A stretch of DNA of 64,000 nucleotides from Candidatus Bathyarchaeota archaeon (GCA_963833125.1 CAWHWX010000016.1:455622-519621), one strand, 5' to 3'. Numbered from the stretch's first letter, positions 1 through 64,000 are shown. Notes: a model not told the origin generated them from the sequence alone. A program made the numbers and translations.

Positions 1-633
1 TCGAAGATGATCATTCTTGCGATCCCTATCGATCTGCAGATTGCACTAGAGGTCGTCCTGTCAGCAGTCGTGATCGGCGTAATATTCGGTAGTGTAGCGG
101 CATACATTGGCGGTGCAATTGATGAAGTGATTCTGAGAATAACAGACGTATTTCTCGCCGTGCCCGGCATCCTCCTAGCGATCGTGATGATCGTGGTAAT
201 TGGGAGATCGCTACCGGTGCTCACCTTCGCGGTGCTCATCACTTGGTGGCCATTCTATGTGAGGCTGGTGAGGTCTCAGGTCTTGAGCGAGAAAGAGAGG
301 CCGTACGTGGAACGACTCCGTGCGATGGGAGCGGGTGCACCAAGAATCCTCTTCAGACACATTGTGCCGAATTCAATCTACCCAGTGCTAGTACAAGCTA
401 CGCTCGACATTGGTTCCGTCATATTGACAGTTTCAGCGTTGACATTCATCGGTCTTACCCCAAGCCCCCTCCTTCCAGAGCTTGGCAACTTGGCCAACCA
501 AGGAATCCAGTATCTCTTCACCGCCCCTTGGCTCATACTCTTCCCCGGCCTAACTATCTTGATAATTTCACTCGGCTTCAACCTGCTCGGCGACGGAATA
601 CGGGACATCTTCGACCCCAGATTGAGAAGATGA
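1..633 (+). CDS. Oligopeptide/dipeptide ABC transporter permease (OppC/DppC type), 5'-truncated by the window edge
   Basis: Hydrophobic protein with an EAA-like loop (YVERLRAMGAG...ILFRHIVPN) and the typical C-terminus FNLLGDGIRDIFDPR. Confidence 0.93.
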   Translation, partial: SKMIILAIPIDLQIALEVVLSAVVIGVIFGSVAAYIGGAIDEVILRITDVFLAVPGILLAIVMIVVIGRSLPVLTFAVLITWWPFYVRLVRSQVLSEKERPYVERLRAMGAGAPRILFRHIVPNSIYPVLVQATLDIGSVILTVSALTFIGLTPSPLLPELGNLANQGIQYLFTAPWLILFPGLTILIISLGFNLLGDGIRDIFDPRLRR

Positions 634-1770
634 TCAAAGAAAAATCCGAGAGTGGCACCGGGCAGGATATTCTCACCGTAAGAGACCTGAAAGTTACCTT
701 TCACACCTACGCAGGAGATGTGAAGGCACTCGATGGAGTCGAACTATCCCTCAGAAGAAAGGAACTTCTCGGATTGGTCGGCGAAAGTGGCTGCGGCAAG
801 TCTGTGACTAGCCTATCCATTGTAGGGTTACTTCCTCCGAAACGCGGAAATAGTCAGCGGAGAGGTCCTGCTCGATGGAATAAACCTACTCCAAATGAAG
901 AAGGAAGATCTGCGGCTGATGAGGCTGAAGGATATCGCAATGGTCTTTCAAGACCCCATGACGTACCTCAACCCGGTGCTCACTATTGGGTCACAAATAA
1001 CAGAGATTATCGCCTGCAAACCTGAGCTATTCGTGCAAGAACTCATCAGAGACCGGCTTCAAGAACTCGAAAAATTAGATTCTGCGAGCGGGCTTGCAGA
1101 AGAATTGAAGAATGAGAGGGATAGGCTGCGAGCCGCGTCAGCGACCGACCGGCTAGGGAATGATGAAATCAAAAAACTTACTCGCCTCTATGCCATCTCA
1201 ATTCTGAAGTCAGTTAGGCTCGCAGAACCTGAGAAGGCCTTCCAGTTGTACCCATTCGAGTTATCGGGTGGGATGAGGCAGAGGGCTATGATTGCCATGG
1301 CCCTCGTACGGCGACCGAAAGTTCTTCTCGCCGACGAGATTACGACCGCACTAGACGTCACTGTCCAAGCCCAAACATTGCAGCTTCTAACGCAACTGAA
1401 ACAGACGATAGACACTTCAGTTCTACTCATAACTCATGACCTCGCCGTAGTCGCAGAGGTCTGCGACAGAGTTGCCGTGATGTACGCCGGTAACGTCGTC
1501 GAAGTGGCGGACGTAGAAGAACTGTTCAGAAACCCCCTACACCCCTACACACAAGGCCTTCTGGCCTCGGTGCCGCGAGCGGATATCACCGCCGTTGAAC
1601 AGAAATCAATCCAGGGCTCCGTGCCAAATCTCCTCTCTCCACCAAGCGGATGCAGATTCCATCCAAGATGCCCGAAGGCGTTCGACAAATGTCCCCTCAA
1701 GAAGCCGACTTTGCTAGAAGTAAGCCCCGGACACTACGTCTCATGTTTTCTGTATGGAGGTGAGAGCTAG
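630..1770 (+). CDS. Oligopeptide ABC transporter ATP-binding subunit (OppD/DppD type); frameshift at ~840
   Basis: Walker A GESGCGKS lies in the frame starting at ATG 630. LSGGMRQR, LLADE and the C-terminal CRFHPRC motif lie in ORF 895..1770. The extra A falls in an aaa run. Confidence 0.9.
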
Positions 1771-2781
1771 TTGGATGAATACTTCCTACAGACTGATGGT
1801 CTGTTCAAATGGTTTCCGATTAGAAGTGGCATGCTTAGTCGTACGAAGAATTTTGTGAAGGCAGTCGACGGCGTCTCGTTAGCCGTGAAGCGAGGAGAGA
1901 CGTTCGGGCTCGTCGGAGAATCGGGGTGTGGTAAGACGACCTTAGGTAGAACGATTATGCGATTGACTGAACCTTCTAAAGGATCGATAACCTTCGACGG
2001 AGAAAACATATCACGTTTACGGGGAAAGGATCTCAGATTGGTTCGGCATAAGATGCAGATGGTCTTCCAGGATCCATACGCCTCTCTTGACCCTAGACAA
2101 AGCGTCCGCTCAGCTCTGACCGAGCCCATGAAGATTCATCGAACGGTATCCTCCAAACGAGACGCGAACAAACGTGCTGAAGAGCTCATAGAGCTGGTGG
2201 GCCTCAACCCGGACCACTTGGCTAGGTTTCCCCATGAGTTTTCGGGTGGACAAAGGCAGAGGATTGCGATAGCCGTTACGCTTGCAGTGAATCCATCATT
2301 CATAGTCTTAGACGAACCCACCTCATCCCTTGACGTTTCAGTTCAAGCCCAAATTCTCAAGCTGTTGAAGCAAATACAGAACGACATGGGGCTAACCTAC
2401 GTCTTCATCTCACACAACTTAGCCGTAATCAGGCAGATGTGTGCGAGAACAGGCGTCATGTACCTCGGAAGAATCGTCGAACTGGCTGACACTTCGAGGC
2501 TTTTCGAAAATCCCAAGCATCCCTACACGAAGGCGCTGCTCTCATCCGTCCCACTCCCAGACCCGACGAAGAGGAAGCAACTTGCACCACTCGAAGGCGA
2601 TGTGCCAAGCCCCGTAAACATACCAAATGGCTGCAGGTTCAGAACCCGCTGTTCCTATACGACCGATAGATGCGCGAACATTCCACCGCCTCTCGTGGAG
2701 GTGGAGAAAAATCACTGGACCGAATGCCACTACGATATCGATTTCCAAACCAAAACTCAAAGAGAAATTGGCGGTGATTAA
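1771..2781 (+). CDS. Oligopeptide ABC transporter ATP-binding subunit (OppF/DppF type)
   Basis: GESGCGKT, FSGGQRQR, VLDEPT, C-terminal CRFRTRC. Confidence 0.95.
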   Translation: MDEYFLQTDGLFKWFPIRSGMLSRTKNFVKAVDGVSLAVKRGETFGLVGESGCGKTTLGRTIMRLTEPSKGSITFDGENISRLRGKDLRLVRHKMQMVFQDPYASLDPRQSVRSALTEPMKIHRTVSSKRDANKRAEELIELVGLNPDHLARFPHEFSGGQRQRIAIAVTLAVNPSFIVLDEPTSSLDVSVQAQILKLLKQIQNDMGLTYVFISHNLAVIRQMCARTGVMYLGRIVELADTSRLFENPKHPYTKALLSSVPLPDPTKRKQLAPLEGDVPSPVNIPNGCRFRTRCSYTTDRCANIPPPLVEVEKNHWTECHYDIDFQTKTQREIGGD

Positions 2782-2796
2782 CTGCCAGGTCCGATC

Positions 2797-3456
2797 CTAT
2801 TCGCCAATCTCGGCGAAAGCCCGCACTGGAAACGAGGCACCGTTTACAATTCGCGGTGGGACGGCGTAGAATCTGAAGCCCGTTCTCGGAAGCGCAGAAA
2901 GGTTTGCCAAATGTTCCACGATTACGATATTTGCTTCCAAAAGACGAGTGTGAACCGGCCGAGCCTTATTTTCGGTGTCGTCAATGTTCCAAAAGTCAAC
3001 TCCGGCAAGTTTAGCCTTTGAACGAATCAAGAGATCGATGGATTCATCGCTCAGGAACGGACCAAGCTCCCAGTACCTCTCTGTTCCCCACCTCTCATCC
3101 CATCCCGTCCGTAGAAGAACCGCTCTATCGCGCAATTCCGATTCTTCACAATCGATCTTAATGGAACGGTTGGCAGATGGTTGTCCGTCAATTACAATGC
3201 CGGCTACGCCTGCAATGCTTTCAAGAGGAATTCGGCTCAGGTCGAGACCCTTGGCGTGTCGATGAAACGGAGAGTCAACGTAAGTCCCAACGTTACCCAC
3301 CATATCGACTCTCCCAATATAGAATTCAGCCTTCCCGTCATACCGGGACCGTGAATCCTCCCGTGTGATGAACGCCTGAATCTTGGGACCAGGAAAACCA
3401 GGGTACGCCTTCATGCCATCCTCAATGGGGTGACTAAGATCAATGAACCTCACCAA
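2797..3456 (-). CDS. Cyclase family / kynurenine formamidase-like metal-dependent hydrolase
   Basis: IDLSHPI, NVGTYVDSPFH (variant of HxGTHxDxPxH), LLRTGW, IVEHLANL, PVRAFA. Confidence 0.85.
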   Translation of the reverse strand: MVRFIDLSHPIEDGMKAYPGFPGPKIQAFITREDSRSRYDGKAEFYIGRVDMVGNVGTYVDSPFHRHAKGLDLSRIPLESIAGVAGIVIDGQPSANRSIKIDCEESELRDRAVLLRTGWDERWGTERYWELGPFLSDESIDLLIRSKAKLAGVDFWNIDDTENKARPVHTRLLEANIVIVEHLANLSALPRTGFRFYAVPPRIVNGASFPVRAFAEIGE

Positions 3457-3472
3457 GTGAAACGACCTGATC

Positions 3473-4027
3473 TCAAGCCTTTCCGATTTTCTTTCGAGAT
3501 AACCGTTGGCATAAGGTCAATGGTATTGCAATTACGGCGAGTATGGTGACGACTGCTTGGCCTTGTTGAAACTCAGGTAGAGGAGCATCCCCCACCTGGA
3601 TTGCGACTGTCGTTGCATTTAGCAAATATTTTCCGCTTGCAGCACCTGCTTGATTCATGTACGTGTCAACGTCTACCGGCCAGGTTCCGTTACTCAACGG
3701 TGCCGTCGCGAAGTTCTCCACGCTTACTGAGAAGTTATTGGCATTATAACCGATGGAAGTACTGTTCGATGAAAGGATGGACTTTGACGCACTGTCTGCC
3801 AAGTCCACTCTCACGGAAAAGTAGTCTTCTCCGTCTGACGTACAGGAACCGGCAACAGTAGTCACAAACTGAATCTGTTGCCCGGGTGAGGCTTGGTGAA
3901 GATATGCGGATGAAACTGTAACAGTTTGACAGAGGTTCGCCTTCACAGTGGAACCTGAAAGAGCGAGAAGTAGGATCCATCCAATCAGGGCTATGTGAAT
4001 CGCAATCCGCCGGCTCAACTGAATCAT
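3473..4027 (-). CDS. Secreted/surface protein with PEF-CTERM-like sorting signal
   Basis: Signal peptide; C-terminal LPEF, hydrophobic helix, then RLSRKK. Confidence 0.75.
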   Translation of the reverse strand: MIQLSRRIAIHIALIGWILLLALSGSTVKANLCQTVTVSSAYLHQASPGQQIQFVTTVAGSCTSDGEDYFSVRVDLADSASKSILSSNSTSIGYNANNFSVSVENFATAPLSNGTWPVDVDTYMNQAGAASGKYLLNATTVAIQVGDAPLPEFQQGQAVVTILAVIAIPLTLCQRLSRKKIGKA

Positions 4028-4198
4028 GTCTTCGAAGATATCTTCACGTATATCAACCGTTCAGAAATCACGTAGACCGTTTTTAATCGGCAATCCTAGG
4101 TCCATCACGACACTTAGTGCGTGAACAGTTTTCGTCGATTGAGAGGTTGCGGCGGGCCATGCCAAATCTAATAAACACATAGAGTTGTATGAATATTC

Positions 4199-5812
4199 AT
4201 GAAAACTACCGAGGTTTTCGCAAGGAAATCTTCCGGCCTCGTCAGAGTGATGTCGCCTTACTCAGCTTTCGCGTATAATGTCTTGAACATCGGCGTCATC
4301 TTTCCGTGGGTCTATCTCTCGGTTGGCCTTTGGCCTGACGCGAACGTACCCCTCGCAATATTAATCGCTGGCATCTTCACCGCCTTCCTATCACTCGTGT
4401 ACTCAGGCCTAGCGGCGGCGATGCCTCGAACTGGCGGTGACTACGTGTTTCAAAGCCGTACCTTGAAACCTTGGCTTGGTTTCGCGATTGTTTCAACAAT
4501 GATAGTTACATTTTTCCTTCTGTGGCAGGCTCTAGGAGGATGGTTGACGGCGATTTTGGGACTCGCTCCTCTGTTCACAGGTTTGGGTTTGGCGATGGGC
4601 AACACCCAACTATTGAACCTGGGAATATGGTTCACCACTCCGCTCGGGATCTGGATTACCACCGTAGTGGCGTCAACCTTTGCCGCCGCGGTTCTAATCA
4701 AGAGCTTCAAATGGTTCGTTCAAGCCCAATGGGTGATGTGGTACGGTTTCCTCCTCAGCTTCGTCGTAATGATCGCCTTCTTCCTAATCACTCCCACAAG
4801 CGTTTTCATCGAGCGCTTCAACCATGCCATGACTATACTCGCACCGGGAACACCCAACTACTACAGCTACGTCATGACCCAGGCACAAGCAAACGGATTC
4901 GCGCCTGTCAGCGGCTTTTCATGGAGTTCCACTTTCATCGTCATGGCCGTGGCGCTAACTAGTCTCGGCTGGGTTGGTTACGCGCAAGAACAAGCGGGAG
5001 AAATTCAAGGAGCGTCGAAACTCAACAACCAGTTGTTCATCAACCTGGGTGGTTGCCTTTTCAGCACATTACTAATGATGATTCTCGCATATGCCTTCAT
5101 TAATACTGTCGGCCAGGGTTGGCTTGCAGCCGCAGCATATGGCAGCTTCTATACTGGAACAGTCAGCATGCCCATCCCGCCATGGTTCAGCAACCTCGCA
5201 GCCGTCTTAACGGACAACCCATTTCTCGTCTTCTTCATGATCATCGGAATCTTCCTCAACGCCCTCCAAGTCGTATTCAACGTAATCATTGGTTGGACGA
5301 GGGTGGCAGTTGCCATGTCGATTGACGGCGTCCTACCAAAATTTGTCAGCCACGTCAGCGAACGAACTCACACACCAGTCACCGCCCACGTAATCTTCCT
5401 AATTTTGGGCGGAGGTGTGATGAGCTTCGTTTACAACTTCTACCCAGGCTTTCTCACATACACACTTGCGGTCACGATGGTTGCTACCGTGATGTATATC
5501 GGAACATCCTTGGGTGGCGCCGTGTTCCCATGGACAAGGAAGGCGGTCTATGAGATCTCTCCGATCGCAAAGTACAAAGTTGCAGGAATCCCGCTTATAG
5601 CCATATGCGGGGTCGTTGCCGCCATATTCAGCGCATGGATGTTGGTCTACTACCTGACAGTCCCAGGACTCGGCTTTGCAAACGTAACATCAGAGATAGT
5701 GATGCTTGGAATTTTCGTAGCGTGGAGCGCTTACTACTTTATTCGGCGCTGGTACCTTAAACGGTCAGGCATCGACCTAGAGCTTGCCTTCAAAGAAGTG
5801 CCACCGATCTGA
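4199..5812 (+). CDS. APC-superfamily amino acid permease
   Basis: ~12 TM segments; FARKSSGLVR N-terminus, AMPRTGGDYV, C-terminal FKEVPP. Confidence 0.9.
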   Translation: MKTTEVFARKSSGLVRVMSPYSAFAYNVLNIGVIFPWVYLSVGLWPDANVPLAILIAGIFTAFLSLVYSGLAAAMPRTGGDYVFQSRTLKPWLGFAIVSTMIVTFFLLWQALGGWLTAILGLAPLFTGLGLAMGNTQLLNLGIWFTTPLGIWITTVVASTFAAAVLIKSFKWFVQAQWVMWYGFLLSFVVMIAFFLITPTSVFIERFNHAMTILAPGTPNYYSYVMTQAQANGFAPVSGFSWSSTFIVMAVALTSLGWVGYAQEQAGEIQGASKLNNQLFINLGGCLFSTLLMMILAYAFINTVGQGWLAAAAYGSFYTGTVSMPIPPWFSNLAAVLTDNPFLVFFMIIGIFLNALQVVFNVIIGWTRVAVAMSIDGVLPKFVSHVSERTHTPVTAHVIFLILGGGVMSFVYNFYPGFLTYTLAVTMVATVMYIGTSLGGAVFPWTRKAVYEISPIAKYKVAGIPLIAICGVVAAIFSAWMLVYYLTVPGLGFANVTSEIVMLGIFVAWSAYYFIRRWYLKRSGIDLELAFKEVPPI

Positions 5813-5829
5813 GGCACTTCCCTCCCTTC

Positions 5830-6815
5830 CTATCCTGACGTAAGCTGATAGCTCAGCACTTTATCTTTCTGAAGGCTTCACAATTACTCCGCGCAATATC
5901 CCTGAACCATATTCAGAACCTGGGTTAATGCAGGTCGTACGCTTAATCTTCGCCGCATTCTTAGTCTCATGAATGTGGCCACAGAGCATTAGCAATGGCT
6001 GACTCTTCTCAATCAGTGCACGCACCTGCGGTGCTTCCGACAGGGATCCAAATAGCGTTGCCCGCTGAAGTGACTGCTTTCGGTGGGTCAAAACTCGCAT
6101 CCAGTTTGGCGGCAATGTCCAATGTAGAGTCGAATGGGGGTGGGTGAATGTTGAAAACACAATTCGACATATCCTGCACTTGGCTTGCCACTTTTGCCAA
6201 CCTCGTCGTGAGCTCCTCCTCGCTGCATTCGCGAGGTGTCTTCCAGGGGGTTGGGTTGCTCCAGCCAACGCTCATCATCTCATGGGCATCATCCAACCTG
6301 ATTACTTTCTCCTCCACATTCATGAAGTACTCATTACCTGGAACGCTGTCCAATATCTTCTGTTGGTCGTCATTCCCACCCGTCCAGTAACACTTCACTC
6401 CAAGCGGCTCAAGGTGCTGCTTAGCTAAACTCGCCCAACTACTCAAACGTTCAATCATTAGTTTCTCGAAAATAGTCGAAACCTTCTCGGGGTCAGACCG
6501 CACGCTTTCATACTCGGCTTCGTTCACCCTGTACTGGTAAATTCCAGAGTTCATGATTCGGGTCTCGTATTGCGGTAGTTGACTCTCGGGGATCCCATGG
6601 AACTCTTGGCCTTGGAAGTTGAAGCGATACTTTCCATCCTCACCTTTCACGAAGGGGACTACGTTCTTTCCTGTCACGTCGCCGCCCATGATCAACGCAT
6701 CTGCTTCGTAAAACTCAGCGGCTCCCAGGAACCTCCTGAACACAATTTCTGAGGAATGCAGGTCTGTCGCGAAGAATATGCGGCGGTACTTTCTCTTTGC
6801 CCTCTGGTCAGCCAC
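5830..6815 (-). CDS. Calcineurin-like (Icc-type) metallophosphoesterase; frameshifts at ~6065 and ~5877
   Basis: DLHSS, GGDVTGK, GNDD, HPPP, GHIHE, INPGSEY distributed across two ORFs; restored end LSYQLTSG*. Confidence 0.85.
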
Positions 6816-6933
6816 AGTGAATCATTTGGGAGTGCGAATCAACTCGGCATTAAGCCTTCACTTGCAACGGTCACCGCAACAACGGAAGAAAAGGCAGATT
6901 AGCCGACACGAGCCAGATGAGTTGTGACGCGGT

Positions 6934-7206
6934 ATGCTCTTTATGGTGATTGAAAGGTTCAAGAACAGGAACGCTCGCGCCGTCTACGTGCGCTCCCTGG
7001 AACAGGGTCGAATGCTTCCGGAAGGGCTGAAGTATGTTGACAGTTGGGTTGAAGCAAACTTTGATCGTTTCTTCCAACTAATGGAATGCGAAGATCCAAA
7101 GCTTTTCCAGCAGTGGATCCTGCACTGGCAAGATCTAGTCGACTTCGAAATCATTCCCATCGTCCCATCCAAAGACACAACCGACACGATCGCTCCCATG
7201 CTCTAG
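6934..7206 (+). CDS. DUF3303-like small protein
   Basis: Pattern MLFMVIERF...GRMLPEGL.YVDSWV...WQDLVDFEIIP. Confidence 0.75.
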   Translation: MLFMVIERFKNRNARAVYVRSLEQGRMLPEGLKYVDSWVEANFDRFFQLMECEDPKLFQQWILHWQDLVDFEIIPIVPSKDTTDTIAPML

Positions 7207-7335
7207 ATTACCCCTGTTAGTGCGCGCCCCAGAAAAGCGTGTTTGATGTGCACACACCCTTTACGACCGACGGCCGCATTTTGAGACACTCAAGACAACA
7301 AAACGCTGCACTAACAGTAAGCCGTTAGATTTTCT

Positions 7336-7965
7336 TCAAGGCTTAGCTTTGCGTCGAATCAACCCATAGCCCACGACCATGAAGATTGCTAAGAATGCAA
7401 GCCCAAATGGGTATTCCGGAATGACTTGAGCAGAACCCACTCCAAATGGTGTACCTACAAGCTGGCTGACGGTCGGTGAGCTAGTCGCGCCGAAAGTGAT
7501 AGTAATCGTGTGGGCCGTCGTGTCGATTACTGGATCGCAGCAGATCGGCACCCATTGATTTCCAAGAGAGTTATACCAGAACAAGCTAGGGTTGGTGATC
7601 GTTGACGGGTAGAAGAATGTAACAACAACTTGAGTTACGCCGGTAATGCTAGTCATGCGTACATCATAAAAGGTGGGCGTGTTGAACGGAGTTGGCCCGC
7701 CTGGATTGGCACTATACGTCCCAACCGTTACAACGGTCGACGTCGTGGTTGTGGTGACAGTCGCCGTCACGCCTACGCTGGGATCCCCGATGGTCGTCGT
7801 TGCTCCTGGTGAAACGGGACCGGAGGCGCAATTACTCAAACCGAGAACATCGCATGGCGCATATGCCCGAGGAATAAACGTCGGAATCAACAGAATAATT
7901 ACTACAACAAGAATGCACGAGGTAATTTTGAGGACTCGCCTCGGAATCATAGGCAAGAGAATCAA
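7336..7965 (-). CDS. Secreted/surface protein with PEF-like (IPEY) C-terminal sorting signal
   Basis: Signal peptide, Thr-rich segment, then IPEYPFG, TM and RRK. Confidence 0.8.
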   Translation of the reverse strand: MILLPMIPRRVLKITSCILVVVIILLIPTFIPRAYAPCDVLGLSNCASGPVSPGATTTIGDPSVGVTATVTTTTTSTVVTVGTYSANPGGPTPFNTPTFYDVRMTSITGVTQVVVTFFYPSTITNPSLFWYNSLGNQWVPICCDPVIDTTAHTITITFGATSSPTVSQLVGTPFGVGSAQVIPEYPFGLAFLAIFMVVGYGLIRRKAKP

Positions 7966-8027
7966 TGCCAGCGAATCACGTTAGCGGTAACTCGGAATAA
8001 AGAATTTTCTCCTGTGTGTGAGTAAGT

Positions 8028-8123
8028 TGGTGCGGCCGCCGGGATTCGGACCCGGGTCGTTGGCTTGGAAGGCCAATGGACGCGCAAAACGCAATGTCCT
8101 AGACCAGACTAGACTACGGCCGC
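8028..8123 (-). tRNA. tRNA-Gly(TCC) with encoded CCA and an 18-nt non-canonical intron (8076..8093)
   Basis: Acceptor stem GCGGCCG/CGGCCGC-A-CCA; after intron removal the anticodon arm is TTGGC-CTTCCAA-GCCAA. Confidence 0.93.
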
Positions 8124-8209
8124 ATGGTTACGCGTTGCGCAACTAGGCATCTATCGTTTAGATAATAAACTTCGTTAACAATTCTGACCTTCTCGAAACT
8201 ACTCTAGGT

Positions 8210-10331
8210 TTAGGATCGCCGGCGTCCACGTCTCAAGAGATACGTGGATGATACTAATGCTGAGAAGAGGACTACTGCAACCCCGTTGAACTCCGGCACT
8301 GGAGTCGCTTGCGTGAAGTTGGCGGTAACGATTTCTGCAGCCGGTGGTACAGTGTAAGTTATCGAGGTGGAGTAAACGGCGCCGATGCTCGGGGCAGTCC
8401 AGCTGTTGAACGGGCATGTACCCAGCGGGCAGTTTACCCCTGTTACCGAGACCGAGTGCCGCGATCCTGCCGTCCAGAAGAATGTGTGCGGTGTTGAGGT
8501 TAGCACGCCGTCTACGGCTACTGTTGGACCCGTGGCGCTTGTGGTTATTGTGATGGGTATCAGCATCTGTGGCGCCGGAGCATTGTAATATGCTGCCACT
8601 GTCTCACCGTAAGAGGGGACGACATATGTGATCGTGTTCATGTTCGTTGTACCAATACTCGGCGAAGCCCAGCTAACGAATTGTCCGTTGCCGTTCTGGG
8701 CTGAGAGAGTGTGCGTGCTTCCCGCAGTCCAGTAAAATGTCTGCGGGATGATGACCGGGGTCCCGTCCACTGTCAAGAATCCGCTACCGGGCGGCAGTTC
8801 CACCAACTGTATGGGTACGTTCTGTGATGCCTGGTAGTAAGCGGTCACTGTTTCAGAGTACCTTGGGACAGTGTACGTGAAGGAAGGCGAGTTAGTCGTG
8901 CCGACACTTTGCGACTGCCAGTAGCTGAACTGAGTCTGGCATCCCGAGGTGCCACAGTAGCGGTTTGCGGACAACGTGTGCGTGCTGCCCATCTGCCAGT
9001 TGAACGTTTGTGATGTAGTAATCTGGGTTCCGTCGACGTAGATATAGTTCAATCCTGATGGAGAGGATGCTATGGTTATGGAAACCGTTGTTTGTGGTTG
9101 AGTTATTTGGTACACTGCAGTGACGGTTTCCGTCGAGGACGGGACGGTGTAGGTTATGGATTGAGAGTTCACTGATCCGAGGCTTGGAGAGGTCCAGAAG
9201 AGGAACGTCGCCTGACAGTTGTAGTTGCATGGTGGGTTGTATGTCGCAAAGAGGTTGTGGGTTGTTCCTGGAGTCCAGCTATATATCTGCGGGGTGGTTA
9301 TGGATGAGCCGTCAACCTGTATTGCGCCGCTGCTTGAAGGATTCGATCCTACAGTTATCTGCACCGTGCTCGTCGGACCAAAAGCCTGCGGTTTCCGTGA
9401 TCGGGGCGTTCATAGTGACCGTAGCTGAGGCTGAAGAGCCGCTAAAAGAGCCTGAACCGGAACCAGTCCACGAGACGAACGAGAAACCGGTGTTAGGCGA
9501 GGCAAGTATCGGTATTACGGCATTAGCATTCTGATATCCTGTGGGCGGAGCAACTGAGCCCCCAGCGTTGGATTGGATTGTTAGAAGATACTGCTGCTGA
9601 TAAGTGGCTGAGTAGGACACAGCAAAATTGGGAACCGTGATCGTGTGGGTTTGTCCTCCGCCGTCTGACCACGACTGAAATACATACTGGCACGAAATCC
9701 CGCAGTTCAAAGAGCCGACTGCGGATAGGGTGTGCATTGAGCCGCTTTGCATGTTGAATACCGTAGGAGTCGTAATTGGATTTCCATCCACCGTGACCAA
9801 CCCCATCCCGTGCGGAGAAGAGTCAACGGTTACGCTCACGATCGGGATGGTCGTGGTCGTGGATGCTGTTGTACCGGTAGCGGTAGTGCCTGTGGCTGTA
9901 GTGCCCGTGGCGGTTGTGCCTGTTTGAGTCGTCCCAGTGGCAGTCGTACCTGTGGCGGTTGTTGAGGCGGTTGTACCCGTAGCCGTAGTGCCAGTTGCAG
10001 TTGTACCCGTTGCAGTAGTGCCTGTAGCTGTCGTACCTGTAGCGGTCGTGCCAGTAGCCGTGGTAGTTATCGGGTCCGTGGAAACAGTTGAACCAGAAGC
10101 GGTTATGCCCGTGGCGGTTGTACCCGTTGCAGTAGTACCACTTGCTGTCGTCCCTGTTGCGGTTGTACCGTTAACTGTTTGAAAGGGAGAGATTCGTGCG
10201 AACGCATGCAACACGCTTGTACCATACACGGGTTGGGACATGTACGGAGAAGCCGTGGCAAGGGCCATGATGGACACGGCTACCAAAAGGGCGATCGCCC
10301 AGCGCTCACGCATGAACCGAATGTTGGTCAA
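8210..10331 (-). CDS. Large surface glycoprotein: signal peptide, TATGT repeats, repeated beta-sandwich (InlB-B/Flg_new-like) domains, PEF-CTERM; frameshift at ~9381
   Basis: Removing one base from a T4 run joins ...TAGFGPTSTVQITVGS...; repeated units ITVDG..ITTP..F.W..GS.HTLSA; ends VPEF, TM, RRGRRR. Confidence 0.85.
9855..10172 (-). repeat. Coding tandem repeat, 15-nt unit encoding (T-A-T-G-T)n, roughly 17 units
   Basis: Peptide repeat is near-perfect while third codon positions vary. Confidence 0.9.
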
Positions 10332-10530
10332 CTACGACAAGTAGTCGAACCAGGCTCTAATAATAAGATTTGTAGCAAATCTCAGATCTTACCAAGATTT
10401 GAAGAAGGTTGTTTTTTGCGCTTGATCTGCCTGTATTCACCTGAGAATCCGAACGCCGTAAAGTTCAACCGAGGTTCTACTTTGAGAATTAGTAGGAAAC
10501 TCTATCTCCTATCTGACTCGGGGCGCATGT

Positions 10531-10951
10531 GTGATGATCTTGTGTCCCGTTGCTCTGCGAGTAAAAGATGTCATTGAAGGCAAAGTGGTAACAATGGAAG
10601 CGACGAGATCCGTGGCCGAAGCCGTGAAGGAAATCTTAGCGAATGACGTCTGGTCCGTGGTTGTCACAAGGAGCGGGGTGCCCGTTGGAGTAGTGACGGA
10701 ACGCGACATAATTCGTCGCACTTACGAAAGGGTTGCCGCCTGAAAGGACCACGGTTGAATCAGTTATGACCAGCCCATTAGTTACCATAACTCCTGAGGC
10801 TTCGCTTGGTGAGGCAATGCTGTTAATGGAGGAGAAGAAGGTCCGGCGCCTCTTCGTCGTCGAGAACGGAAAGATCACAGGCAGGATCACCCAGACAGGC
10901 GTCTTGAACCAAATGCTTGACGTATTGATCGCACTTTCCGCTGCAGCATGA
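10531..10951 (+). CDS. CBS-domain pair protein; frameshift at ~10725
   Basis: First CBS (VGVVTERDIIRR) and second CBS (VMTSPLVTITPEASL..A...M....VRRL) are in adjacent frames. Confidence 0.85.
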
Positions 10952-11033
10952 ACCGGGGAAAATGAGCGATAGTATGTCAGCCTGTTGTTCGCCTTTAACC
11001 CTCTAGCGCAATGAATAACTTCATCCGACAACA

Positions 11034-11681
11034 ATGGGCAATGGGCACACTGGGTTAGTATTGAGACTAATTTGGGCGATTCTAATCTGTACCTTGACAA
11101 TCTCCTCAGCTAGCTCTCTGCTCATCCCGGTTCAATCTGAACCTGTGATCTGGTTTGGCGGCGGCTCGAGTCATAACGTCTCATTTACGGGTATGGGCTT
11201 CCTGCCTACTGACACGACGTGTTCTGTGTCAAGTCCTTCATCAAACCAGGTCTTCCTCTCCTCGGCCTGCGTAGTTCAAGTGGGAACAGGTGCGCCATAT
11301 GGTGGATTCACTATTGGAAACGTGTTACCGGGTTCCTACGTGATTCAGGTCACCGGGAATGACGGAGATTTCGCGCAAGCAATAGTGCAAGTGGGTGAGG
11401 GTGCTAGCCAATCGGGAATGAGTCACGTAGCGGGCCTTCAGGCGGGATCGAGAGTCTCAGTTCAGGCCACTGGCTTACTCCCAATCGATACGACTTGCCA
11501 ACTCTCCAGCCCCTCATCACCCAACGTGATCCTACCAGATACAGCTGCGTGCGTGATTCAAGTTGGGAGCGGCGATGCGTATGGTGGTTTTATTATCGGG
11601 AATGTTCTGCCGGGGTCATATGTGATTCAGGTTACGGGGAATCAAGGAGACTTTGCTCAGACGCTTTTGACCGTAGGCTGA
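11034..11681 (+). CDS. Secreted protein with two Cys-pair beta-sandwich repeats
   Basis: Signal peptide; duplicated unit DTTC...ACV.QVG.G..YGGF.IGNVLPGSYVIQVTGN.GDFAQ. Confidence 0.8.
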   Translation: MGNGHTGLVLRLIWAILICTLTISSASSLLIPVQSEPVIWFGGGSSHNVSFTGMGFLPTDTTCSVSSPSSNQVFLSSACVVQVGTGAPYGGFTIGNVLPGSYVIQVTGNDGDFAQAIVQVGEGASQSGMSHVAGLQAGSRVSVQATGLLPIDTTCQLSSPSSPNVILPDTAACVIQVGSGDAYGGFIIGNVLPGSYVIQVTGNQGDFAQTLLTVG

Positions 11682-11774
11682 ACCGAAGAATTGGTATCCA
11701 GAGTGCCGTGTAAACTTCCGCGATAGAAATTAATACTTATTAGCGTACTAGGACAATTTCGTCTTGACATTCGG

Positions 11775-13239
11775 ATGAAACTCCGAATACTTGTTGTTGG
11801 GCTGTTGGTTGCGGCTTTCTGCCTCTCCATCCTCTCGGTCCCATATGCGAACAGTCAATCTTCCACCTCAACGACTACGATGACGATTACCCAACCCGCA
11901 GGTTCCGGTCACTGTACAGTTCGCTCAATAGCCTTCCAGGCAACGAAGGACGACGAGATTGTGGGAAAATATGGATCTGACGCGCAAATCAATTTCTATA
12001 TAATCTCTCAAGATGAATTAAACTCAATTCAAAATTGCCATCTTCCGTCAAGCGCACGACCTCTTCTTGATGAGGAGAATGCGATCGGCTACGGCAATCC
12101 CTATCGTTCTCTTCCTGTCCCAACCAGCGGAACCTATTACTTCGTATTCATCTTCAATGGTCCTGCAAGTGTTCCGTCAGGTTATGCAACTGTTGAGCTT
12201 AGTTTTCCAGCGGCTACGGTTCTAATCAACAGTACATCAAGCTCTAGCAGCGTAATGAATGTCTCCAGCAGAACAAGTCATTTCCAACACAACGGCAACC
12301 ACCATCACTCTCCCGACTTCCACCACATCCGGCTCGTCTTCGACCTCTCAATCCAGTTCGGGATCAGCGTTCGGTAGATTCGGGACTGTAGGAGCAACTG
12401 TTTTGGTTGTCTTCATCCTACTTCTAGGGTCCTTTGTACTCTATATGAAAAGAAAGACCCCGAGAAAAACGTCGCAGAGCACAGTTACGGTAGAAGAGAA
12501 GTCTTCTCCAAGAGCCGTGCCATTGGCTCCTCAAACTGCTCCTCAACCAGCCCCTCAACCTGCTCCACGTGAACCCCCAGTTAGGGTTAGCGACTTGGAC
12601 AGGCTCTTGGCGGCAGGTTTGCCACAGCGTGCTGCGGTCCTTCTGCTCTCTCCGCGCTGCGAGGAAAGAGACCTACTATTGCGGAAGATCATCCGCTCCG
12701 CAATATCTGCCGGGATGCCGACCGTTTATTTGTCCAGCGATCCAACCAAAATTCAGGACATGGCGAGCACGTACAAAGAGAATTTCTATATCGTTAGTCC
12801 ACAAGCCGCCATAGTTTCAGCCCCTCCCGCGAACGTGTACAAGGTCCCCAGCATAGACAGCTTAAGCGACTTGGATGCAGCATTTGCAAGGATTATGCAG
12901 ATCCACTCACAGCCGACGTCGCTCAATAGATTGCTCGTAGTTGATCTTCTCACATATTCTCACATGTTCCTTCTTCATCAGGGAGTGACAGCCAGAAAAT
13001 GGTTTTCCGATTTTCTTGCCAAACGCAAAGCCCAGAGTTTCACAGTCCTCGCATTTCTCAACCCACTCGTAACCTCCCACGAGGAGACGCAGACGCTCAG
13101 CGATGTGTTCGATGGGCTCATGGAAATCTACCAGAAGCAAATCCACGGGAGGTCGCCACGATTCTTAACCATCAGGAGAATGTTCGGGCGTAAATATTCC
13201 GACTCAGACGTGATGCTCGATAAAAACAAACTATTCTAG
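11775..13239 (+). CDS. Membrane protein: ectodomain, Ser/Thr linker, TM, Pro-rich linker, degenerate KaiC/RAD55-like ATPase; frameshift at ~12265
   Basis: DLDRLLAAGLP, P-loop position SPRCEERD, LVVDLL, FDGLMEI, RFLTIRRMFG. Confidence 0.75.
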
Positions 13240-13315
13240 CTGATTTGAGTGCTGTTCTTTTCTACGATTGTTGATGCCGCAAAACTATAATGCGCCAGTG
13301 ATTCTACGATGGCCT

Positions 13316-14008
13316 ATGCTTCCAGCCTGCTCAATATGCAAGTGTGAGGAGTTCTCGTGCGAGAATTGTCAGGCTCCTGAAGAGTGTGGCAATCATGTTT
13401 CATGCTGTTGTCCGGAAACCCACTTGGTCTGGCGGCGGGGGAGAATTCATCAAGGGTTAATGGTGGAGTATGTCAGTCTCGGATGGATGACTGTTGAAGT
13501 AATTGGTTCGATAGGTATCGGGTTGCTATCAGGTAGTCTTGCTCTGATCGCTTTTGGAAGCGATAGTCTCGTCGAAATGATTTCTGGATTAATGGTTGTA
13601 GCGCACCTGAAGAGCAACTCTGCCAACCCGAGTAATCTTGAACTGACTGAGAAAATTACAAAACTACTTCTGGTTGCGCTGATTCCGATAATTGGCGCCG
13701 GTGCTGTCTACTCTTACGTTACGGGTCTAAGGCCTGAATCCTCGCTTTTGGGTATAGGTGTGGCTGTTGGAGCCGTGGTAATCATGCCTATTCTATGGGT
13801 TCAAAAGAAGACGATAGGACGTGAAACTAACTGTACGCCTCTTTCAATTGATGCGGTAGAATCTGTTACATGCTTCCTCATGGCACTGGCGCTGCTGTGT
13901 GGCTTGCTCATTAACTACTTCTTTGGGATAAGTTGGGTCGATTATGCCGCCACCGCCGTGATTCTGGCGTTTGTGGCAAAAGAGAGCGTGGAGGCATTCC
14001 GTGAGTAA
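13316..14008 (+). CDS. Cation-efflux (CDF/TMEM163-like) transporter with Cys-rich N-terminal domain
   Basis: SLALIAFGSDSLVE, LSIDAVESVTC, WVDYAA; TATA-like CTATAA about 30 nt upstream of ATG 13316. Confidence 0.75.
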   Translation: MLPACSICKCEEFSCENCQAPEECGNHVSCCCPETHLVWRRGRIHQGLMVEYVSLGWMTVEVIGSIGIGLLSGSLALIAFGSDSLVEMISGLMVVAHLKSNSANPSNLELTEKITKLLLVALIPIIGAGAVYSYVTGLRPESSLLGIGVAVGAVVIMPILWVQKKTIGRETNCTPLSIDAVESVTCFLMALALLCGLLINYFFGISWVDYAATAVILAFVAKESVEAFRE

Positions 14009-14150
14009 CCCATTCGATCAGATAATGAAACCTCGTTAAATTCCTTCAATCCATGACTTGAATTGTGTGAATAATCGGCCTTGTGTTAAGGATAGGATGA
14101 CGTACTCACAAGTGTGAAATAACCCTCTGAATCTGTTACAGTGAGCCAAA

Positions 14151-14645
14151 TTGTCTGAACGGAAGTTGCGGTTCAGGATTCGTAGAGGGAATTTCGAAAT
14201 CGAACTCGAGGGAGAATTCGACTATGTGCAAGGGAAATTCGAGGAGCTAATGAGATCCCCGCCAGTGGGGGCTGGGGGGGTGCAAGCCTTAGGTGACCAA
14301 TCGGGCCAGGCATTTGTGCCAGGGGAGGAGCTTGCCGGAATTCTAGAAACTACTTCAGAAGGTAAATTGCATTTCACTATACCCTTCGATAGAATCTCGG
14401 CGAAAGAAGCCATCGGAATCATTGTTTACGGAAGTAATCCTGCACCCATCGAAGACGCCAAACTAATCGAACTTCTTGGAACAAGTTGGAAGGCGGTCAA
14501 GGATAACGTTGTGCGAGCGAGGGTTAGCGAGTTGAGAAAGGAGGGCAAGCTGATCGCCGAACAAGGCAGGTACTCACTTTCAGGGGCCGGACTCCAATGG
14601 ATAAGTCAAGATGTGCTCCCTAAGCTGAGACCGGCAGCAGCATAG
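14151..14645 (+). CDS. Winged-helix protein, paralog of 16074..16607 and 16612..17121
   Basis: C-terminal wHTH VVRARVSELRKEG...GRYSLSGAGL; shares GILETTSEG and VLPKL-like segments with 16074..16607. Confidence 0.8.
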   Translation: MSERKLRFRIRRGNFEIELEGEFDYVQGKFEELMRSPPVGAGGVQALGDQSGQAFVPGEELAGILETTSEGKLHFTIPFDRISAKEAIGIIVYGSNPAPIEDAKLIELLGTSWKAVKDNVVRARVSELRKEGKLIAEQGRYSLSGAGLQWISQDVLPKLRPAAA

Positions 14646-14820
14646 TACTGGATAATCCTAAGAGTACTAATAAGGGATAATAAGACTCGGTGTACTCATA
14701 ATTCTCAAAAGGCAGAACCCAGGCGCCGATTGTTAGGCTCTGGGAATAAAGGGGGAAACGTCCTCGAGTGGGAACCCGAGAACGCACAGTCGGATCTACA
14801 GTGAGGAATGCCGGAGCGTT

Positions 14821-15456
14821 CTAACCGCCCTGCGGAGGTGATGTCGGGGTTATGGAACTAACGGTGAGGGTGTTGGGTGAGCAAGCAGCAGAATTGGCAA
14901 CGACGAGGCTTGTGCTTGTGATCGATAGCTGTCCGATTACGTCAACCCAGCTTCCGATCGGTGGGGATGATGCTGGCAAGTTTTGTAGCGTGTAGTGTAC
15001 GAATTGGAGGCCTGACCTCCAATAGTTCGGGTCTGTCGTTTGAACTGAAAGTTGGGTGCATCCGTTTCCGTTTTGGACTAGGTAGCCATAGCAGGTTACT
15101 TGGTTGCTGCCATTGCCGCCGACAGGGGTGCATGGTGTGTATGTGTAGCCTTGTGCGGGCGAACATCCGTAGTATCCACACGTCTGATAGAACCCAGGCT
15201 CTCTACCGTTCAAATTGATCGCATTATTGACTGCTGCGGCGCTGGTTACTGTATTGGTGTTGGTGGCGGTGACGGTTTGGGTTTGTGTGCTGAAGAAGTT
15301 TTGAGTATTCGTTAGGTACTGTTGCTGGGTTACTGTCGCCACGTGCGGGATTGACATCGTGTACCCTGCGTATCCTAAGCTGAGAATCGCAACGAGAGCA
15401 GCTCCGATAATTGTCAGAGTGGTTTTGTTCATTTTCAACACGTTATAGTGGGGCAC
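14821..15456 (-). CDS. Membrane-anchored extracellular Thr/Cys-rich hypothetical protein (possible OB-fold)
   Basis: N-terminal TM, Thr-rich linker, six Cys, GSWVDVIGQL. Confidence 0.65.
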   Translation of the reverse strand: MPHYNVLKMNKTTLTIIGAALVAILSLGYAGYTMSIPHVATVTQQQYLTNTQNFFSTQTQTVTATNTNTVTSAAAVNNAINLNGREPGFYQTCGYYGCSPAQGYTYTPCTPVGGNGSNQVTCYGYLVQNGNGCTQLSVQTTDPNYWRSGLQFVHYTLQNLPASSPPIGSWVDVIGQLSITSTSLVVANSAACSPNTLTVSSITPTSPPQGG

Positions 15457-15574
15457 ATGGAAAACCGGTTAAGGGTATTTCCACCCAGTAGAAAGCGACT
15501 TCACTAGGTGGAATCAAATTCACCGCGACAAGATCCGACGTCGCCATCGAATACCTTGCGATCATCATCGAAGT

Positions 15575-15853
15575 CTAGTTTGAATTCGATTTAGCCTGTC
15601 CATCAAGCCATTCAAGACGCCGAATCCCCCTGTCCGTCAACGAGTAGGTAAATTGCCCTCCGCTGCGGACACGCTTCAACAAGCCTTGTCGGTAATAGCG
15701 CATCAAAGCCATACGGATCGCATGAATCTCAGACTGTACTTTTCCCGAAGAGATGAGAATCCGCAAAAGCGAATCGCTATCCAACGGCCCCTTGTCCGCC
15801 AAGACTCGTAACAGAACCCGTTTCAACTGATTATAGTCCAAATTACACTCCAA
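15575..15853 (-). CDS. Small wHTH transcriptional regulator (PaaX-N-like)
   Basis: AIRMALMRYYRQGLLKR...YSLTDRGIRRL. Confidence 0.75.
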   Translation of the reverse strand: MECNLDYNQLKRVLLRVLADKGPLDSDSLLRILISSGKVQSEIHAIRMALMRYYRQGLLKRVRSGGQFTYSLTDRGIRRLEWLDGQAKSNSN

Positions 15854-15926
15854 CTCTACACCATTATGCTTTAAAACATTGCATTTCCGTGCTATTGCTC
15901 GTCAGATTCCATCTGAACCGAACGTA

Positions 15927-16014
15927 AGTAACACCTAGCAGAACTATCGATTCTGACGTAATCCTGCTCGAACCCGCACAAACGGCAACGTGCAAATCGA
16001 GTAACACCTAGCAG
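15927..16014. promoter_or_regulatory. Two perfect 15-bp direct repeats AGTAACACCTAGCAG (15927-15941, 16000-16014) in a divergent promoter region
   Basis: Exact repeat with 73-bp period; TATA-like TTTATA at ~16037 (+) and TTTAAA at ~15870 for the divergent gene. Confidence 0.7.
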
Positions 16015-16073
16015 GGTTAATGTGCACTTCAAAGCTTTTATACTGTGTAGGATTGAAACTGAAATGAAAGTAA

Positions 16074-16607
16074 ATGCCGGAAGGCCAACAGGAACTCACA
16101 AGCCTAGCACAGCCGCTAGAAGTCATCATCAGATACGGAACTCTCGAGAAGAAAATTACCGGTCCACCAGACCAGGTCGCAAATGAAGTTCTATCATTCC
16201 TCAACAAAGCTATTCCCCAACTCGAACTCGCGTCCCACCTGTCCTTATCCGTCGACATCAACGAACTCGCAAAAGCCTGTGAGGGGATTCTCGCGGTGAC
16301 GCCCGAAGGGGTCGTCGTCACCGTCCCAGTCGATAAGCTGGCGGACCGCGAACTCCTCCTCCTCTACTTAGCGAAGGCATCGATCGCGCAAAAGCTGGGT
16401 AAGGCAGACAAGGATCTCGTGCAATCAGCTGATTTGATCGTCGCAACCAAGAAATCTGCAGGAACCGTGGCAGGCAGACTCAGCGAACTCTGTGGTGAAA
16501 GTTTAGCGGAGAGAAAGGGCAAGGGTGAGTACCGGGTGACAACCCTCGGGTTGCACTTATTTCGCGAACAGGTTATTCCCAAACTAAAATCCAGCTTGGG
16601 GAAGTGA
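16074..16607 (+). CDS. Winged-helix protein (paralog family), first gene of the putative wHTH-wHTH-nurA-herA operon
   Basis: TVAGRLSELCGESLAERKGKGEYRVTTLGL. Confidence 0.8.
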   Translation: MPEGQQELTSLAQPLEVIIRYGTLEKKITGPPDQVANEVLSFLNKAIPQLELASHLSLSVDINELAKACEGILAVTPEGVVVTVPVDKLADRELLLLYLAKASIAQKLGKADKDLVQSADLIVATKKSAGTVAGRLSELCGESLAERKGKGEYRVTTLGLHLFREQVIPKLKSSLGK

Positions 16608-16611
16608 AGAC

Positions 16612-17121
16612 ATGACTCAAGCTGAAACTTTGCAGGTTAAGGTGCAGATAGACGTGGAAGGCATGCACTACGAGGGCAACGGGTCGGTCGAAGAGATCGT
16701 ACCGCAAGTGATGCAGTTTCTCATCCAAGCCGTCCCCACATTCAATCTCGCGAAGAAACTCGTATATGTTCCCGATCTTGCAGGACTCGCTGACAAAGTC
16801 GCTGATTTCGCTAGGATGACTTCGACCGGGCAATTACTTCTAACTCGCATTAACCTACCAGCTGAGAAAGCGATCACGGTGATACTCTTCATGGCCCAAT
16901 TGGCGGGCAAGATGGGCAAACGAGGATCAGATTCATTGAGTATTGAGGAGATTTCGACCGGAATAGGCAGGGCGCCGAAAACGATTAGAAACGTCCTCGT
17001 CCAGCTTCAACGGTCTAGTCAAATTGATCGTGCCGACCGAGGTAGGTATCGAATCACTTCCAAAGGCCTCATGGAACTCGAGCGATCCCTAGTGGAGTTA
17101 CGCGGAGGAGGTAACGCCTAG
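16612..17121 (+). CDS. Winged-helix protein (paralog family)
   Basis: LSIEEISTGIGRAPKTIRNVLVQL...RGRYRITSKGL; aligns along its length with the upstream gene; 4-nt gap. Confidence 0.8.
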   Translation: MTQAETLQVKVQIDVEGMHYEGNGSVEEIVPQVMQFLIQAVPTFNLAKKLVYVPDLAGLADKVADFARMTSTGQLLLTRINLPAEKAITVILFMAQLAGKMGKRGSDSLSIEEISTGIGRAPKTIRNVLVQLQRSSQIDRADRGRYRITSKGLMELERSLVELRGGGNA

Positions 17122-17220
17122 GTTCTAGGAAAGTGTAGGTTTCATGGCCGCACATAGAGAGAGGGTGCGGCGGCCGCGGGGGATTTGGGGAATCGACCCG
17201 CTAACGGGGGCTGGAATGAA

Positions 17221-18330
17221 ATGAGCCGCCACACCCACCAAACCACAGCTACGCAACAGAAGATAAGTAACTTTCTCTGCCCGGAGGACTCCGGTAGCGT
17301 AATTCCAAAGCACTTCCTAGACTTCTGCCGCGATTCAGTGGAAGCGATCAGAGGAAATCAACTCTACACTGTACCCGCTGTTCCACCGGACTTCGGGAGC
17401 ACACAATATGATGGAGCCGACGGGTTCACGTTGGACCTAGCCGCCGATAGCGAGCACATCGCCAAACTTGACTCTATTACTACAGACCGGCCAGTAATCG
17501 CGGTTGACACATCATCCATCAAACTCGGTGAACTCGCAGACGGAGTGCTATGTGCGTTGCGAGGAGCCGTAGTTGTTCTTGAAGCAAATCAATATCGCTA
17601 TGTGAAGTATGGCCCGTTCGTCTTTTCGCTTGGTTACAATAGTCCTCTCGTCTCTCAAAGTTTCACCAACCTTGGCCTACCGCCGTTCTCAGGCGAGCCA
17701 AATATCGACAGTTTACTGAAACGAGTTCGGAACATGCTTGAGCGATGGCTTCAATACAATGCAAGTTCCTCCGTTAGAAACGCTTTCCTCCTCATCGACG
17801 GCTCGCTCACTGCTGGAACGCCTGACAACCCTTCCAGAGACCTCGAACGTATCTTGCAAAACGCGCGCAGTTCAGGTAGCGCTCTAATCGCCATATCGAA
17901 GAAAACTAAGCTGCGAATAAGAAATGAAGGACTAACTGCGCTGCTCGAGCATGAATCTGATCCTTGTTTACTGGATGTTGACACTGAGATTACGGAGCAG
18001 TTTCCTCCATATCCAGTGCAGTTCTTGGGTCGGGTTTTTGTGGCAAAACTTGCCAGGTTCGGTTTTCCGTTCAGAATCGACATCGACAGGCAAATTCCCG
18101 CCGACGCCGCCGTGAATGAGATTGCTCAGCTTTCTGGCACAGACATTGTAGATCAAGGTTATCCAGAAACCCTCAGAATGGCTCACGTACTATCGACTTT
18201 CACAGCCATGGATGTACTTGCCATGCAAGCTTTCGCTCAGGCTGAATTCGGAGTCCAGATGATGCCTAAACTTGCCCTACGGCATTCACTATTTGGTCCG
18301 TTCGGGACCGCGTGGGAGGCTCTTCATTGA
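17221..18330 (+). CDS. nurA: NurA-family nuclease
   Basis: VIAVDTS, LLIDGSL, IAISKKT, GYPETLRMAH. Confidence 0.85.
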   Translation: MSRHTHQTTATQQKISNFLCPEDSGSVIPKHFLDFCRDSVEAIRGNQLYTVPAVPPDFGSTQYDGADGFTLDLAADSEHIAKLDSITTDRPVIAVDTSSIKLGELADGVLCALRGAVVVLEANQYRYVKYGPFVFSLGYNSPLVSQSFTNLGLPPFSGEPNIDSLLKRVRNMLERWLQYNASSSVRNAFLLIDGSLTAGTPDNPSRDLERILQNARSSGSALIAISKKTKLRIRNEGLTALLEHESDPCLLDVDTEITEQFPPYPVQFLGRVFVAKLARFGFPFRIDIDRQIPADAAVNEIAQLSGTDIVDQGYPETLRMAHVLSTFTAMDVLAMQAFAQAEFGVQMMPKLALRHSLFGPFGTAWEALH

Positions 18331-19785
18331 AGATTCTCAAAAAAGAAGCTGACGACATGCACCTCTTATGCTTCCCAGATGAGGAGGTCGACAAAGGGGA
18401 CTACTTACTCGTAACGGATAGAGTCAAACAACGTTCCCTAATCGTACAAGTGATCGACATTCAATACGCAAACATACCCGGTATCCTGGAAGATCTACTC
18501 AGGGACGGCATATCCGAAGGTTCCCTCTCAGGCGATGAAGTCGACCCTTTCAAAGTATCATCGCAGATCAGAGTCCTGAAAGATACGAGATTGTTGGTTG
18601 GAAAAATCAGAGGGGCAATCGAAAACGGCCGCATAAGCAGAGATGTTGCCTGGTTGCCGTCCAGGAACCATTCTCATGTGGAAGCAATGCCGGCGAAACT
18701 ATTCCTAGAGAATCTGTCGTCAAGGCACGCGTTTGAGATCGGGTCAACGCACCGTTTCCCTCATATCAACTCAGACCTAGCGGCCCTCGACGGACGGCTA
18801 AACATAGTCACGGGTAGGAAAGGGACGGGCAAGTCACATCTTACAAAGCTTCTCGTGACGAGCCTCGTTCAGGAAGGCGCGCCGGTGGTCGTTTTGGATG
18901 TGAACGGGGAATATGTCAACTTGGGACGCTCTACGGACGGACGCCAAATGCATTTATCACCAAAGATAATTTCTTTGATCCCAGGCCTAAACCTGAGGTT
19001 CAGCCTAAGGGAAGTTGGGCTTAGCACCCTGTTGGGGACATTGATTTATGCGCTCGCGCTCCCCGAGAACTCTGCCCGCATATTCAGCCGGATCTGGCGC
19101 GACCTCGAACGGCAGAATCAACTTACTATGGCGGCTCTCGGCGCAGCAATTGCCAACGCCGACTGCCACGAAAGTATCAAAGACGCACTCCAGGCCAGGT
19201 TCAACACCCTCGACGATTCCGGCATATTCACCGACGACAACCGCACAGCCCTAAACCTTGAAGAACTCTTCAGAAACCATTCCACTGGCTGCGCCCTGAT
19301 CGTGAATATGAAGAACCAGTACTCGGCCCTGCGACGAATCGTTGTTGAGTTGCTTATCAGTAAATTCACGGAACTCCTATCCACCCAAAAACTCCGCCGC
19401 ACTCTTCTTGTTCGCAGAGGAGGCCCACTTGTACCTGAAGGAAACTTACTGGGATGACGTCGTTACACGAATGCGGCACTTGGGCCTATTCACCACTTTC
19501 GTTACAAACCAACCGGATACGATTCAGAGCAGTATCTACCGTCAGGCTGACAACGTGTTCCTATTCAACTTCAGCAACGAACACGATCTCGAGATCGTTT
19601 CAAAAGTAGCTAAAGTGGACGCAGATACAATACGTATGGTTGTGCGGGATCTTCCACCACACCGATGCTTGGTGATCGGTGATGTTGTAGCGAACTTTCC
19701 TTTAGTTGTGAATGTGCGCCCGCTAGAGATTCAAACCCTAGGAGCAACGCGTTACTTCTTCGAAGACGCACTAGCAGTGGCCTAG
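18327..19785 (+). CDS. herA: HerA/FtsK-family ATPase with N-terminal HAS-barrel-like region; frameshift at ~19395
   Basis: GRKGTGKS, VLDVNGEY, FAEEAHLY, RMRHLG...VTNQP; TTG start overlaps the nurA stop. Confidence 0.88.
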
Positions 19786-19833
19786 CGGATACAAGGCGAG
19801 CCTGGTTGCAGACTGACCTGCTTTAGACGTGGT

Positions 19834-19971
19834 CTATGAGCTGACGGTTAGGACTCGTTCGGAAACCTCGTGTCCGTGGGTTGTGGTGTGGAAGAAGCAG
19901 TAAGGGCGTCCACATTCCGAGCACGTCCAATTCGCGGCACTCGTACATATGAAAGCGGAACAGCGACCCAT
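19834..19971 (-). CDS. 45-aa zinc-finger microprotein (AN1/B-box-like)
   Basis: MGRCSAFIC...CSECGRPYCFFHTTTHGH. Confidence 0.55.
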   Translation of the reverse strand: MGRCSAFICTSAANWTCSECGRPYCFFHTTTHGHEVSERVLTVSS

Positions 19972-20169
19972 TCGCATCAGGCCGCGCACATATCGAAATT
20001 CGATATAAGACTTCGCCCAATGGTCGCAAAAAGACGCAACAAATCGCAGAAAAAAGACTAGAAATCCTTGAGAGCGATCAAAGGAAGCCAATTCTCGGTA
20101 ACCCTACGCAGTATAAAGACTAAATACGCTGGGGCGTCCTTTCGCTGATCATAAGTGGAGGTGTGAGAG

Positions 20170-20336
20170 TTACCAACTCACGGTTCGTTAACTAAGGCAG
20201 GCAAAGTCCGCTCCCAAACCCCGAAAGTTCAGGGACGTGAACGACATTCCCCTATCCCCAAGATAAGGGTGAGAAGGAATTCTGAGAAACGTTTCGAATT
20301 GGGACGGAAGCCGGTCAAAACTACCTACGCACATAA
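20170..20336 (+). CDS. rps30e: Ribosomal protein eS30 (S30e), absent from the ORF track; apparent TTA start and frameshift at ~20313
   Basis: PTHGSLTKAGKVRSQTPKV...; SD GGAGGTG at 20157-20163; restored end GRKPGQNYLRT*. Confidence 0.9.
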
Positions 20337-20343
20337 TCGCCGG

Positions 20344-20350
20344 TTTTTTT
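20344..20350 (+). terminator. Oligo-T archaeal terminator after rps30e
   Basis: T7 run 7 nt after the restored stop codon. Confidence 0.5.
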
Positions 20351-20704
20351 CTCGGCGCCCATACCCTTTCTAGAATTTAGTTCCGAAGCTACCCCGCAGT
20401 GCCGCGATTGCCCAGAGTGCGGCCGTTTACCGTTCTACCGGAAGATCCTTGCTAGCCTCTGAAGCCTCGACAGTTCCTTTTGGTATGCCCCAAGGGACAT
20501 GATTTCCTCAAGGCCATCGAAAGAGTTCATCTATACTCACAACAAGGAAGAGTGGTGTGCCAATAAAATTGATCGTATGATTTTCAACATGTCGAAATAT
20601 TACTCGTCTACACACTCGGAATGGTAGGCTAGAATTTAGAGCACCCAAAAATCACGCGGTGAATTGCATCACTATTTGCCAATGCGAAATATCTGGCAGC
20701 TCGT

Positions 20705-20911
20705 TCAAGTGGCGCGCTTGCGAGACCCAACAATGAGAGCTGCACAAACAACGGCTGCGACCGCTAAAGCGATGAGAATGTAGAATTGGTCTCCAAGACC
20801 AGAGGACGTATTGGTAGTTACTGGTATGTTTTCTAGTGAAAGCGGTGTTTGGCTTGTAGCGGTCGTCGTTTCGAGCGTGCTTGAGCTCGTTGAGGGTTGT
20901 CTGTGGGGCAT
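20705..20911 (-). other. Ser/Thr linker + TM anchor + basic tail; small membrane protein or surface-protein remnant
   Basis: STSSSTLETTTATS...FYILIALAVAAVVCAALIVGSRKR; no signal peptide. Confidence 0.4.
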
Positions 20912-21028
20912 TAGCCACGGCGTTTCCTACCTGGCAACCAGTCGACCGGAACCTGAACCAAGAACCGCTTTTTTCATTCAGCTTTTCCGTGGGGGATCGA
21001 GCAGCATGACTCGTTTCAATGAGTGAGG

Positions 21029-21130
21029 TGGCGGGCCCGCTGGGATTTGAACCCAGGATTTGCGGCTCCGCAGGCCTTCGGGAGAGTTGTAGCTCTCTCA
21101 CCGTCCTGATCCAGACTAGACTACGGGCCC
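21029..21130 (-). tRNA. tRNA-Arg(GCG) with encoded CCA and a 23-nt non-canonical intron (21076..21098)
   Basis: Acceptor stem GGGCCCG/CGGGCCC-G-CCA; T-loop TTCAAAT; spliced anticodon arm GTGGC-CTGCGGA-GCCGC. Confidence 0.93.
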
Positions 21131-21270
21131 GTTGCCCCTTTGGTTGTTCCTTTAATGGTTCGCATTAAGGGCGGGCACCAAAACAGTAACGACTGTCGGA
21201 TAAATTAACCTCGTTTCATGGGTTCTTAGACGGACCGTACAAAGCTCCGTACCTGGATTCCGGGTGAAAT

Positions 21271-22903
21271 CTAACTTAAGAGGCCATGGCGGTCCCGATC
21301 GCTCGACCTAAACTGCCGGGCCACGTTTTCGCTGCCCATGGCTTTGATGTAGGGCCCTAATCGGGGTCCGCGGGGTGATCCTAATAGAATGGTGTAAAGG
21401 AGTTTGAAGAAGTTCGAAGGTTCGATGGCGTACTTCTTCGCCAGGTTGAAGATGCTGTTTTGTAGAATCCTCTCGTCGCTTTCACTTCGTACAATCGATA
21501 TAAGGTCCTCTATCGCGAGTTTCTCTGTGTTTTTTATTTCAATTTTTGTCTCCGGGATCTCTTGAAAATCTTTCGCCCAATTTGTTGCATAATTTAGCTC
21601 CTGCTGGATCTCAGGTGTTACTCCATTCTTGAGATAGCCGTATTCGCGAAGTTTTTTTTCGATATAATCGATTCGATTATCGGCTGGCGAAATGGTCACA
21701 AGGTACACTAACAAATTGTATGGGACGTGAGCCCTTGCGGCTTGGGGTGGTTTGAGGAAGTAGGCGTAATCATAGAGCCCTTTGAGTTTAGCAGCTTCCT
21801 TCTCATCGCTCACCGTGCGTAATCCAAAGTAGATTTCTTCCAAGCGGTTTAGTTCGTTGACGAACGTGGGGATGTCCTCAACTCCAACGTTTCTCGCACC
21901 TGTAATTCGTTTGAACATGAGAAGGTTGAGAGAGGCGGGTGGAGCGTACTTGAACCATGTCTGCGGAGTGAGCACGTCAACAGCTGACTTCGATTTGGAG
22001 ATCTTTTGCCCACCTTTGTCGAGGAAAAGTTCGTAACGCACATGGTAGGGTGGAGGACAGCCGAGTATCTCTTCACAGATTCTGTCGTTGATCCGCACCG
22101 AGTCGGAGAGTTCCTTTCCGTAAGCTTCGAAATTTATTTCAAGCGCCGCCCACCGTGCCGTCGAACTCGCCTTTCCACGGAAGCTTTCCCCTTCCATCCG
22201 TGATATTCGTCTCTCCCTTGTAACCGCAACCAGTGAGTTGTTGGCCTCTGATTTCGGCCGTACCTTCGCATGAGTAGAGTACTTTGTCGGATTTCTGGAC
22301 AAACGAGGTTGATTTTGTTGTGTATATTCGTCCGCAAGAGCCGCAAATCGGAAAGTAAGGCAGCACAGCCGTGAACTTTTCCTGACCCACTTCTTCCTTG
22401 ACTATCTCTCCTACTTTCTCCGCTGACGTGAGTATTTTTCTGACCTGGTCGAGGAGGAGTCCTTTTCTGTAGTCTTCCGTTGCGGAGTGGAAAACATATT
22501 CAACTCCGCATTTGTCCATCGCATCCCTGAGTAGGGAATTAATGTGAACGGCGTAGCTTTCGTGGCAGTTGTATGGGTCTGGAATTGCGGAAACCGGTTG
22601 GCCTAGAAAATTCTTGAGCGAGTCGGGCATTCCAGTTGGGATTTTTCTCAGCCCGTCGAGATCATCTGAGTAAGCGATGAATTCGGCCTTTCGGCCTTGG
22701 GTTTCGAGAGCGATCTTTACTCCATAGGCCCGGATGGCGTCTCCTAAGCTACCTATGTGTGGGATTCCTGAAGCTCCCAGACCACTTTCGGTCCGGAGTA
22801 CGATTACTTTCCTGCCGAGTTTCTCTTCGTGTTCTATCACCCGGCGGGCGACCATATCGAGCCAGGTGCCGCGGCCTATGATTTCGGTTCTTTGGTCTGA
22901 CAA
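21271..22903 (-). CDS. lysS: Class I lysyl-tRNA synthetase; frameshift at ~22160
   Basis: SGIPHIGS, DDLDGLRK, GKLPWK joined to ARWAAL...YGKE, KISKSK, GPRLGPYI. Confidence 0.93.
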
Positions 22904-22993
22904 AGCTAATTCCCTTGTAATGTTGCGGCAGATATTCTTTATAGCCCCTGTGCGTACGGTAACAAATTCGTCAAGACGTAACTGATAGAGGAA

Positions 22994-23554
22994 GTGGAGA
23001 GTTCGGCATCGAATCGCTCAAACAAGACTGCATCAATTGTGGGCGTAACCGTCATCGTCCTCTTACTTGATTTGCTCTTCGTCTTCTACATGACCTCCCA
23101 TGGACTTAGTTCCATGACCAATGAGCTCAAGATCGGTGGGGTTGGTTTTCAGCTACAATGGTTACCGGTTCTCGGAGTCCTGCTAGTATCATTAGTGGCC
23201 TGGTACGATGCGTTCACGAGGATATTCCCTCGATGGGTTGGCACCGAGGTAGATCCTCTTTCACGCCTTCGTTTGATTAGAGTCATCACCTTATCGCTCG
23301 CAGTTTTTGCCTGCTTTCTATATGTTCCATTCCTGCTAGGGTCAAACTGGTACTGGGATGGAATAAGCTCCATGAGTCGGAGCATCACTCAGTTTCAGGG
23401 CTTTGGAAACTGGTTGTTAAGCATTGAAACGCCTCTGTTGTCGCTGGATCCATTGTGGCAATATTCCATTATCCAAATTCTGGCATGTGGGGCCATGATC
23501 TGCTGTACATGGGCGTTTGTGCGGCCGATGAGACGCCTGAGAAAACCCAGATGA
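22994..23554 (+). CDS. Hypothetical membrane protein (~4 TM)
   Basis: Hydrophobic segments; upstream of topA on the same strand. Confidence 0.65.
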   Translation: MESSASNRSNKTASIVGVTVIVLLLDLLFVFYMTSHGLSSMTNELKIGGVGFQLQWLPVLGVLLVSLVAWYDAFTRIFPRWVGTEVDPLSRLRLIRVITLSLAVFACFLYVPFLLGSNWYWDGISSMSRSITQFQGFGNWLLSIETPLLSLDPLWQYSIIQILACGAMICCTWAFVRPMRRLRKPR

Positions 23555-23615
23555 GCGACAGCAAAGCCAATCCCTTTCGCTCAGCGAACCCGCCCTTCGC
23601 CAGCTCAGATGTTAA

Positions 23616-23864
23616 TTGACGGTTGGCAAAATGGTCGATCAATGTTCTGTCTGCGAAAAACCTCGGAATGAACATTCAGAATACTGCAGCGTCCACGAAG
23701 CCGCGAAGACAAACCTAGAAGCCGAATACGCCAATTGGTTTAGGGCATTCAGCGGAGCTATTTCCAAGGAGGAGTATTTTTCGAGGTTGCTAGACCTTGA
23801 GGAAACGGGTGAGGCAGTCAAGAGGCTGATACTGCGCAGTCAAGCGAACGCGGTGCCTCAATAG
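23616..23864 (+). CDS. Small Cys/His zinc-binding protein abutting topA
   Basis: CSVC-x9-CSVH; stop codon directly precedes the topA start. Confidence 0.65.
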   Translation: MTVGKMVDQCSVCEKPRNEHSEYCSVHEAAKTNLEAEYANWFRAFSGAISKEEYFSRLLDLEETGEAVKRLILRSQANAVPQ

Positions 23865-25973
23865 TTGAAGACTACGCTTATTGTTACCGAGAAACCGGAT
23901 GCCGCGCTACACGTCGCAGAAGCATTGAGCGGTAGAACCCAAGGAAGAAGGATCAACGTTAACGGTGTTCCCTTCTTTGAAGTGAAAAACGGAGAGCGCA
24001 TCCTAGTCTGTTCTGCGCTTGGCCATCTGTACACGGTTGCGGCGAAAGGAAGTGGTTTGAGATCCCAATATCCAGTCTGGGATTGCTCGTGGAAGCCGAA
24101 GCATTTGGCAGAACGAGGGCAGCAGAGACAGGAAAAGTGGATCCAGTCCATCACACAAGTTGCGAAGGAAGCGGACCATTTTGTGAATGCGTGCGATTAT
24201 GACGTTGAAGGGTCATTGATCGGTTACACCGTTCTGAAGTATGCGTGCAACGGTGCAGATAGGAAAGCTCGTCGTATGAAGTTCTCAACCCTAACTGAGA
24301 AGGAACTAAGGGAAGCGTATGCGAAACTGCTTCCCCAGCTAGACTTTCCACTTGCCTTCGCGGGTATGTGTCGTCATGAGGTTGACTGGTTATTCGGCAT
24401 CAACCTATCCCGAGCTATGACCCAATCTGCGCTAAAGGCAAGTAACCGGTACCTAACGCTTAGCACGGGCCGAGTGCAAGGCCCGACGTTGCGATTTGTT
24501 GTTGAGAGGGAGAAAGAACTCCAAACGTTCGTGCCAACGCCATTCTGGACGCTTAGGACTAAGGTGGATGTGAACGGCCGAATCGTTGAAGCGGCATATG
24601 AGGCCGACCGCATTGGAGTCAAAGCCGACGGGGAAGGTATCGTAAAGGAATGTTCGGGCAAGACAGGGACCGTTGAGAAACTTGAGTCGACCACATACGA
24701 GCTCCCTCCCCCAACCCCATTCGACCTTTCAACGTTACAATCGGAGGCCTACAGGCACTTCGGCTATACACCGCGGTTAGCTCTCAGCGTAGCCGAACGT
24801 CTCTACTTGGACCAGTTGATCTCCTACCCTAGGACCTCCAGTCAGAAACTCCCGCGCTCAATCGGATTTGAAGAGGTCATGAAAGGCCTGGGCCGGATTC
24901 AAAATTATCAATCGAGCGTTCGGGCTGTATCAGCCGGGCGCCTCGTCCCACATGAAGGCAAGAAGGAGGATTCCGCCCACCCAGCTGTATACCCGACGGG
25001 GGCAGTTCCGAAACGGAACCTCTCACCGCAGGAACAGAAGCTCTTCGATCTTATCGTAAGACGATTCCTAGCAACCTTCGGCGAAACGGCGAGAAAACAA
25101 AGCGATAAGGCCACAATCAAAGTCGGTCAACGCAAGTTCTTGATGCGTGGATCTCGAATCCTCCAGAAGGGATGGATTCCACTCTACCGCCCTTACGCCA
25201 AAGTCGAGGAACAGGCTATGCCAAGTCTGAAGGAGGGTGACCTGGCGAAGATTGTTGAAATCGTACTCGAAGCCAAATACACCCAGCCGCCACCACGCTA
25301 CAATCCCAGCAGTCTCCTGAAAGAGATGGAAGAGTCCGGAATAGGGACGAAAGCCACCAGGGCTGAGATAATTGAAACCCTATACCGACGCGGATACTTG
25401 CGAGACCAACGAATGGTAGCGACCCCACTTGCTCTTCAGTTGACTGAGATACTGACGAAATATTGCAATAGAATAGTCGAGGTTACGTTTACACGGGAAC
25501 TTGAGGCGAAAATGGAACAGATTGAACAAGGGAAGGAGCTTCGGGAGCGTGTTGTCCTTGATACCGTTGATTACCTTAAACCAATACTGGAAAAGCTGAA
25601 AGGAAAGGAAGAAGACATCGGAAACGAACTTACATCAATAATCCGCGAGATGTGGCTCGGCTCGATCACGCTCTTCGTCCCTTGTCCAAGGTGCAGCTCA
25701 GCACTGAAGATCATAAAGAATCCGCGAACCAAGAAACGCTTCATAGGATGCTCTGGAAAATGGAAATCCAACTGTACCTTCTCCCTCCCCCTTCCACAGC
25801 TTGGCGCCCTAACTCTTCTTGAGAAACGTTGCCCTGAATGTGGCTTCCAATTGGTTCAGGTAAAGTCGAAAGGAAAGCGGCCGCTCGTGTCGTGCTCGAG
25901 ATGCTACGTAAACAAGGCTTCGATCCAGAAACCTATCCCATACACTCCTGGTCGCCATCCAAGATCAAACTGA
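23865..25973 (+). CDS. topA: Type IA DNA topoisomerase with C-terminal zinc ribbons
   Basis: LIVTEKP, NACDYDVEG, STGRVQGPTL, catalytic ISYPRT, GIGTKATR. Confidence 0.96.
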   Translation: MKTTLIVTEKPDAALHVAEALSGRTQGRRINVNGVPFFEVKNGERILVCSALGHLYTVAAKGSGLRSQYPVWDCSWKPKHLAERGQQRQEKWIQSITQVAKEADHFVNACDYDVEGSLIGYTVLKYACNGADRKARRMKFSTLTEKELREAYAKLLPQLDFPLAFAGMCRHEVDWLFGINLSRAMTQSALKASNRYLTLSTGRVQGPTLRFVVEREKELQTFVPTPFWTLRTKVDVNGRIVEAAYEADRIGVKADGEGIVKECSGKTGTVEKLESTTYELPPPTPFDLSTLQSEAYRHFGYTPRLALSVAERLYLDQLISYPRTSSQKLPRSIGFEEVMKGLGRIQNYQSSVRAVSAGRLVPHEGKKEDSAHPAVYPTGAVPKRNLSPQEQKLFDLIVRRFLATFGETARKQSDKATIKVGQRKFLMRGSRILQKGWIPLYRPYAKVEEQAMPSLKEGDLAKIVEIVLEAKYTQPPPRYNPSSLLKEMEESGIGTKATRAEIIETLYRRGYLRDQRMVATPLALQLTEILTKYCNRIVEVTFTRELEAKMEQIEQGKELRERVVLDTVDYLKPILEKLKGKEEDIGNELTSIIREMWLGSITLFVPCPRCSSALKIIKNPRTKKRFIGCSGKWKSNCTFSLPLPQLGALTLLEKRCPECGFQLVQVKSKGKRPLVSCSRCYVNKASIQKPIPYTPGRHPRSN

Positions 25974-26013
25974 ATCGTCGCAATCCCATTTTACGGCGAG
26001 TCAACCCTTGAAA

Positions 26014-26601
26014 TCAATGTTGGGCGTCTGTTTTGGGTATCGTTTGTAAGAAATACCAGCAGTAAAGGCACAAGGCGAAGACTAGAAAGGATACTTTCGT
26101 TGCGAAATTGAAGTTTACTGGGGGAAAAACATGGGCGTGAAAGGTGTTGGCTGTGAGATCAAGTGATCCTCCGTTCTTAAGCCAAGTGGTGAACCAAGCG
26201 AACATGTTCCAAAGGAATTCGTACCCCGCAGCGAATGAGCCCGTTAACAGTATAGCCCTCACGCCGCGAGTACCAACCCGGCTGATCCGATCCTTGTTGC
26301 CTTGCAGGACGAAAACTGTTCCGCAGAAGACGAAGTAAGTCATCAAAGTGACGGGCTTAAATGTTGTAAGCTGATTCAACGGGTAGGGCGGAGAGATCAC
26401 CCCTGTAACATACCTCTCTCCGAATGATCCCTCAGAGGGAACGGTGATTGCGTAATATACGATGATCACTACTGCGAGTGTTAGGAGCAAGAACCCCGCG
26501 AACGCCATTACCTTGTCACTATGTTTCGTATCCGAACCCGTCCATTTGTGAGCTGACTTGCTCTGCGCCTCGGGGTTGAAAAGCCTTATACACGCTGCCA
26601 A
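26014..26601 (-). CDS. Hypothetical membrane protein
   Basis: About four hydrophobic segments. Confidence 0.6.
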   Translation of the reverse strand: MAACIRLFNPEAQSKSAHKWTGSDTKHSDKVMAFAGFLLLTLAVVIIVYYAITVPSEGSFGERYVTGVISPPYPLNQLTTFKPVTLMTYFVFCGTVFVLQGNKDRISRVGTRGVRAILLTGSFAAGYEFLWNMFAWFTTWLKNGGSLDLTANTFHAHVFPPVNFNFATKVSFLVFALCLYCWYFLQTIPKTDAQH

Positions 26602-26638
26602 GTTAGCTCGTTTTGCAATTAACTAGAAGGACCCGGCA

Positions 26639-27949
26639 GTGTTTTCGTTCCCAGGAAACCTTTCCAGCATTCAACAATTGGTCCTTGTTCTGGTCGCGAC
26701 CGTTACCGGTCTTATTTCTATTTACGCAATCAACGTCTGGGTCCTGAGCCTCCTATCGATCCGAGGAAGGAGAAAAATATCGAATCCGCCACAATTGGAC
26801 TCCTGGCCTTACGTCTCAATTCACCTGCCAATATTCAACGAAGAACGGGTCGTCGGTCGTCTGCTTGAGGCATGCGTAGGATTAGACTACCCGCGTGATC
26901 GTTTCGAGATTTTGGTTGTTGATGATTCAACTGACGGCACTACTAAGGTGGCACAGGGTTTCCAGAGCAAATATCCCGGCCTTGTGAAGGTCATTCATAG
27001 AGACGATCGCGTGGGGTTCAAAGCCGGCGCGCTTCAGGTTGCCCTCGCAAAAAGCAAAGGCGAACTGATCGCCCTATTTGATGCAGATTATGTTCCTCCC
27101 CATGATTTTCTTAAAAGAATGGTCCCTTACGTCTACGTGAACGATAGAGTGGCCTTTGTCCAATCTCGTTGGAGTTACTTGGACGGCCAGTTCTCTTGGA
27201 TCGCCAAAGCTCTCTCGCTCGCTATCGATGTCTACGCCTTTGTCGATCAAAGGGCCAGATATGTCGGGAACCTGTTGGCACATTTCAGCGGGACGTGTGG
27301 CGTCTTCAGAAAGCAGGCTATTGAGGATGCAGGAGGATGGAGCCCAGAGACATTGGCAGAGGATTTGGACCTCTCGATTAGGCTGCACTTGAAGGGTTGG
27401 CGCTACATCTACGTTCCATCCGTCGTCTGTCCCGGTGAGATTCCGCCGAGCTTCGATAACTTAAGGCATCAACAATTCAGATGGGCGAAAGGGTTCTCGG
27501 AATGTCTCAGGAAGTACGGTGGGGACATTGCGCGAAGCGACGAATTGAGTTTCTTTCAGAAGGTCGAAGCTCTTTTGCATCTCGGCACCTATTTCATCTG
27601 CCCCTTGACCATCATGGGGCTCGTCGTGGCCTTGTTGTACTATGCTATTTTTCCGCCTTCGTTTTGGTTGATGGGCTTCTGGCGTTATCAAGTCGCGCTG
27701 TTCACATTTCTTCTCTCCTTGGTTATCTATAGCGCCCCGGTCGTTGCTTCAGTTGTGGCGCTTTCAGAAGTCTCGCAATTCGGCATTTCAAGGATGAAGA
27801 GAGTGTTTCATTTGGGGTACTTGGGAGCGATCGTCTACGGTTTGCTGCTGAGCAACACTAAGGCAGTTATTGAGGGGCTGTTCTCAAAAACCTCTTACTT
27901 CTATAGAACCCCAAAGCTTGGTTCAATTTCGGTTACGAAAGAAAGCTAA
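26639..27949 (+). CDS. GT2 membrane glycosyltransferase (cellulose synthase-like)
   Basis: DDSTD, FKAGAL, FDADY, AEDLD, QQFRWAKG. Confidence 0.92.
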   Translation: MFSFPGNLSSIQQLVLVLVATVTGLISIYAINVWVLSLLSIRGRRKISNPPQLDSWPYVSIHLPIFNEERVVGRLLEACVGLDYPRDRFEILVVDDSTDGTTKVAQGFQSKYPGLVKVIHRDDRVGFKAGALQVALAKSKGELIALFDADYVPPHDFLKRMVPYVYVNDRVAFVQSRWSYLDGQFSWIAKALSLAIDVYAFVDQRARYVGNLLAHFSGTCGVFRKQAIEDAGGWSPETLAEDLDLSIRLHLKGWRYIYVPSVVCPGEIPPSFDNLRHQQFRWAKGFSECLRKYGGDIARSDELSFFQKVEALLHLGTYFICPLTIMGLVVALLYYAIFPPSFWLMGFWRYQVALFTFLLSLVIYSAPVVASVVALSEVSQFGISRMKRVFHLGYLGAIVYGLLLSNTKAVIEGLFSKTSYFYRTPKLGSISVTKES

Positions 27950-28464
27950 CCCGCCGAAGTCTGGGGAGTCTCCGGACTCGTAGCCGGAGCCGAGGTTAAT
28001 CCGCGCAGTCTGTCCAAGATTCTGTCACTCTTCAAGGTATTTCTCCTGTCGATGAGCAGCAGAAACGAGAAGCAGAGGAAGACCAAGTAAACTACCATAG
28101 ACGCGTTGAACACGGCAACGGTCGGGTTCGGGTACCAGCCTACGAGGTTCACGGAGAACATGAGTGCGTAGACGAATTCGGCCGCAAGCAATGGGAATGT
28201 GAAGAGCCCAAGCCAGTAAGCCCATCGGGACAATGAGAAGAGAGCCGCCGCGATGACTAAGGAAACAACTCCAAGGGCTAGCAGATGGTAGGCGGAGAGG
28301 CTGAACATCGCCCAAAAGGCGAGCATGTAAACCCCTCCAGCAGCATAGAATACCATGGGAATCCAAATTCCTGCAGTTCGTTCAGTGAATGTTTCGGTCA
28401 ATCTTTCGCCGCTCCTGTTGCGAGGCCTTATTACGCCAGAAGAGGTGCCATAAAGGTTTACCAT
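27946..28464 (-). CDS. Hypothetical membrane protein (4 TM)
   Basis: Hydrophobic segments. Confidence 0.6.
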   Translation of the reverse strand: MVNLYGTSSGVIRPRNRSGERLTETFTERTAGIWIPMVFYAAGGVYMLAFWAMFSLSAYHLLALGVVSLVIAAALFSLSRWAYWLGLFTFPLLAAEFVYALMFSVNLVGWYPNPTVAVFNASMVVYLVFLCFSFLLLIDRRNTLKSDRILDRLRGLTSAPATSPETPQTSAG

Positions 28465-28486
28465 TCCAAGAAAGAGGCGTGACTGA

Positions 28487-29377
28487 ATGCAGAATCTTAG
28501 TTTTCACACCTCGAAGACTGATAACTTTTCAGGATTCTCCAAACCCCTTAACGAATCGCGCTACGTGGTGGTCGGTGTGCCGTACGACCACACGAGCACC
28601 TACAGAGCCGGCTCCCGTTTTGCTCCACATGCTATTCGCGATGCGTCCTTGAACATTGAGACCTACAGCCTCCGAACCGGAATAGACATTGAACAAGTAT
28701 CAATTCACGATGCAGGCGACTTACATATCGTCGACAATGCAAGCGAAACTCTATCACGACTCGAGCTTGTCACGAGAGATATTCTGACCTCAAAGAAAGT
28801 TCCTGTAATAATTGGCGGAGAACACACAATCACTCAAGGAGCGGTTCGAAGCCTCCCAGAACGCGTTGGTGTGGTTAGTTTCGATGCGCACGGCGACCTA
28901 AGGGATGAGTACGGAGGCGGTAAGATATCACACGCTACAGTGCTGCGTAGGATTACGGAAAAAGTCGGCACAGAGGGTGTACTTGTTCTCGGAGTACACG
29001 CCCTTTGCAAGGAGGAAGTCGACTTCATCAACCAGCACAAGATTCAGACGATGACACCGTGGGAGATCCGTGAGGCTGGTTTGGCTAAAGCGGAAGAACG
29101 TGTGGCGGCCTTTACGAAAAAGTTCGACCACACGTACCTTACTGTTGATTCTGATGCTCTCGACCCAGCCTTTGCGCCGGGCGTCTCAAACCCGGAGTTC
29201 GACGGCTTGGCACCCGACGAACTATTGTCATTGGCAAGGGTTGTGGCGGACGAACGTATGCTAGGGTTCGATCTGGTTGAGGTTTGCCCAAACTACGACT
29301 CTGGGGCCACAGCTGTCGCGGCGGCTCGGATAATCTTCGAAGTCATTGCGCAAGCCGAGAAAGCGAGAACCGGCTAG
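28487..29377 (+). CDS. speB: Agmatinase
   Basis: GGEHTIT, FDAHGDLRD, SHAT, DSDALDP, DLVEVCP. Confidence 0.92.
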   Translation: MQNLSFHTSKTDNFSGFSKPLNESRYVVVGVPYDHTSTYRAGSRFAPHAIRDASLNIETYSLRTGIDIEQVSIHDAGDLHIVDNASETLSRLELVTRDILTSKKVPVIIGGEHTITQGAVRSLPERVGVVSFDAHGDLRDEYGGGKISHATVLRRITEKVGTEGVLVLGVHALCKEEVDFINQHKIQTMTPWEIREAGLAKAEERVAAFTKKFDHTYLTVDSDALDPAFAPGVSNPEFDGLAPDELLSLARVVADERMLGFDLVEVCPNYDSGATAVAAARIIFEVIAQAEKARTG

Positions 29378-29383
29378 TTGGCC

Positions 29384-30734
29384 CTATCCATTCGCGACTA
29401 TGAAGTATCCATTGCAATCGTGCAGGTGTGAGTAGAATCTCTGACATTTAGTTAGCCCTCGAAGACCCGGTGACCCAATGAAAGGAGTTTGGGGAACCAA
29501 ATTGAAATCGGGGTTTTTCTTGAGAAACGTCTCAACGATTAACTCGTTTTCCTCGGGGAGAACGCTGCAAGTACAATAGACAAGGGTCCCCCCAGGACAT
29601 ACGTGCTCAGATGCAGCTTGAAGTATCAGGCTCTGCCTCACAGAGAGTTCTTCGATGCGTCCCAAGGTGACCCGCCACTTGCTGACAGGATCACGAGCGA
29701 ATACACCAGTGTTCGAACACGGTGGGTCGACCATCGCAACGTCAACTTGACCATTGATCGGAAGGCTGGCAGCGTCCGCCATAATCGGTGAAGCAATTGA
29801 ACAGCCGCTCCGAGTAATCTCCTGCTTCCAATGGAGCCATCCTGTTTGGCGATAATTCGATTGAATAAATTTCACCTAGGTTATCCATTTGTGCTGCTAG
29901 GTGAGTTGTCTTGTTGCCTGGTGAGGCGCAAACGTCTAGGACGGACTGCCCTGCTCTAGGTGAGGCGACTAGGCCTGCGACTATACTTGCTAAATCCTGA
30001 ATGACAATTTCGCCTGAGGCTGAGAGTTTTGCCCTGTTCGGTTGACTTGACTTCTCCAAGAGAAACGCATTCTCGACTCCGTTCACCTTAACCGCATTCA
30101 GCTGTTTTGCGACGAGGCTTTCATCCTTGTTCCTTAGTGGGTTCAGGTGCGCAAATGTTGAGACTGGGCGTAGGTTTCGTGTCAAGATTTTCAGAGCTAT
30201 GGATCGTCCAAAGATCTGTATGAGTCGCTTCACATACCAAGCTGGGTTGCAAGTTTCAACGGCCACTCTCTCGAATTCAGGAAGGCCTCGATAGCCGTTC
30301 GGTTCACTTCTGGATACTAAACGTGCTATGTCCTCTTCATAGCGCTGGAGATCTCTCCAACCAAATATCTGCCTTGCCCAGCCTACAATGACTTCCAATT
30401 GATGTACACGTTTCGTGTCCACGTATTTGGAGTAGGCTATGATTCTAAATAGGCTCCGTATTCCGTGGGATGCTTGTTTGGTTCTTTCCTCGGGCACGCT
30501 TTGTGAGATTAACCAGTCGAGCCGATTTTGGAATCTAGTTGTTTCCATTATCAAGCGATGAGCTTGACGAAGGTCGTTGAGGTTGTTGAGTCCGAGTTGT
30601 CTGGATGCCTTGAGTAGGGCGCTTCTCTCCCCGATTCCCGTGTACGCCATCCAGCTAAGCGCTTCGATGGTTAGGGCGAGAGAATCGTTCGTCAAGGATA
30701 ATTCAAAACCTTGGGCTGAACTTGCACTGCGCAT
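29384..30734 (-). CDS. RsmB/NOP2-family RNA m5C methyltransferase; frameshift at ~29820
   Basis: QDLAS, LDVCASPGNKT, VDPPCSNTG, VYCTCSVLPEENE. Confidence 0.9.
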
Positions 30735-30778
30735 TTATTTAGTAGGAAGCTGGCGTGCTACGCGACTTGGTCGGAGGC

Positions 30779-33405
30779 TTGGCGAACGGCGAGGACGCTT
30801 GAAAGCTTTTTCACGGAACCGGCCCCTGTCCTCAAGCAGACTGCCAAACCGGTGCCTAAGCGGCAAGCTCTTCTCTTCAACCCCTCAACTCCATCAACCA
30901 TTCCCCCTTCATACCTGGTTTCCATTGGTTATGATGGAGATTTGAGGAAATGTTTCCTTCGCCTTTACGAGCCTAAATCTCATAAAATCTACTTTTGGTT
31001 TGACCAGTCCGGCCACAAACCCTACTGCTTCAGCAAGCAGACTATCCCGGAACTCCAAAAGATTCGCGATATCTCTCAAAACTTTGGTTTTGATCACTTC
31101 GAAGAAGGAGAAAGGTTCGACGCCCTACGGGGTGAAACCACGAAAGTAACGAAGATTGTAGCCAAGGATCCGTTGACGATCGGTGGAAAACCGACTGGTT
31201 CAATTCGGGACGTCATTACGGCGTGGGAGGCGGATATCAAGTACGTCGAGAACTACATCTACGATCAGGGCATCGAACCTGGAATGATGTACGAAGTCAA
31301 AAACAATCAGCTATCGTTGGTTGAATATCGACTGCCGGAACAAGCGTCGAAAGATATTGAGGAACTATTTCGAGACGATTCTGTGGAATATCGGGAGTTG
31401 GCACGAGAGTGGATGAGGTTACTTGAGTGTCCCGTACCGGAGTATCGCAGAGCTGCTATTGACATAGAGGTAATGCAGGCGGTTGAAACCCGCGTCCCCG
31501 ACCCCGAGCTTGCGGAACAAAAAGTCATATGCGCAAGCCTCGCCGGTTCTGACGGCAACAACAGAATCCTACTTCTACGTCGAGAAGGGGATCGCGGATG
31601 GGAATGCGCAGCTCCCTCCGAACGCGAGTATGGAGTTCTTCGACACAGAGGAAGACCTTCTAACCTCACTTTTCCTTACATTGCTCGACTACCCGATCAT
31701 CGTAACCTTCAACGGCGACGATTTCGACCTCAAATACCTTTACCATCGCGCGCAGAGGTTGGGCTTCAAGAACGAGGAAATACCGATCGAGCTTGGCCGT
31801 GACGTCGCATTTCTGAAATACGGGGTTCACGTGGACCTATACAAATTCTTCTTCAACCGTTCCATCCAAATCTACGCTTTCGGACAGAAGTACCGGGAGA
31901 ATACGCTTGACGCCGTCGGTGAGGCGCTAATCAATACAGCCAAGGTAGAGATCGAAAGAAAAGGATTCTTCACGAAAGCGCCGTACAGCGACTTGGGCGT
32001 CTATTGTTACCGTGACTCTGAGATCGTCCTCCAACTAACCTCCTTCGACGACGACCTCGTGATGAAGCTGATGACGGCGCTCTCGCGCATCAGCTACATG
32101 ACCTTGGACGATGTATCAAGGCAGGGAGTATCTGGGTGGATAAGGAGCATCATGTTCTGCTACCACCGAAGGCACCGGTACCTAATCCCTAGGCGGGATG
32201 AGATCCTTGAGGTCAAGGGTCAGACAGCGACTGAGGCGGTCATTAAGGGAAAGAAGTACAAAGGGGCTATAGTCGTCGAACCGAAGCCTGGAGTACACTT
32301 CAATGTAGCTGTATTGGACTTCGCATCTCTATACCCTTCCATAATTAAGGTGTGGAACTTAGGCTACGAAACCGTACGCTGCCCACATAAGGATGAGAAC
32401 TGCAGAAAAAACCTCGTCCCCGGAACTCCACACTGGGTGTGCAAGAAAAAGCGAGGTATGGAAAGTTTGCTCATAGGCTCGCTAAGAGATCTAAGGGTAA
32501 ATCGCTATAAAGTAAGATCCAAGGATCGCACCCTGCCGCCCACCGTAAAGAGCTGGTACAAAGTCGTCTCAGACGCAACCAAAGTTGTACTCAACGCCAG
32601 CTACGGGGTCTTCGGAGCAGATAACTTCGCTCTGTATTGTCCGCCTGTTGCTGAGGCGACGGCGGCGATTGGTAGGCATGTGATAACGCGGGCGCTTCAG
32701 AAAGCACAGGACTTGAACCTCGAAGTGTTCTACGGTGACACTGACTCGATTTTTCTTGGGGCGGGTGATGTGGGCGCGTTGAATAAGTTGATCGACTGGT
32801 CAACGAGCGAGTTGAAAATGGAGCTTGAGATCGATAAGACTTATCGATACCTGGCTTTGAGTTCTAGAAAGAAAAATTACTTCGGAGTATTGCCTGACGG
32901 AAACGTGGACATCAAGGGGTTAACTGGGAAGAAGAGGCACATCCCCGAATTCTTGCACAGCGCCTTCTACCAAATGGTCTCCACTTTGAGCCAGGTCAAA
33001 ACACCTGAAGACATTGATGCGGCAAAGGCGAGGATTACAGAGATCGTTCGAGAATGCTATGTGAAACTGCGAAACAAAGAATACGCGCTCGGTGACCTGG
33101 CGTTCTCAATGATGATGAGTCGGATGCCTGAGAATTACACGAAAACCACTCCCCAACACGTCAAAGCGGCGAGGCAACTGCAGAAGGCCGGAACGGAGAT
33201 GAAGCCGGGGGACATAGTTTCATTCGTGAAGGTTCGCGGAGAACCCAGCGTCAAACCAGTACAATTAGCTAGGTTGGAGGAAGTTGATAGCGAAAAATAC
33301 ATTGAATACATCCGCGGCACATTCGAACAGGTACTGGACTCATTGGGTGTTGAGTGGGAAGATCTGGCTGGCGTAAAGAAACTCGAATCCTTCTTCTCAG
33401 GGTAG
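30779..33405 (+). CDS. polB1: Family B DNA polymerase, PolB1 type; frameshifts at ~30786 and ~31588
   Basis: GHKPYC, WEADIKY, AIDIEV, FNGDDFD, DFASLYPSII, NASYGVFG, YGDTDS, C-terminal PIP-like LESFF. Confidence 0.93.
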
Positions 33406-33410
33406 GGAAC

Positions 33411-34157
33411 ATGATTCAGATAATTGGACTACGCAAGCTGCCGCTGATCAAAGAAGGAGACAACGTGGCCGACCATATTGTCAAAGCCGCAAGAGAGGAG
33501 CATGTAGAGATTGTCGGCGGTGACGTCATAGTGATTGCTCAGAAGATAATCTCCAAGGCTGAGGGAGGAGTCGTGCACCTCAAATCCGTAACTCCCTCAC
33601 CGAAGGCGGAGGAGATCGCGAAAATTAGTGACAAGGACCCAAGGCACGTGGAGGTTATACTGCGAGAGAGTGCAAAAGTTATTCGATCCCGCGGTCCACA
33701 CTTAATCGTTGAAACTCGACATGGTTTCGTTTGCGCAAACGCGGGCGTGGATAAATCAAACGTTGAAGATCCCGACACAATAACCGTGTTACCCATCGAT
33801 GGGGATAAGTCGGCACGTGAGATAAGACGGAAGATTCGAGACCTCACCGGCGCTGACGTGGGAGTCATTATTTCTGATACTTTCGGGCGTGCCTGGAGGA
33901 TTGGACAGGTGAACGTGGCGATTGGCGTCGACGGGTTGAGGCCGATAGTCGATTACCGAGGGCAGAAGGACATGTTCGGGTACGTCCTGAATGTTACGCA
34001 GATGGCTCTGGCAGATGAGTTGGCATCGGCAGCCGAGTTGGTGATGAAGAAGAGTGACGGCGTTCCCGTGGCAATCGTTAGGGGTTGCGATTACACGTCA
34101 GGCAAAGGATCCGCACGCGATCTGATCCGACCAGAGCAAGAGGATTTATTCCGGTAG
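33411..34157 (+). CDS. cofE: Coenzyme F420-0:L-glutamate ligase
   Basis: KIISKAEG, CANAGVDKSN, ISDTFGRAWR, ADELASAA, EDLFR. Confidence 0.92.
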   Translation: MIQIIGLRKLPLIKEGDNVADHIVKAAREEHVEIVGGDVIVIAQKIISKAEGGVVHLKSVTPSPKAEEIAKISDKDPRHVEVILRESAKVIRSRGPHLIVETRHGFVCANAGVDKSNVEDPDTITVLPIDGDKSAREIRRKIRDLTGADVGVIISDTFGRAWRIGQVNVAIGVDGLRPIVDYRGQKDMFGYVLNVTQMALADELASAAELVMKKSDGVPVAIVRGCDYTSGKGSARDLIRPEQEDLFR

Positions 34158-34302
34158 AACTGAGAGACGGGATGAATCTCATAGACGAATTGATTTCGCA
34201 TACCAAACTGCGGTTCGTGACTAACTCGATTGAAAGGTCAGTCCATCGCTCAAATCAGTATGAGAAAGGGGCCGGCGTCGCAACCTTAAGTATTCCAAGT
34301 CG

Positions 34303-35034
34303 TTGAGTCTAGAGAAATCGGTGTTCGTTGTGGAGCCAGTCAAACCCCCAGTCCCAGTCCAAGTCAATGACGTACTATCGTTTGCGAGGTTAGCCTTGGG
34401 CTTGACGGAAGGTTCACAGATCTTATGGTACTTCAAACATGAAGGGAAACATATTCTCGGGTTATTTACCGCCTACATGTATTGGGAGGGCGATATTCCA
34501 ATTCTAGCGTATACCGAATCCGAGGCCCCACCGAAAGCATTTCTTGCGTACCGAAGTGATGGCGTTAAGGGTGAGGAGTGGATGTTCACAGAGGATGCGG
34601 GAGATACAAGATATCGGTATGCTTCATTCGTGGAGTTGAAGAAGACGCCCGACGCATTCAAGGAAGCTTTGAATGGGAAATATCCAAGCTTAACCGAGCC
34701 CATGCTCGCCGAAGTTGAAGACATAAAATCAATCGCAAGAATCCTGCTTCCCCTCTCACTCCGAGAAGGAACCCTCTTCCCACTCTGGCATTTCACTAGA
34801 GGTAAAAATCATATTCTTGGAACCTGCATACCGTTCGAACACTACTATGAAGCAGACGCATTACCTGTATTTTTCTACGTCTCGCTGAGCGAAGCACTCA
34901 AGGACGGTTTCGTAAAATACATAGCAGTAAAGCCCACCGGCGAGAAAGTTGAGTATGTGAATAACACGAGCGATGCGAAATATTTCTATGCGAAAATTAT
35001 TGGCATAAAGGATATGCCGATATTTCCCAAATAG
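34303..35034 (+). CDS. Hypothetical protein made of two tandem copies of a ~120-aa domain
   Basis: LWYFKHEGKHILG...PILAY versus LWHFTRGKNHILG...PVFFY; DTRYRYA versus DAKYFYA. Confidence 0.75.
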   Translation: MSLEKSVFVVEPVKPPVPVQVNDVLSFARLALGLTEGSQILWYFKHEGKHILGLFTAYMYWEGDIPILAYTESEAPPKAFLAYRSDGVKGEEWMFTEDAGDTRYRYASFVELKKTPDAFKEALNGKYPSLTEPMLAEVEDIKSIARILLPLSLREGTLFPLWHFTRGKNHILGTCIPFEHYYEADALPVFFYVSLSEALKDGFVKYIAVKPTGEKVEYVNNTSDAKYFYAKIIGIKDMPIFPK

Positions 35035-35209
35035 GTCGCCTCAATCGGCCCAGCCGTAGCAGATACGGTTGGCGTAGGTGTTTCTGTGAAGGATGGGGGC
35101 ACCTAGTTTTCTATGGCACGAAGATTGTGGGTGGTTTGCCGTGCGATAGTGTGCTCGTGGTATGGGTAGCTTTTTACCGTCCAGCGTCGATGACGTTGAG
35201 GCGTTGGAA

Positions 35210-35963
35210 GTGTCTTTTGAAGAGAAAATTCTGAGGGCCGCGCAGAAGAATGGGACGAGAACTGTTCTTGCTTTGGATTTGGAAGACTCGGACGCCTCGC
35301 GGCTCCTTGAGAGGAGCAGAGGCGTGCTTCAGAGTGTCGGGGAGTTGATTTGTGGGGTCAAGATTAACCGACAGCTTGGCATGGCGCTGGGGTTGACCAC
35401 GGTGGCGGATTCCATAGTCAAGCTCGCGAACGACTTCTCTCTGCCAACCATAATGGATGCTAAGCTGAATGATGTTGGGCATACGAATGGGTTTATCGCA
35501 CGCACCTACTTCGACATGGGCTTCGATGCGATAATAGCCAGCCCTGTGGCAGGATGGGAGAATGGCCTGGACACAGTTTTCGAAGCAGCCCAGTCGCGGG
35601 GGAAGGGTGTGCTGTTGCTCACCTACATGAGCAACCCAGGCGCCGAAACCTTCTACTCACTAATGGCTCAACAACCGGATGGACATGGGAAACCAGTCTT
35701 CGAGATTCTCACCGACCTAGCCGTAAAGTGGAAGGCTCAAGGCGTTATCGTGGGCGCAACTCAGCCTCGGGTGATTTCACGTGTCAGGCAGCTCGCTGGG
35801 CCCAACCTACCCATATACAGCCCCGGCGTTGGCACTCAAGGCGGAGATCCAAACGCTGCCTTGGATGCCGGCGCCACGTACCTAATCGTAGGCCGTTCGA
35901 TCTACAATTCTCCAGAACCCAGCGAAGGCAGCAATGGAATTCAGACATCCCCGTGCAAGCTGA
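35210..35963 (+). CDS. pyrF: Orotidine 5'-phosphate decarboxylase; probable frameshift near the 3' end
   Basis: DAKLNDVGHT, MSNPG, VGAT, SPGVGTQGG, IVGRSIY. Confidence 0.92.
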
Positions 35964-36130
35964 GTAGCACTCCTGCAACCAGTAGAATACCATTCGGCGT
36001 TGGCTGAGCGCGGCCTCACTCGAACGGTGCGAGAACAGGAGAAGGCAAGGGAACGACATTCCTTGGAATATGTCTACTCCAAGACCAAGGCTTTTATTCG
36101 GCTGGTATGTAGGCGGTAGGGTGATTTCTT

Positions 36131-36466
36131 ATGGGCGGCGCTAAAAAGAAAAGCCTAGCACAAATGGAAAAACAGCAGGGCCAGCAAGACGACGGGAAAA
36201 AACCTGAACCTGCAAAGAAAAGCAAAGGTAAGACGGTTGCTGAGAAGAAAGGCCCAGGGGGCATAGGTCTCCCGAATTTCGATGATCCGAAATTCAGCGG
36301 CGATATTTCAAAACTCGGCGCCTTAACACCATACGCAATCGCTACCCAATTCAACGTTAGACTAAGCGTCGCCAGAGACATACTGGAAGAGCTGGAACGC
36401 CGCAGGTTAGTGAAGCCTGTAGGCGGGAACGCGCGAATTAAGATCTACAAGCTCGCCGCTGCCTAA
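36131..36466 (+). CDS. rps25e: Ribosomal protein eS25
   Basis: MGGAKKKSLAQMEK..., LTPYAIA...VRLSVARDILEEL. Confidence 0.92.
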   Translation: MGGAKKKSLAQMEKQQGQQDDGKKPEPAKKSKGKTVAEKKGPGGIGLPNFDDPKFSGDISKLGALTPYAIATQFNVRLSVARDILEELERRRLVKPVGGNARIKIYKLAAA

Positions 36467-36879
36467 ACTTTCTCTACACGTATCTTCGTTCCGCTTTTCA
36501 AGGAGCGGAACAATTCAAGGTTCGACGTAATCTTCCCTACAATATTGACTGGACTGTACGGGATGGTTGGACCGTAAAAGACGCATAGTGCAGATCCCAT
36601 TGGCCAATAAGCCATCGCCCCAACCTCAACCCTATCCTTCGCCTTCTCAGTTCCCATTTTGACCGGGGTTTCGAAGTAAATCTCCTCCCTCCACCTAGCA
36701 GCCCTACCTTCGAAAGGCAATGCGTTTGCGAGGTTGTCAACAGTCATGGGGCTCTGAAACCGGACCAGTTCACCCTCAGCTTCACCATAAGGCTCCGCTA
36801 TCAACCGAACCTTGTAACGCGTTACGTCTGGTTCGGTGGGTTTCGTTTCCGATGGTTGCACTGCTGGTTCGCTGGACAA
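36463..36879 (-). CDS. Cyclophilin-like fold protein (TM1367/DUF369-like)
   Basis: ALPFEG...W.EEIYFETPV, AYWPMGSALCVFYGPT, SPVNIVGK. Confidence 0.85.
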   Translation of the reverse strand: MSSEPAVQPSETKPTEPDVTRYKVRLIAEPYGEAEGELVRFQSPMTVDNLANALPFEGRAARWREEIYFETPVKMGTEKAKDRVEVGAMAYWPMGSALCVFYGPTIPYSPVNIVGKITSNLELFRSLKSGTKIRVEKV

Positions 36880-37026
36880 ATGTTCCTACTTCCACCATTT
36901 GTTGGTCCACTGGGGTGTTAAAAGCCGTGCGTAGACGTCAGCTCGCTTCTGAATCACTGGCATCGATAGTTTTCTGACGCAAAGAATAACTATCCTACGC
37001 CTCTAGCCCAAACGACGTGTTAAGAA

Positions 37027-38367
37027 TTGACCAATCGAGTTCGCACTGTCATAATGGGTGCAGCGGGAAGAGACTTTCACAACTTCAACGTCTACTTCCG
37101 GACCAACCAAGAGTATGAAGTCGTGGCCTTTACCGCAACCCAAATTCCTGGAATCGAAGGCCGCACTTACCCTCCTAAACTGTCGGGACAACTCTACCCC
37201 AAAGGAGTGCCAATTCTACCAGAAACGGATCTCGCCAAAATTATCAAGGAAAAGAACGTTGACCTCGTCATCCTAGCATACAGTGATCTAGCCTATGACG
37301 ATGTGATGCACAAGGCCTCGCTCGTGCTGGCCTGCGGCGCGGACTTTCGTTTGATGGGCCCGAAAACGACGATGCTCAAATCGAAGCTGCCCATGATCTC
37401 CGTTTGCGGTGTGCGGACTGGAGTTGGTAAGAGCACGGTTTCTCGATCCGTCTCCAGATCGCTGAAGAAGAATTTTGGACGTGTGGTGGTTATCCGTCAC
37501 CCGATGCCTTACGGAATACTGTCGGACGAGGTCTGCGAGCGGTTCGCCACGTATGATGACTTGAAGCGATATGAGTGTACGATTGAAGAGCGGGAAGAAT
37601 ACGAGCCGCACATCGACATAGGCAACGTCGTCTACGCCGGAGTGGATTACGAGCAAATTCTACACGAGGCCGAAAAGGAGGCGGATGTCATTCTGTGGGA
37701 CGGCGGAAACAATGATATCCCCTTCTACAAGCCGGACCTGCAGATCGTCGTCGTTGACCCACTTCGACCCGGTCACGAGCTTCTATACTACCCCGGCGAA
37801 GCCAACCTCAGGATGGCGGATGTTGTCGTGATAAACAAGGTTGACAGCGCCTCTCCCGAGAACGTTGAGATCGTTCGCAAGAACGTGAAACTGGCGAGAC
37901 CAGAAGCGAAGATTGTTGAAGCGGCTTCTGAGATTAAGGTGGACGATGAGAAGCTGATTCGTGGTAAGCGGGTTGTTGCGATCGAGGACGGGCCAACGGT
38001 TACGCATGGTGGGATGAAGGAGGGGGTCGGGGCGATTGCAGCCCGAAAGTTCGGCGCCAAAGAACTCGTGGATCCGAAGCCGTACGCTGTCGGTTCGATC
38101 AAACGCACCTATGAAAAGTACCCGCACCTCGGCCAAGTGTTGCCCGCGATGGGGTATGGAGAGAAACAGGTTCGGGAGCTGGAGCAAACGATTGCAGCAA
38201 TTGATTGCGATTTGCTAGTTATGGGAACCCCAATCGACTTACGACGAATAATGAAGCTTCCTAAGCCAGCAGTGCGTGTCCGGTACGAGATTCGAGAAAC
38301 CACGAAACCTACTCTGGAAGAAATTCTACGGGCGCTCCCAATCCTAGTAGCACAGAAATCACGTTAA
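37027..38367 (+). CDS. cDPG-synthetase-like P-loop NTPase (COG2403 family; candidate arginine synthetase)
   Basis: MGAAGRDFHNFN, RTGVGKST, RHPMPYG, EEREEYEPH, WDGGNND, EDGPTVTHGGM. Confidence 0.88.
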   Translation: MTNRVRTVIMGAAGRDFHNFNVYFRTNQEYEVVAFTATQIPGIEGRTYPPKLSGQLYPKGVPILPETDLAKIIKEKNVDLVILAYSDLAYDDVMHKASLVLACGADFRLMGPKTTMLKSKLPMISVCGVRTGVGKSTVSRSVSRSLKKNFGRVVVIRHPMPYGILSDEVCERFATYDDLKRYECTIEEREEYEPHIDIGNVVYAGVDYEQILHEAEKEADVILWDGGNNDIPFYKPDLQIVVVDPLRPGHELLYYPGEANLRMADVVVINKVDSASPENVEIVRKNVKLARPEAKIVEAASEIKVDDEKLIRGKRVVAIEDGPTVTHGGMKEGVGAIAARKFGAKELVDPKPYAVGSIKRTYEKYPHLGQVLPAMGYGEKQVRELEQTIAAIDCDLLVMGTPIDLRRIMKLPKPAVRVRYEIRETTKPTLEEILRALPILVAQKSR

Positions 38368-39478
38368 CACACGCTTCAACGTATCGAAGACGTAGTCCAA
38401 CTCCTGCTCCCCGAGCTTAGGGTGCACTGGTAGGGAGAAGACCTGCCTACATGCCTTCTCCGTTTCCGGTAAGGGTCGGTGGGATGTTGAGCGTTCGCGG
38501 TATAGTGGGAGCAGATGTAAGGGCGACTCGTAGTAGACCGCGGCTTCAATGTTCCTAGACCTCATTTTCTCAATCACTTTGTTTCGCTTCCCCGCATTTC
38601 GCGCCTCGAAGTCGGAGCGTAAAGAGGTACCATGCGTGCTTGCGCCCTTCAGGTTCTTTCGGAGAAACCACTTTACCCAGCATGCCAACCTTTTCGCTGA
38701 GGAACTGCGCATTATTCCTACGCCGTTCTAGGAATGAAGGTAGTTTTTTCAGCTGAGCTGAGCCGATGGCTGCCAACAATTCAGTCATACGGTAATTGTT
38801 CCCAATGGAAACCGGCCAGTAAGGCCGCTGTTCACCATGCGACCTGAGCATTCGCAACCTTTCCGAGTAATCATCATCATTCGTAGTAACCATCCCCCCT
38901 TCCCCCGTCGTCATGTTCTTACCCGCGTAGAAACTAAAGCACGACATATCTCCAATCGACCCAATGCGTGCTCCTTTATACTCAGCTCCATGAGCCTGCG
39001 CAGCATCCTCAATCAACGCCACTCCGCGCTCCCTCGCCACCTTCTTCATGGGATCAAGGTCGGCTGGAAGGCCGTAGATGTGAACCGGCATAATCGCCTT
39101 AGTGTTCCGAGTCATCGCGGCCTCCACCGTTTCGGCAGTAACCGTGTAAGTGTCAGGGTCAATGTCGGCGAAAACAGGTTCGGCACCGGTCATTAGTACA
39201 ACTTCGGCAGTTGCGTGGAAAGTAAACGAGGGAATGATGACCTCATCCCCAGCCTTAACCCCAGCAACCAGCAGCGCACAGTGTAACGCCGCAGTTCCAG
39301 TGTTCACGGCAACAGCATGCTTAGCCCCTACATACTTCGCATAGTCCTTCTCAAACTCCAGAACCCTGGGTCCCATCCCACTCTTCTCAGTAAGAATTCC
39401 ACTCTTCAAAACCTCGGTCGCAGCATCAATCTCCTCCTTCCCAATCATCGGCTGATTAATTCGAATAATGTCCCGCAC
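38359..39478 (-). CDS. DegT/DnrJ/EryC1/StrS PLP-dependent aminotransferase; frameshift at ~38598
   Basis: GTAALH, IEDAAQAHGA, SFYAGKNMTTGEGG, SLPVHP. Confidence 0.93.
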
Positions 39479-40056
39479 AAAAAATCGACTTTGAACTAAG
39501 TTCGCTCTCTAGAGGGTGTTCATCTAAAAGTGTTTCTAGATGAAAATCGTGGAGAATGAAATGGATGGTGCAGGGTGAACTTCTCGAAGGCCGTCGGATG
39601 TGAACTGTTGAGAAGTCTCCGCGGAGGTTTTCTTCTTGGAGTGATCGGAACGAGTGCGTCACGAACAGTTACGCTGGAAGTTGGCTTTGCTCTTTCCACT
39701 GTGCATTCTGGGACGGGGTTTTCGTGTGCTCGGTACGCGATGGCCGAAGCTTGTTCGCCCACAACTTCTCCTGCGCCTTCCAACTCTGGATCCGGTTGGA
39801 TTGAAACTGGCATCGCCCTCGACCCCTGATCCTCTAGCACCTCGACTCGAAATTTGTAAGTAGCTTATTGTCTCAGGTAGCAAAAAACGGCCTTAACAGA
39901 AAAAAGTCGACCAAGGTAAAAGAGCACATCCAACCGACGAGAAGCTGCCGTTACCGAAATTGCCTTCTGTTTCTATGAATTTGTTACTTTTAGTAAAATT
40001 TATATGAAATCAGTTTCCTTGCTGGGTTTAGTTGTTCATAGCGGAGGCTTTGAGAG

Positions 40057-41703
40057 CTGTCTAGGAATATTGGTGGTCAGCAGACGATTATTCTGAAAGA
40101 GGGGACGTCTAGGTCTGAGGGCCGTGACGCCACACACTCAAACATTACCGCGGCATTAGTCGTCGCGGAATCCATTCGATCCTCCCTGGGACCCAAGGGT
40201 ATGGATAAGATGTTGGTGGATGGTTTTGGGGATGTGACGATCAGTAATGATGGTGCCACGATTCTTGATGAGATGGAAGTTCAGCACCCCGCGGCTAAGA
40301 TGTTGGTTGAGGTCGCCAAGACTCAGGACGATGAGGTTGGCGACGGGACAACTACGGCGGTTGTTCTGGCAGGGGAACTCTTGACGAAAGCCCTAGCTCT
40401 GATCGACAAAGACGTTCACCCGACCGTGGTCGTTGACGGTTATCAGATAGCGACCGGAAAGGCGCTAGAATACCTTCGCAAACTCGCAATCAAAGTAAAC
40501 CCGAACGATAAAGGAATGCTGAAGAAAGTCGCGAAGACCGCCCTAGCGAGCAAACTCCTCTCCGACTACAAAGACTTCATCGCAGACATGGCGGTACGTG
40601 CGGTTATGGAAGTTGCCGAGAAATCGAGAACGGGGTACAAGGCGGACGTCGAGGATATCAAAGTTGAGAAGAAGCCTGGCGCCGCGTTAACCGATACCGT
40701 TCTGATTCAAGGGGTACTCCTCGACAAGGAGGTCGTACACCCAGGCATGCCAAAACGAGTCGAGAAGGCAAAGATTGCTCTCATCAACTGTCCACTAGAG
40801 GTTGAGAAGCCTGAGTTTGATGCGAAACTGAACATCCAGAACCCGGACCAGATGAAGGGTTTCCTGGATGAGGAAGAGAAGATCTTGCGGGATATGGTGA
40901 ACAAGATCGCTGATAGCGGCGCCAATGTTGCTGTTTGCGAGAAGGGCATTGATGACGTGGCCCAACATTTCATGGCGAAGAAAGGTATCCTCGCCGTTCG
41001 ACGTGTAAAACAGTCTGACATGGAGAAACTGGTCAAAGCGACTGGAGGACGGATACTAAGTCAGCTCGAAGGGCTGAAACCATCCGACTTAGGGCAAGCC
41101 GGCCTCGTTGAGGAGAGAAAGGTTTCTGATGACAAGATGACTTTCGTTGAGGGTTGCAAGAACCCGAAGGCGGTCAGCATCCTCGTGCGCGGAGGCACAG
41201 AACGCGTAGTGGATGAAGCTGAACGTGCAATTCACGATGCGTTATGCGTTGTTCGGGATGTCGTCGTTGAGCCTTTCGTCGTTGCAGGTGGAGGATCTAC
41301 TGAGGCTGAGGTTTCGCGAATGGTCAGGGCCTACAGCCAGAAACTCTCGGGCAAGGAACAGTTAGCCGTTCAAGCATTCGCTGACGCGCTCGAGATTATA
41401 CCGCTGTCGCTGGCAGAGAATGGGGGGATGGATCCGATTGATTCGCTGATGGCTGTAAGGGCGAAACACCAATCAAAGGCTAAGTGGGTAGGCATCGATC
41501 CGATCGGGGGGAAGGTTGCGGATTTGGCGAAACTCGAAGTTTATGAGCCCCTTGCGGTAAAGGTGCAGGCTCTGAAATCCGCCAGCGAAGCGGCGTGCAT
41601 GATCTTGAAGATCGACGACGTCATCGCGGCGTCTAAATCGAAGGAAAGCGGAGCACCAAAGGGGCCAGAAAGTGGTAAAGAAGAAGGAGAAGGCGAGTCC
41701 TAG
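40057..41703 (+). CDS. ths: Thermosome (group II chaperonin) subunit; apparent CTG start
   Basis: IILKEGTSR...SLGPKGMDKML, GDGTTT; in-frame TGA at 40051; SD GGAGG at 40043. Confidence 0.96.
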   Translation: MSRNIGGQQTIILKEGTSRSEGRDATHSNITAALVVAESIRSSLGPKGMDKMLVDGFGDVTISNDGATILDEMEVQHPAAKMLVEVAKTQDDEVGDGTTTAVVLAGELLTKALALIDKDVHPTVVVDGYQIATGKALEYLRKLAIKVNPNDKGMLKKVAKTALASKLLSDYKDFIADMAVRAVMEVAEKSRTGYKADVEDIKVEKKPGAALTDTVLIQGVLLDKEVVHPGMPKRVEKAKIALINCPLEVEKPEFDAKLNIQNPDQMKGFLDEEEKILRDMVNKIADSGANVAVCEKGIDDVAQHFMAKKGILAVRRVKQSDMEKLVKATGGRILSQLEGLKPSDLGQAGLVEERKVSDDKMTFVEGCKNPKAVSILVRGGTERVVDEAERAIHDALCVVRDVVVEPFVVAGGGSTEAEVSRMVRAYSQKLSGKEQLAVQAFADALEIIPLSLAENGGMDPIDSLMAVRAKHQSKAKWVGIDPIGGKVADLAKLEVYEPLAVKVQALKSASEAACMILKIDDVIAASKSKESGAPKGPESGKEEGEGES

Positions 41704-41974
41704 AAGAGCATCGGTCCAACTGATCGGCCCCAAGAAACTTACACGTTTCGAACGAGCTAGGGTCGTGGGTGCGAGAGCCCTGCAAATTTCGATGGGCGCC
41801 CCCGTATTGCTCGACGTTCCCGAATCGTTAAAGTCGCCGATCGAACTTGCCGAGCTTGAACTTCAGGAAGAGGCCCTTCCAATCAGTATACGAAGATCGT
41901 TGCCTGACGGTACGAGCATGAACATCCCGCTCACCACGCTTCTTGAAGGCGAGAGAGAAGAAGCCGGATACTAA
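41672..41974 (+). CDS. rpoK: RNA polymerase subunit Rpo6 (K/omega)
   Basis: LTRFERARVVGARALQISMGAP...LPISIRRSLPDG; GTG start overlaps the thermosome 3' end. Confidence 0.95.
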   Translation: MVKKKEKASPRRASVQLIGPKKLTRFERARVVGARALQISMGAPVLLDVPESLKSPIELAELELQEEALPISIRRSLPDGTSMNIPLTTLLEGEREEAGY

Positions 41975-41982
41975 ACCGGAGA

Positions 41983-42207
41983 CTGACAGATTCGGCGTCA
42001 CAAGCGGAAGACAAGAAGACTTGGTCCTACGCGTTCATAATCCTCATACTAGTTTCAGTCTGGATGCTGCTAATGCGTTTGATGAACAGCGCGTTCCTCT
42101 CGTTGGAGTTCGAAATATCACTTGTCTATCTGCCCACCGTACTAGCGGGGATAGTCGCGTTTTATGTATCTAGGAAGCAAGAAAGGACATCCGTCAGTCA
42201 AATCTGA
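41983..42207 (+). CDS. 74-aa two-TM membrane protein, absent from the ORF track; apparent CTG start
   Basis: xTDSASQAEDKKTWSYAFIILILVSVWMLLMRLM...LVYLPTVLAGIVAFYVSRKQ...; begins 8 nt after the rpoK stop. Confidence 0.6.
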   Translation: MTDSASQAEDKKTWSYAFIILILVSVWMLLMRLMNSAFLSLEFEISLVYLPTVLAGIVAFYVSRKQERTSVSQI

Positions 42208-42355
42208 AACGTTTTAGGTTTCCCGTTCACCATAGATGCTGATTCGTCAAAGCAATGCGCTGCTAACAATTAGACGTAATTGGTTAGAAAAGTGACACGT
42301 ATCTGAGTACTTTCCTGGTTAGGTTTATCTTCAATGTTTTCTGCTGTATGAATGA

Positions 42356-43671
42356 TTGTATTTGCGAACCAGACGGTGCCTCATTGCGCTCTTGGTCTTA
42401 GGAATGATCATTTTGGTTTCAGCAGGAGCTGTAAGCAATGTTCACGCATCTCCATCGGTTAGCTTCGATCCTTCTAACGGAATTCCCGGAACGTTGGTAA
42501 CTGCCACGCTTTCCAGCTTCGATTCAAGCGACACGAGCTGCACTATTTCAGGTGGACCTGTATCCGATCCCACATCCTGCTCGTTGAGTGGTGGCTCAGG
42601 GACTCTCACATTCACTGTTAAGCAATACACTCCCGCGGGCAATTACATCATTACCGTGACCGGAAATTCAAAGAGTGATTCTGCCCAAACTTCATTCCAG
42701 GTCAATGGCCTGTCGATCTCCCTCAATCCAACCTCCGGCCCTGTTGGTACTGAAGTGAGCTTCACCATAAGCTCGGAGAATGTTCCTACGAATGACACCA
42801 GCTGCTCAGTTTCAAGTACGTCAGGCAACGTTGTGACACTTTCCGCATGCGTTGTCAACAACGGCGAGGGTAGTGGAACCTTCATAGTCGGGAACGTTTC
42901 ACCCGGCGACTACGTGATCGAAGTTACAGCATGCAGTGGCAACAACGGATGCGCACCTAGCGTGGGTGATTTTGCCCAGCAAGTGTTTACAGTTACGGTC
43001 TGGCCCTCTAATCACCCTCAACCCCGGGAACGGAGTTCCAGGCACTGATATCTCAGTCAGTGGGACAGGATTCGCGCTTTCCGACCAAGCTTGTTCCATC
43101 ACAAGTCCCTCAAACCCGAACGTCGTAGTAAATCCTGGTTGCGCTGTGACTGCAGGGACGGAAAATATTCACGGCAGTTTCATTGTGGGTAACGTTTCGC
43201 CTGGTCAGTACACAATAGAGGTCACCGGTTGCTCGGGTAACAACCCATGTGCACCAAGTCAGGGAGACTTCGCTCAAGAGGTGTTGACCGTTACGGGCAC
43301 ACCGAGCTCCGGGAATTGTACTAAACGCGATCTCTAGCGTCTCAGGCACGACAATCCAAGTATCAGGAACCGGCTTCTCGACAAGCGACACATCCTGTTC
43401 ACTATCGGGTTCCGCAGTAGGCTACTCGACTTGCTCAATCACAGGGGGAACACTAACTGGTTCATTTGTTGTGGCAGACGTAGTGTCCGGATATTACACG
43501 GTTACTGCGATTGGATCAACCGGCGACTCTGCCTCCGCCACGTTTGGAGTTGGCCCTTCAACAGCCCCAGCAGTACCCGGGTTCCCAATTGAAGCGATCC
43601 TCTCCGGCCTACTGCTAGGCATAGCAATAGTGGCCATGTTCCGCAGAAGACTCACGAATCATTCGAACTAA
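42356..43671 (+). CDS. Secreted protein with four Cys-pair beta-sandwich repeats and PGF-CTERM-like anchor; frameshifts at ~43000 and ~43325
   Basis: Repeats D.SC...C...G.F.VGNV.PG.Y.I.VT...GD.AQ; ends VPGFP, TM, RRR. Confidence 0.8.
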
Positions 43672-43825
43672 CTCGAATGATCCGAAATCGGACAACTGAA
43701 ACGATACTATCCGCGATTGGGATGCAACAAGTGCCCTAAACTGGGGCCGAAGCGACCATCACAACATGACGGCTGCTTCCGCTAAGCGTTAAACCAAATT
43801 CATTTCTCGGGTTCTCGTAATTCGG

Positions 43826-44170
43826 TTATCGGAAATAACCGCGCTGTTGGCGGATCGTTGGGATCATTGGATAAGTAATCCATGGCCTAGGTCCAACAAC
43901 AATAGGCGTCAATGTTGAATGGAACCGGCGTTGATGACAGGTAAGGCAGTATACAGATTGGACGCCGTACCTAGCGCAGGTCAAGCATATTGGGACTCCA
44001 CATTCCGAACAATAAACTTGGGCGATAGTTTGCGGATGGAAGTTGCAGAAGCTTGTGCTGGGAGGTTGGATTGGTGGAACAACCACAGAGTTACCGCACA
44101 TTAAGCAATAATTCGCCGCATCCCTGTTTTCGGAACCACACACTGAGCATATCTTGGGCAAACCGCTCAC
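43826..44170 (-). CDS. Zinc-ribbon + B-box-type zinc finger protein
   Basis: CSVCG...CLMCG; CNFHP...CSECG..IC..C...CLTCH. Confidence 0.75.
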   Translation of the reverse strand: MSGLPKICSVCGSENRDAANYCLMCGNSVVVPPIQPPSTSFCNFHPQTIAQVYCSECGVPICLTCARYGVQSVYCLTCHQRRFHSTLTPIVVGPRPWITYPMIPTIRQQRGYFR

Positions 44171-44274
44171 TCTGAGGTTATTAGTACGCTTTCTCGTAGA
44201 GATAATACTTCGCTAATGTCCCTTAAGTGAGATTCTTATTGCAGTTTATCGAAACCGCCTTGCCCGACCGTCCC

Positions 44275-44382
44275 ATGTCTCCTACGAAGTGCCCGAATTG
44301 TGGCGGATCGCTTGACTTCATCTCGGGTAGTAAGACTAGGTCGAAGTGTTGGAATTGCGGCTACTACAATGATTGTTGTTAG
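44275..44382 (+). CDS. 35-aa CPxCG-type zinc-finger microprotein, absent from the ORF track
   Basis: MSPTKCPNCGGSLDFISGSKTRSKCWNCGYYNDCC*; stop directly abuts the next start. Confidence 0.75.
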   Translation: MSPTKCPNCGGSLDFISGSKTRSKCWNCGYYNDCC

Positions 44383-45027
44383 GTGATTGATTTGCAGTAT
44401 GGGGATATCACAAATTATGTTAGCAGTTTGGTGGGTTCGGGGGATGAGTTGCAGGTCTGGGTTCGGGGCAGGTCGAATGAACTTAGGGATCACGGCGTGG
44501 TGCCGATTGACCCGACCAGAGGCCGATTCCTAGAACTCATGGCCAGAATCAAGTCCCCTAGACGAATCTTGGAAATTGGATCAGGCGCAGGGTACAGCGC
44601 GTTATGGTTCATGAAAGGTATGGGTCGAAAGGGAATATTGGAAACTATAGAAGCCGACCCGCAAGTTGCTAGCGAATTGCAAGAAGTCATCCAAAGAGCC
44701 GGGCTCAAGCGGAGAATAAAGATTCACCAGGGCGAAGCCCTGGAAATCCTTCGAAAACTGAAAGGACCGTACGACGTAATCTTCATCGACGCGGACAAGG
44801 ACGAATATCCACAATACTTGCGACAAGCGATGAAGCTAACCTCGGCTGGCAGTATTATTCTGGCCGACAATCTATTGTGGAGCGGCGCGACCTTCTTACA
44901 AGGTGTACGCAAGGAAGGGGCTGAAGGAATAATTGAGTATACGAAACGAATCTTCAACGACTCACGACTTTCAAGCCTACTCATTCCACTCGGAGATGGA
45001 TTAGGCATTAGCTACAGGGTCAAATAG
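44383..45027 (+). CDS. O-methyltransferase (COMT/YrrM family)
   Basis: LEIGSGAGYS, FIDADKDEY, ADNLLW, PLGDGL. Confidence 0.9.
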   Translation: MIDLQYGDITNYVSSLVGSGDELQVWVRGRSNELRDHGVVPIDPTRGRFLELMARIKSPRRILEIGSGAGYSALWFMKGMGRKGILETIEADPQVASELQEVIQRAGLKRRIKIHQGEALEILRKLKGPYDVIFIDADKDEYPQYLRQAMKLTSAGSIILADNLLWSGATFLQGVRKEGAEGIIEYTKRIFNDSRLSSLLIPLGDGLGISYRVK

Positions 45028-45097
45028 TCTTGAGAGAAGAGGCGCCGAGTAAATTAACTTAAGTGCGCACGAGCACATTCCAGTTGAGTTATCCAAC

Positions 45098-45682
45098 TTG
45101 TACCATGAAGGAAGTCGGAGACTTCAGGATCAGTTTGACACTAGGCGAATGGCGGACAGGATTCAAAAAGTTCTAGTCAGCGATAAGTTAACTCAATACA
45201 AAGAGCTAATCGAAAGCAGAGACATGTTTTTCATTGCCACCGCAGATAATATGGGGCACCCTAGCTGCTCGTACAAAGGTGGGGCGCCGGGTTTTGTGCG
45301 GGTTGTGGATGAACATACGCTCGCCTTCCCCAACTACGATGGAAATGGAATGTACCTTTCGATGGGTAACGTACTCCAGAATCCACACGTGGGCCTCCTA
45401 TTCATTGACCTCGAAGAAGGAGATAGGCTCAGAGTAAACGGACAAGCCACTATCAACTCACACGATCCGCTAATGGGTGAGTACCCAGAGGCGCAGTTCA
45501 TCGTGCGAATCCGCGCGACCCACGTCTTCCCCAACTGCCCACGCTACATCCACCAATACAAACTCATAGAACGATCCAAGTTCGTTCCGAAAAAGGGGCG
45601 TAAGACTCCGGTTCCGGAATGGAAGCGTTCTGATTGGGCGACGGATGTACTTCCTGCAGGCGACCCCGCAAGATCAACCTAG
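45098..45682 (+). CDS. Pyridoxamine 5'-phosphate oxidase-like FMN-binding protein
   Basis: SYKGGAPGFV, YDGNGMYLSMGN, RLRVNG, NCPRYIH. Confidence 0.88.
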   Translation: MYHEGSRRLQDQFDTRRMADRIQKVLVSDKLTQYKELIESRDMFFIATADNMGHPSCSYKGGAPGFVRVVDEHTLAFPNYDGNGMYLSMGNVLQNPHVGLLFIDLEEGDRLRVNGQATINSHDPLMGEYPEAQFIVRIRATHVFPNCPRYIHQYKLIERSKFVPKKGRKTPVPEWKRSDWATDVLPAGDPARST

Positions 45683-45716
45683 GAAAGGATCCTAGCATTC
45701 AACCAACTGATGAGAC

Positions 45717-46565
45717 ATGTTCAGGCCCACTTCGGTTGCAATGCGGAGACTTCTGCTTGTTGCTGGTGCACTTGTATTTTTAGCCGGCTTCCAACTCTTC
45801 ATCCTGACAGAACAGACCGACCTATACTTTGCCTGGACGATCCAGCCTCCCTTAACGGCGGCATTCCTCGGTGGAGGATACTTCGCGAGTTTTCTTCTTG
45901 AGGCTCTGGCTGCGAGGGAGCGGGAGTGGACCAGAGCTCGGATAGCCGTTCCCGCAGTTTTCACATTCACAACCCTAACCTTAGTCGCGACGATAATGCA
46001 CGCCGACCGGTTTCATTTCAGCTCCTCATTTCTAATCGCACGATTCGCGGCTTGGTTTTGGCTCGCAATCTACGCTATTGTCCCTCCTGCAATGGTTGCG
46101 GTCTGGTTTCGGCAACTGAGAACAAAGGGCGAAGATCGCCCACGTTCCGCGGTTCTCTCCAAATTTCTTCTGGTCGTTTTGACGATTCAAGCGACGATCA
46201 TGCTCATTGCTGGCTTAGGCCTGTTCATAGTCCCCGCCACCTTCGACCCGTTATGGCCTTGGAAACTCACCCCGTTAACGAGCCAGGCAATTGGGGCATG
46301 GCTGGTTGGCCTTGGAGTCTTCGCGGCCCAAGCTGTTGCGGAGAACGATTACTCAAGAATCAGGGCGGGAGTCGTCAGCTACTTGGGCTTCAGCCTGCTG
46401 GAGTTGGTCGCTTTGGTCCGGTATCCAGCAAATGTTAGCTGGGATCAGCCTGCGTCTTGGCTGTACACGAGTTTCGTAGTTAGTATACTTTTCATTGGGC
46501 TATTCATGCTGCCAAAACTGTCCGCAGGCTCTCACGATGGTGAGTCACCGCGGGACGTTCACTGA
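45717..46565 (+). CDS. Hypothetical multi-pass membrane protein with internal duplication
   Basis: FAWTIQPPLTAAFLG versus WPWKLTPLTSQAIG. Confidence 0.75.
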   Translation: MFRPTSVAMRRLLLVAGALVFLAGFQLFILTEQTDLYFAWTIQPPLTAAFLGGGYFASFLLEALAAREREWTRARIAVPAVFTFTTLTLVATIMHADRFHFSSSFLIARFAAWFWLAIYAIVPPAMVAVWFRQLRTKGEDRPRSAVLSKFLLVVLTIQATIMLIAGLGLFIVPATFDPLWPWKLTPLTSQAIGAWLVGLGVFAAQAVAENDYSRIRAGVVSYLGFSLLELVALVRYPANVSWDQPASWLYTSFVVSILFIGLFMLPKLSAGSHDGESPRDVH

Positions 46566-46684
46566 ACTAAGTGAGTTTTTCCCGACTTCTAGACTCCGCA
46601 GATGGAGTACTGGATTGCGATGGCGTGGGATTCTTTCCGATAAACCCATAAACGGCCTTACAATCGACGCAACCGCGTCAGGCG

Positions 46685-48043
46685 ATGCTAAGAATTAGTA
46701 AGACCCGAGCTCTGCAAGTCTCACTCGTCGCCATCGTCTCGGTAATCATTGTAGAAGGGCTCGCCGGAATCACAACGGGGAGCCTGTCGCTGTTAAGCGA
46801 CGCCGGGCACGCCTTTTTCGATGCCATATCGACACTCATCCTGTTTGTCGCAACCAGCCTCTCGCTCAAACCAGCTGATGAAGACCACACGTACGGTCAC
46901 GGCAAGATAGAGTCGCTGGGGGCTCTAGTCGGGGGGATCACTCTCTTGTTATTCGCGATCGGAATTACAGCCCTTGCATTGCTACGACTCAGCGTTGGGA
47001 ACCATGCCCAACCAGGACTACTGGGGTATGCGGCGGCCTCATACACAATGAGTATCGAGATCGTTCGGATGATAATTCTCACCGCAGCGTTGAAAACTGG
47101 AAGTCTTTCCATTAAGGCTGACCTGTATCACGCAGCCTCCGACTTCTTCTCGACATCTCTGGTATTCGTCGCGTTAGGACTAACGAGCCTTGGCTACACT
47201 GTTGGGGACACCGCCGTATCTTTCGTTCTTGCTGGTCTCCTGGGCTATCTCAGCCTGAAACTGATTTACAGCTCGATGCTCGACCTCAGCGACGCAGTCT
47301 CCGGAAAACTAGTACAGTCAATTCTGCGAGAGATCAAGAGCACTGACGACGTGTTGAAATGCAAATCACTACGAGTTAGACGCGTTGGTGAACAAACCTA
47401 TGTGGACGCGGTTTGCGCAATTTCACCGGATGCGAAAGTTACTGACGCGGATACAATAGCCTCGAGAATAGAGGCAAGGCTCACAAAGTTACTTGGAAAG
47501 GCCACGATAATGATACATGTGGAGCCTCTCGAATGGGGCCTCCCAATGGAGTTACTTGTGCGTAATGCCACGAATCAAGTCGAGGGTGCAAGGGGCGTGC
47601 ACAACCTATCCGTCACTGCCGTTGAAGACGGGATTTATGTAACGTTGCACGTTCAAGTGGACCCTTCCCTCCCCTTAGATAAGGCGCACGAGATCGCACG
47701 TTCCGTTGAACAGGGGATCGAGAAATCGATTCCTAGAATTCGCCAGGTCACCGTCCACCTAGAACCTATGCTCCCAGAAATTGGAGAAGGGCAAATCGTA
47801 GAGGACAAACATGTTTCCGATACCGTAAGGTCTGTAATCAAACACTATCCAGAAGTTCTGAAAATAAGTGCAATAGCAACATACCGAGCGGAAGGCAAGC
47901 TGCACATAAACGTCCACTGCTTATTCCGAGCCAACGAACCAATCTCAGAGGTTCATGAGATGGTTTCTAAGATCGAAGAGAGTCTTAGGGAAAAGTTCGA
48001 CAACGCGATCGTAACGATTCATCCGGAACCAATTGCGTCCTAG
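46685..48043 (+). CDS. Cation diffusion facilitator with three C-terminal ZT_dimer domains
   Basis: SDAGHAFFD, HTYGHGKIE, ADLYHAASD; HVEP, HLEP and HPEP repeats. Confidence 0.9.
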   Translation: MLRISKTRALQVSLVAIVSVIIVEGLAGITTGSLSLLSDAGHAFFDAISTLILFVATSLSLKPADEDHTYGHGKIESLGALVGGITLLLFAIGITALALLRLSVGNHAQPGLLGYAAASYTMSIEIVRMIILTAALKTGSLSIKADLYHAASDFFSTSLVFVALGLTSLGYTVGDTAVSFVLAGLLGYLSLKLIYSSMLDLSDAVSGKLVQSILREIKSTDDVLKCKSLRVRRVGEQTYVDAVCAISPDAKVTDADTIASRIEARLTKLLGKATIMIHVEPLEWGLPMELLVRNATNQVEGARGVHNLSVTAVEDGIYVTLHVQVDPSLPLDKAHEIARSVEQGIEKSIPRIRQVTVHLEPMLPEIGEGQIVEDKHVSDTVRSVIKHYPEVLKISAIATYRAEGKLHINVHCLFRANEPISEVHEMVSKIEESLREKFDNAIVTIHPEPIAS

Positions 48044-48559
48044 TCATGCCGGACCAACGAAGGATTTTGACATGACATACGCATCTGAGCCGTCGAAGTA
48101 GTACCTTGGAATGGTACGGGAAACGTCGAACCCCATTTTCTTGTATAGGTTAATGGCAGGGTAGTTCCCCACGCGCACTTCGAGGTAACACTCGTCAACG
48201 TGACGGATGGACATGGCTGTAAGAGCCTGTTGTACGAGAGAGTAACCCATTCCCAGGTTGCGATACTCAGGCATGACCGCAACAGAAACTATGTGGCCTT
48301 TCCTAGCAAAGCGAAGGTGCCTTAGATCCGAGAAACCGTGTTCGAGACGGCACATTATGTAGCCGACGACTCGTGCTTGAGATTCAGCGACTATGAACGC
48401 ATCAGGTAAGGTGTTGAATGTATCTAGGAAGAAGTAGGGTGCGTAATTTTCCGGAAGGCAAACTTTGTTTATGTTCATGACCGCATCGAGGTCGCCGGGA
48501 CCAAAACCGCGAAGCGTGTAGTTTCTCTGAATCAGCAATGGGTTACTCGCCGATTTCAT
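48044..48559 (-). CDS. rimI: N-terminal acetyltransferase (RimI/Ard1)
   Basis: CLPENY, GYIMCR, GHIVSVAV, LEVRVGN..AI.LY, RYYFDGSDAY. Confidence 0.92.
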   Translation of the reverse strand: MKSASNPLLIQRNYTLRGFGPGDLDAVMNINKVCLPENYAPYFFLDTFNTLPDAFIVAESQARVVGYIMCRLEHGFSDLRHLRFARKGHIVSVAVMPEYRNLGMGYSLVQQALTAMSIRHVDECYLEVRVGNYPAINLYKKMGFDVSRTIPRYYFDGSDAYVMSKSFVGPA

Positions 48560-48666
48560 GCAAGCGACGACTATTTGATATTACCTACACCGCGAGGTGA
48601 CTATAATCGTGAATATGTTTAAAAGAGGTCTACCGGCTTAGCCTCGAAAAACAGAAGGATAGCAGC

Positions 48667-49806
48667 GTGACTGCCGACCCGACGCCAACTTTTGCCCCGG
48701 CAGCGCCACCGTTTGGGATAGACTTCGGCTCTATCCGTAGCATGCTTGAATACCGGTTTACTGTCCTGGACGCTTACGTGGACGTAAATGGCCTCCCGAC
48801 CTTCGTGGTTGCAACCGAGCCGGTGAAGGTCAAGTTCCGTGAATTGTTACACGACCTAGCTAACCACGGTCTGATGGCTAAGGTAAGACGGGTCGCCGAC
48901 AAGCTCGTTATATCCGTATTTCCAAAACCCATTTTGGGCAAACCAAGAAGAAGGATCAATCTACTGCTCTTCCTCGCGACATTAGTTACGGTGTCGGTGG
49001 CGAGCTACCTGAACATATTCGGGGTAGACCCTCGACTCGCCTCTGTCATGTTTTCCGGTTTTAGCGCGACCAGTCAGGCTGTAGCTTTGGCGGCCGGGAT
49101 TCTGGGCATAATTGGACTTCACGAATTCGGACACGTTCTCGCTGTTCGCCATCACAAGATGGACGCCACCCTCCCATACTTCGTCCCCGGACCACCGCCA
49201 ATAGGGACATTTGGCGCAATGATCTCCCTCCGTGGCCCACCTACCAATCGGGATCAATTATTTGACTTAGGCTTCAGCGGGCCCATCACAGGGTTCGTGG
49301 TCATACTCTTTGTTGCGATCGTAGCCATTATGACCTCACCAATAATTACTAGCCAACAGGCGACCCAGCTCCTTGGAGCTAAACTGTTACAATACAATTC
49401 CTGGCCAAACGAGCCATTCTTTCTCGACCTGTTGACACAAGCTGGTTTACGCTCAGTCCCTGCTGGCCAAGTACTAGTGTTGACTCAAGTTGTTTTTGCA
49501 GCGGAAGTTGGTGCGTTGATAACTTTCCTCAATCTTCTGCCCGTCTGGCAACTGGACGGCGGACACATCACTAGAGCTGCGCTTGGACCTCAAGGACATA
49601 AGGCCACGGCGGTTGTTGCCTTCGGGATCTTGTTGCTTGCAGGTTACTGGCCATTCGCTATTCTGCTCCTAGTGTTCATGTTCATAAGCCGACGCCCGTT
49701 CGAAGGTCTCGAGCCGTTGGACGATCTTTCTCCGCTCTCCAATTCGAGAAAAGTTTTGTTTGCTTTAGCTCTAGTGATACTTGCACTCTCATTCGTAATA
49801 TTGTGA
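48667..49806 (+). CDS. Site-2 protease (M50 family)
   Basis: HEFGH, GTFGA, NLLPVWQLDGGH. Confidence 0.93.
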   Translation: MTADPTPTFAPAAPPFGIDFGSIRSMLEYRFTVLDAYVDVNGLPTFVVATEPVKVKFRELLHDLANHGLMAKVRRVADKLVISVFPKPILGKPRRRINLLLFLATLVTVSVASYLNIFGVDPRLASVMFSGFSATSQAVALAAGILGIIGLHEFGHVLAVRHHKMDATLPYFVPGPPPIGTFGAMISLRGPPTNRDQLFDLGFSGPITGFVVILFVAIVAIMTSPIITSQQATQLLGAKLLQYNSWPNEPFFLDLLTQAGLRSVPAGQVLVLTQVVFAAEVGALITFLNLLPVWQLDGGHITRAALGPQGHKATAVVAFGILLLAGYWPFAILLLVFMFISRRPFEGLEPLDDLSPLSNSRKVLFALALVILALSFVIL

Positions 49807-49831
49807 GCCAGGGATCCGAATAGGATTCGCT

Positions 49832-50528
49832 ATGCCGCTGAACCTGCAGCTTAAGCTGCTGGAGTTAACGAGTGAAAGGCGTTCAGTCAATGTTGCGGAC
49901 TTAGGAGCTACTCAACAAGCGAGTCTAGATGCGAAGCTCAACACGCTACGAGAGAATGGAATGGTGTCGGTCTCAAACGGACTGGTGAGCATGGATAGTC
50001 GACAACGGATGATGCTCGCCGAAGAGTTGATTCACAACGGGGGTGATCCGAAGAAGATTTCGCGGCTATTGGGTTGGCAGGAGTTCGAAGATTTCACCGA
50101 ACGTACGTTTTCTGCGAACGGTTTTCACACTGTGAAGCATTTCGTCTTCAAATCTAGAGCTGGGAGGCGAGAGATCGACATACTCGCCTGGAATGATACC
50201 TTAACGTTCGCGGTGGATTGCAAACACTGGCTAAGAGGCTTATCGACGAAACAGATGCGGGACGCAGCGCGGGCACAGATCGAACGAGTCGTTTCATTAG
50301 CTAACCGGCCGGATCTGCTTGAGCGTACTTCGAGTTGATCAAACCGAAAGACGCAGCATCATGCCCGTCATACTAGCGTTAAGCGATGCCAGGGCTCGCA
50401 TAGTCGAGGGGGTCCCAGTGGTTTCAGTGTCAAAGCTATTGAGTTTCATTTACGGCGTTTCCCCGGTTGACGATGGGATGAAACGCATCCCAGTGTCTCG
50501 CTTCGGAGTTCAATCACGACTAGGGTAA
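49832..50528 (+). CDS. wHTH + PD-(D/E)xK restriction endonuclease-like protein; frameshift at ~50325
   Basis: WQEFE, EIDILA, VDCKHW, GVPVVSVSKL. Confidence 0.8.
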
Positions 50529-50591
50529 ACCGCCCCATTACCATGGCGGACCGAAGCGCTAATCTCAGCGAGATGGGACAGCAAGGTGACC

Positions 50592-51259
50592 TTGACAGAG
50601 AAAGAACAGAGCCTCCAGCAACTCACCAGCGCTATATTGGCGGGTAAACTGGACGAAGCGAGGCAGAACACTTACCGGCGTTAGGCAGGGGAAACGCAAA
50701 CAGCGAACTGTTAGACGCCATAATTGAGGCGACGAACATCGTAATGGATCTGCACGAGGTCGGTCAATATGACCACGGAAAACTTGCAGGAGTCGAAAGC
50801 GCAGTAAGTGCCTCTCTCCAAGTCCTAGAAGATTGGCTCGCTAAATCGCAGGCGAAGTTCGGAGTGAAAGTCACCGTAGGACCTGTAGGTTTCAGAGCGG
50901 GCGCATTACCATCATTGGCATTGGCGGCCGCGTTGAGGTCTGCAGGTTTTGATGCGGTGAGTCTTGGTAAGACTCAGACAGCTCTCGAGCTTCTTCGGAA
51001 CTCGGAGGAGCTAGGCGCCAACCTCGTTATTCCTTTGCTGCCTGGAGACGGAGTAGAAGAACACTTGCGAAACTTTGCGGACGAACTTGAACGAGGTGGC
51101 TTTCGGAACAAGTTTGAAGCTATTCCGATTGCGCCGGGTCTCGCCGAGAGTGTCGAATCAACCTTCATTGTAGCACGAAATTCTGGCGAGGCAATTAGCA
51201 AGGCGACAGAATGGGCACTCAGAAAACATTCAGCGAGTCACAAGACGTTAGATCGATGA
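50592..51259 (+). CDS. Corrinoid-protein-like (B12 cap + Rossmann) protein lacking DxHxxG; frameshift at ~50672
   Basis: LTSAILAGKLDEA...LLDAIIEA.NIV helical cap; LRSAGFDAVSLG. Confidence 0.6.
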
Positions 51260-51319
51260 TGACCCGGTCTGGTTCTTGAACGGGCGAGGTTATGTGAGTT
51301 GGAGTTGTCTCTTCCCCTA

Positions 51320-52498
51320 TCAGTCTCGGTTTTCAGCAGGTTTCATGTTCCTTAGTTTGGTTCCGCATTTAATGCAGTGCACCCAATCTGGTTCTGTCAC
51401 CATCCCGCAATTGGGGCAGGTGGGAGTCGTTTCTTGGACTGCTTCTTGAACGGGTTCCTCTACTGGAGTTACGGTGGTGCTGGATTTGCGTCGAAGCAAG
51501 ACTACGCCGATTACCGTAAGGCCGATTCCAACACCAAATATCACTGGGATCGCGAGGGGCAGATAGTTGACCGCGAATTTTGCGGTAATTGTCTTTGGTG
51601 AATCCATTGTTACGTTTAACAGTGGCAATGAGGATTGAACGTCACCTCCCCAACTTGTGAAACTTTGCGTGACGCCGAAAAGATTGAGGGGCCATTGACC
51701 AGCGCCTGACGACGGTGCCGTTAGAGTTGCGTTTGACCCCTTATCGTACCATGCTTGAGACGTAGAGCCAGAGTTTATTGTCAACAGATATTGCGTTTTG
51801 TAGTCAACGCTCAGGGCAACGTCACCGTCGATTAGTACGTGACGTTGCGGTTCGGTAACACCGTCACTCCATTGTACGAAAACGATTCGGGTTGAGTTCT
51901 GAAATTCAACAATAGGCGGGACCCCGACTAGTGGGCTGCTATCAACCGCCAATTCAATGTTAGCATTACCGCTAGCTGACGTTTGGACGGTTGTACTGTC
52001 AATGGTTACGCTGACATCAGGTGCGCCGATGATGATGTTTAGATTCGCGGACTTAGCAATCTTAATTGTCGTCCGGCTAACCGCCAGCCCGCTTACCGCG
52101 TCGTTGAAAGTTCTCCAAGTTCCATTGTCGAGAAAGAGCGCATATGCGGTGAGGCTCAAGAGCCCTTCAGTCGAAGGCGCCGTTAGGCTGACATTCCAAA
52201 CCTGATCACCACCATTCGAAACTATCGCGGGGTCACTCTGCCACAAAGGGCTGGTCGAGTTATCATTCCCAGGGTAGATCACCCCACGAATTGTAGCGCT
52301 GTCCGGTAAACCCTGAATCGCATATTCAATGTCCAGACTCACAGGAAAAGATGCTCCTGGAGCAACTTGGCGCGGACATTGAAAACTCGCAACGCGTAGC
52401 ATTCCAATATTGGGTGCGGCTGAAACAGATGCGACGATGGGGCCTAGGATCAAAGCGACAAGTGCGATGAAAATGATCGATTTGGACTTTATCATCAC
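51320..52498 (-). CDS. Surface protein: ectodomain, TM, cytoplasmic zinc ribbon
   Basis: Signal peptide; YKTQYLLTI...WYDKG repeat domain; TM then RRK; CPNCG...CIKCG. Confidence 0.8.
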   Translation of the reverse strand: MMIKSKSIIFIALVALILGPIVASVSAAPNIGMLRVASFQCPRQVAPGASFPVSLDIEYAIQGLPDSATIRGVIYPGNDNSTSPLWQSDPAIVSNGGDQVWNVSLTAPSTEGLLSLTAYALFLDNGTWRTFNDAVSGLAVSRTTIKIAKSANLNIIIGAPDVSVTIDSTTVQTSASGNANIELAVDSSPLVGVPPIVEFQNSTRIVFVQWSDGVTEPQRHVLIDGDVALSVDYKTQYLLTINSGSTSQAWYDKGSNATLTAPSSGAGQWPLNLFGVTQSFTSWGGDVQSSLPLLNVTMDSPKTITAKFAVNYLPLAIPVIFGVGIGLTVIGVVLLRRKSSTTVTPVEEPVQEAVQETTPTCPNCGMVTEPDWVHCIKCGTKLRNMKPAENRD

Positions 52499-52660
52499 AC
52501 TTACTCCACTGATTCTAGATGGCTACGTGACCTAAACGATAGACCGGCTTGGAATATTATATGAATTGAACACGCACGCTCTTGTCAATCAGGTAGGTGC
52601 ATGAATGGACCTGCTATGACGGATTCATCGAGCCATAACCTTCGATTAAGGGACGGCGAG

Positions 52661-53215
52661 CTACTTTGTCGTTGTTGGTTTGCGGAATCCATCAAGCGCC
52701 GAGAGTGCCATATCACCGATGGCTGGCATAAAATGATCGGCGACCACAACTAGGAATGCGACTGCAAAGACTCCAAGGATTAGGCCAGTTGGATAATGGG
52801 CGAGCGACCAAGGCAGGGTTCCGCTGTAAAGTAACCAAATCTCCAAAACTATCCTCCCAATGTTCGCGAGGTAGACGCTGACAGCGATAATTCCGAATGC
52901 AAGAATTTTTTTCTTCAACGCAGTCCGGGGAAGGGCTACAATAATTCCGAGAAAGACGGTGATTACTTGTACCCCCGTGCACATTCTCTGGACATCAAAC
53001 TGATTTACGTAAACCTCGCTTCCCTGATACCAAACTGTAGCCTTCATCCCAATCATGTTCATCACCATGGCGGAGTGCTGGGCCGTAATGTTTTCCAGGA
53101 ACCAGTAGTTGGGAATGTAGTAGAGCGAGAGAGCTATCGCGGAAGTGATCCCAAGAAATCGTAGGATCCCGTAAACCTCACTCTTCCGGAGAGCATTGAG
53201 TTTCATACTCATCAT
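52661..53215 (-). CDS. Archaeosortase/exosortase family transpeptidase
   Basis: Catalytic triad pattern CTG, N..RI, AHY in a multi-TM protein. Confidence 0.88.
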   Translation of the reverse strand: MMSMKLNALRKSEVYGILRFLGITSAIALSLYYIPNYWFLENITAQHSAMVMNMIGMKATVWYQGSEVYVNQFDVQRMCTGVQVITVFLGIIVALPRTALKKKILAFGIIAVSVYLANIGRIVLEIWLLYSGTLPWSLAHYPTGLILGVFAVAFLVVVADHFMPAIGDMALSALDGFRKPTTTK

Positions 53216-53406
53216 CTCGAGGCTTGGACATTATCAATGTTACTGGAACTTGATGTAGGGAAGGGGGGGTGTGACATTCCCAGCGGTGAGTCGTGCGCAT
53301 GCGAATTGTGTTTCGAGGATCAATCAAGTTTCCGCCTTTTGATTCGACGAAATCGGCGTGAAAGTGGCATACTCTTCATGAAAAGGCTGAGTCGGAAGGA
53401 GGGGGT

Positions 53407-53880
53407 TTACTTCTTGCGCTTGGTCCGTTTCGCAGCAACGAGGACTGCGGCTAATGCTAGGACGGCAATCGTTGATGTCATTCCTGATGGGAACTCGGGT
53501 ACTGGAACATGCGATTCTTCGAGATAGAAGTTTATCGTGCTTGCTGATCCAGGAGCAACAGCTACAACACTACTGTACGGTACATAGCCTGGCTGGACAA
53601 CCGTGACGTTATAGGTTCCCTGAGGAACGTACATTTGATAATCGCCGCCTCCACTGCTGTAGGCTACGAATGTAGTCCGTCCGTTGTTTGCGTTCACGGT
53701 AGCCCAAGCTATGGGCGAGAGTTGATCATCCCAGGTTAAGCCATAAACCGCGCCGGTTATTTCTCCGCCACCCGCACCCCAGACTTGTTGCACTTGCGGA
53801 TGTGCACTGACAATTTTCGTGCCGAGAAGCAAAATTCCGATCGTAAGAGTTGCTAGGACAAAGTACCGTATGGGCTTCAT
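53407..53880 (-). CDS. PEF-CTERM protein with carboxypeptidase-regulatory-like domain
   Basis: ITGAVYG...G.Y.M.VPQGTYNVTV..PGY; VPEFP, TM, KRTKRKK. Confidence 0.85.
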   Translation of the reverse strand: MKPIRYFVLATLTIGILLLGTKIVSAHPQVQQVWGAGGGEITGAVYGLTWDDQLSPIAWATVNANNGRTTFVAYSSGGGDYQMYVPQGTYNVTVVQPGYVPYSSVVAVAPGSASTINFYLEESHVPVPEFPSGMTSTIAVLALAAVLVAAKRTKRKK

Positions 53881-54070
53881 AGCACGTCACTAGATTAGGG
53901 TTAGAAGTTCCAATAAAGGTTGTGTAACAGTTTCCATCAGCTGAGGATAGCTGCACATGGTTATGGCAATTAGGATGCCATTTGCGCCTTGGACATTTAA
54001 CGAGAGAAGTGGGTAAGGTACATGCGTTTCATTGCCTGAGCGAGTTCGGGAATGACTCCAGGCAATCGAT

Positions 54071-56121
54071 ATGGTCGTTAGGGTTACAAAATTCTGGTTC
54101 GGTTTGCTACTCGCAGCTATGATGCTTTTCAGCATCCTACCATACGTCCAGTGCACAGACTTTCCTTACGGTCCCGGAAACCGGGGTTTCAGGGCAAAAC
54201 CAGATGCTGGACTTCTATGCGGGAGGAACGAGCGAAGGGTACACGCTCCGCATTTCACCCAACGGTGGCACTTTATCGGTAAACAATTACCTATCGATGG
54301 GGCTAATGCCTTGGGGATATGTAGCTACACAATGGTCGACCAGCAAGATCTACATATTCTTCCTAGTCAATGTTACTGCGACTAACTTCCGAATAGGTTT
54401 CCTCTACCTAACCAACTCTTCCAGCGAACCGTTCATCCTTCGCTGGTACGATTATGCCTCCAACAACATTCAGGTTTGGACATTTCAAGGAATACAACAT
54501 GTCTATAATCGAACCGTTTCCGCAGGTTCCGTCGTACTTCCGAAATTACAAATTCCTGCGGTCGCAAAAGTCACGAACGGTCTGTCTGCTCTAGGTCCGC
54601 AGCTGTATCTCACTTCAAAATACGGTGAGTGGTTGAACGGGACAACGGCGCTATCCATCTACCCACTCTACAACCAATACTACACCGGCGCCAATGATTA
54701 CAATGAGGTTTGGTCTCTTCTTGCCGATGGCGTAGGCAACTATTATTTTGCGATTCTCTACATGCAGAACAGCGACGCATCACACATTATAATTGAACAT
54801 CAGCTTCGATTGAATGATTACCTCAGACTAAACGGAACAACAGTAAACGCAAGGTGGAAGCTAGGCGACTTCGTAAACCAACTCACGGTAAGAACTGGAG
54901 TTCCGAACTTGAATGTGACCGTAGACGGATTCCCATTTCAAACCAACCAGAAAGGGATTCTCTCTACATCAGTACCCGGCGGAACCATGACTTTGGAAGT
55001 TCCGACAGAAATTTCAGGATCCGATAACACGAAATTGACATTCTCGAGTTGGGGCAAATTCGGAAACTCAAACCCGCTCCGAGTAGTCATGAATTCAACC
55101 CTGGATATTACCGCAAAATACAACAATCAAGATTTCGTCGCCGTCAACAGCCCCTATGGTGACCCACAGGGTTCGGGTTGGTACCCAGAAGGGACAAACA
55201 CCACTTTCGCGGTAAACCGCACCGTTGACTATGGAAACGGGACCAGACCCGTCTTCTTGCAGTGGACAGGAGATTCGAATTCCACAATACCTCAGGGATG
55301 GTTCATCATGGATTCGGCAAAGCAAGTGACTGCTGAATGGAAAACACAGTACGCCATGACCATCAGCGCACCCGGTTTACCAGCAAACGCCAGCGCCAAT
55401 GTTCTCGTTGGAAATCAACCCATAACTCTCACCGGCCCGGCACCAGTCACCGAATGGGTTGATGCCTATCAGCAATTGGCTATCACAGTTCAAAATCAGC
55501 ACGTTCAAGCTCCGACTGGAAACTACTCATTCTCCGAGCTTCGCCGACAACCAAACATTTGCGGGAATCCTGGTCGTAACCCAACCAATCACTATTTGGT
55601 TGATGTACTCCGCATCACCGAGCAGTGCGCCGGCCATTGGGTTGAAAAGTTCCTCAAATCGAAGTTCCAACAACGATGGCGGTTAACGCGGATATTGATT
55701 CAATATTTCTCAGTAATGGTTTAATGCTTGTCAAGAGCATTTCCGAGATAGCACCAATGATAAGTCTTACTGCAACCCTAGCAGACTTCGGGTATTTGCT
55801 AGCGGCCTTCATCGTCCCAGGCGGATCCCCAATCGCGGCATACCTACTGGGAAGCCTGTTCGTTGGTTTAATCTACGTTCTCCCAGTTAGCACTGTCGCC
55901 CTGTTTTACAGATCAGCAAAGACGAAACGTCACCCGAACCTCGGACACTCACGCCTCTCGCAATTATTTGGGCAATCTCACTAGCCCTAATACTGTTGAG
56001 TTCTAACGTCGCTGCATTCCAAAGCCTCGTGGCCACCCTCCAACTTCTGTTAATGCTAACTACGATGCTTCTGTTTCCGCTCGTGATCACGTTCCACATT
56101 GGCGAAATTCACCAGCGTTAA
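54071..56121 (+). CDS. Large surface protein with beta-sandwich repeats and multi-TM C-terminus; several frameshifts
   Basis: Signal peptide, GSGWY/WKTQY repeats, and hydrophobic tail in successive frames. Confidence 0.7.
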
Positions 56122-56280
56122 GCAACTAACAGATTTCAGAATTCTCTTCCGAGCTAGTAACGTTGCTGGATTACTGTTAATCGAGTAAATTCGGCTTCAT
56201 CGCGCCTGCACTTCTCCGTGCAGCTAAACACTTTATGAATTCTCCGAGATCCCGCCGTCATCTCTTCGGTCGGCGAGACT

Positions 56281-59259
56281 ATGGCATCAGGCATCTTACG
56301 GAAAGTTATCGTGCTCGCACTCATTCTCTTCGCCCTCGTCTTCGTACCTAATGTCTCGCATGTGGCCGCCGCCCCAAGCGCACATCCAATGGCGGTCTAC
56401 GAACCAGCGATGTCAACGCTGTCAGGGTCGTCAAACGTGACGCGAAGTATGCCTCTCCCTACGCCCACCCCCGGTTACGTCTTTAGGCCGGCTCCAACTT
56501 CAGGTGTCTTGCACCTCGCAATTATCGCGGCTTACTTCACTGACATTAATTATTCAGTTAGCACTGCTACGCTAAAGTCGGAGTACTTCGGACCAACACC
56601 TTCGGTCGCCTCCTACTACCAAGAAGACTCGTACGGAAAAGTCACGATCACCGGAGACGTTTTGGATGGTACAAGCTTCCATACCCGGAAGCTCACTATG
56701 GAGCGGACTGCCTCGGCATCGACGATGCCGGATGCGACGGTCAAGATGCATCTTGGCAGATAGCGCAGGATGCCTACAATATCGCGTGTACTAGTGTTAA
56801 CTTCGCCAACTACGACTATTTCATTTTCGTGCATTCAGGAAACGGCGAGGAATCCAGCGGCGTAAAGAACGACGTCTGGTCGGTTACGTATCTGGGCGGA
56901 GTATGGGTGCGGCCATCTCCCGCCGCTTGTTCGACTAGTATAACGTTAACGAAGTTCAATATCGTCCCAGAGAAGGAAGCCGGTGGGGCTGTACCGATGG
57001 GCGTCTTTTGCCACGAGTTCGGACATCAATTAGGCCTGCCAGATCTCTACAATACGAACACAGGCCAGACGATCCTAGGCCCATGGTCGTTGATGGACAA
57101 GGGCTTTGGAATGGCAACCCGCCAGGCTCAAGCCCATCCCATATGGACGCTTGGTCTAAAGTTCAACTAGGGTTCATGAGTGGGTCGATGATCGCGACCG
57201 CAAATGCCGGAGTAACCTCAAAATTCACAATTGACCCTACCGAGGTTTCGAGTAGTAATGTTCACGTTGTCGAAGTTCCGTTGGGTCCCAGTTCCCCCCC
57301 GAGCAAATATTATTTAATTGAAGTCAGGTCGGCGACCGGTTACGACTCCGGTCTCCCTGCGACGGGTGTGCTAATCCTATCAGTAGACAGTACGCAATTG
57401 ATCGGCAAGGTAAGAATCATTAATGGTCATCCCAGCGTGTCCGACCTAAATGAGGCGACTTGGAGTGTCGGGCAAACATTTACCGACACGACAAACGGTT
57501 TGTCTATCACTGTCACGGGCACGACAGGTAATTCCTACCAAGTCAGCGTGAACAGAGGCGGCGGGCAACCTCCACCGATTCAGCAGCCACAGAACCAAAC
57601 CTTCATCGACTTAGCGATTGTAAGCGTTTCAGCCCAACCCCAAGTAATAACTGTCCCCAACACAACAGTCACCATCACCCTACAGATCTCGAATCAGGGT
57701 ACGGAGGCGGCGAATAATGTTCCAGTCGCCGTAGACCTCGACGCAAAGTCCTACACGACTCTACAAGTCTCTATAGGTGCGGGCGCCACGACACCAACTA
57801 CTTTGACCTGGGTTTCCGTAGCCGGAAGCCACACATTCAAAATAACCATAGACCCAGACAACACAATCAACAACACAAACCCGCTAACAACGTTGCCACA
57901 TTCACGCTTAGCGTCGGGCCGACACTCACAATTAACGTCCCACTCAACGTTACCACGACCGGAACCGTTTGGGTGCTAATCAATGGAGCAAAGTACAACA
58001 TAACCTCAAGCCAATTCCAAACCAGCGTCCCTAACGGAACAATAACTGTTCAGATTCAACCTGCGGTGAACACTTCGCAGGGTGTTAGACAAAGTTTCAC
58101 CGGATGGTCAGATGGCAGCACTAACAACCCAAGACAAATCAATGTAACCTCGGGTGCCGTTCTACAGGCACTTTACACGACACAATACCTACTCGCCATA
58201 AACCAAAACGGTGGAACCACAACGCCGAGTGCGTGGTACAAGCCAAACGTAACAGTATCCGTATCCGCCAACAACCCATCAAACGTAACGCTGGACGCTT
58301 CCAGATTCATGTTCTCTTCGTGGAGTGGGGATTTCATGTCGAACTCAACTGCACTGACGGTCACGATGAGTAAACCAGTGACGCTGCAAGCGAACTGGAT
58401 CAAGCAATACTACGTAACCATAATCTCACCAACCGGCTCCCCGAGCGGCGACGGTTGGTATAACGCCGGATCCGTAGTCACGGTAGGAGTTCAATCAACC
58501 GTTCAATACGCAAATGGTACGCGCATGATATTCGACGGCTGGAACTCCACTAAGCTCGGAAATAACCCCACTACGCAAATTACGGTGAATTCACCAACTA
58601 GGTTACTCGCTGCGTGGAAAACACAATATCTGCTCACACTCCAATCCCAATACGGCGCAGCGTCCGGGGCAGGGTGGTATGATGCAGGAACACAAGTCTC
58701 GATCAGCGTTCCATCTGAAATCACTTATACGAACGCAACCCGCCAAATATTCAACGGGTGGATCGGGGACTATGCCAGTCCATCAAACAACGCAACCCTA
58801 CGCATAGACTCGCCGAAAACCATAACCGCACAATGGAACACACAGTATTTGGTCACGTTATCCGTGAGCGGATTACCGAACGCCACAATCCTGAAACTGA
58901 ACCTCGATAATACCTCATACACTCTACCCGCGAATTCAAACTATCAAGCTTGGATCCAGAAAGGAACCTCAATCAACCCAACACTAAACCAAACCATTGT
59001 AAACGGAATCGAGGCATACAAATTCACGGGTTGGAGAAACTCCACCGGAGGCATCATTCAAAGCCCATTAGCTGTAAACGCCCCGGGAACATATGTCGCA
59101 TCATACACAACTCAACTAAGCATCCCCGCTATACCTGGCTTTCCGCTAGAAGGAATAGTGATTGGATTGCTCTTCGGGTTGCTTGTCCTAGCGATTAGGC
59201 GAAAGCCCTATCGACAAAGGGAATCAAATTCGACTTACCGCGAGCTGAGAAACGAGTAA
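56281..59259 (+). CDS. M6-family (immune inhibitor A-like) metalloprotease + CARDB + repeat stalk + PGF-CTERM-like anchor; three frameshifts
   Basis: YYQEDSYGK, HSGNGEE, HEFGHQLGLPDLY, WSLMD, YYLIEVR; ends IPGFP, TM, RRK. Confidence 0.85.
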
Positions 59260-59352
59260 TTTTATGCTGGCCTCGCTCCGGCCCCTGCTAAACTTTCCCA
59301 ACATATTCGCGGGTTTTACTTCAATTCGCTACTTCGGGCGGGCTGATTGATT

Positions 59353-61491
59353 TTAGCGCGTGAGGAAGATGATGCCTTTGTCTTCCTCAACGCGAAATTG
59401 TGCCCAACGGTCGTTGTAGGGTTTGCCCCTCAGTTTCTTTATTCTCAGTCGTCTTCGTTGTCCCGCGCCGGATTCGTGGAGTTGAGTTTCGATCACGCAG
59501 TCGGCTGACTCTTCGAGCTTCGTCATGTCACGTGCTTCAATGCCTGCGCCAACGGTTATGCAGAGCCTTCCGTTGTTCGCTTTGACCCGTGCGGCTACTG
59601 TTTGAAGGAAGTTGATGACGTAATCAATCCGGAGTGCTGTGATCAGGGGGTTCAGCGAGTCCAGGTAGACATCGGCTCTGTTGCCAGCGACTTGGAGGCA
59701 TTTGGAAATGCTCAATCCCAAGTTTGTTAAATCCGTGTGTGAATTCACTGAGAATTCCTCCGTCGAAGCGCCTCCACCAACGGCTGAGTAAGCGTCGATG
59801 AAAATCAAGCGCTTCGAGTCTTTCACATCAGAGGCGTTTCCTACTCCTAGCCTAATCATGCTGTCGCGAATTTTATCAGGGTATTCGGTGTTGGTGATGT
59901 AGACCGAGGTGCCCGAAGCGAGGTGTTCTGCGGCGAAGCAGTTCAGAAGAACCGTTTTGCCGGAACCAGAATTCCCAGCGATTACAACGAAGCACGCCTC
60001 AGGTAAGCCACCATGCGTCAATTCTCCGAAGTAGTTGAAGTTTGTTGGGTATAGCTTGCCGCGTTTTCTCCGGACCAAAACCACGGACGCCAACGCAATA
60101 ATGGCAATCAAGGCTACCGTCGTAATCGTTCGATGAGGGAACGGAACGGGGACAACGATCGTTTCATTCTGGTCTATGTGAAGTGAGGTTTGGTATGTGT
60201 TGAGGAGGTAGTCGACGCGGACGACATAGTCACCAGCGGGAATGTTCCTGAATTTCGCCGTCCCATCGATGCCCGTAGACATCTGTTGCACTTTGCCGAT
60301 TTGGTATAGGCTTACGTTGGCTAAGGGAAGAGGAATGTTGAGTAATGTGACTCGGATGCTCGTTGAATATACTGTCAGTTGGATTGTCAGCGTCTTAGGG
60401 CCGGGGACTTCGAGAGGGAATAATGATTGGGTTCCGAGCCATGAGACCGTCAGGTTTAGGGGGCCGACAACTTGCGTGGAGGGTAGAGATAACGTTCCCC
60501 AACCAGTTGCGTTCGTTACCGAACTCCAGAACGACTCCGCATCAAAACCTACAGCTAGCGTAGCGTTCGGAAGACTTGAACCGTCGGAGGCCAAGACAAT
60601 AATCGAGACGGGATAAAACCGGGTAACCCAAAAGGGTTGAGTGAACGAGTAGCCGTTACCACTCGAGTCAACCAAAAGTAAACTCACCTGCCATTGCCCT
60701 TGACCGAAACTCGAAGCTACCGTGTAGGTTGTCGAATAGTCTGTTGCGTTCCTCGGGTTCATGGGTACTTCGACGCTACTTCCATTTTCTGCCGTGAGTC
60801 GAAGTATGGCTGAGCTGAATCGATAGATGCCTATCGTGTCGGTGAGGGTTGCATTGACGTGAATCGCCCGAGTCCCGTTGGATCCTGCTTCGAAGATTTC
60901 ACCAAAACTTCTTTCGCCGAAGTATTTGATCTCGGCGTTGGCTGGATCGAGTGTCGGAATTTTTACGCTCGTGGCAGCACTTGCATCATCCCACACCAGA
61001 AGGGGCTTGCCCGTTCCTGCGGTTTGAACAATGCCGATGTGGAGCAGTATCGTTGATCCCGCGTGAAAGTTGTATTCGATCGCAGGTCCTACACCGAGGG
61101 TTACGGGGATCGTCGCCATATTCAAGTAAATCAGCGTATCCACCTTAGCGCCAGGTACGAGCGTTTGTAACCCGCCGGGCGTGACTTCTGCCAATTGCAC
61201 CCCCACCGTGCCCTCAAAGGGGCCGCTAGCGCGAAGGTACAGGTTGAACGTTAACGCTCCTTGAATTTGCAAGTCTTGTCCAAGGACGGGGCTGAGCTTG
61301 AAATCTAGTCCGTTCGTTAGGTCGGCAGCTTTCTGGGCGTTCGATTGTGGGAGCGCGGTGAGAATCGCTGACCTACCGTAGCCGTGGGCGTAGAGAATTA
61401 CGTATTGGGCGTTGGTTTGCGCTTGCGCCCGGGGAACGAGCAGGAGTGGCAGGAGAATGAGTGATGTGAGAATGATGATGCGTAGGCGCAT
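59353..61491 (-). CDS. Receptor-like protein: large ectodomain, TM, intact KaiC/RAD55-like ATPase
   Basis: Signal peptide; TM then RRKR; GGLP, GNSGSGKT, FIDAYS, YLDSL, RRLRIKKLRG. Confidence 0.85.
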   Translation of the reverse strand: MRLRIIILTSLILLPLLLVPRAQAQTNAQYVILYAHGYGRSAILTALPQSNAQKAADLTNGLDFKLSPVLGQDLQIQGALTFNLYLRASGPFEGTVGVQLAEVTPGGLQTLVPGAKVDTLIYLNMATIPVTLGVGPAIEYNFHAGSTILLHIGIVQTAGTGKPLLVWDDASAATSVKIPTLDPANAEIKYFGERSFGEIFEAGSNGTRAIHVNATLTDTIGIYRFSSAILRLTAENGSSVEVPMNPRNATDYSTTYTVASSFGQGQWQVSLLLVDSSGNGYSFTQPFWVTRFYPVSIIVLASDGSSLPNATLAVGFDAESFWSSVTNATGWGTLSLPSTQVVGPLNLTVSWLGTQSLFPLEVPGPKTLTIQLTVYSTSIRVTLLNIPLPLANVSLYQIGKVQQMSTGIDGTAKFRNIPAGDYVVRVDYLLNTYQTSLHIDQNETIVVPVPFPHRTITTVALIAIIALASVVLVRRKRGKLYPTNFNYFGELTHGGLPEACFVVIAGNSGSGKTVLLNCFAAEHLASGTSVYITNTEYPDKIRDSMIRLGVGNASDVKDSKRLIFIDAYSAVGGGASTEEFSVNSHTDLTNLGLSISKCLQVAGNRADVYLDSLNPLITALRIDYVINFLQTVAARVKANNGRLCITVGAGIEARDMTKLEESADCVIETQLHESGAGQRRRLRIKKLRGKPYNDRWAQFRVEEDKGIIFLTR

Positions 61492-61543
61492 CGCATTGGC
61501 CTGTTCGTGGTATACCGACGTGCCAAATTAGGGTTATCCATGA

Positions 61544-61745
61544 TTCATCCGAAATGAAGGTAATTCGAGAGTTTGAGCGATTTTCAGCCCGAAAATTCCA
61601 TGGTTGAATAGATTTTCATCCATTTCCATGGCCGAAATGGACATTTCCGTGAATGTATCGGATTCCAACTGTCTCCCTTATATGCGTTCAAGACGGACTG
61701 CCGAAATTGTATGCGTAACGTTTGCGCATAACAAATTAAAGGAGA
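61544..61745. promoter_or_regulatory. Divergent promoter region with several inverted repeats, TATA box, 5'-UTR hairpin and SD
   Basis: ATTTTC-N5-GAAAAT at 61580-96; TCCATTTC-N7-GAAATGGA at 61619-41; TTATAT at ~61678; TATGCG-N9-CGCATA at 61710-30; AAGGAG at 61739-44. Confidence 0.6.
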
Positions 61746-61754
61746 AATAAAAAT

Positions 61755-64000
61755 TTGCATAAGAAATTAACTGCAACGCTAACAATCGCTATTTTCCTAA
61801 TTAGCACATTCGCAATTATTGTTCCAACACAAGCGCACTTCACTTTGGGCAATCTAACGGGATCAAGCCCATTCGCCGTTAACAACTTTGATCCGCACGT
61901 GGCTGGACCTATTGGTTATGTTTGGCCTGGCAGCGGTCAATGTGCGTACCAGGGCATCCCGAACCAAGCGAATAGTAATTGTTCGCCTGGTTATCAGTCA
62001 CCTTACCCGAACGGTAATCCGCCGGGTGCACCGAGCAACTCGTGGTATCAGCTTCAAGGGGACACGTACGCCCCATTCGGAGCAGTACTAACAAACTCGA
62101 CCGGTGACTTAGTCTTCGCACTAAACGCCACCTGTTTACCCGCACAATGGACCACCGGCTGCGCAGCAGCACCTCAGCATGAAATTCAGACGCCTATGTC
62201 AAACACCGGGGGTTGGGATACATGGTTTATCCTGATTCCGCCTGAATTCACCGTACCCGGTGCGGCAACCTTCGACAGTTCACAAATCGTCTCGACCCTA
62301 ACGAACAGTTACGACAGGTACCTTGTTGCGAAGCTCGCCCCAGACGACCGATATGCGCCAAACTGGACTCTAGTTGCAATAACAGTAGATGCCACAGTTG
62401 ACGCTAACAATGCAGGCACCACATACTACAACCACCAATTCATCAACTTCACGAGCGCAGGTGAATGGTACTACGCCAGAATCAACGGCGTAACCGCACC
62501 ATCCATCGCGGGACAATACTTCTTCAAAATGGCCCTATACAGCAGTAACAATCGATATGGCGTCGGTCCAACACTGGGCAACGGTCCCGGATTTGATACT
62601 GAGAATTCGTTCACTTGGGTTCCGCCACAAAACTGGCCAGTCGTGCTCGTTAAGGGTGAGACTGATCCAGCCATCATCACCGGAACTCTCCGGTATGGCG
62701 GTTACAACGCAAGTCTCTACGGTCAACCGATCGGTGAGGCTGGCACAGTGTGGGCTACTATGACTACACGCATTGACCCATACACTGGACAGCAAAGACT
62801 AGACCTATGCAACAACGGAGTAGGTTCCGGCTGCATAGGCGCTCAAGCTTTCTTGAACGCTACGGATCATGGACACTACGAGTTGGAAGGGCTTGCGCCG
62901 GGTGTTTACAATATTTACGCCTCGGCGGCTGGTTTTCCAACAACGCTCTGTACGAGCGGAACAGTAAGCGTCCTCAAAGGCCAATCGTTACACTTCGACT
63001 GCTACCTGCAACCAGGGCCCGTGATTCACGGTAACGTGTTCACGAAGCACCAATTCGGTGACGAACCCTGGCCAGGAAACTCCACATCAGGACAGTACAT
63101 CAAAATTGAACTTTACAGTAACGCAACACTCAGCAACCAAGTCGACCCAAGCGCTGGTCCACCAGTCTCATGGTCCCCGCTACCATGCGTAGCAGGAGGC
63201 CAAGAGCTCTACTACGGTAGACGAGCAGCTGGGTTGTGCGGTGACCCACGCGACGGAAGCGCAATGCGTTTCCATGGCATGAGTACAGCACAGATGCAAA
63301 CGTCGTAGCACAACCAAACGTCAACGGTTACACCAGAGACGTTTCGATGAGCAGCTTCTTTGGTAACACAATCCTAACCTCCGACCCGCAAGGTGTCGGT
63401 CCACCACAGAAGTGGTTCGTTAGTGGAGGTACAACAACTCCATTCCACTTTGAGTTCGGTTTGAAGGGTGAGTACGGTGCTCCAGCGGACCTGTCCGGCG
63501 AGGTGCCGCAGGTTTACTCTACTTGGATCAACGGACTTACAGCAGGCAGGTACTATGTACGTGCTTGGACCTTCCGTTACGTTCAGACAGCCCTGGACGG
63601 TTCTACCTTCCAGGAGTACTACTTTGACGTAACACCCAATGAGTGGGCGGGAGACGTTACATTGCCTCTTGACCTACGCTTAAGCAGCTGGGTCAACAAG
63701 ACAGTGTACTTCCACGACACACCAAACACCATAACAACCAGCCCAATCCACACCGTCGCAGGTTACCTTTGGGGTAATCTAGTCGGCGCAGACGGGCATG
63801 TGTATGCGCACAACGTTACAGGGCTCGGATACGACAGCGAGTACTACTACAGCAGCGGATGCGCATCGTACGATCAATACTCGTACTCTTTCGTGGCCGC
63901 AAACGGTGAAACCTTCAACAGCTACAATGGCTTCAAGGGCTCCGGTGAAAACGGGGCTCCAAGCCAAGACTGCACACCAACAGGATCCAGTGGATTCTAC
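61755..64000 (+). CDS. Very large secreted/surface (S-layer-like) glycoprotein, runs off the window; frameshift at ~63265
   Basis: Signal peptide, many NxS/T sequons, carboxypeptidase-regulatory-like segment GHYELEGLAPGVYNIYASAAGF; coding continues in another frame (DPQGVGPPQKWFV...). Confidence 0.75.

Follow-up and report, generated by a model that had tools for sequence, protein, structure and literature searches.

Paralogous winged-helix proteins encoded beside a divergent NurA-HerA pair in Bathyarchaeia and other Thermoproteota

Our comparisons of sequence, gene order and predicted structure suggest that a separate clade of HerA-NurA proteins has its own conserved set of paralogs of a DNA-binding type. 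HerA-NurA is the archaeal end-resection motor, and to our knowledge both its recruitment to DNA and its role outside thermophilic model organisms are poorly understood. We tentatively propose, with somewhat less than even confidence, that the paralogs are subunits or targeting factors, i.e. dedicated DNA-binding partners of NurA-HerA. We found no earlier description of such a module in the literature searched, as an earlier note on this DNA had supposed.

Within the window, by which we mean the whole stretch of 64,000 nucleotides that was analysed, ORF calling placed all genes where the earlier note had put them, and the ORF map bears out its description of the Bathyarchaeia locus, in which paralogs A and B head an operon with nurA and herA and a small, unrelated winged-helix (wHTH) gene is divergent. 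The features are:

14151-14645, plus strand: paralog C, an ORF of 164 aa, a loosely linked member of the wHTH paralog family
15575-15853, minus strand: small wHTH protein of 92 aa, unrelated to the paralogs and divergent from the operon; candidate local regulator
15927-15941, no strand: direct repeat copy 1, AGTAACACCTAGCAG, operator-like, from a repeat search
16000-16014, no strand: direct repeat copy 2, operator-like, 73 nt from copy 1
16074-16607, plus strand: paralog A, 177 aa, operon gene 1, the best-conserved paralog
16612-17121, plus strand: paralog B, 169 aa, operon gene 2
17185-18330, plus strand: divergent NurA-family nuclease, 381 aa (PF09376)
18312-19785, plus strand: divergent HerA/FtsK-superfamily ATPase (PF01935), in two frames in the window

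The nurA and herA ORFs adjoin and overlap, and within the genus the neighbours of the module are housekeeping genes such as lysS. The reading of herA as one ORF in the window had to be corrected, as it consists of two (18312-19457 and 19342-19785), the window having a single additional base near 19397 when compared with three congeners. This base is absent from the single run X2 contig that lies over the site (~94% alike), and in relatives HerA (474-507 aa) is one ORF in 15/19 loci, split in 3 and cut by a contig end in 1. Because lysS, 3.5 kb downstream of herA, is also split in the window only, the frame break is likely, if unproven, to be an assembly error.

The three proteins at 14151, 16074 and 16612, described earlier as sharing one architecture at ~165-177 aa, proved to do so by BLASTP and alignment. 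A and B match at E=6e-12 (25% identity over 133 aa), C matches A at E=2e-6 and B at E=1e-3, and paralogy is thus above chance. A full-length alignment holds for 40 orthologues from the four old subfamilies that make up the family (A, B, C and C'). All 474 relatives of paralog A are named ‘hypothetical’ or mis-named, and the Atlas neighbours of the paralogs are likewise unnamed ‘hypothetical’ clusters. Judged by sequence identity, A appears to be conserved about as well as the enzymes: locus L039 compared with the window gives 57% for A, 35% for B, 41% for NurA and 44% for the N-terminal part of HerA.

As modelled by AF2 (pLDDT 86.5), A has the layout first read from the sequence, namely an N-terminal module (beta-hairpin 15-30 and helices 32-68), a central beta-hairpin (73-82) that holds the GI..TPEG motif, and a C-terminal wHTH (91-155) followed by a C-terminal helix. 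In this model residues 83-177 form a MarR/PadR-like wHTH, to which the closest structures (Z 10-11) are AF1382, MarR proteins and the archaeal centromere-binding adaptor AspA, with superpositions at rmsd 1.7-3.1 Å over 76-87 residues that include the helix after the wing. The C-terminal half of the paralogs is therefore, as modelled, a wHTH of the DNA-binding type, and we infer that it binds DNA. A matches no Pfam wHTH family at cut-off (best PaaX at 16.1, HVO_A0261_N at 16.3 and HTH_DeoR at 13.4 bits), and no NCBIfam wHTH family matches the paralogs. Although the fold is common to MarR/PadR-type binders such as AF1382 and pNOB8 AspA, the paralogs differ from these in an extra N-terminal region of ~85 residues and in forming tandem sets tied to NurA-HerA. 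This region is conserved and its fold is unmatched; modelled alone it reached pLDDT 50.6, too uncertain for use as a search query. The paralogs are similar in size to KITE proteins (ScpB, JetB), and the top whole-chain Foldseek row for A is a weak match to JetB (8dk1_E, E=4.2e-3, TM 0.41, rmsd 12.4 Å), but a profile comparison with the genome's own ScpB (hhalign) gave nothing (probability 0.1%), and unlike KITE systems the module locus has no SMC or kleisin.

Both enzymes have intact catalytic motifs. On Pfam PF09376 the window NurA scores 34.8 bits (cut-off 21); D108, D205, K239, Y326, H334 and R366 are invariant in 25/25 orthologues, and E186 and D320 are kept in 24/25. Of these, D108, D205, H334, E186 and D320 are the presumed catalytic positions. 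The window HerA matches PF01935 (DUF87) at E=1.3e-13 and 52 bits (cut-off 23.2), and an intact orthologue of 490 aa has Walker A (G168..GKS175), Walker B (EE369-370) and conserved arginines, as do 23/23 orthologues, with the Walker A pattern GxxGxGKS invariant in all 23/23. As in the canonical end-resection complex, for which herA-mre11-rad50-nurA operons are described for Sulfolobus, Pyrococcus and Thermococcus (PMC3326311, PMC5715905 and PMC13748450), a gene for a NurA-domain nuclease adjoins and overlaps that for a HerA/FtsK P-loop ATPase, and conservation extends to the Walker motifs and to the acidic and histidine residues of catalysis. By analogy the two likely share a working principle, a hexameric motor feeding DNA to a nuclease. 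Unlike the canonical proteins, however, the module HerA forms a clade apart in the HerA tree (SH-aLRT 100), which follows taxonomy, and an intact orthologue (L032:10899-12371) reaches 16.8 bits on the canonical model NF040819 (cut-off 970) versus 156-236 bits for the canonical HerAs of related Bathyarchaeia, which are also below cut-off; a Caldarchaeum-type orthologue reaches 26.2 bits on NF040937 (cut-off 800). The module NurA also differs from the canonical one in matching no NurA equivalog (NF041032 and NF041033; none at E<=0.1 for the window NurA or at E<=0.01 for a Caldarchaeum-type orthologue), although these models are narrow, since the canonical NurA of genome G038 itself gives only 31.6 and 26.3 bits. 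Nor does the window NurA match any PDB sequence at E<=1.

The paralog family was matched in 172/201 sampled Bathyarchaeia genomes, including 110 of the 120 of high quality, and is also found in other Thermoproteota lineages. The coupling to nurA-herA is conserved in relatives and holds for 39 of the 45 loci examined, where the paralogs lie within ~3 kb of a NurA-HerA pair: 19/20 same-order loci (the 20th ends at a contig end), 3/5 divergent in-class loci and 17/20 out-of-class loci. At the remaining 6/45 no NurA-HerA was found nearby. Partner pairs fall in two clades, the module type in 33 loci and a second type in 6 (NurA of 350-412 aa, HerA of 503-557 aa), so that the association has been kept or re-formed across NurA-HerA types. 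Between two and four subfamilies are present in a fixed order (C, C', A, B), often with 4-nt overlaps of adjacent ORFs; B follows directly after A in 20/20 same-order loci, often with such an overlap, and in the genus the C orthologues (72-94% identity) lie 0.1-3 kb upstream of A. When listed positions were compared by eye in 38 in-class genomes, paralogs and module HerA were <=3.5 kb apart in 24/38, and on other contigs or >15 kb apart in 14/38 (e.g. 46 kb in G057 and 17 kb in G141). Unlinked layouts are found in parts of families f20 and f17, and some lineages have kept one paralog alone. Linkage spans several classes, with identical proteins named Caldarchaeum, Calditenuaceae and Brockarchaeota by their sources, and the flanking genes vary between lineages. 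Lineages with the module include ones with complete genomes, and one source name for identical proteins is Candidatus Caldarchaeum subterraneum. The distribution is core-like. We explain the locus best as a chromosomal module, inherited for the most part vertically, that belongs to Bathyarchaeia and to several further lineages of Thermoproteota.

We consider it quite conceivable, with roughly one chance in three, that the paralogs act purely as transcription factors outside the machine, forming a dedicated and perhaps heteromeric set that would control nurA-herA by autoregulation or in response to damage. This is a serious alternative because the fold is MarR/PadR-like, the conserved repeats are operator-like, and some lineages have the genes in divergent or unlinked layouts (paralogs are transcribed divergently from nurA-herA in loci L163, L164, L169 and L170). 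The 16-nt direct repeat pair lies in the promoter region of the operon, upstream of both divergent TATA-like boxes, with copy 2 ~22 nt upstream of the TATA-like TTTTATA before gene A. Its 14-nt core has just two exact sites in the 3.07 Mb genome (0.02 expected), and repeat and spacing (72-74 nt) are kept in 7/7 genus loci checked, the window included, and in one other genus of the same family, but a check of 3 loci from other families did not find them. The pair is thus a conserved candidate operator. Relatives of the family also occur joined to kinase, TIR, AbiTii and DUF488 domains, an arrangement frequent among sensor or DNA-binding modules; no fusion of a paralog to NurA or HerA was found. 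The nearest analogy is PafBC of actinobacteria, in which the tandem paralogous wHTH proteins PafB and PafC form a heteromeric activator of the DNA-damage response. Like PafBC, the module has tandem paralogous wHTH genes beside DNA-damage-related genes, and PafBC is thus a precedent for a paralog-pair regulator; unlike it, the module shows no WYL domain or common family in Pfam, its host is an archaeon, and its paralogs number up to four and are predicted to be co-transcribed with enzymes. Against a purely regulatory role, the small wHTH gene, whose product matches the Pfam PaaX-like family at 25.7 bits (cut-off 24.8), already occupies the classic divergent regulator position in 13/20 same-order loci, and two to four fixed-order regulators co-translated with a two-enzyme operon across a class would be unusual. 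Moreover, A is conserved as the enzymes are, and the repeat is limited to one family whereas the paralogs are far more widespread.

The earlier note had further suggested that the paralogs act in place of Mre11-Rad50, as an adaptor that would serve NurA-HerA as its end-recognition and loading factor, which we now regard as improbable. Its statement that no mre11 or rad50 is adjacent stands, and here too the module, with its two to four winged-helix paralogs, is unlike the canonical operon: tblastn searches of the window and the 45 loci (739 kb) with four Bathyarchaeial Mre11 and four Rad50 queries found nothing at E<=1e-5, while the cross-locus controls did give hits. The window's genome (87.8% complete) has no match to either protein, and neither it nor any of five genomes of family f1 has a canonical HerA match. 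However, a search for a separate canonical locus found one in four relatives. Genomes G038, G025 and G039 carry both the module and a canonical nurA-herA-mre11-rad50 operon elsewhere, and G103 carries the canonical operon together with a module-type HerA that lies, in an unannotated locus, ~2 kb from a match to a paralog. In the window's genus, Mre11 is matched in 11/22 genomes and Rad50 in 13/22. The presence of the module therefore does not track the loss of Mre11-Rad50, and our present sample suggests that it is equally frequent with and without them. Because the module HerA is a separate clade, the possibility that the pair belongs to the canonical clade with its partner genes merely relocated does not apply either, and the coexistence of the canonical operon with the module or its parts in four relatives indicates a separate system, in which Mre11-Rad50 has been neither relocated nor simply replaced.

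Anti-phage systems that couple HerA to an effector (SIR2-HerA and DUF4297-HerA; PMC11472057) resemble the module in pairing a HerA-type ATPase with a nuclease-type effector. Among PDB sequences the intact HerA comes closest, though weakly (E=1.2e-4), to the HerA found in SIR2/DUF4297-HerA defence complexes (8j4u); PADLOC gives mad8 at 2.5e-13 and several HerA models at ~1e-10, and NCBIfam HerA_antiphage gives 36.6 bits. That the module defends against viruses or plasmids as a system of this kind is nonetheless very unlikely: its effector is NurA, Pfam and PADLOC revealed no Sir2, DUF4297 or other known effector in the locus, the scores are far below family cut-offs (36.6 versus 800 bits), the neighbours in the genus are of the lysS type, and the distribution is core-like with a tree that follows taxonomy, whereas defence islands are typically patchy. 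Equally remote is inherited synteny with no functional link, since, although many genomes are related, so that the linkage counts are not independent, and the genes are unlinked in some lineages, the linkage extends over several classes, two NurA-HerA clades, co-directional and divergent layouts and differing flanking genes.

We return to the paralogs as dedicated partners of NurA-HerA. In their favour we counted the 39/45 linkage to two NurA-HerA clades, the fixed paralog order with 4-nt overlaps, the enzyme-like conservation of A, the core-like distribution, the invariant nuclease and ATPase motifs and the wHTH fold; against them we counted a transcription-factor fold, a promoter repeat and a divergent layout in four loci (typical of regulator and target), together with the 6/45 loci that lack NurA-HerA, the unlinked genomes, the single-paralog lineages and the missing fusions. 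A distinct clade of NurA nuclease and HerA hexameric motor would be co-transcribed with two to four ancient paralogs of ~170 aa, each predicted to comprise an N-terminal beta-hairpin/three-helix/beta-hairpin region, a MarR/PadR-like winged helix and a C-terminal helix. The paralogs, probably in homo- or hetero-oligomeric form, would use the winged helix to bind duplex DNA, and through contact with NurA or HerA they may recruit, load or gate the machine on its substrate. One or more of the winged-helix proteins of the locus (a paralog or the small divergent protein) may also control the operon through the paired 16-nt repeats. A more specific version, in which the paralogs are a hetero-oligomeric DNA-recognition and loading factor for a second, Mre11-Rad50-independent NurA-HerA pathway that is ancient in Bathyarchaeia, Caldarchaeales, Brockarchaeia and their kin, seems to us conceivable, though less likely than not. 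Were there such a second pathway, it would be an undescribed machine for processing DNA ends or stalled forks, and would belong to the core equipment of a major, uncultured section of the archaeal domain. Bathyarchaeia, in which the separate HerA-NurA clade is found, is a class of high abundance in soils and sediments. As loaders the paralogs would represent a new mode of recruiting a DNA motor-nuclease, and as regulators they would offer a first entry point into DNA-damage control in this group. The module offers a defined five-gene set for expression and reconstitution, and in either role ~220 protein clusters now named ‘hypothetical’ would gain a context.

ORF calling bore out all the positions of the earlier note, and the window holds three winged-helix (wHTH) paralogs of subfamilies A, B and C, which together with a divergent NurA nuclease and its HerA ATPase form what we call the module. 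The window is positions 455622-519621 of contig C16 in a 3.07-Mb assembly (39 contigs, completeness 87.8%, contamination 7%), and close relatives of this genome's proteins carry the label Candidatus Bathyarchaeia.

Genes of the module and its surroundings in the window
14151-14645, + strand: paralog C, 164 aa
14821-15456, - strand: 211-aa ORF that reaches the threshold of no family
15575-15853, - strand: small wHTH gene, 92 aa, PaaX-like (25.7 bits, cut-off 24.8)
16074-16607, + strand: paralog A, 177 aa
16612-17121, + strand: paralog B, 169 aa
17185-18330, + strand: NurA, 381 aa (PF09376, 34.8 bits, cut-off 21)
18312-19785, + strand: HerA (PF01935, E=1.3e-13)

Further upstream (12259-13239, + strand) a gene encodes a protein of 326 aa, whose N-terminus is rich in Ser, Thr and Pro and which has a hydrophobic stretch and matches KaiC/RecA-like ATPases weakly (E=0.031); no conservation of this protein beside the module was seen in the relatives compared by tblastn.

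Judged by their conserved motifs both enzymes look active. All 25 NurA orthologues compared share D108, D205, K239, Y326, H334 and R366, and 24 retain E186 and D320; we take these residues to be catalytic positions. In 23 HerA orthologues there is no variation in the Walker A motif, the two glutamates (EE) at Walker B or several arginines. The window herA itself falls into two ORFs that overlap (18312-19457 and 19342-19785), and DNA alignment with three congeners places one surplus base near 19397. This base is absent from the sole public contig over the site (run X2, ~94% alike); over the operon as a whole public DNA contigs give piecemeal coverage, and no RNA set was listed for it. Among the 19 same-order loci that hold herA the gene is a single ORF of 474-507 aa in 15, split in three and cut by a contig end in one. 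Also split are an SMC gene elsewhere on the window's contig and the class I lysyl-tRNA synthetase gene lysS (21271-22903, - strand; overlapping ORFs 22139-22903 and 21271-22302). In relatives lysS is one unbroken reading frame (543-567 aa) in L033, L034, L036 and L046 and again split in L035 and L047. Given the X2 contig, the mostly intact relatives and the further split genes, the herA frameshift is likely an assembly error, and the lysS frameshift, within 3.5 kb of it, suggests indel errors in these assemblies; alternatively the window herA may be a strain-specific pseudogene.

The neighbourhood, whose conservation the earlier note had left to be checked, is kept in relatives: paralogs were linked to nurA-herA in 39/45 loci, counts that are not independent because the genomes are kin. 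In the same-order sample (20 genomes, 10 families) A, B, NurA and HerA are contiguous in 19 of the 20 loci, the last stopping at a contig end past B. Upstream, at a distance of 0.1-3 kb, comes C; 13/20 loci have the small wHTH gene in divergent position, and in 7/20 a member of the fourth subfamily, C', immediately precedes A, frequently with 4-nt overlaps (starts set by a first-start rule). Outside the class, where exact protein look-up gave Candidatus Caldarchaeum subterraneum, Calditenuaceae, Brockarchaeota and Nitrososphaerota as source names (the proteins being called 'hypothetical protein' and HerA 'DUF87 domain-containing'), 13 of 20 loci carry one to three paralogs immediately upstream of orthologous NurA-HerA. 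Four have paralogs divergent to, and 1-2.5 kb from, another type of NurA (382-412 aa) and HerA (514-557 aa), and three have neither type within the stretch fetched. Among five divergent genomes within the class, the module is present in one; in two, a pair of paralogs lies upstream of second-type NurA-HerA, 1.7-2.3 kb away, and in the remaining two a single paralog stands with no NurA-HerA close by. In 38 in-class genomes outside the order, compared by eye, paralogs fall within 3.5 kb of the module HerA in 24 and are >15 kb away or on other contigs in 14 (46 kb in G057, 17 kb in G141); part of the separations onto other contigs may be assembly breaks.

Module-type HerA was found in 113/201 class genomes, and in 0/43 genomes of family f22 and 0/5 of family f19 (all at E<=1e-60); in the one genome examined from each of these two families the paralogs adjoin a second-type pair. 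Second-type pairs (NurA 350-412 aa, HerA 503-557 aa) adjoin paralog arrays in lineages lacking module-type HerA, at the following places.

Second-type NurA-HerA pairs by paralog arrays in loci of relatives
L163: 10530-13345
L164: 10593-13420
L169: 3848-6537
L193: 3433-6011
L195: 3193-5738

Unnamed ORFs of 231-259 aa recur between the paralog arrays of L163 and L164. The paralogs themselves are widespread, with profile matches in 172/201 sampled class genomes and 110/120 of the high-quality ones (E<=1e-5). In the phylum sample 191/301 genomes match at E<=0.001, many of these being weak generic wHTH rows, and strong rows (best E 1e-16 to 1e-52) occur in about a dozen families beyond the class. 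An A-only alignment used as query for related loci returned solely Bathyarchaeia-labelled records and a few mislabelled bins.

Taken as sequences, the module is a system separate from the canonical nurA-herA-mre11-rad50 operon and not that operon relocated. On NF040819, the model of canonical HerA, an intact orthologue of the window HerA scores only 16.8 bits, on HerA_antiphage 36.6 and on CedD 31.5; its PDB sequence matches are 8j4u (E=1.2e-4) and Sulfolobus HerA 4d2i (E=3.2e-3), and module NurA has none at E<=1. A search with NF040819 gave better matches than module HerA in 53/101 class genomes (E<=1e-10), and the four such loci that were annotated proved to be nurA-herA-mre11-rad50 operons, whose HerA scores 156-236 bits and whose Mre11 and Rad50 match equivalog models. 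A separate canonical locus, which the earlier note had proposed to look for in the window's genome, is thus present in four Bathyarchaeia relatives: G038, G025 and G039 have module and canonical operon in the same genome, and G103 has the canonical operon and, from matches alone, a candidate module with module-type HerA ~2 kb from a paralog match. Moreover, in a midpoint-rooted tree of 32 HerAs (quick maximum-likelihood search) all 23 module HerAs group together (SH-aLRT 100), order-level and out-of-class sequences separating within this clade in line with taxonomy, and the four canonical HerAs (88) and four second-type HerAs (99) form clades of their own; the module HerA thus falls outside the canonical clade, where the earlier note had allowed that it might lie.

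The paralogy of A, B and C proposed in the earlier note is upheld by BLASTP (A-B E=6e-12, C-A 2e-6, C-B 1e-3). Against Pfam wHTH families they give sub-threshold matches only, against NCBIfam none, and their neighbours in the Atlas are clusters without a name. An end-to-end alignment of 40 orthologues, drawn from 13 genomes, divides into the four subfamilies; conserved throughout are the wHTH, a hairpin near the N-terminus and a second hairpin with the motif G-I/V-x-x-x-T-P-E/D-G. In an AF2 model of A built on this 40-row alignment (pLDDT 86.5, pTM 0.65), two strands (15-21, 24-30), three helices (32-46, 48-57, 62-68) and two more strands (73-76, 79-82) precede a wHTH with helices 91-107, 118-125 and 129-141 and a wing at 145-155, after which comes a last helix, 157-176. 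Structural matches to residues 83-177 of the model, at Z 10-11, are MarR/PadR-type proteins, AF1382 and AspA, an archaeal centromere adaptor; the N-terminal region modelled by itself (residues 1-88, pLDDT 50.6) was too poor for a fold search. Foldseek with the A model gave no row at E<=0.001, the top one being JetB (E=4.2e-3, TM 0.41), and homology to ScpB/KITE proteins was dropped as a lead, since hhalign returned no match and the JetB row is weak. Against 1.84 billion representatives a profile of the 40 sequences had 695 matches with E<=0.001, of which 223 reach E<=1e-10 and 46 reach E<=1e-30; most have a length of 150-185 aa, and no fusion to NurA or HerA was seen. One relative, P0123 (paralog-family match E=2.4e-52), is fused to a Ser/Thr protein kinase, and among P0239, P0248 and P0256 there are fusions to AbiTii, a CAP12/Pycsar-type TIR and DUF488; a separate set of 7997 candidates included no fused form of greater length, which is weak evidence.

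We tentatively read the paralogs as a partner or loader of NurA-HerA, because multi-paralog sets are fixed, operon-coupled and as conserved as the enzymes, accompany two NurA-HerA clades and have a core-like distribution. The predicted A + B complex (score 0.02, mark 0.32) speaks neither for nor against binding. That they are regulators only is a somewhat less likely alternative: their fold is of the transcription-factor type, some layouts are divergent or unlinked, some lineages have a single copy, and a repeat pair upstream of A is conserved. The latter consists of two copies of AGTAACACCTAGCAG (15927-15941 and 16000-16014, 73 nt apart) in the 220 nt that separate A from the small wHTH gene, and its exact 14-nt core occurs at those two sites only in the window's genome (0.02 expected). 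Counting the window, 7/7 genus loci checked have the repeat with 72-74 nt spacing, as does a further genus of the family; it was not found in three loci of other families. Copy 2 lies ~22 nt upstream of a TATA-like TTTTATA that precedes A, which we read as a candidate promoter element.

The proposal of the earlier note that the paralogs act in place of Mre11-Rad50 is weakened by coexistence of the canonical operon with the module, and we consider it unlikely. In the window's genome, where NurA is the single PF09376 match, we found no Mre11-type phosphoesterase (its three Metallophos genes are the PolD small subunit by orc1 and two small phosphoesterases) and no Rad50, the best AAA_23 rows being the SMC of the ScpA/B set and an SMC-like gene next to an Nse4-like one. 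NF041031 and NF003034 had no match in this 87.8% complete genome, canonical HerA was found in 0/5 sampled genomes of the family, and neither Mre11 nor Rad50 homologues occur in the window or the 45 loci. The Rad50 zinc-hook model PF04423 gave sub-threshold rows in 3/3 genomes and none in the window's own, too weak for use. Across the genus Mre11 matches 11/22 genomes and Rad50 13/22, so the module does not track Mre11-Rad50 loss. A defence system is very improbable, with a core-like distribution that follows taxonomy and no known effector at the locus.

Other DNA-processing genes of the window's genome include the regular SMC-ScpA-ScpB set (C16:180223-185085, with the split SMC gene). At C7:63635-66936 an SMC-like ATPase (SMC_N E=4.7e-12), broken into ORFs of 150 + 485 aa, comes first, then a protein of 266 aa that weakly matches the Nse4 C-terminus (E=1.1e-3) and then an ORF of 190 aa, a set that may be Smc5/6-like or an archaea-specific SMC relative. 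At C19:186259-190644 a 620-aa protein that matches NurA weakly (E=0.0076) precedes a 623-aa DUF87/HerA-like ATPase, the genome's second HerA, which has a very long branch in the HerA tree, and a 194-aa ORF without a family.

In the main text of openly available papers, PMC7554672 among them, we found no description of winged-helix paralogs with NurA-HerA. The genomic-context section of a 2026 NurA review (PMC13748450) covers herA, mre11 and rad50 neighbours only, and PMC13707971 gives the order NurA-HerA-Mre11 in Nitrososphaera. AmzR (bioRxiv 10.1101/2025.05.05.652248) and the 'dark matter' paper (PMC4158269) are unrelated to the paralog family.

Judging from their families, the HerA ring of the module would translocate DNA and NurA would cut the DNA that HerA delivers, and it is to this pair that the winged-helix paralogs might serve as partner or loader.
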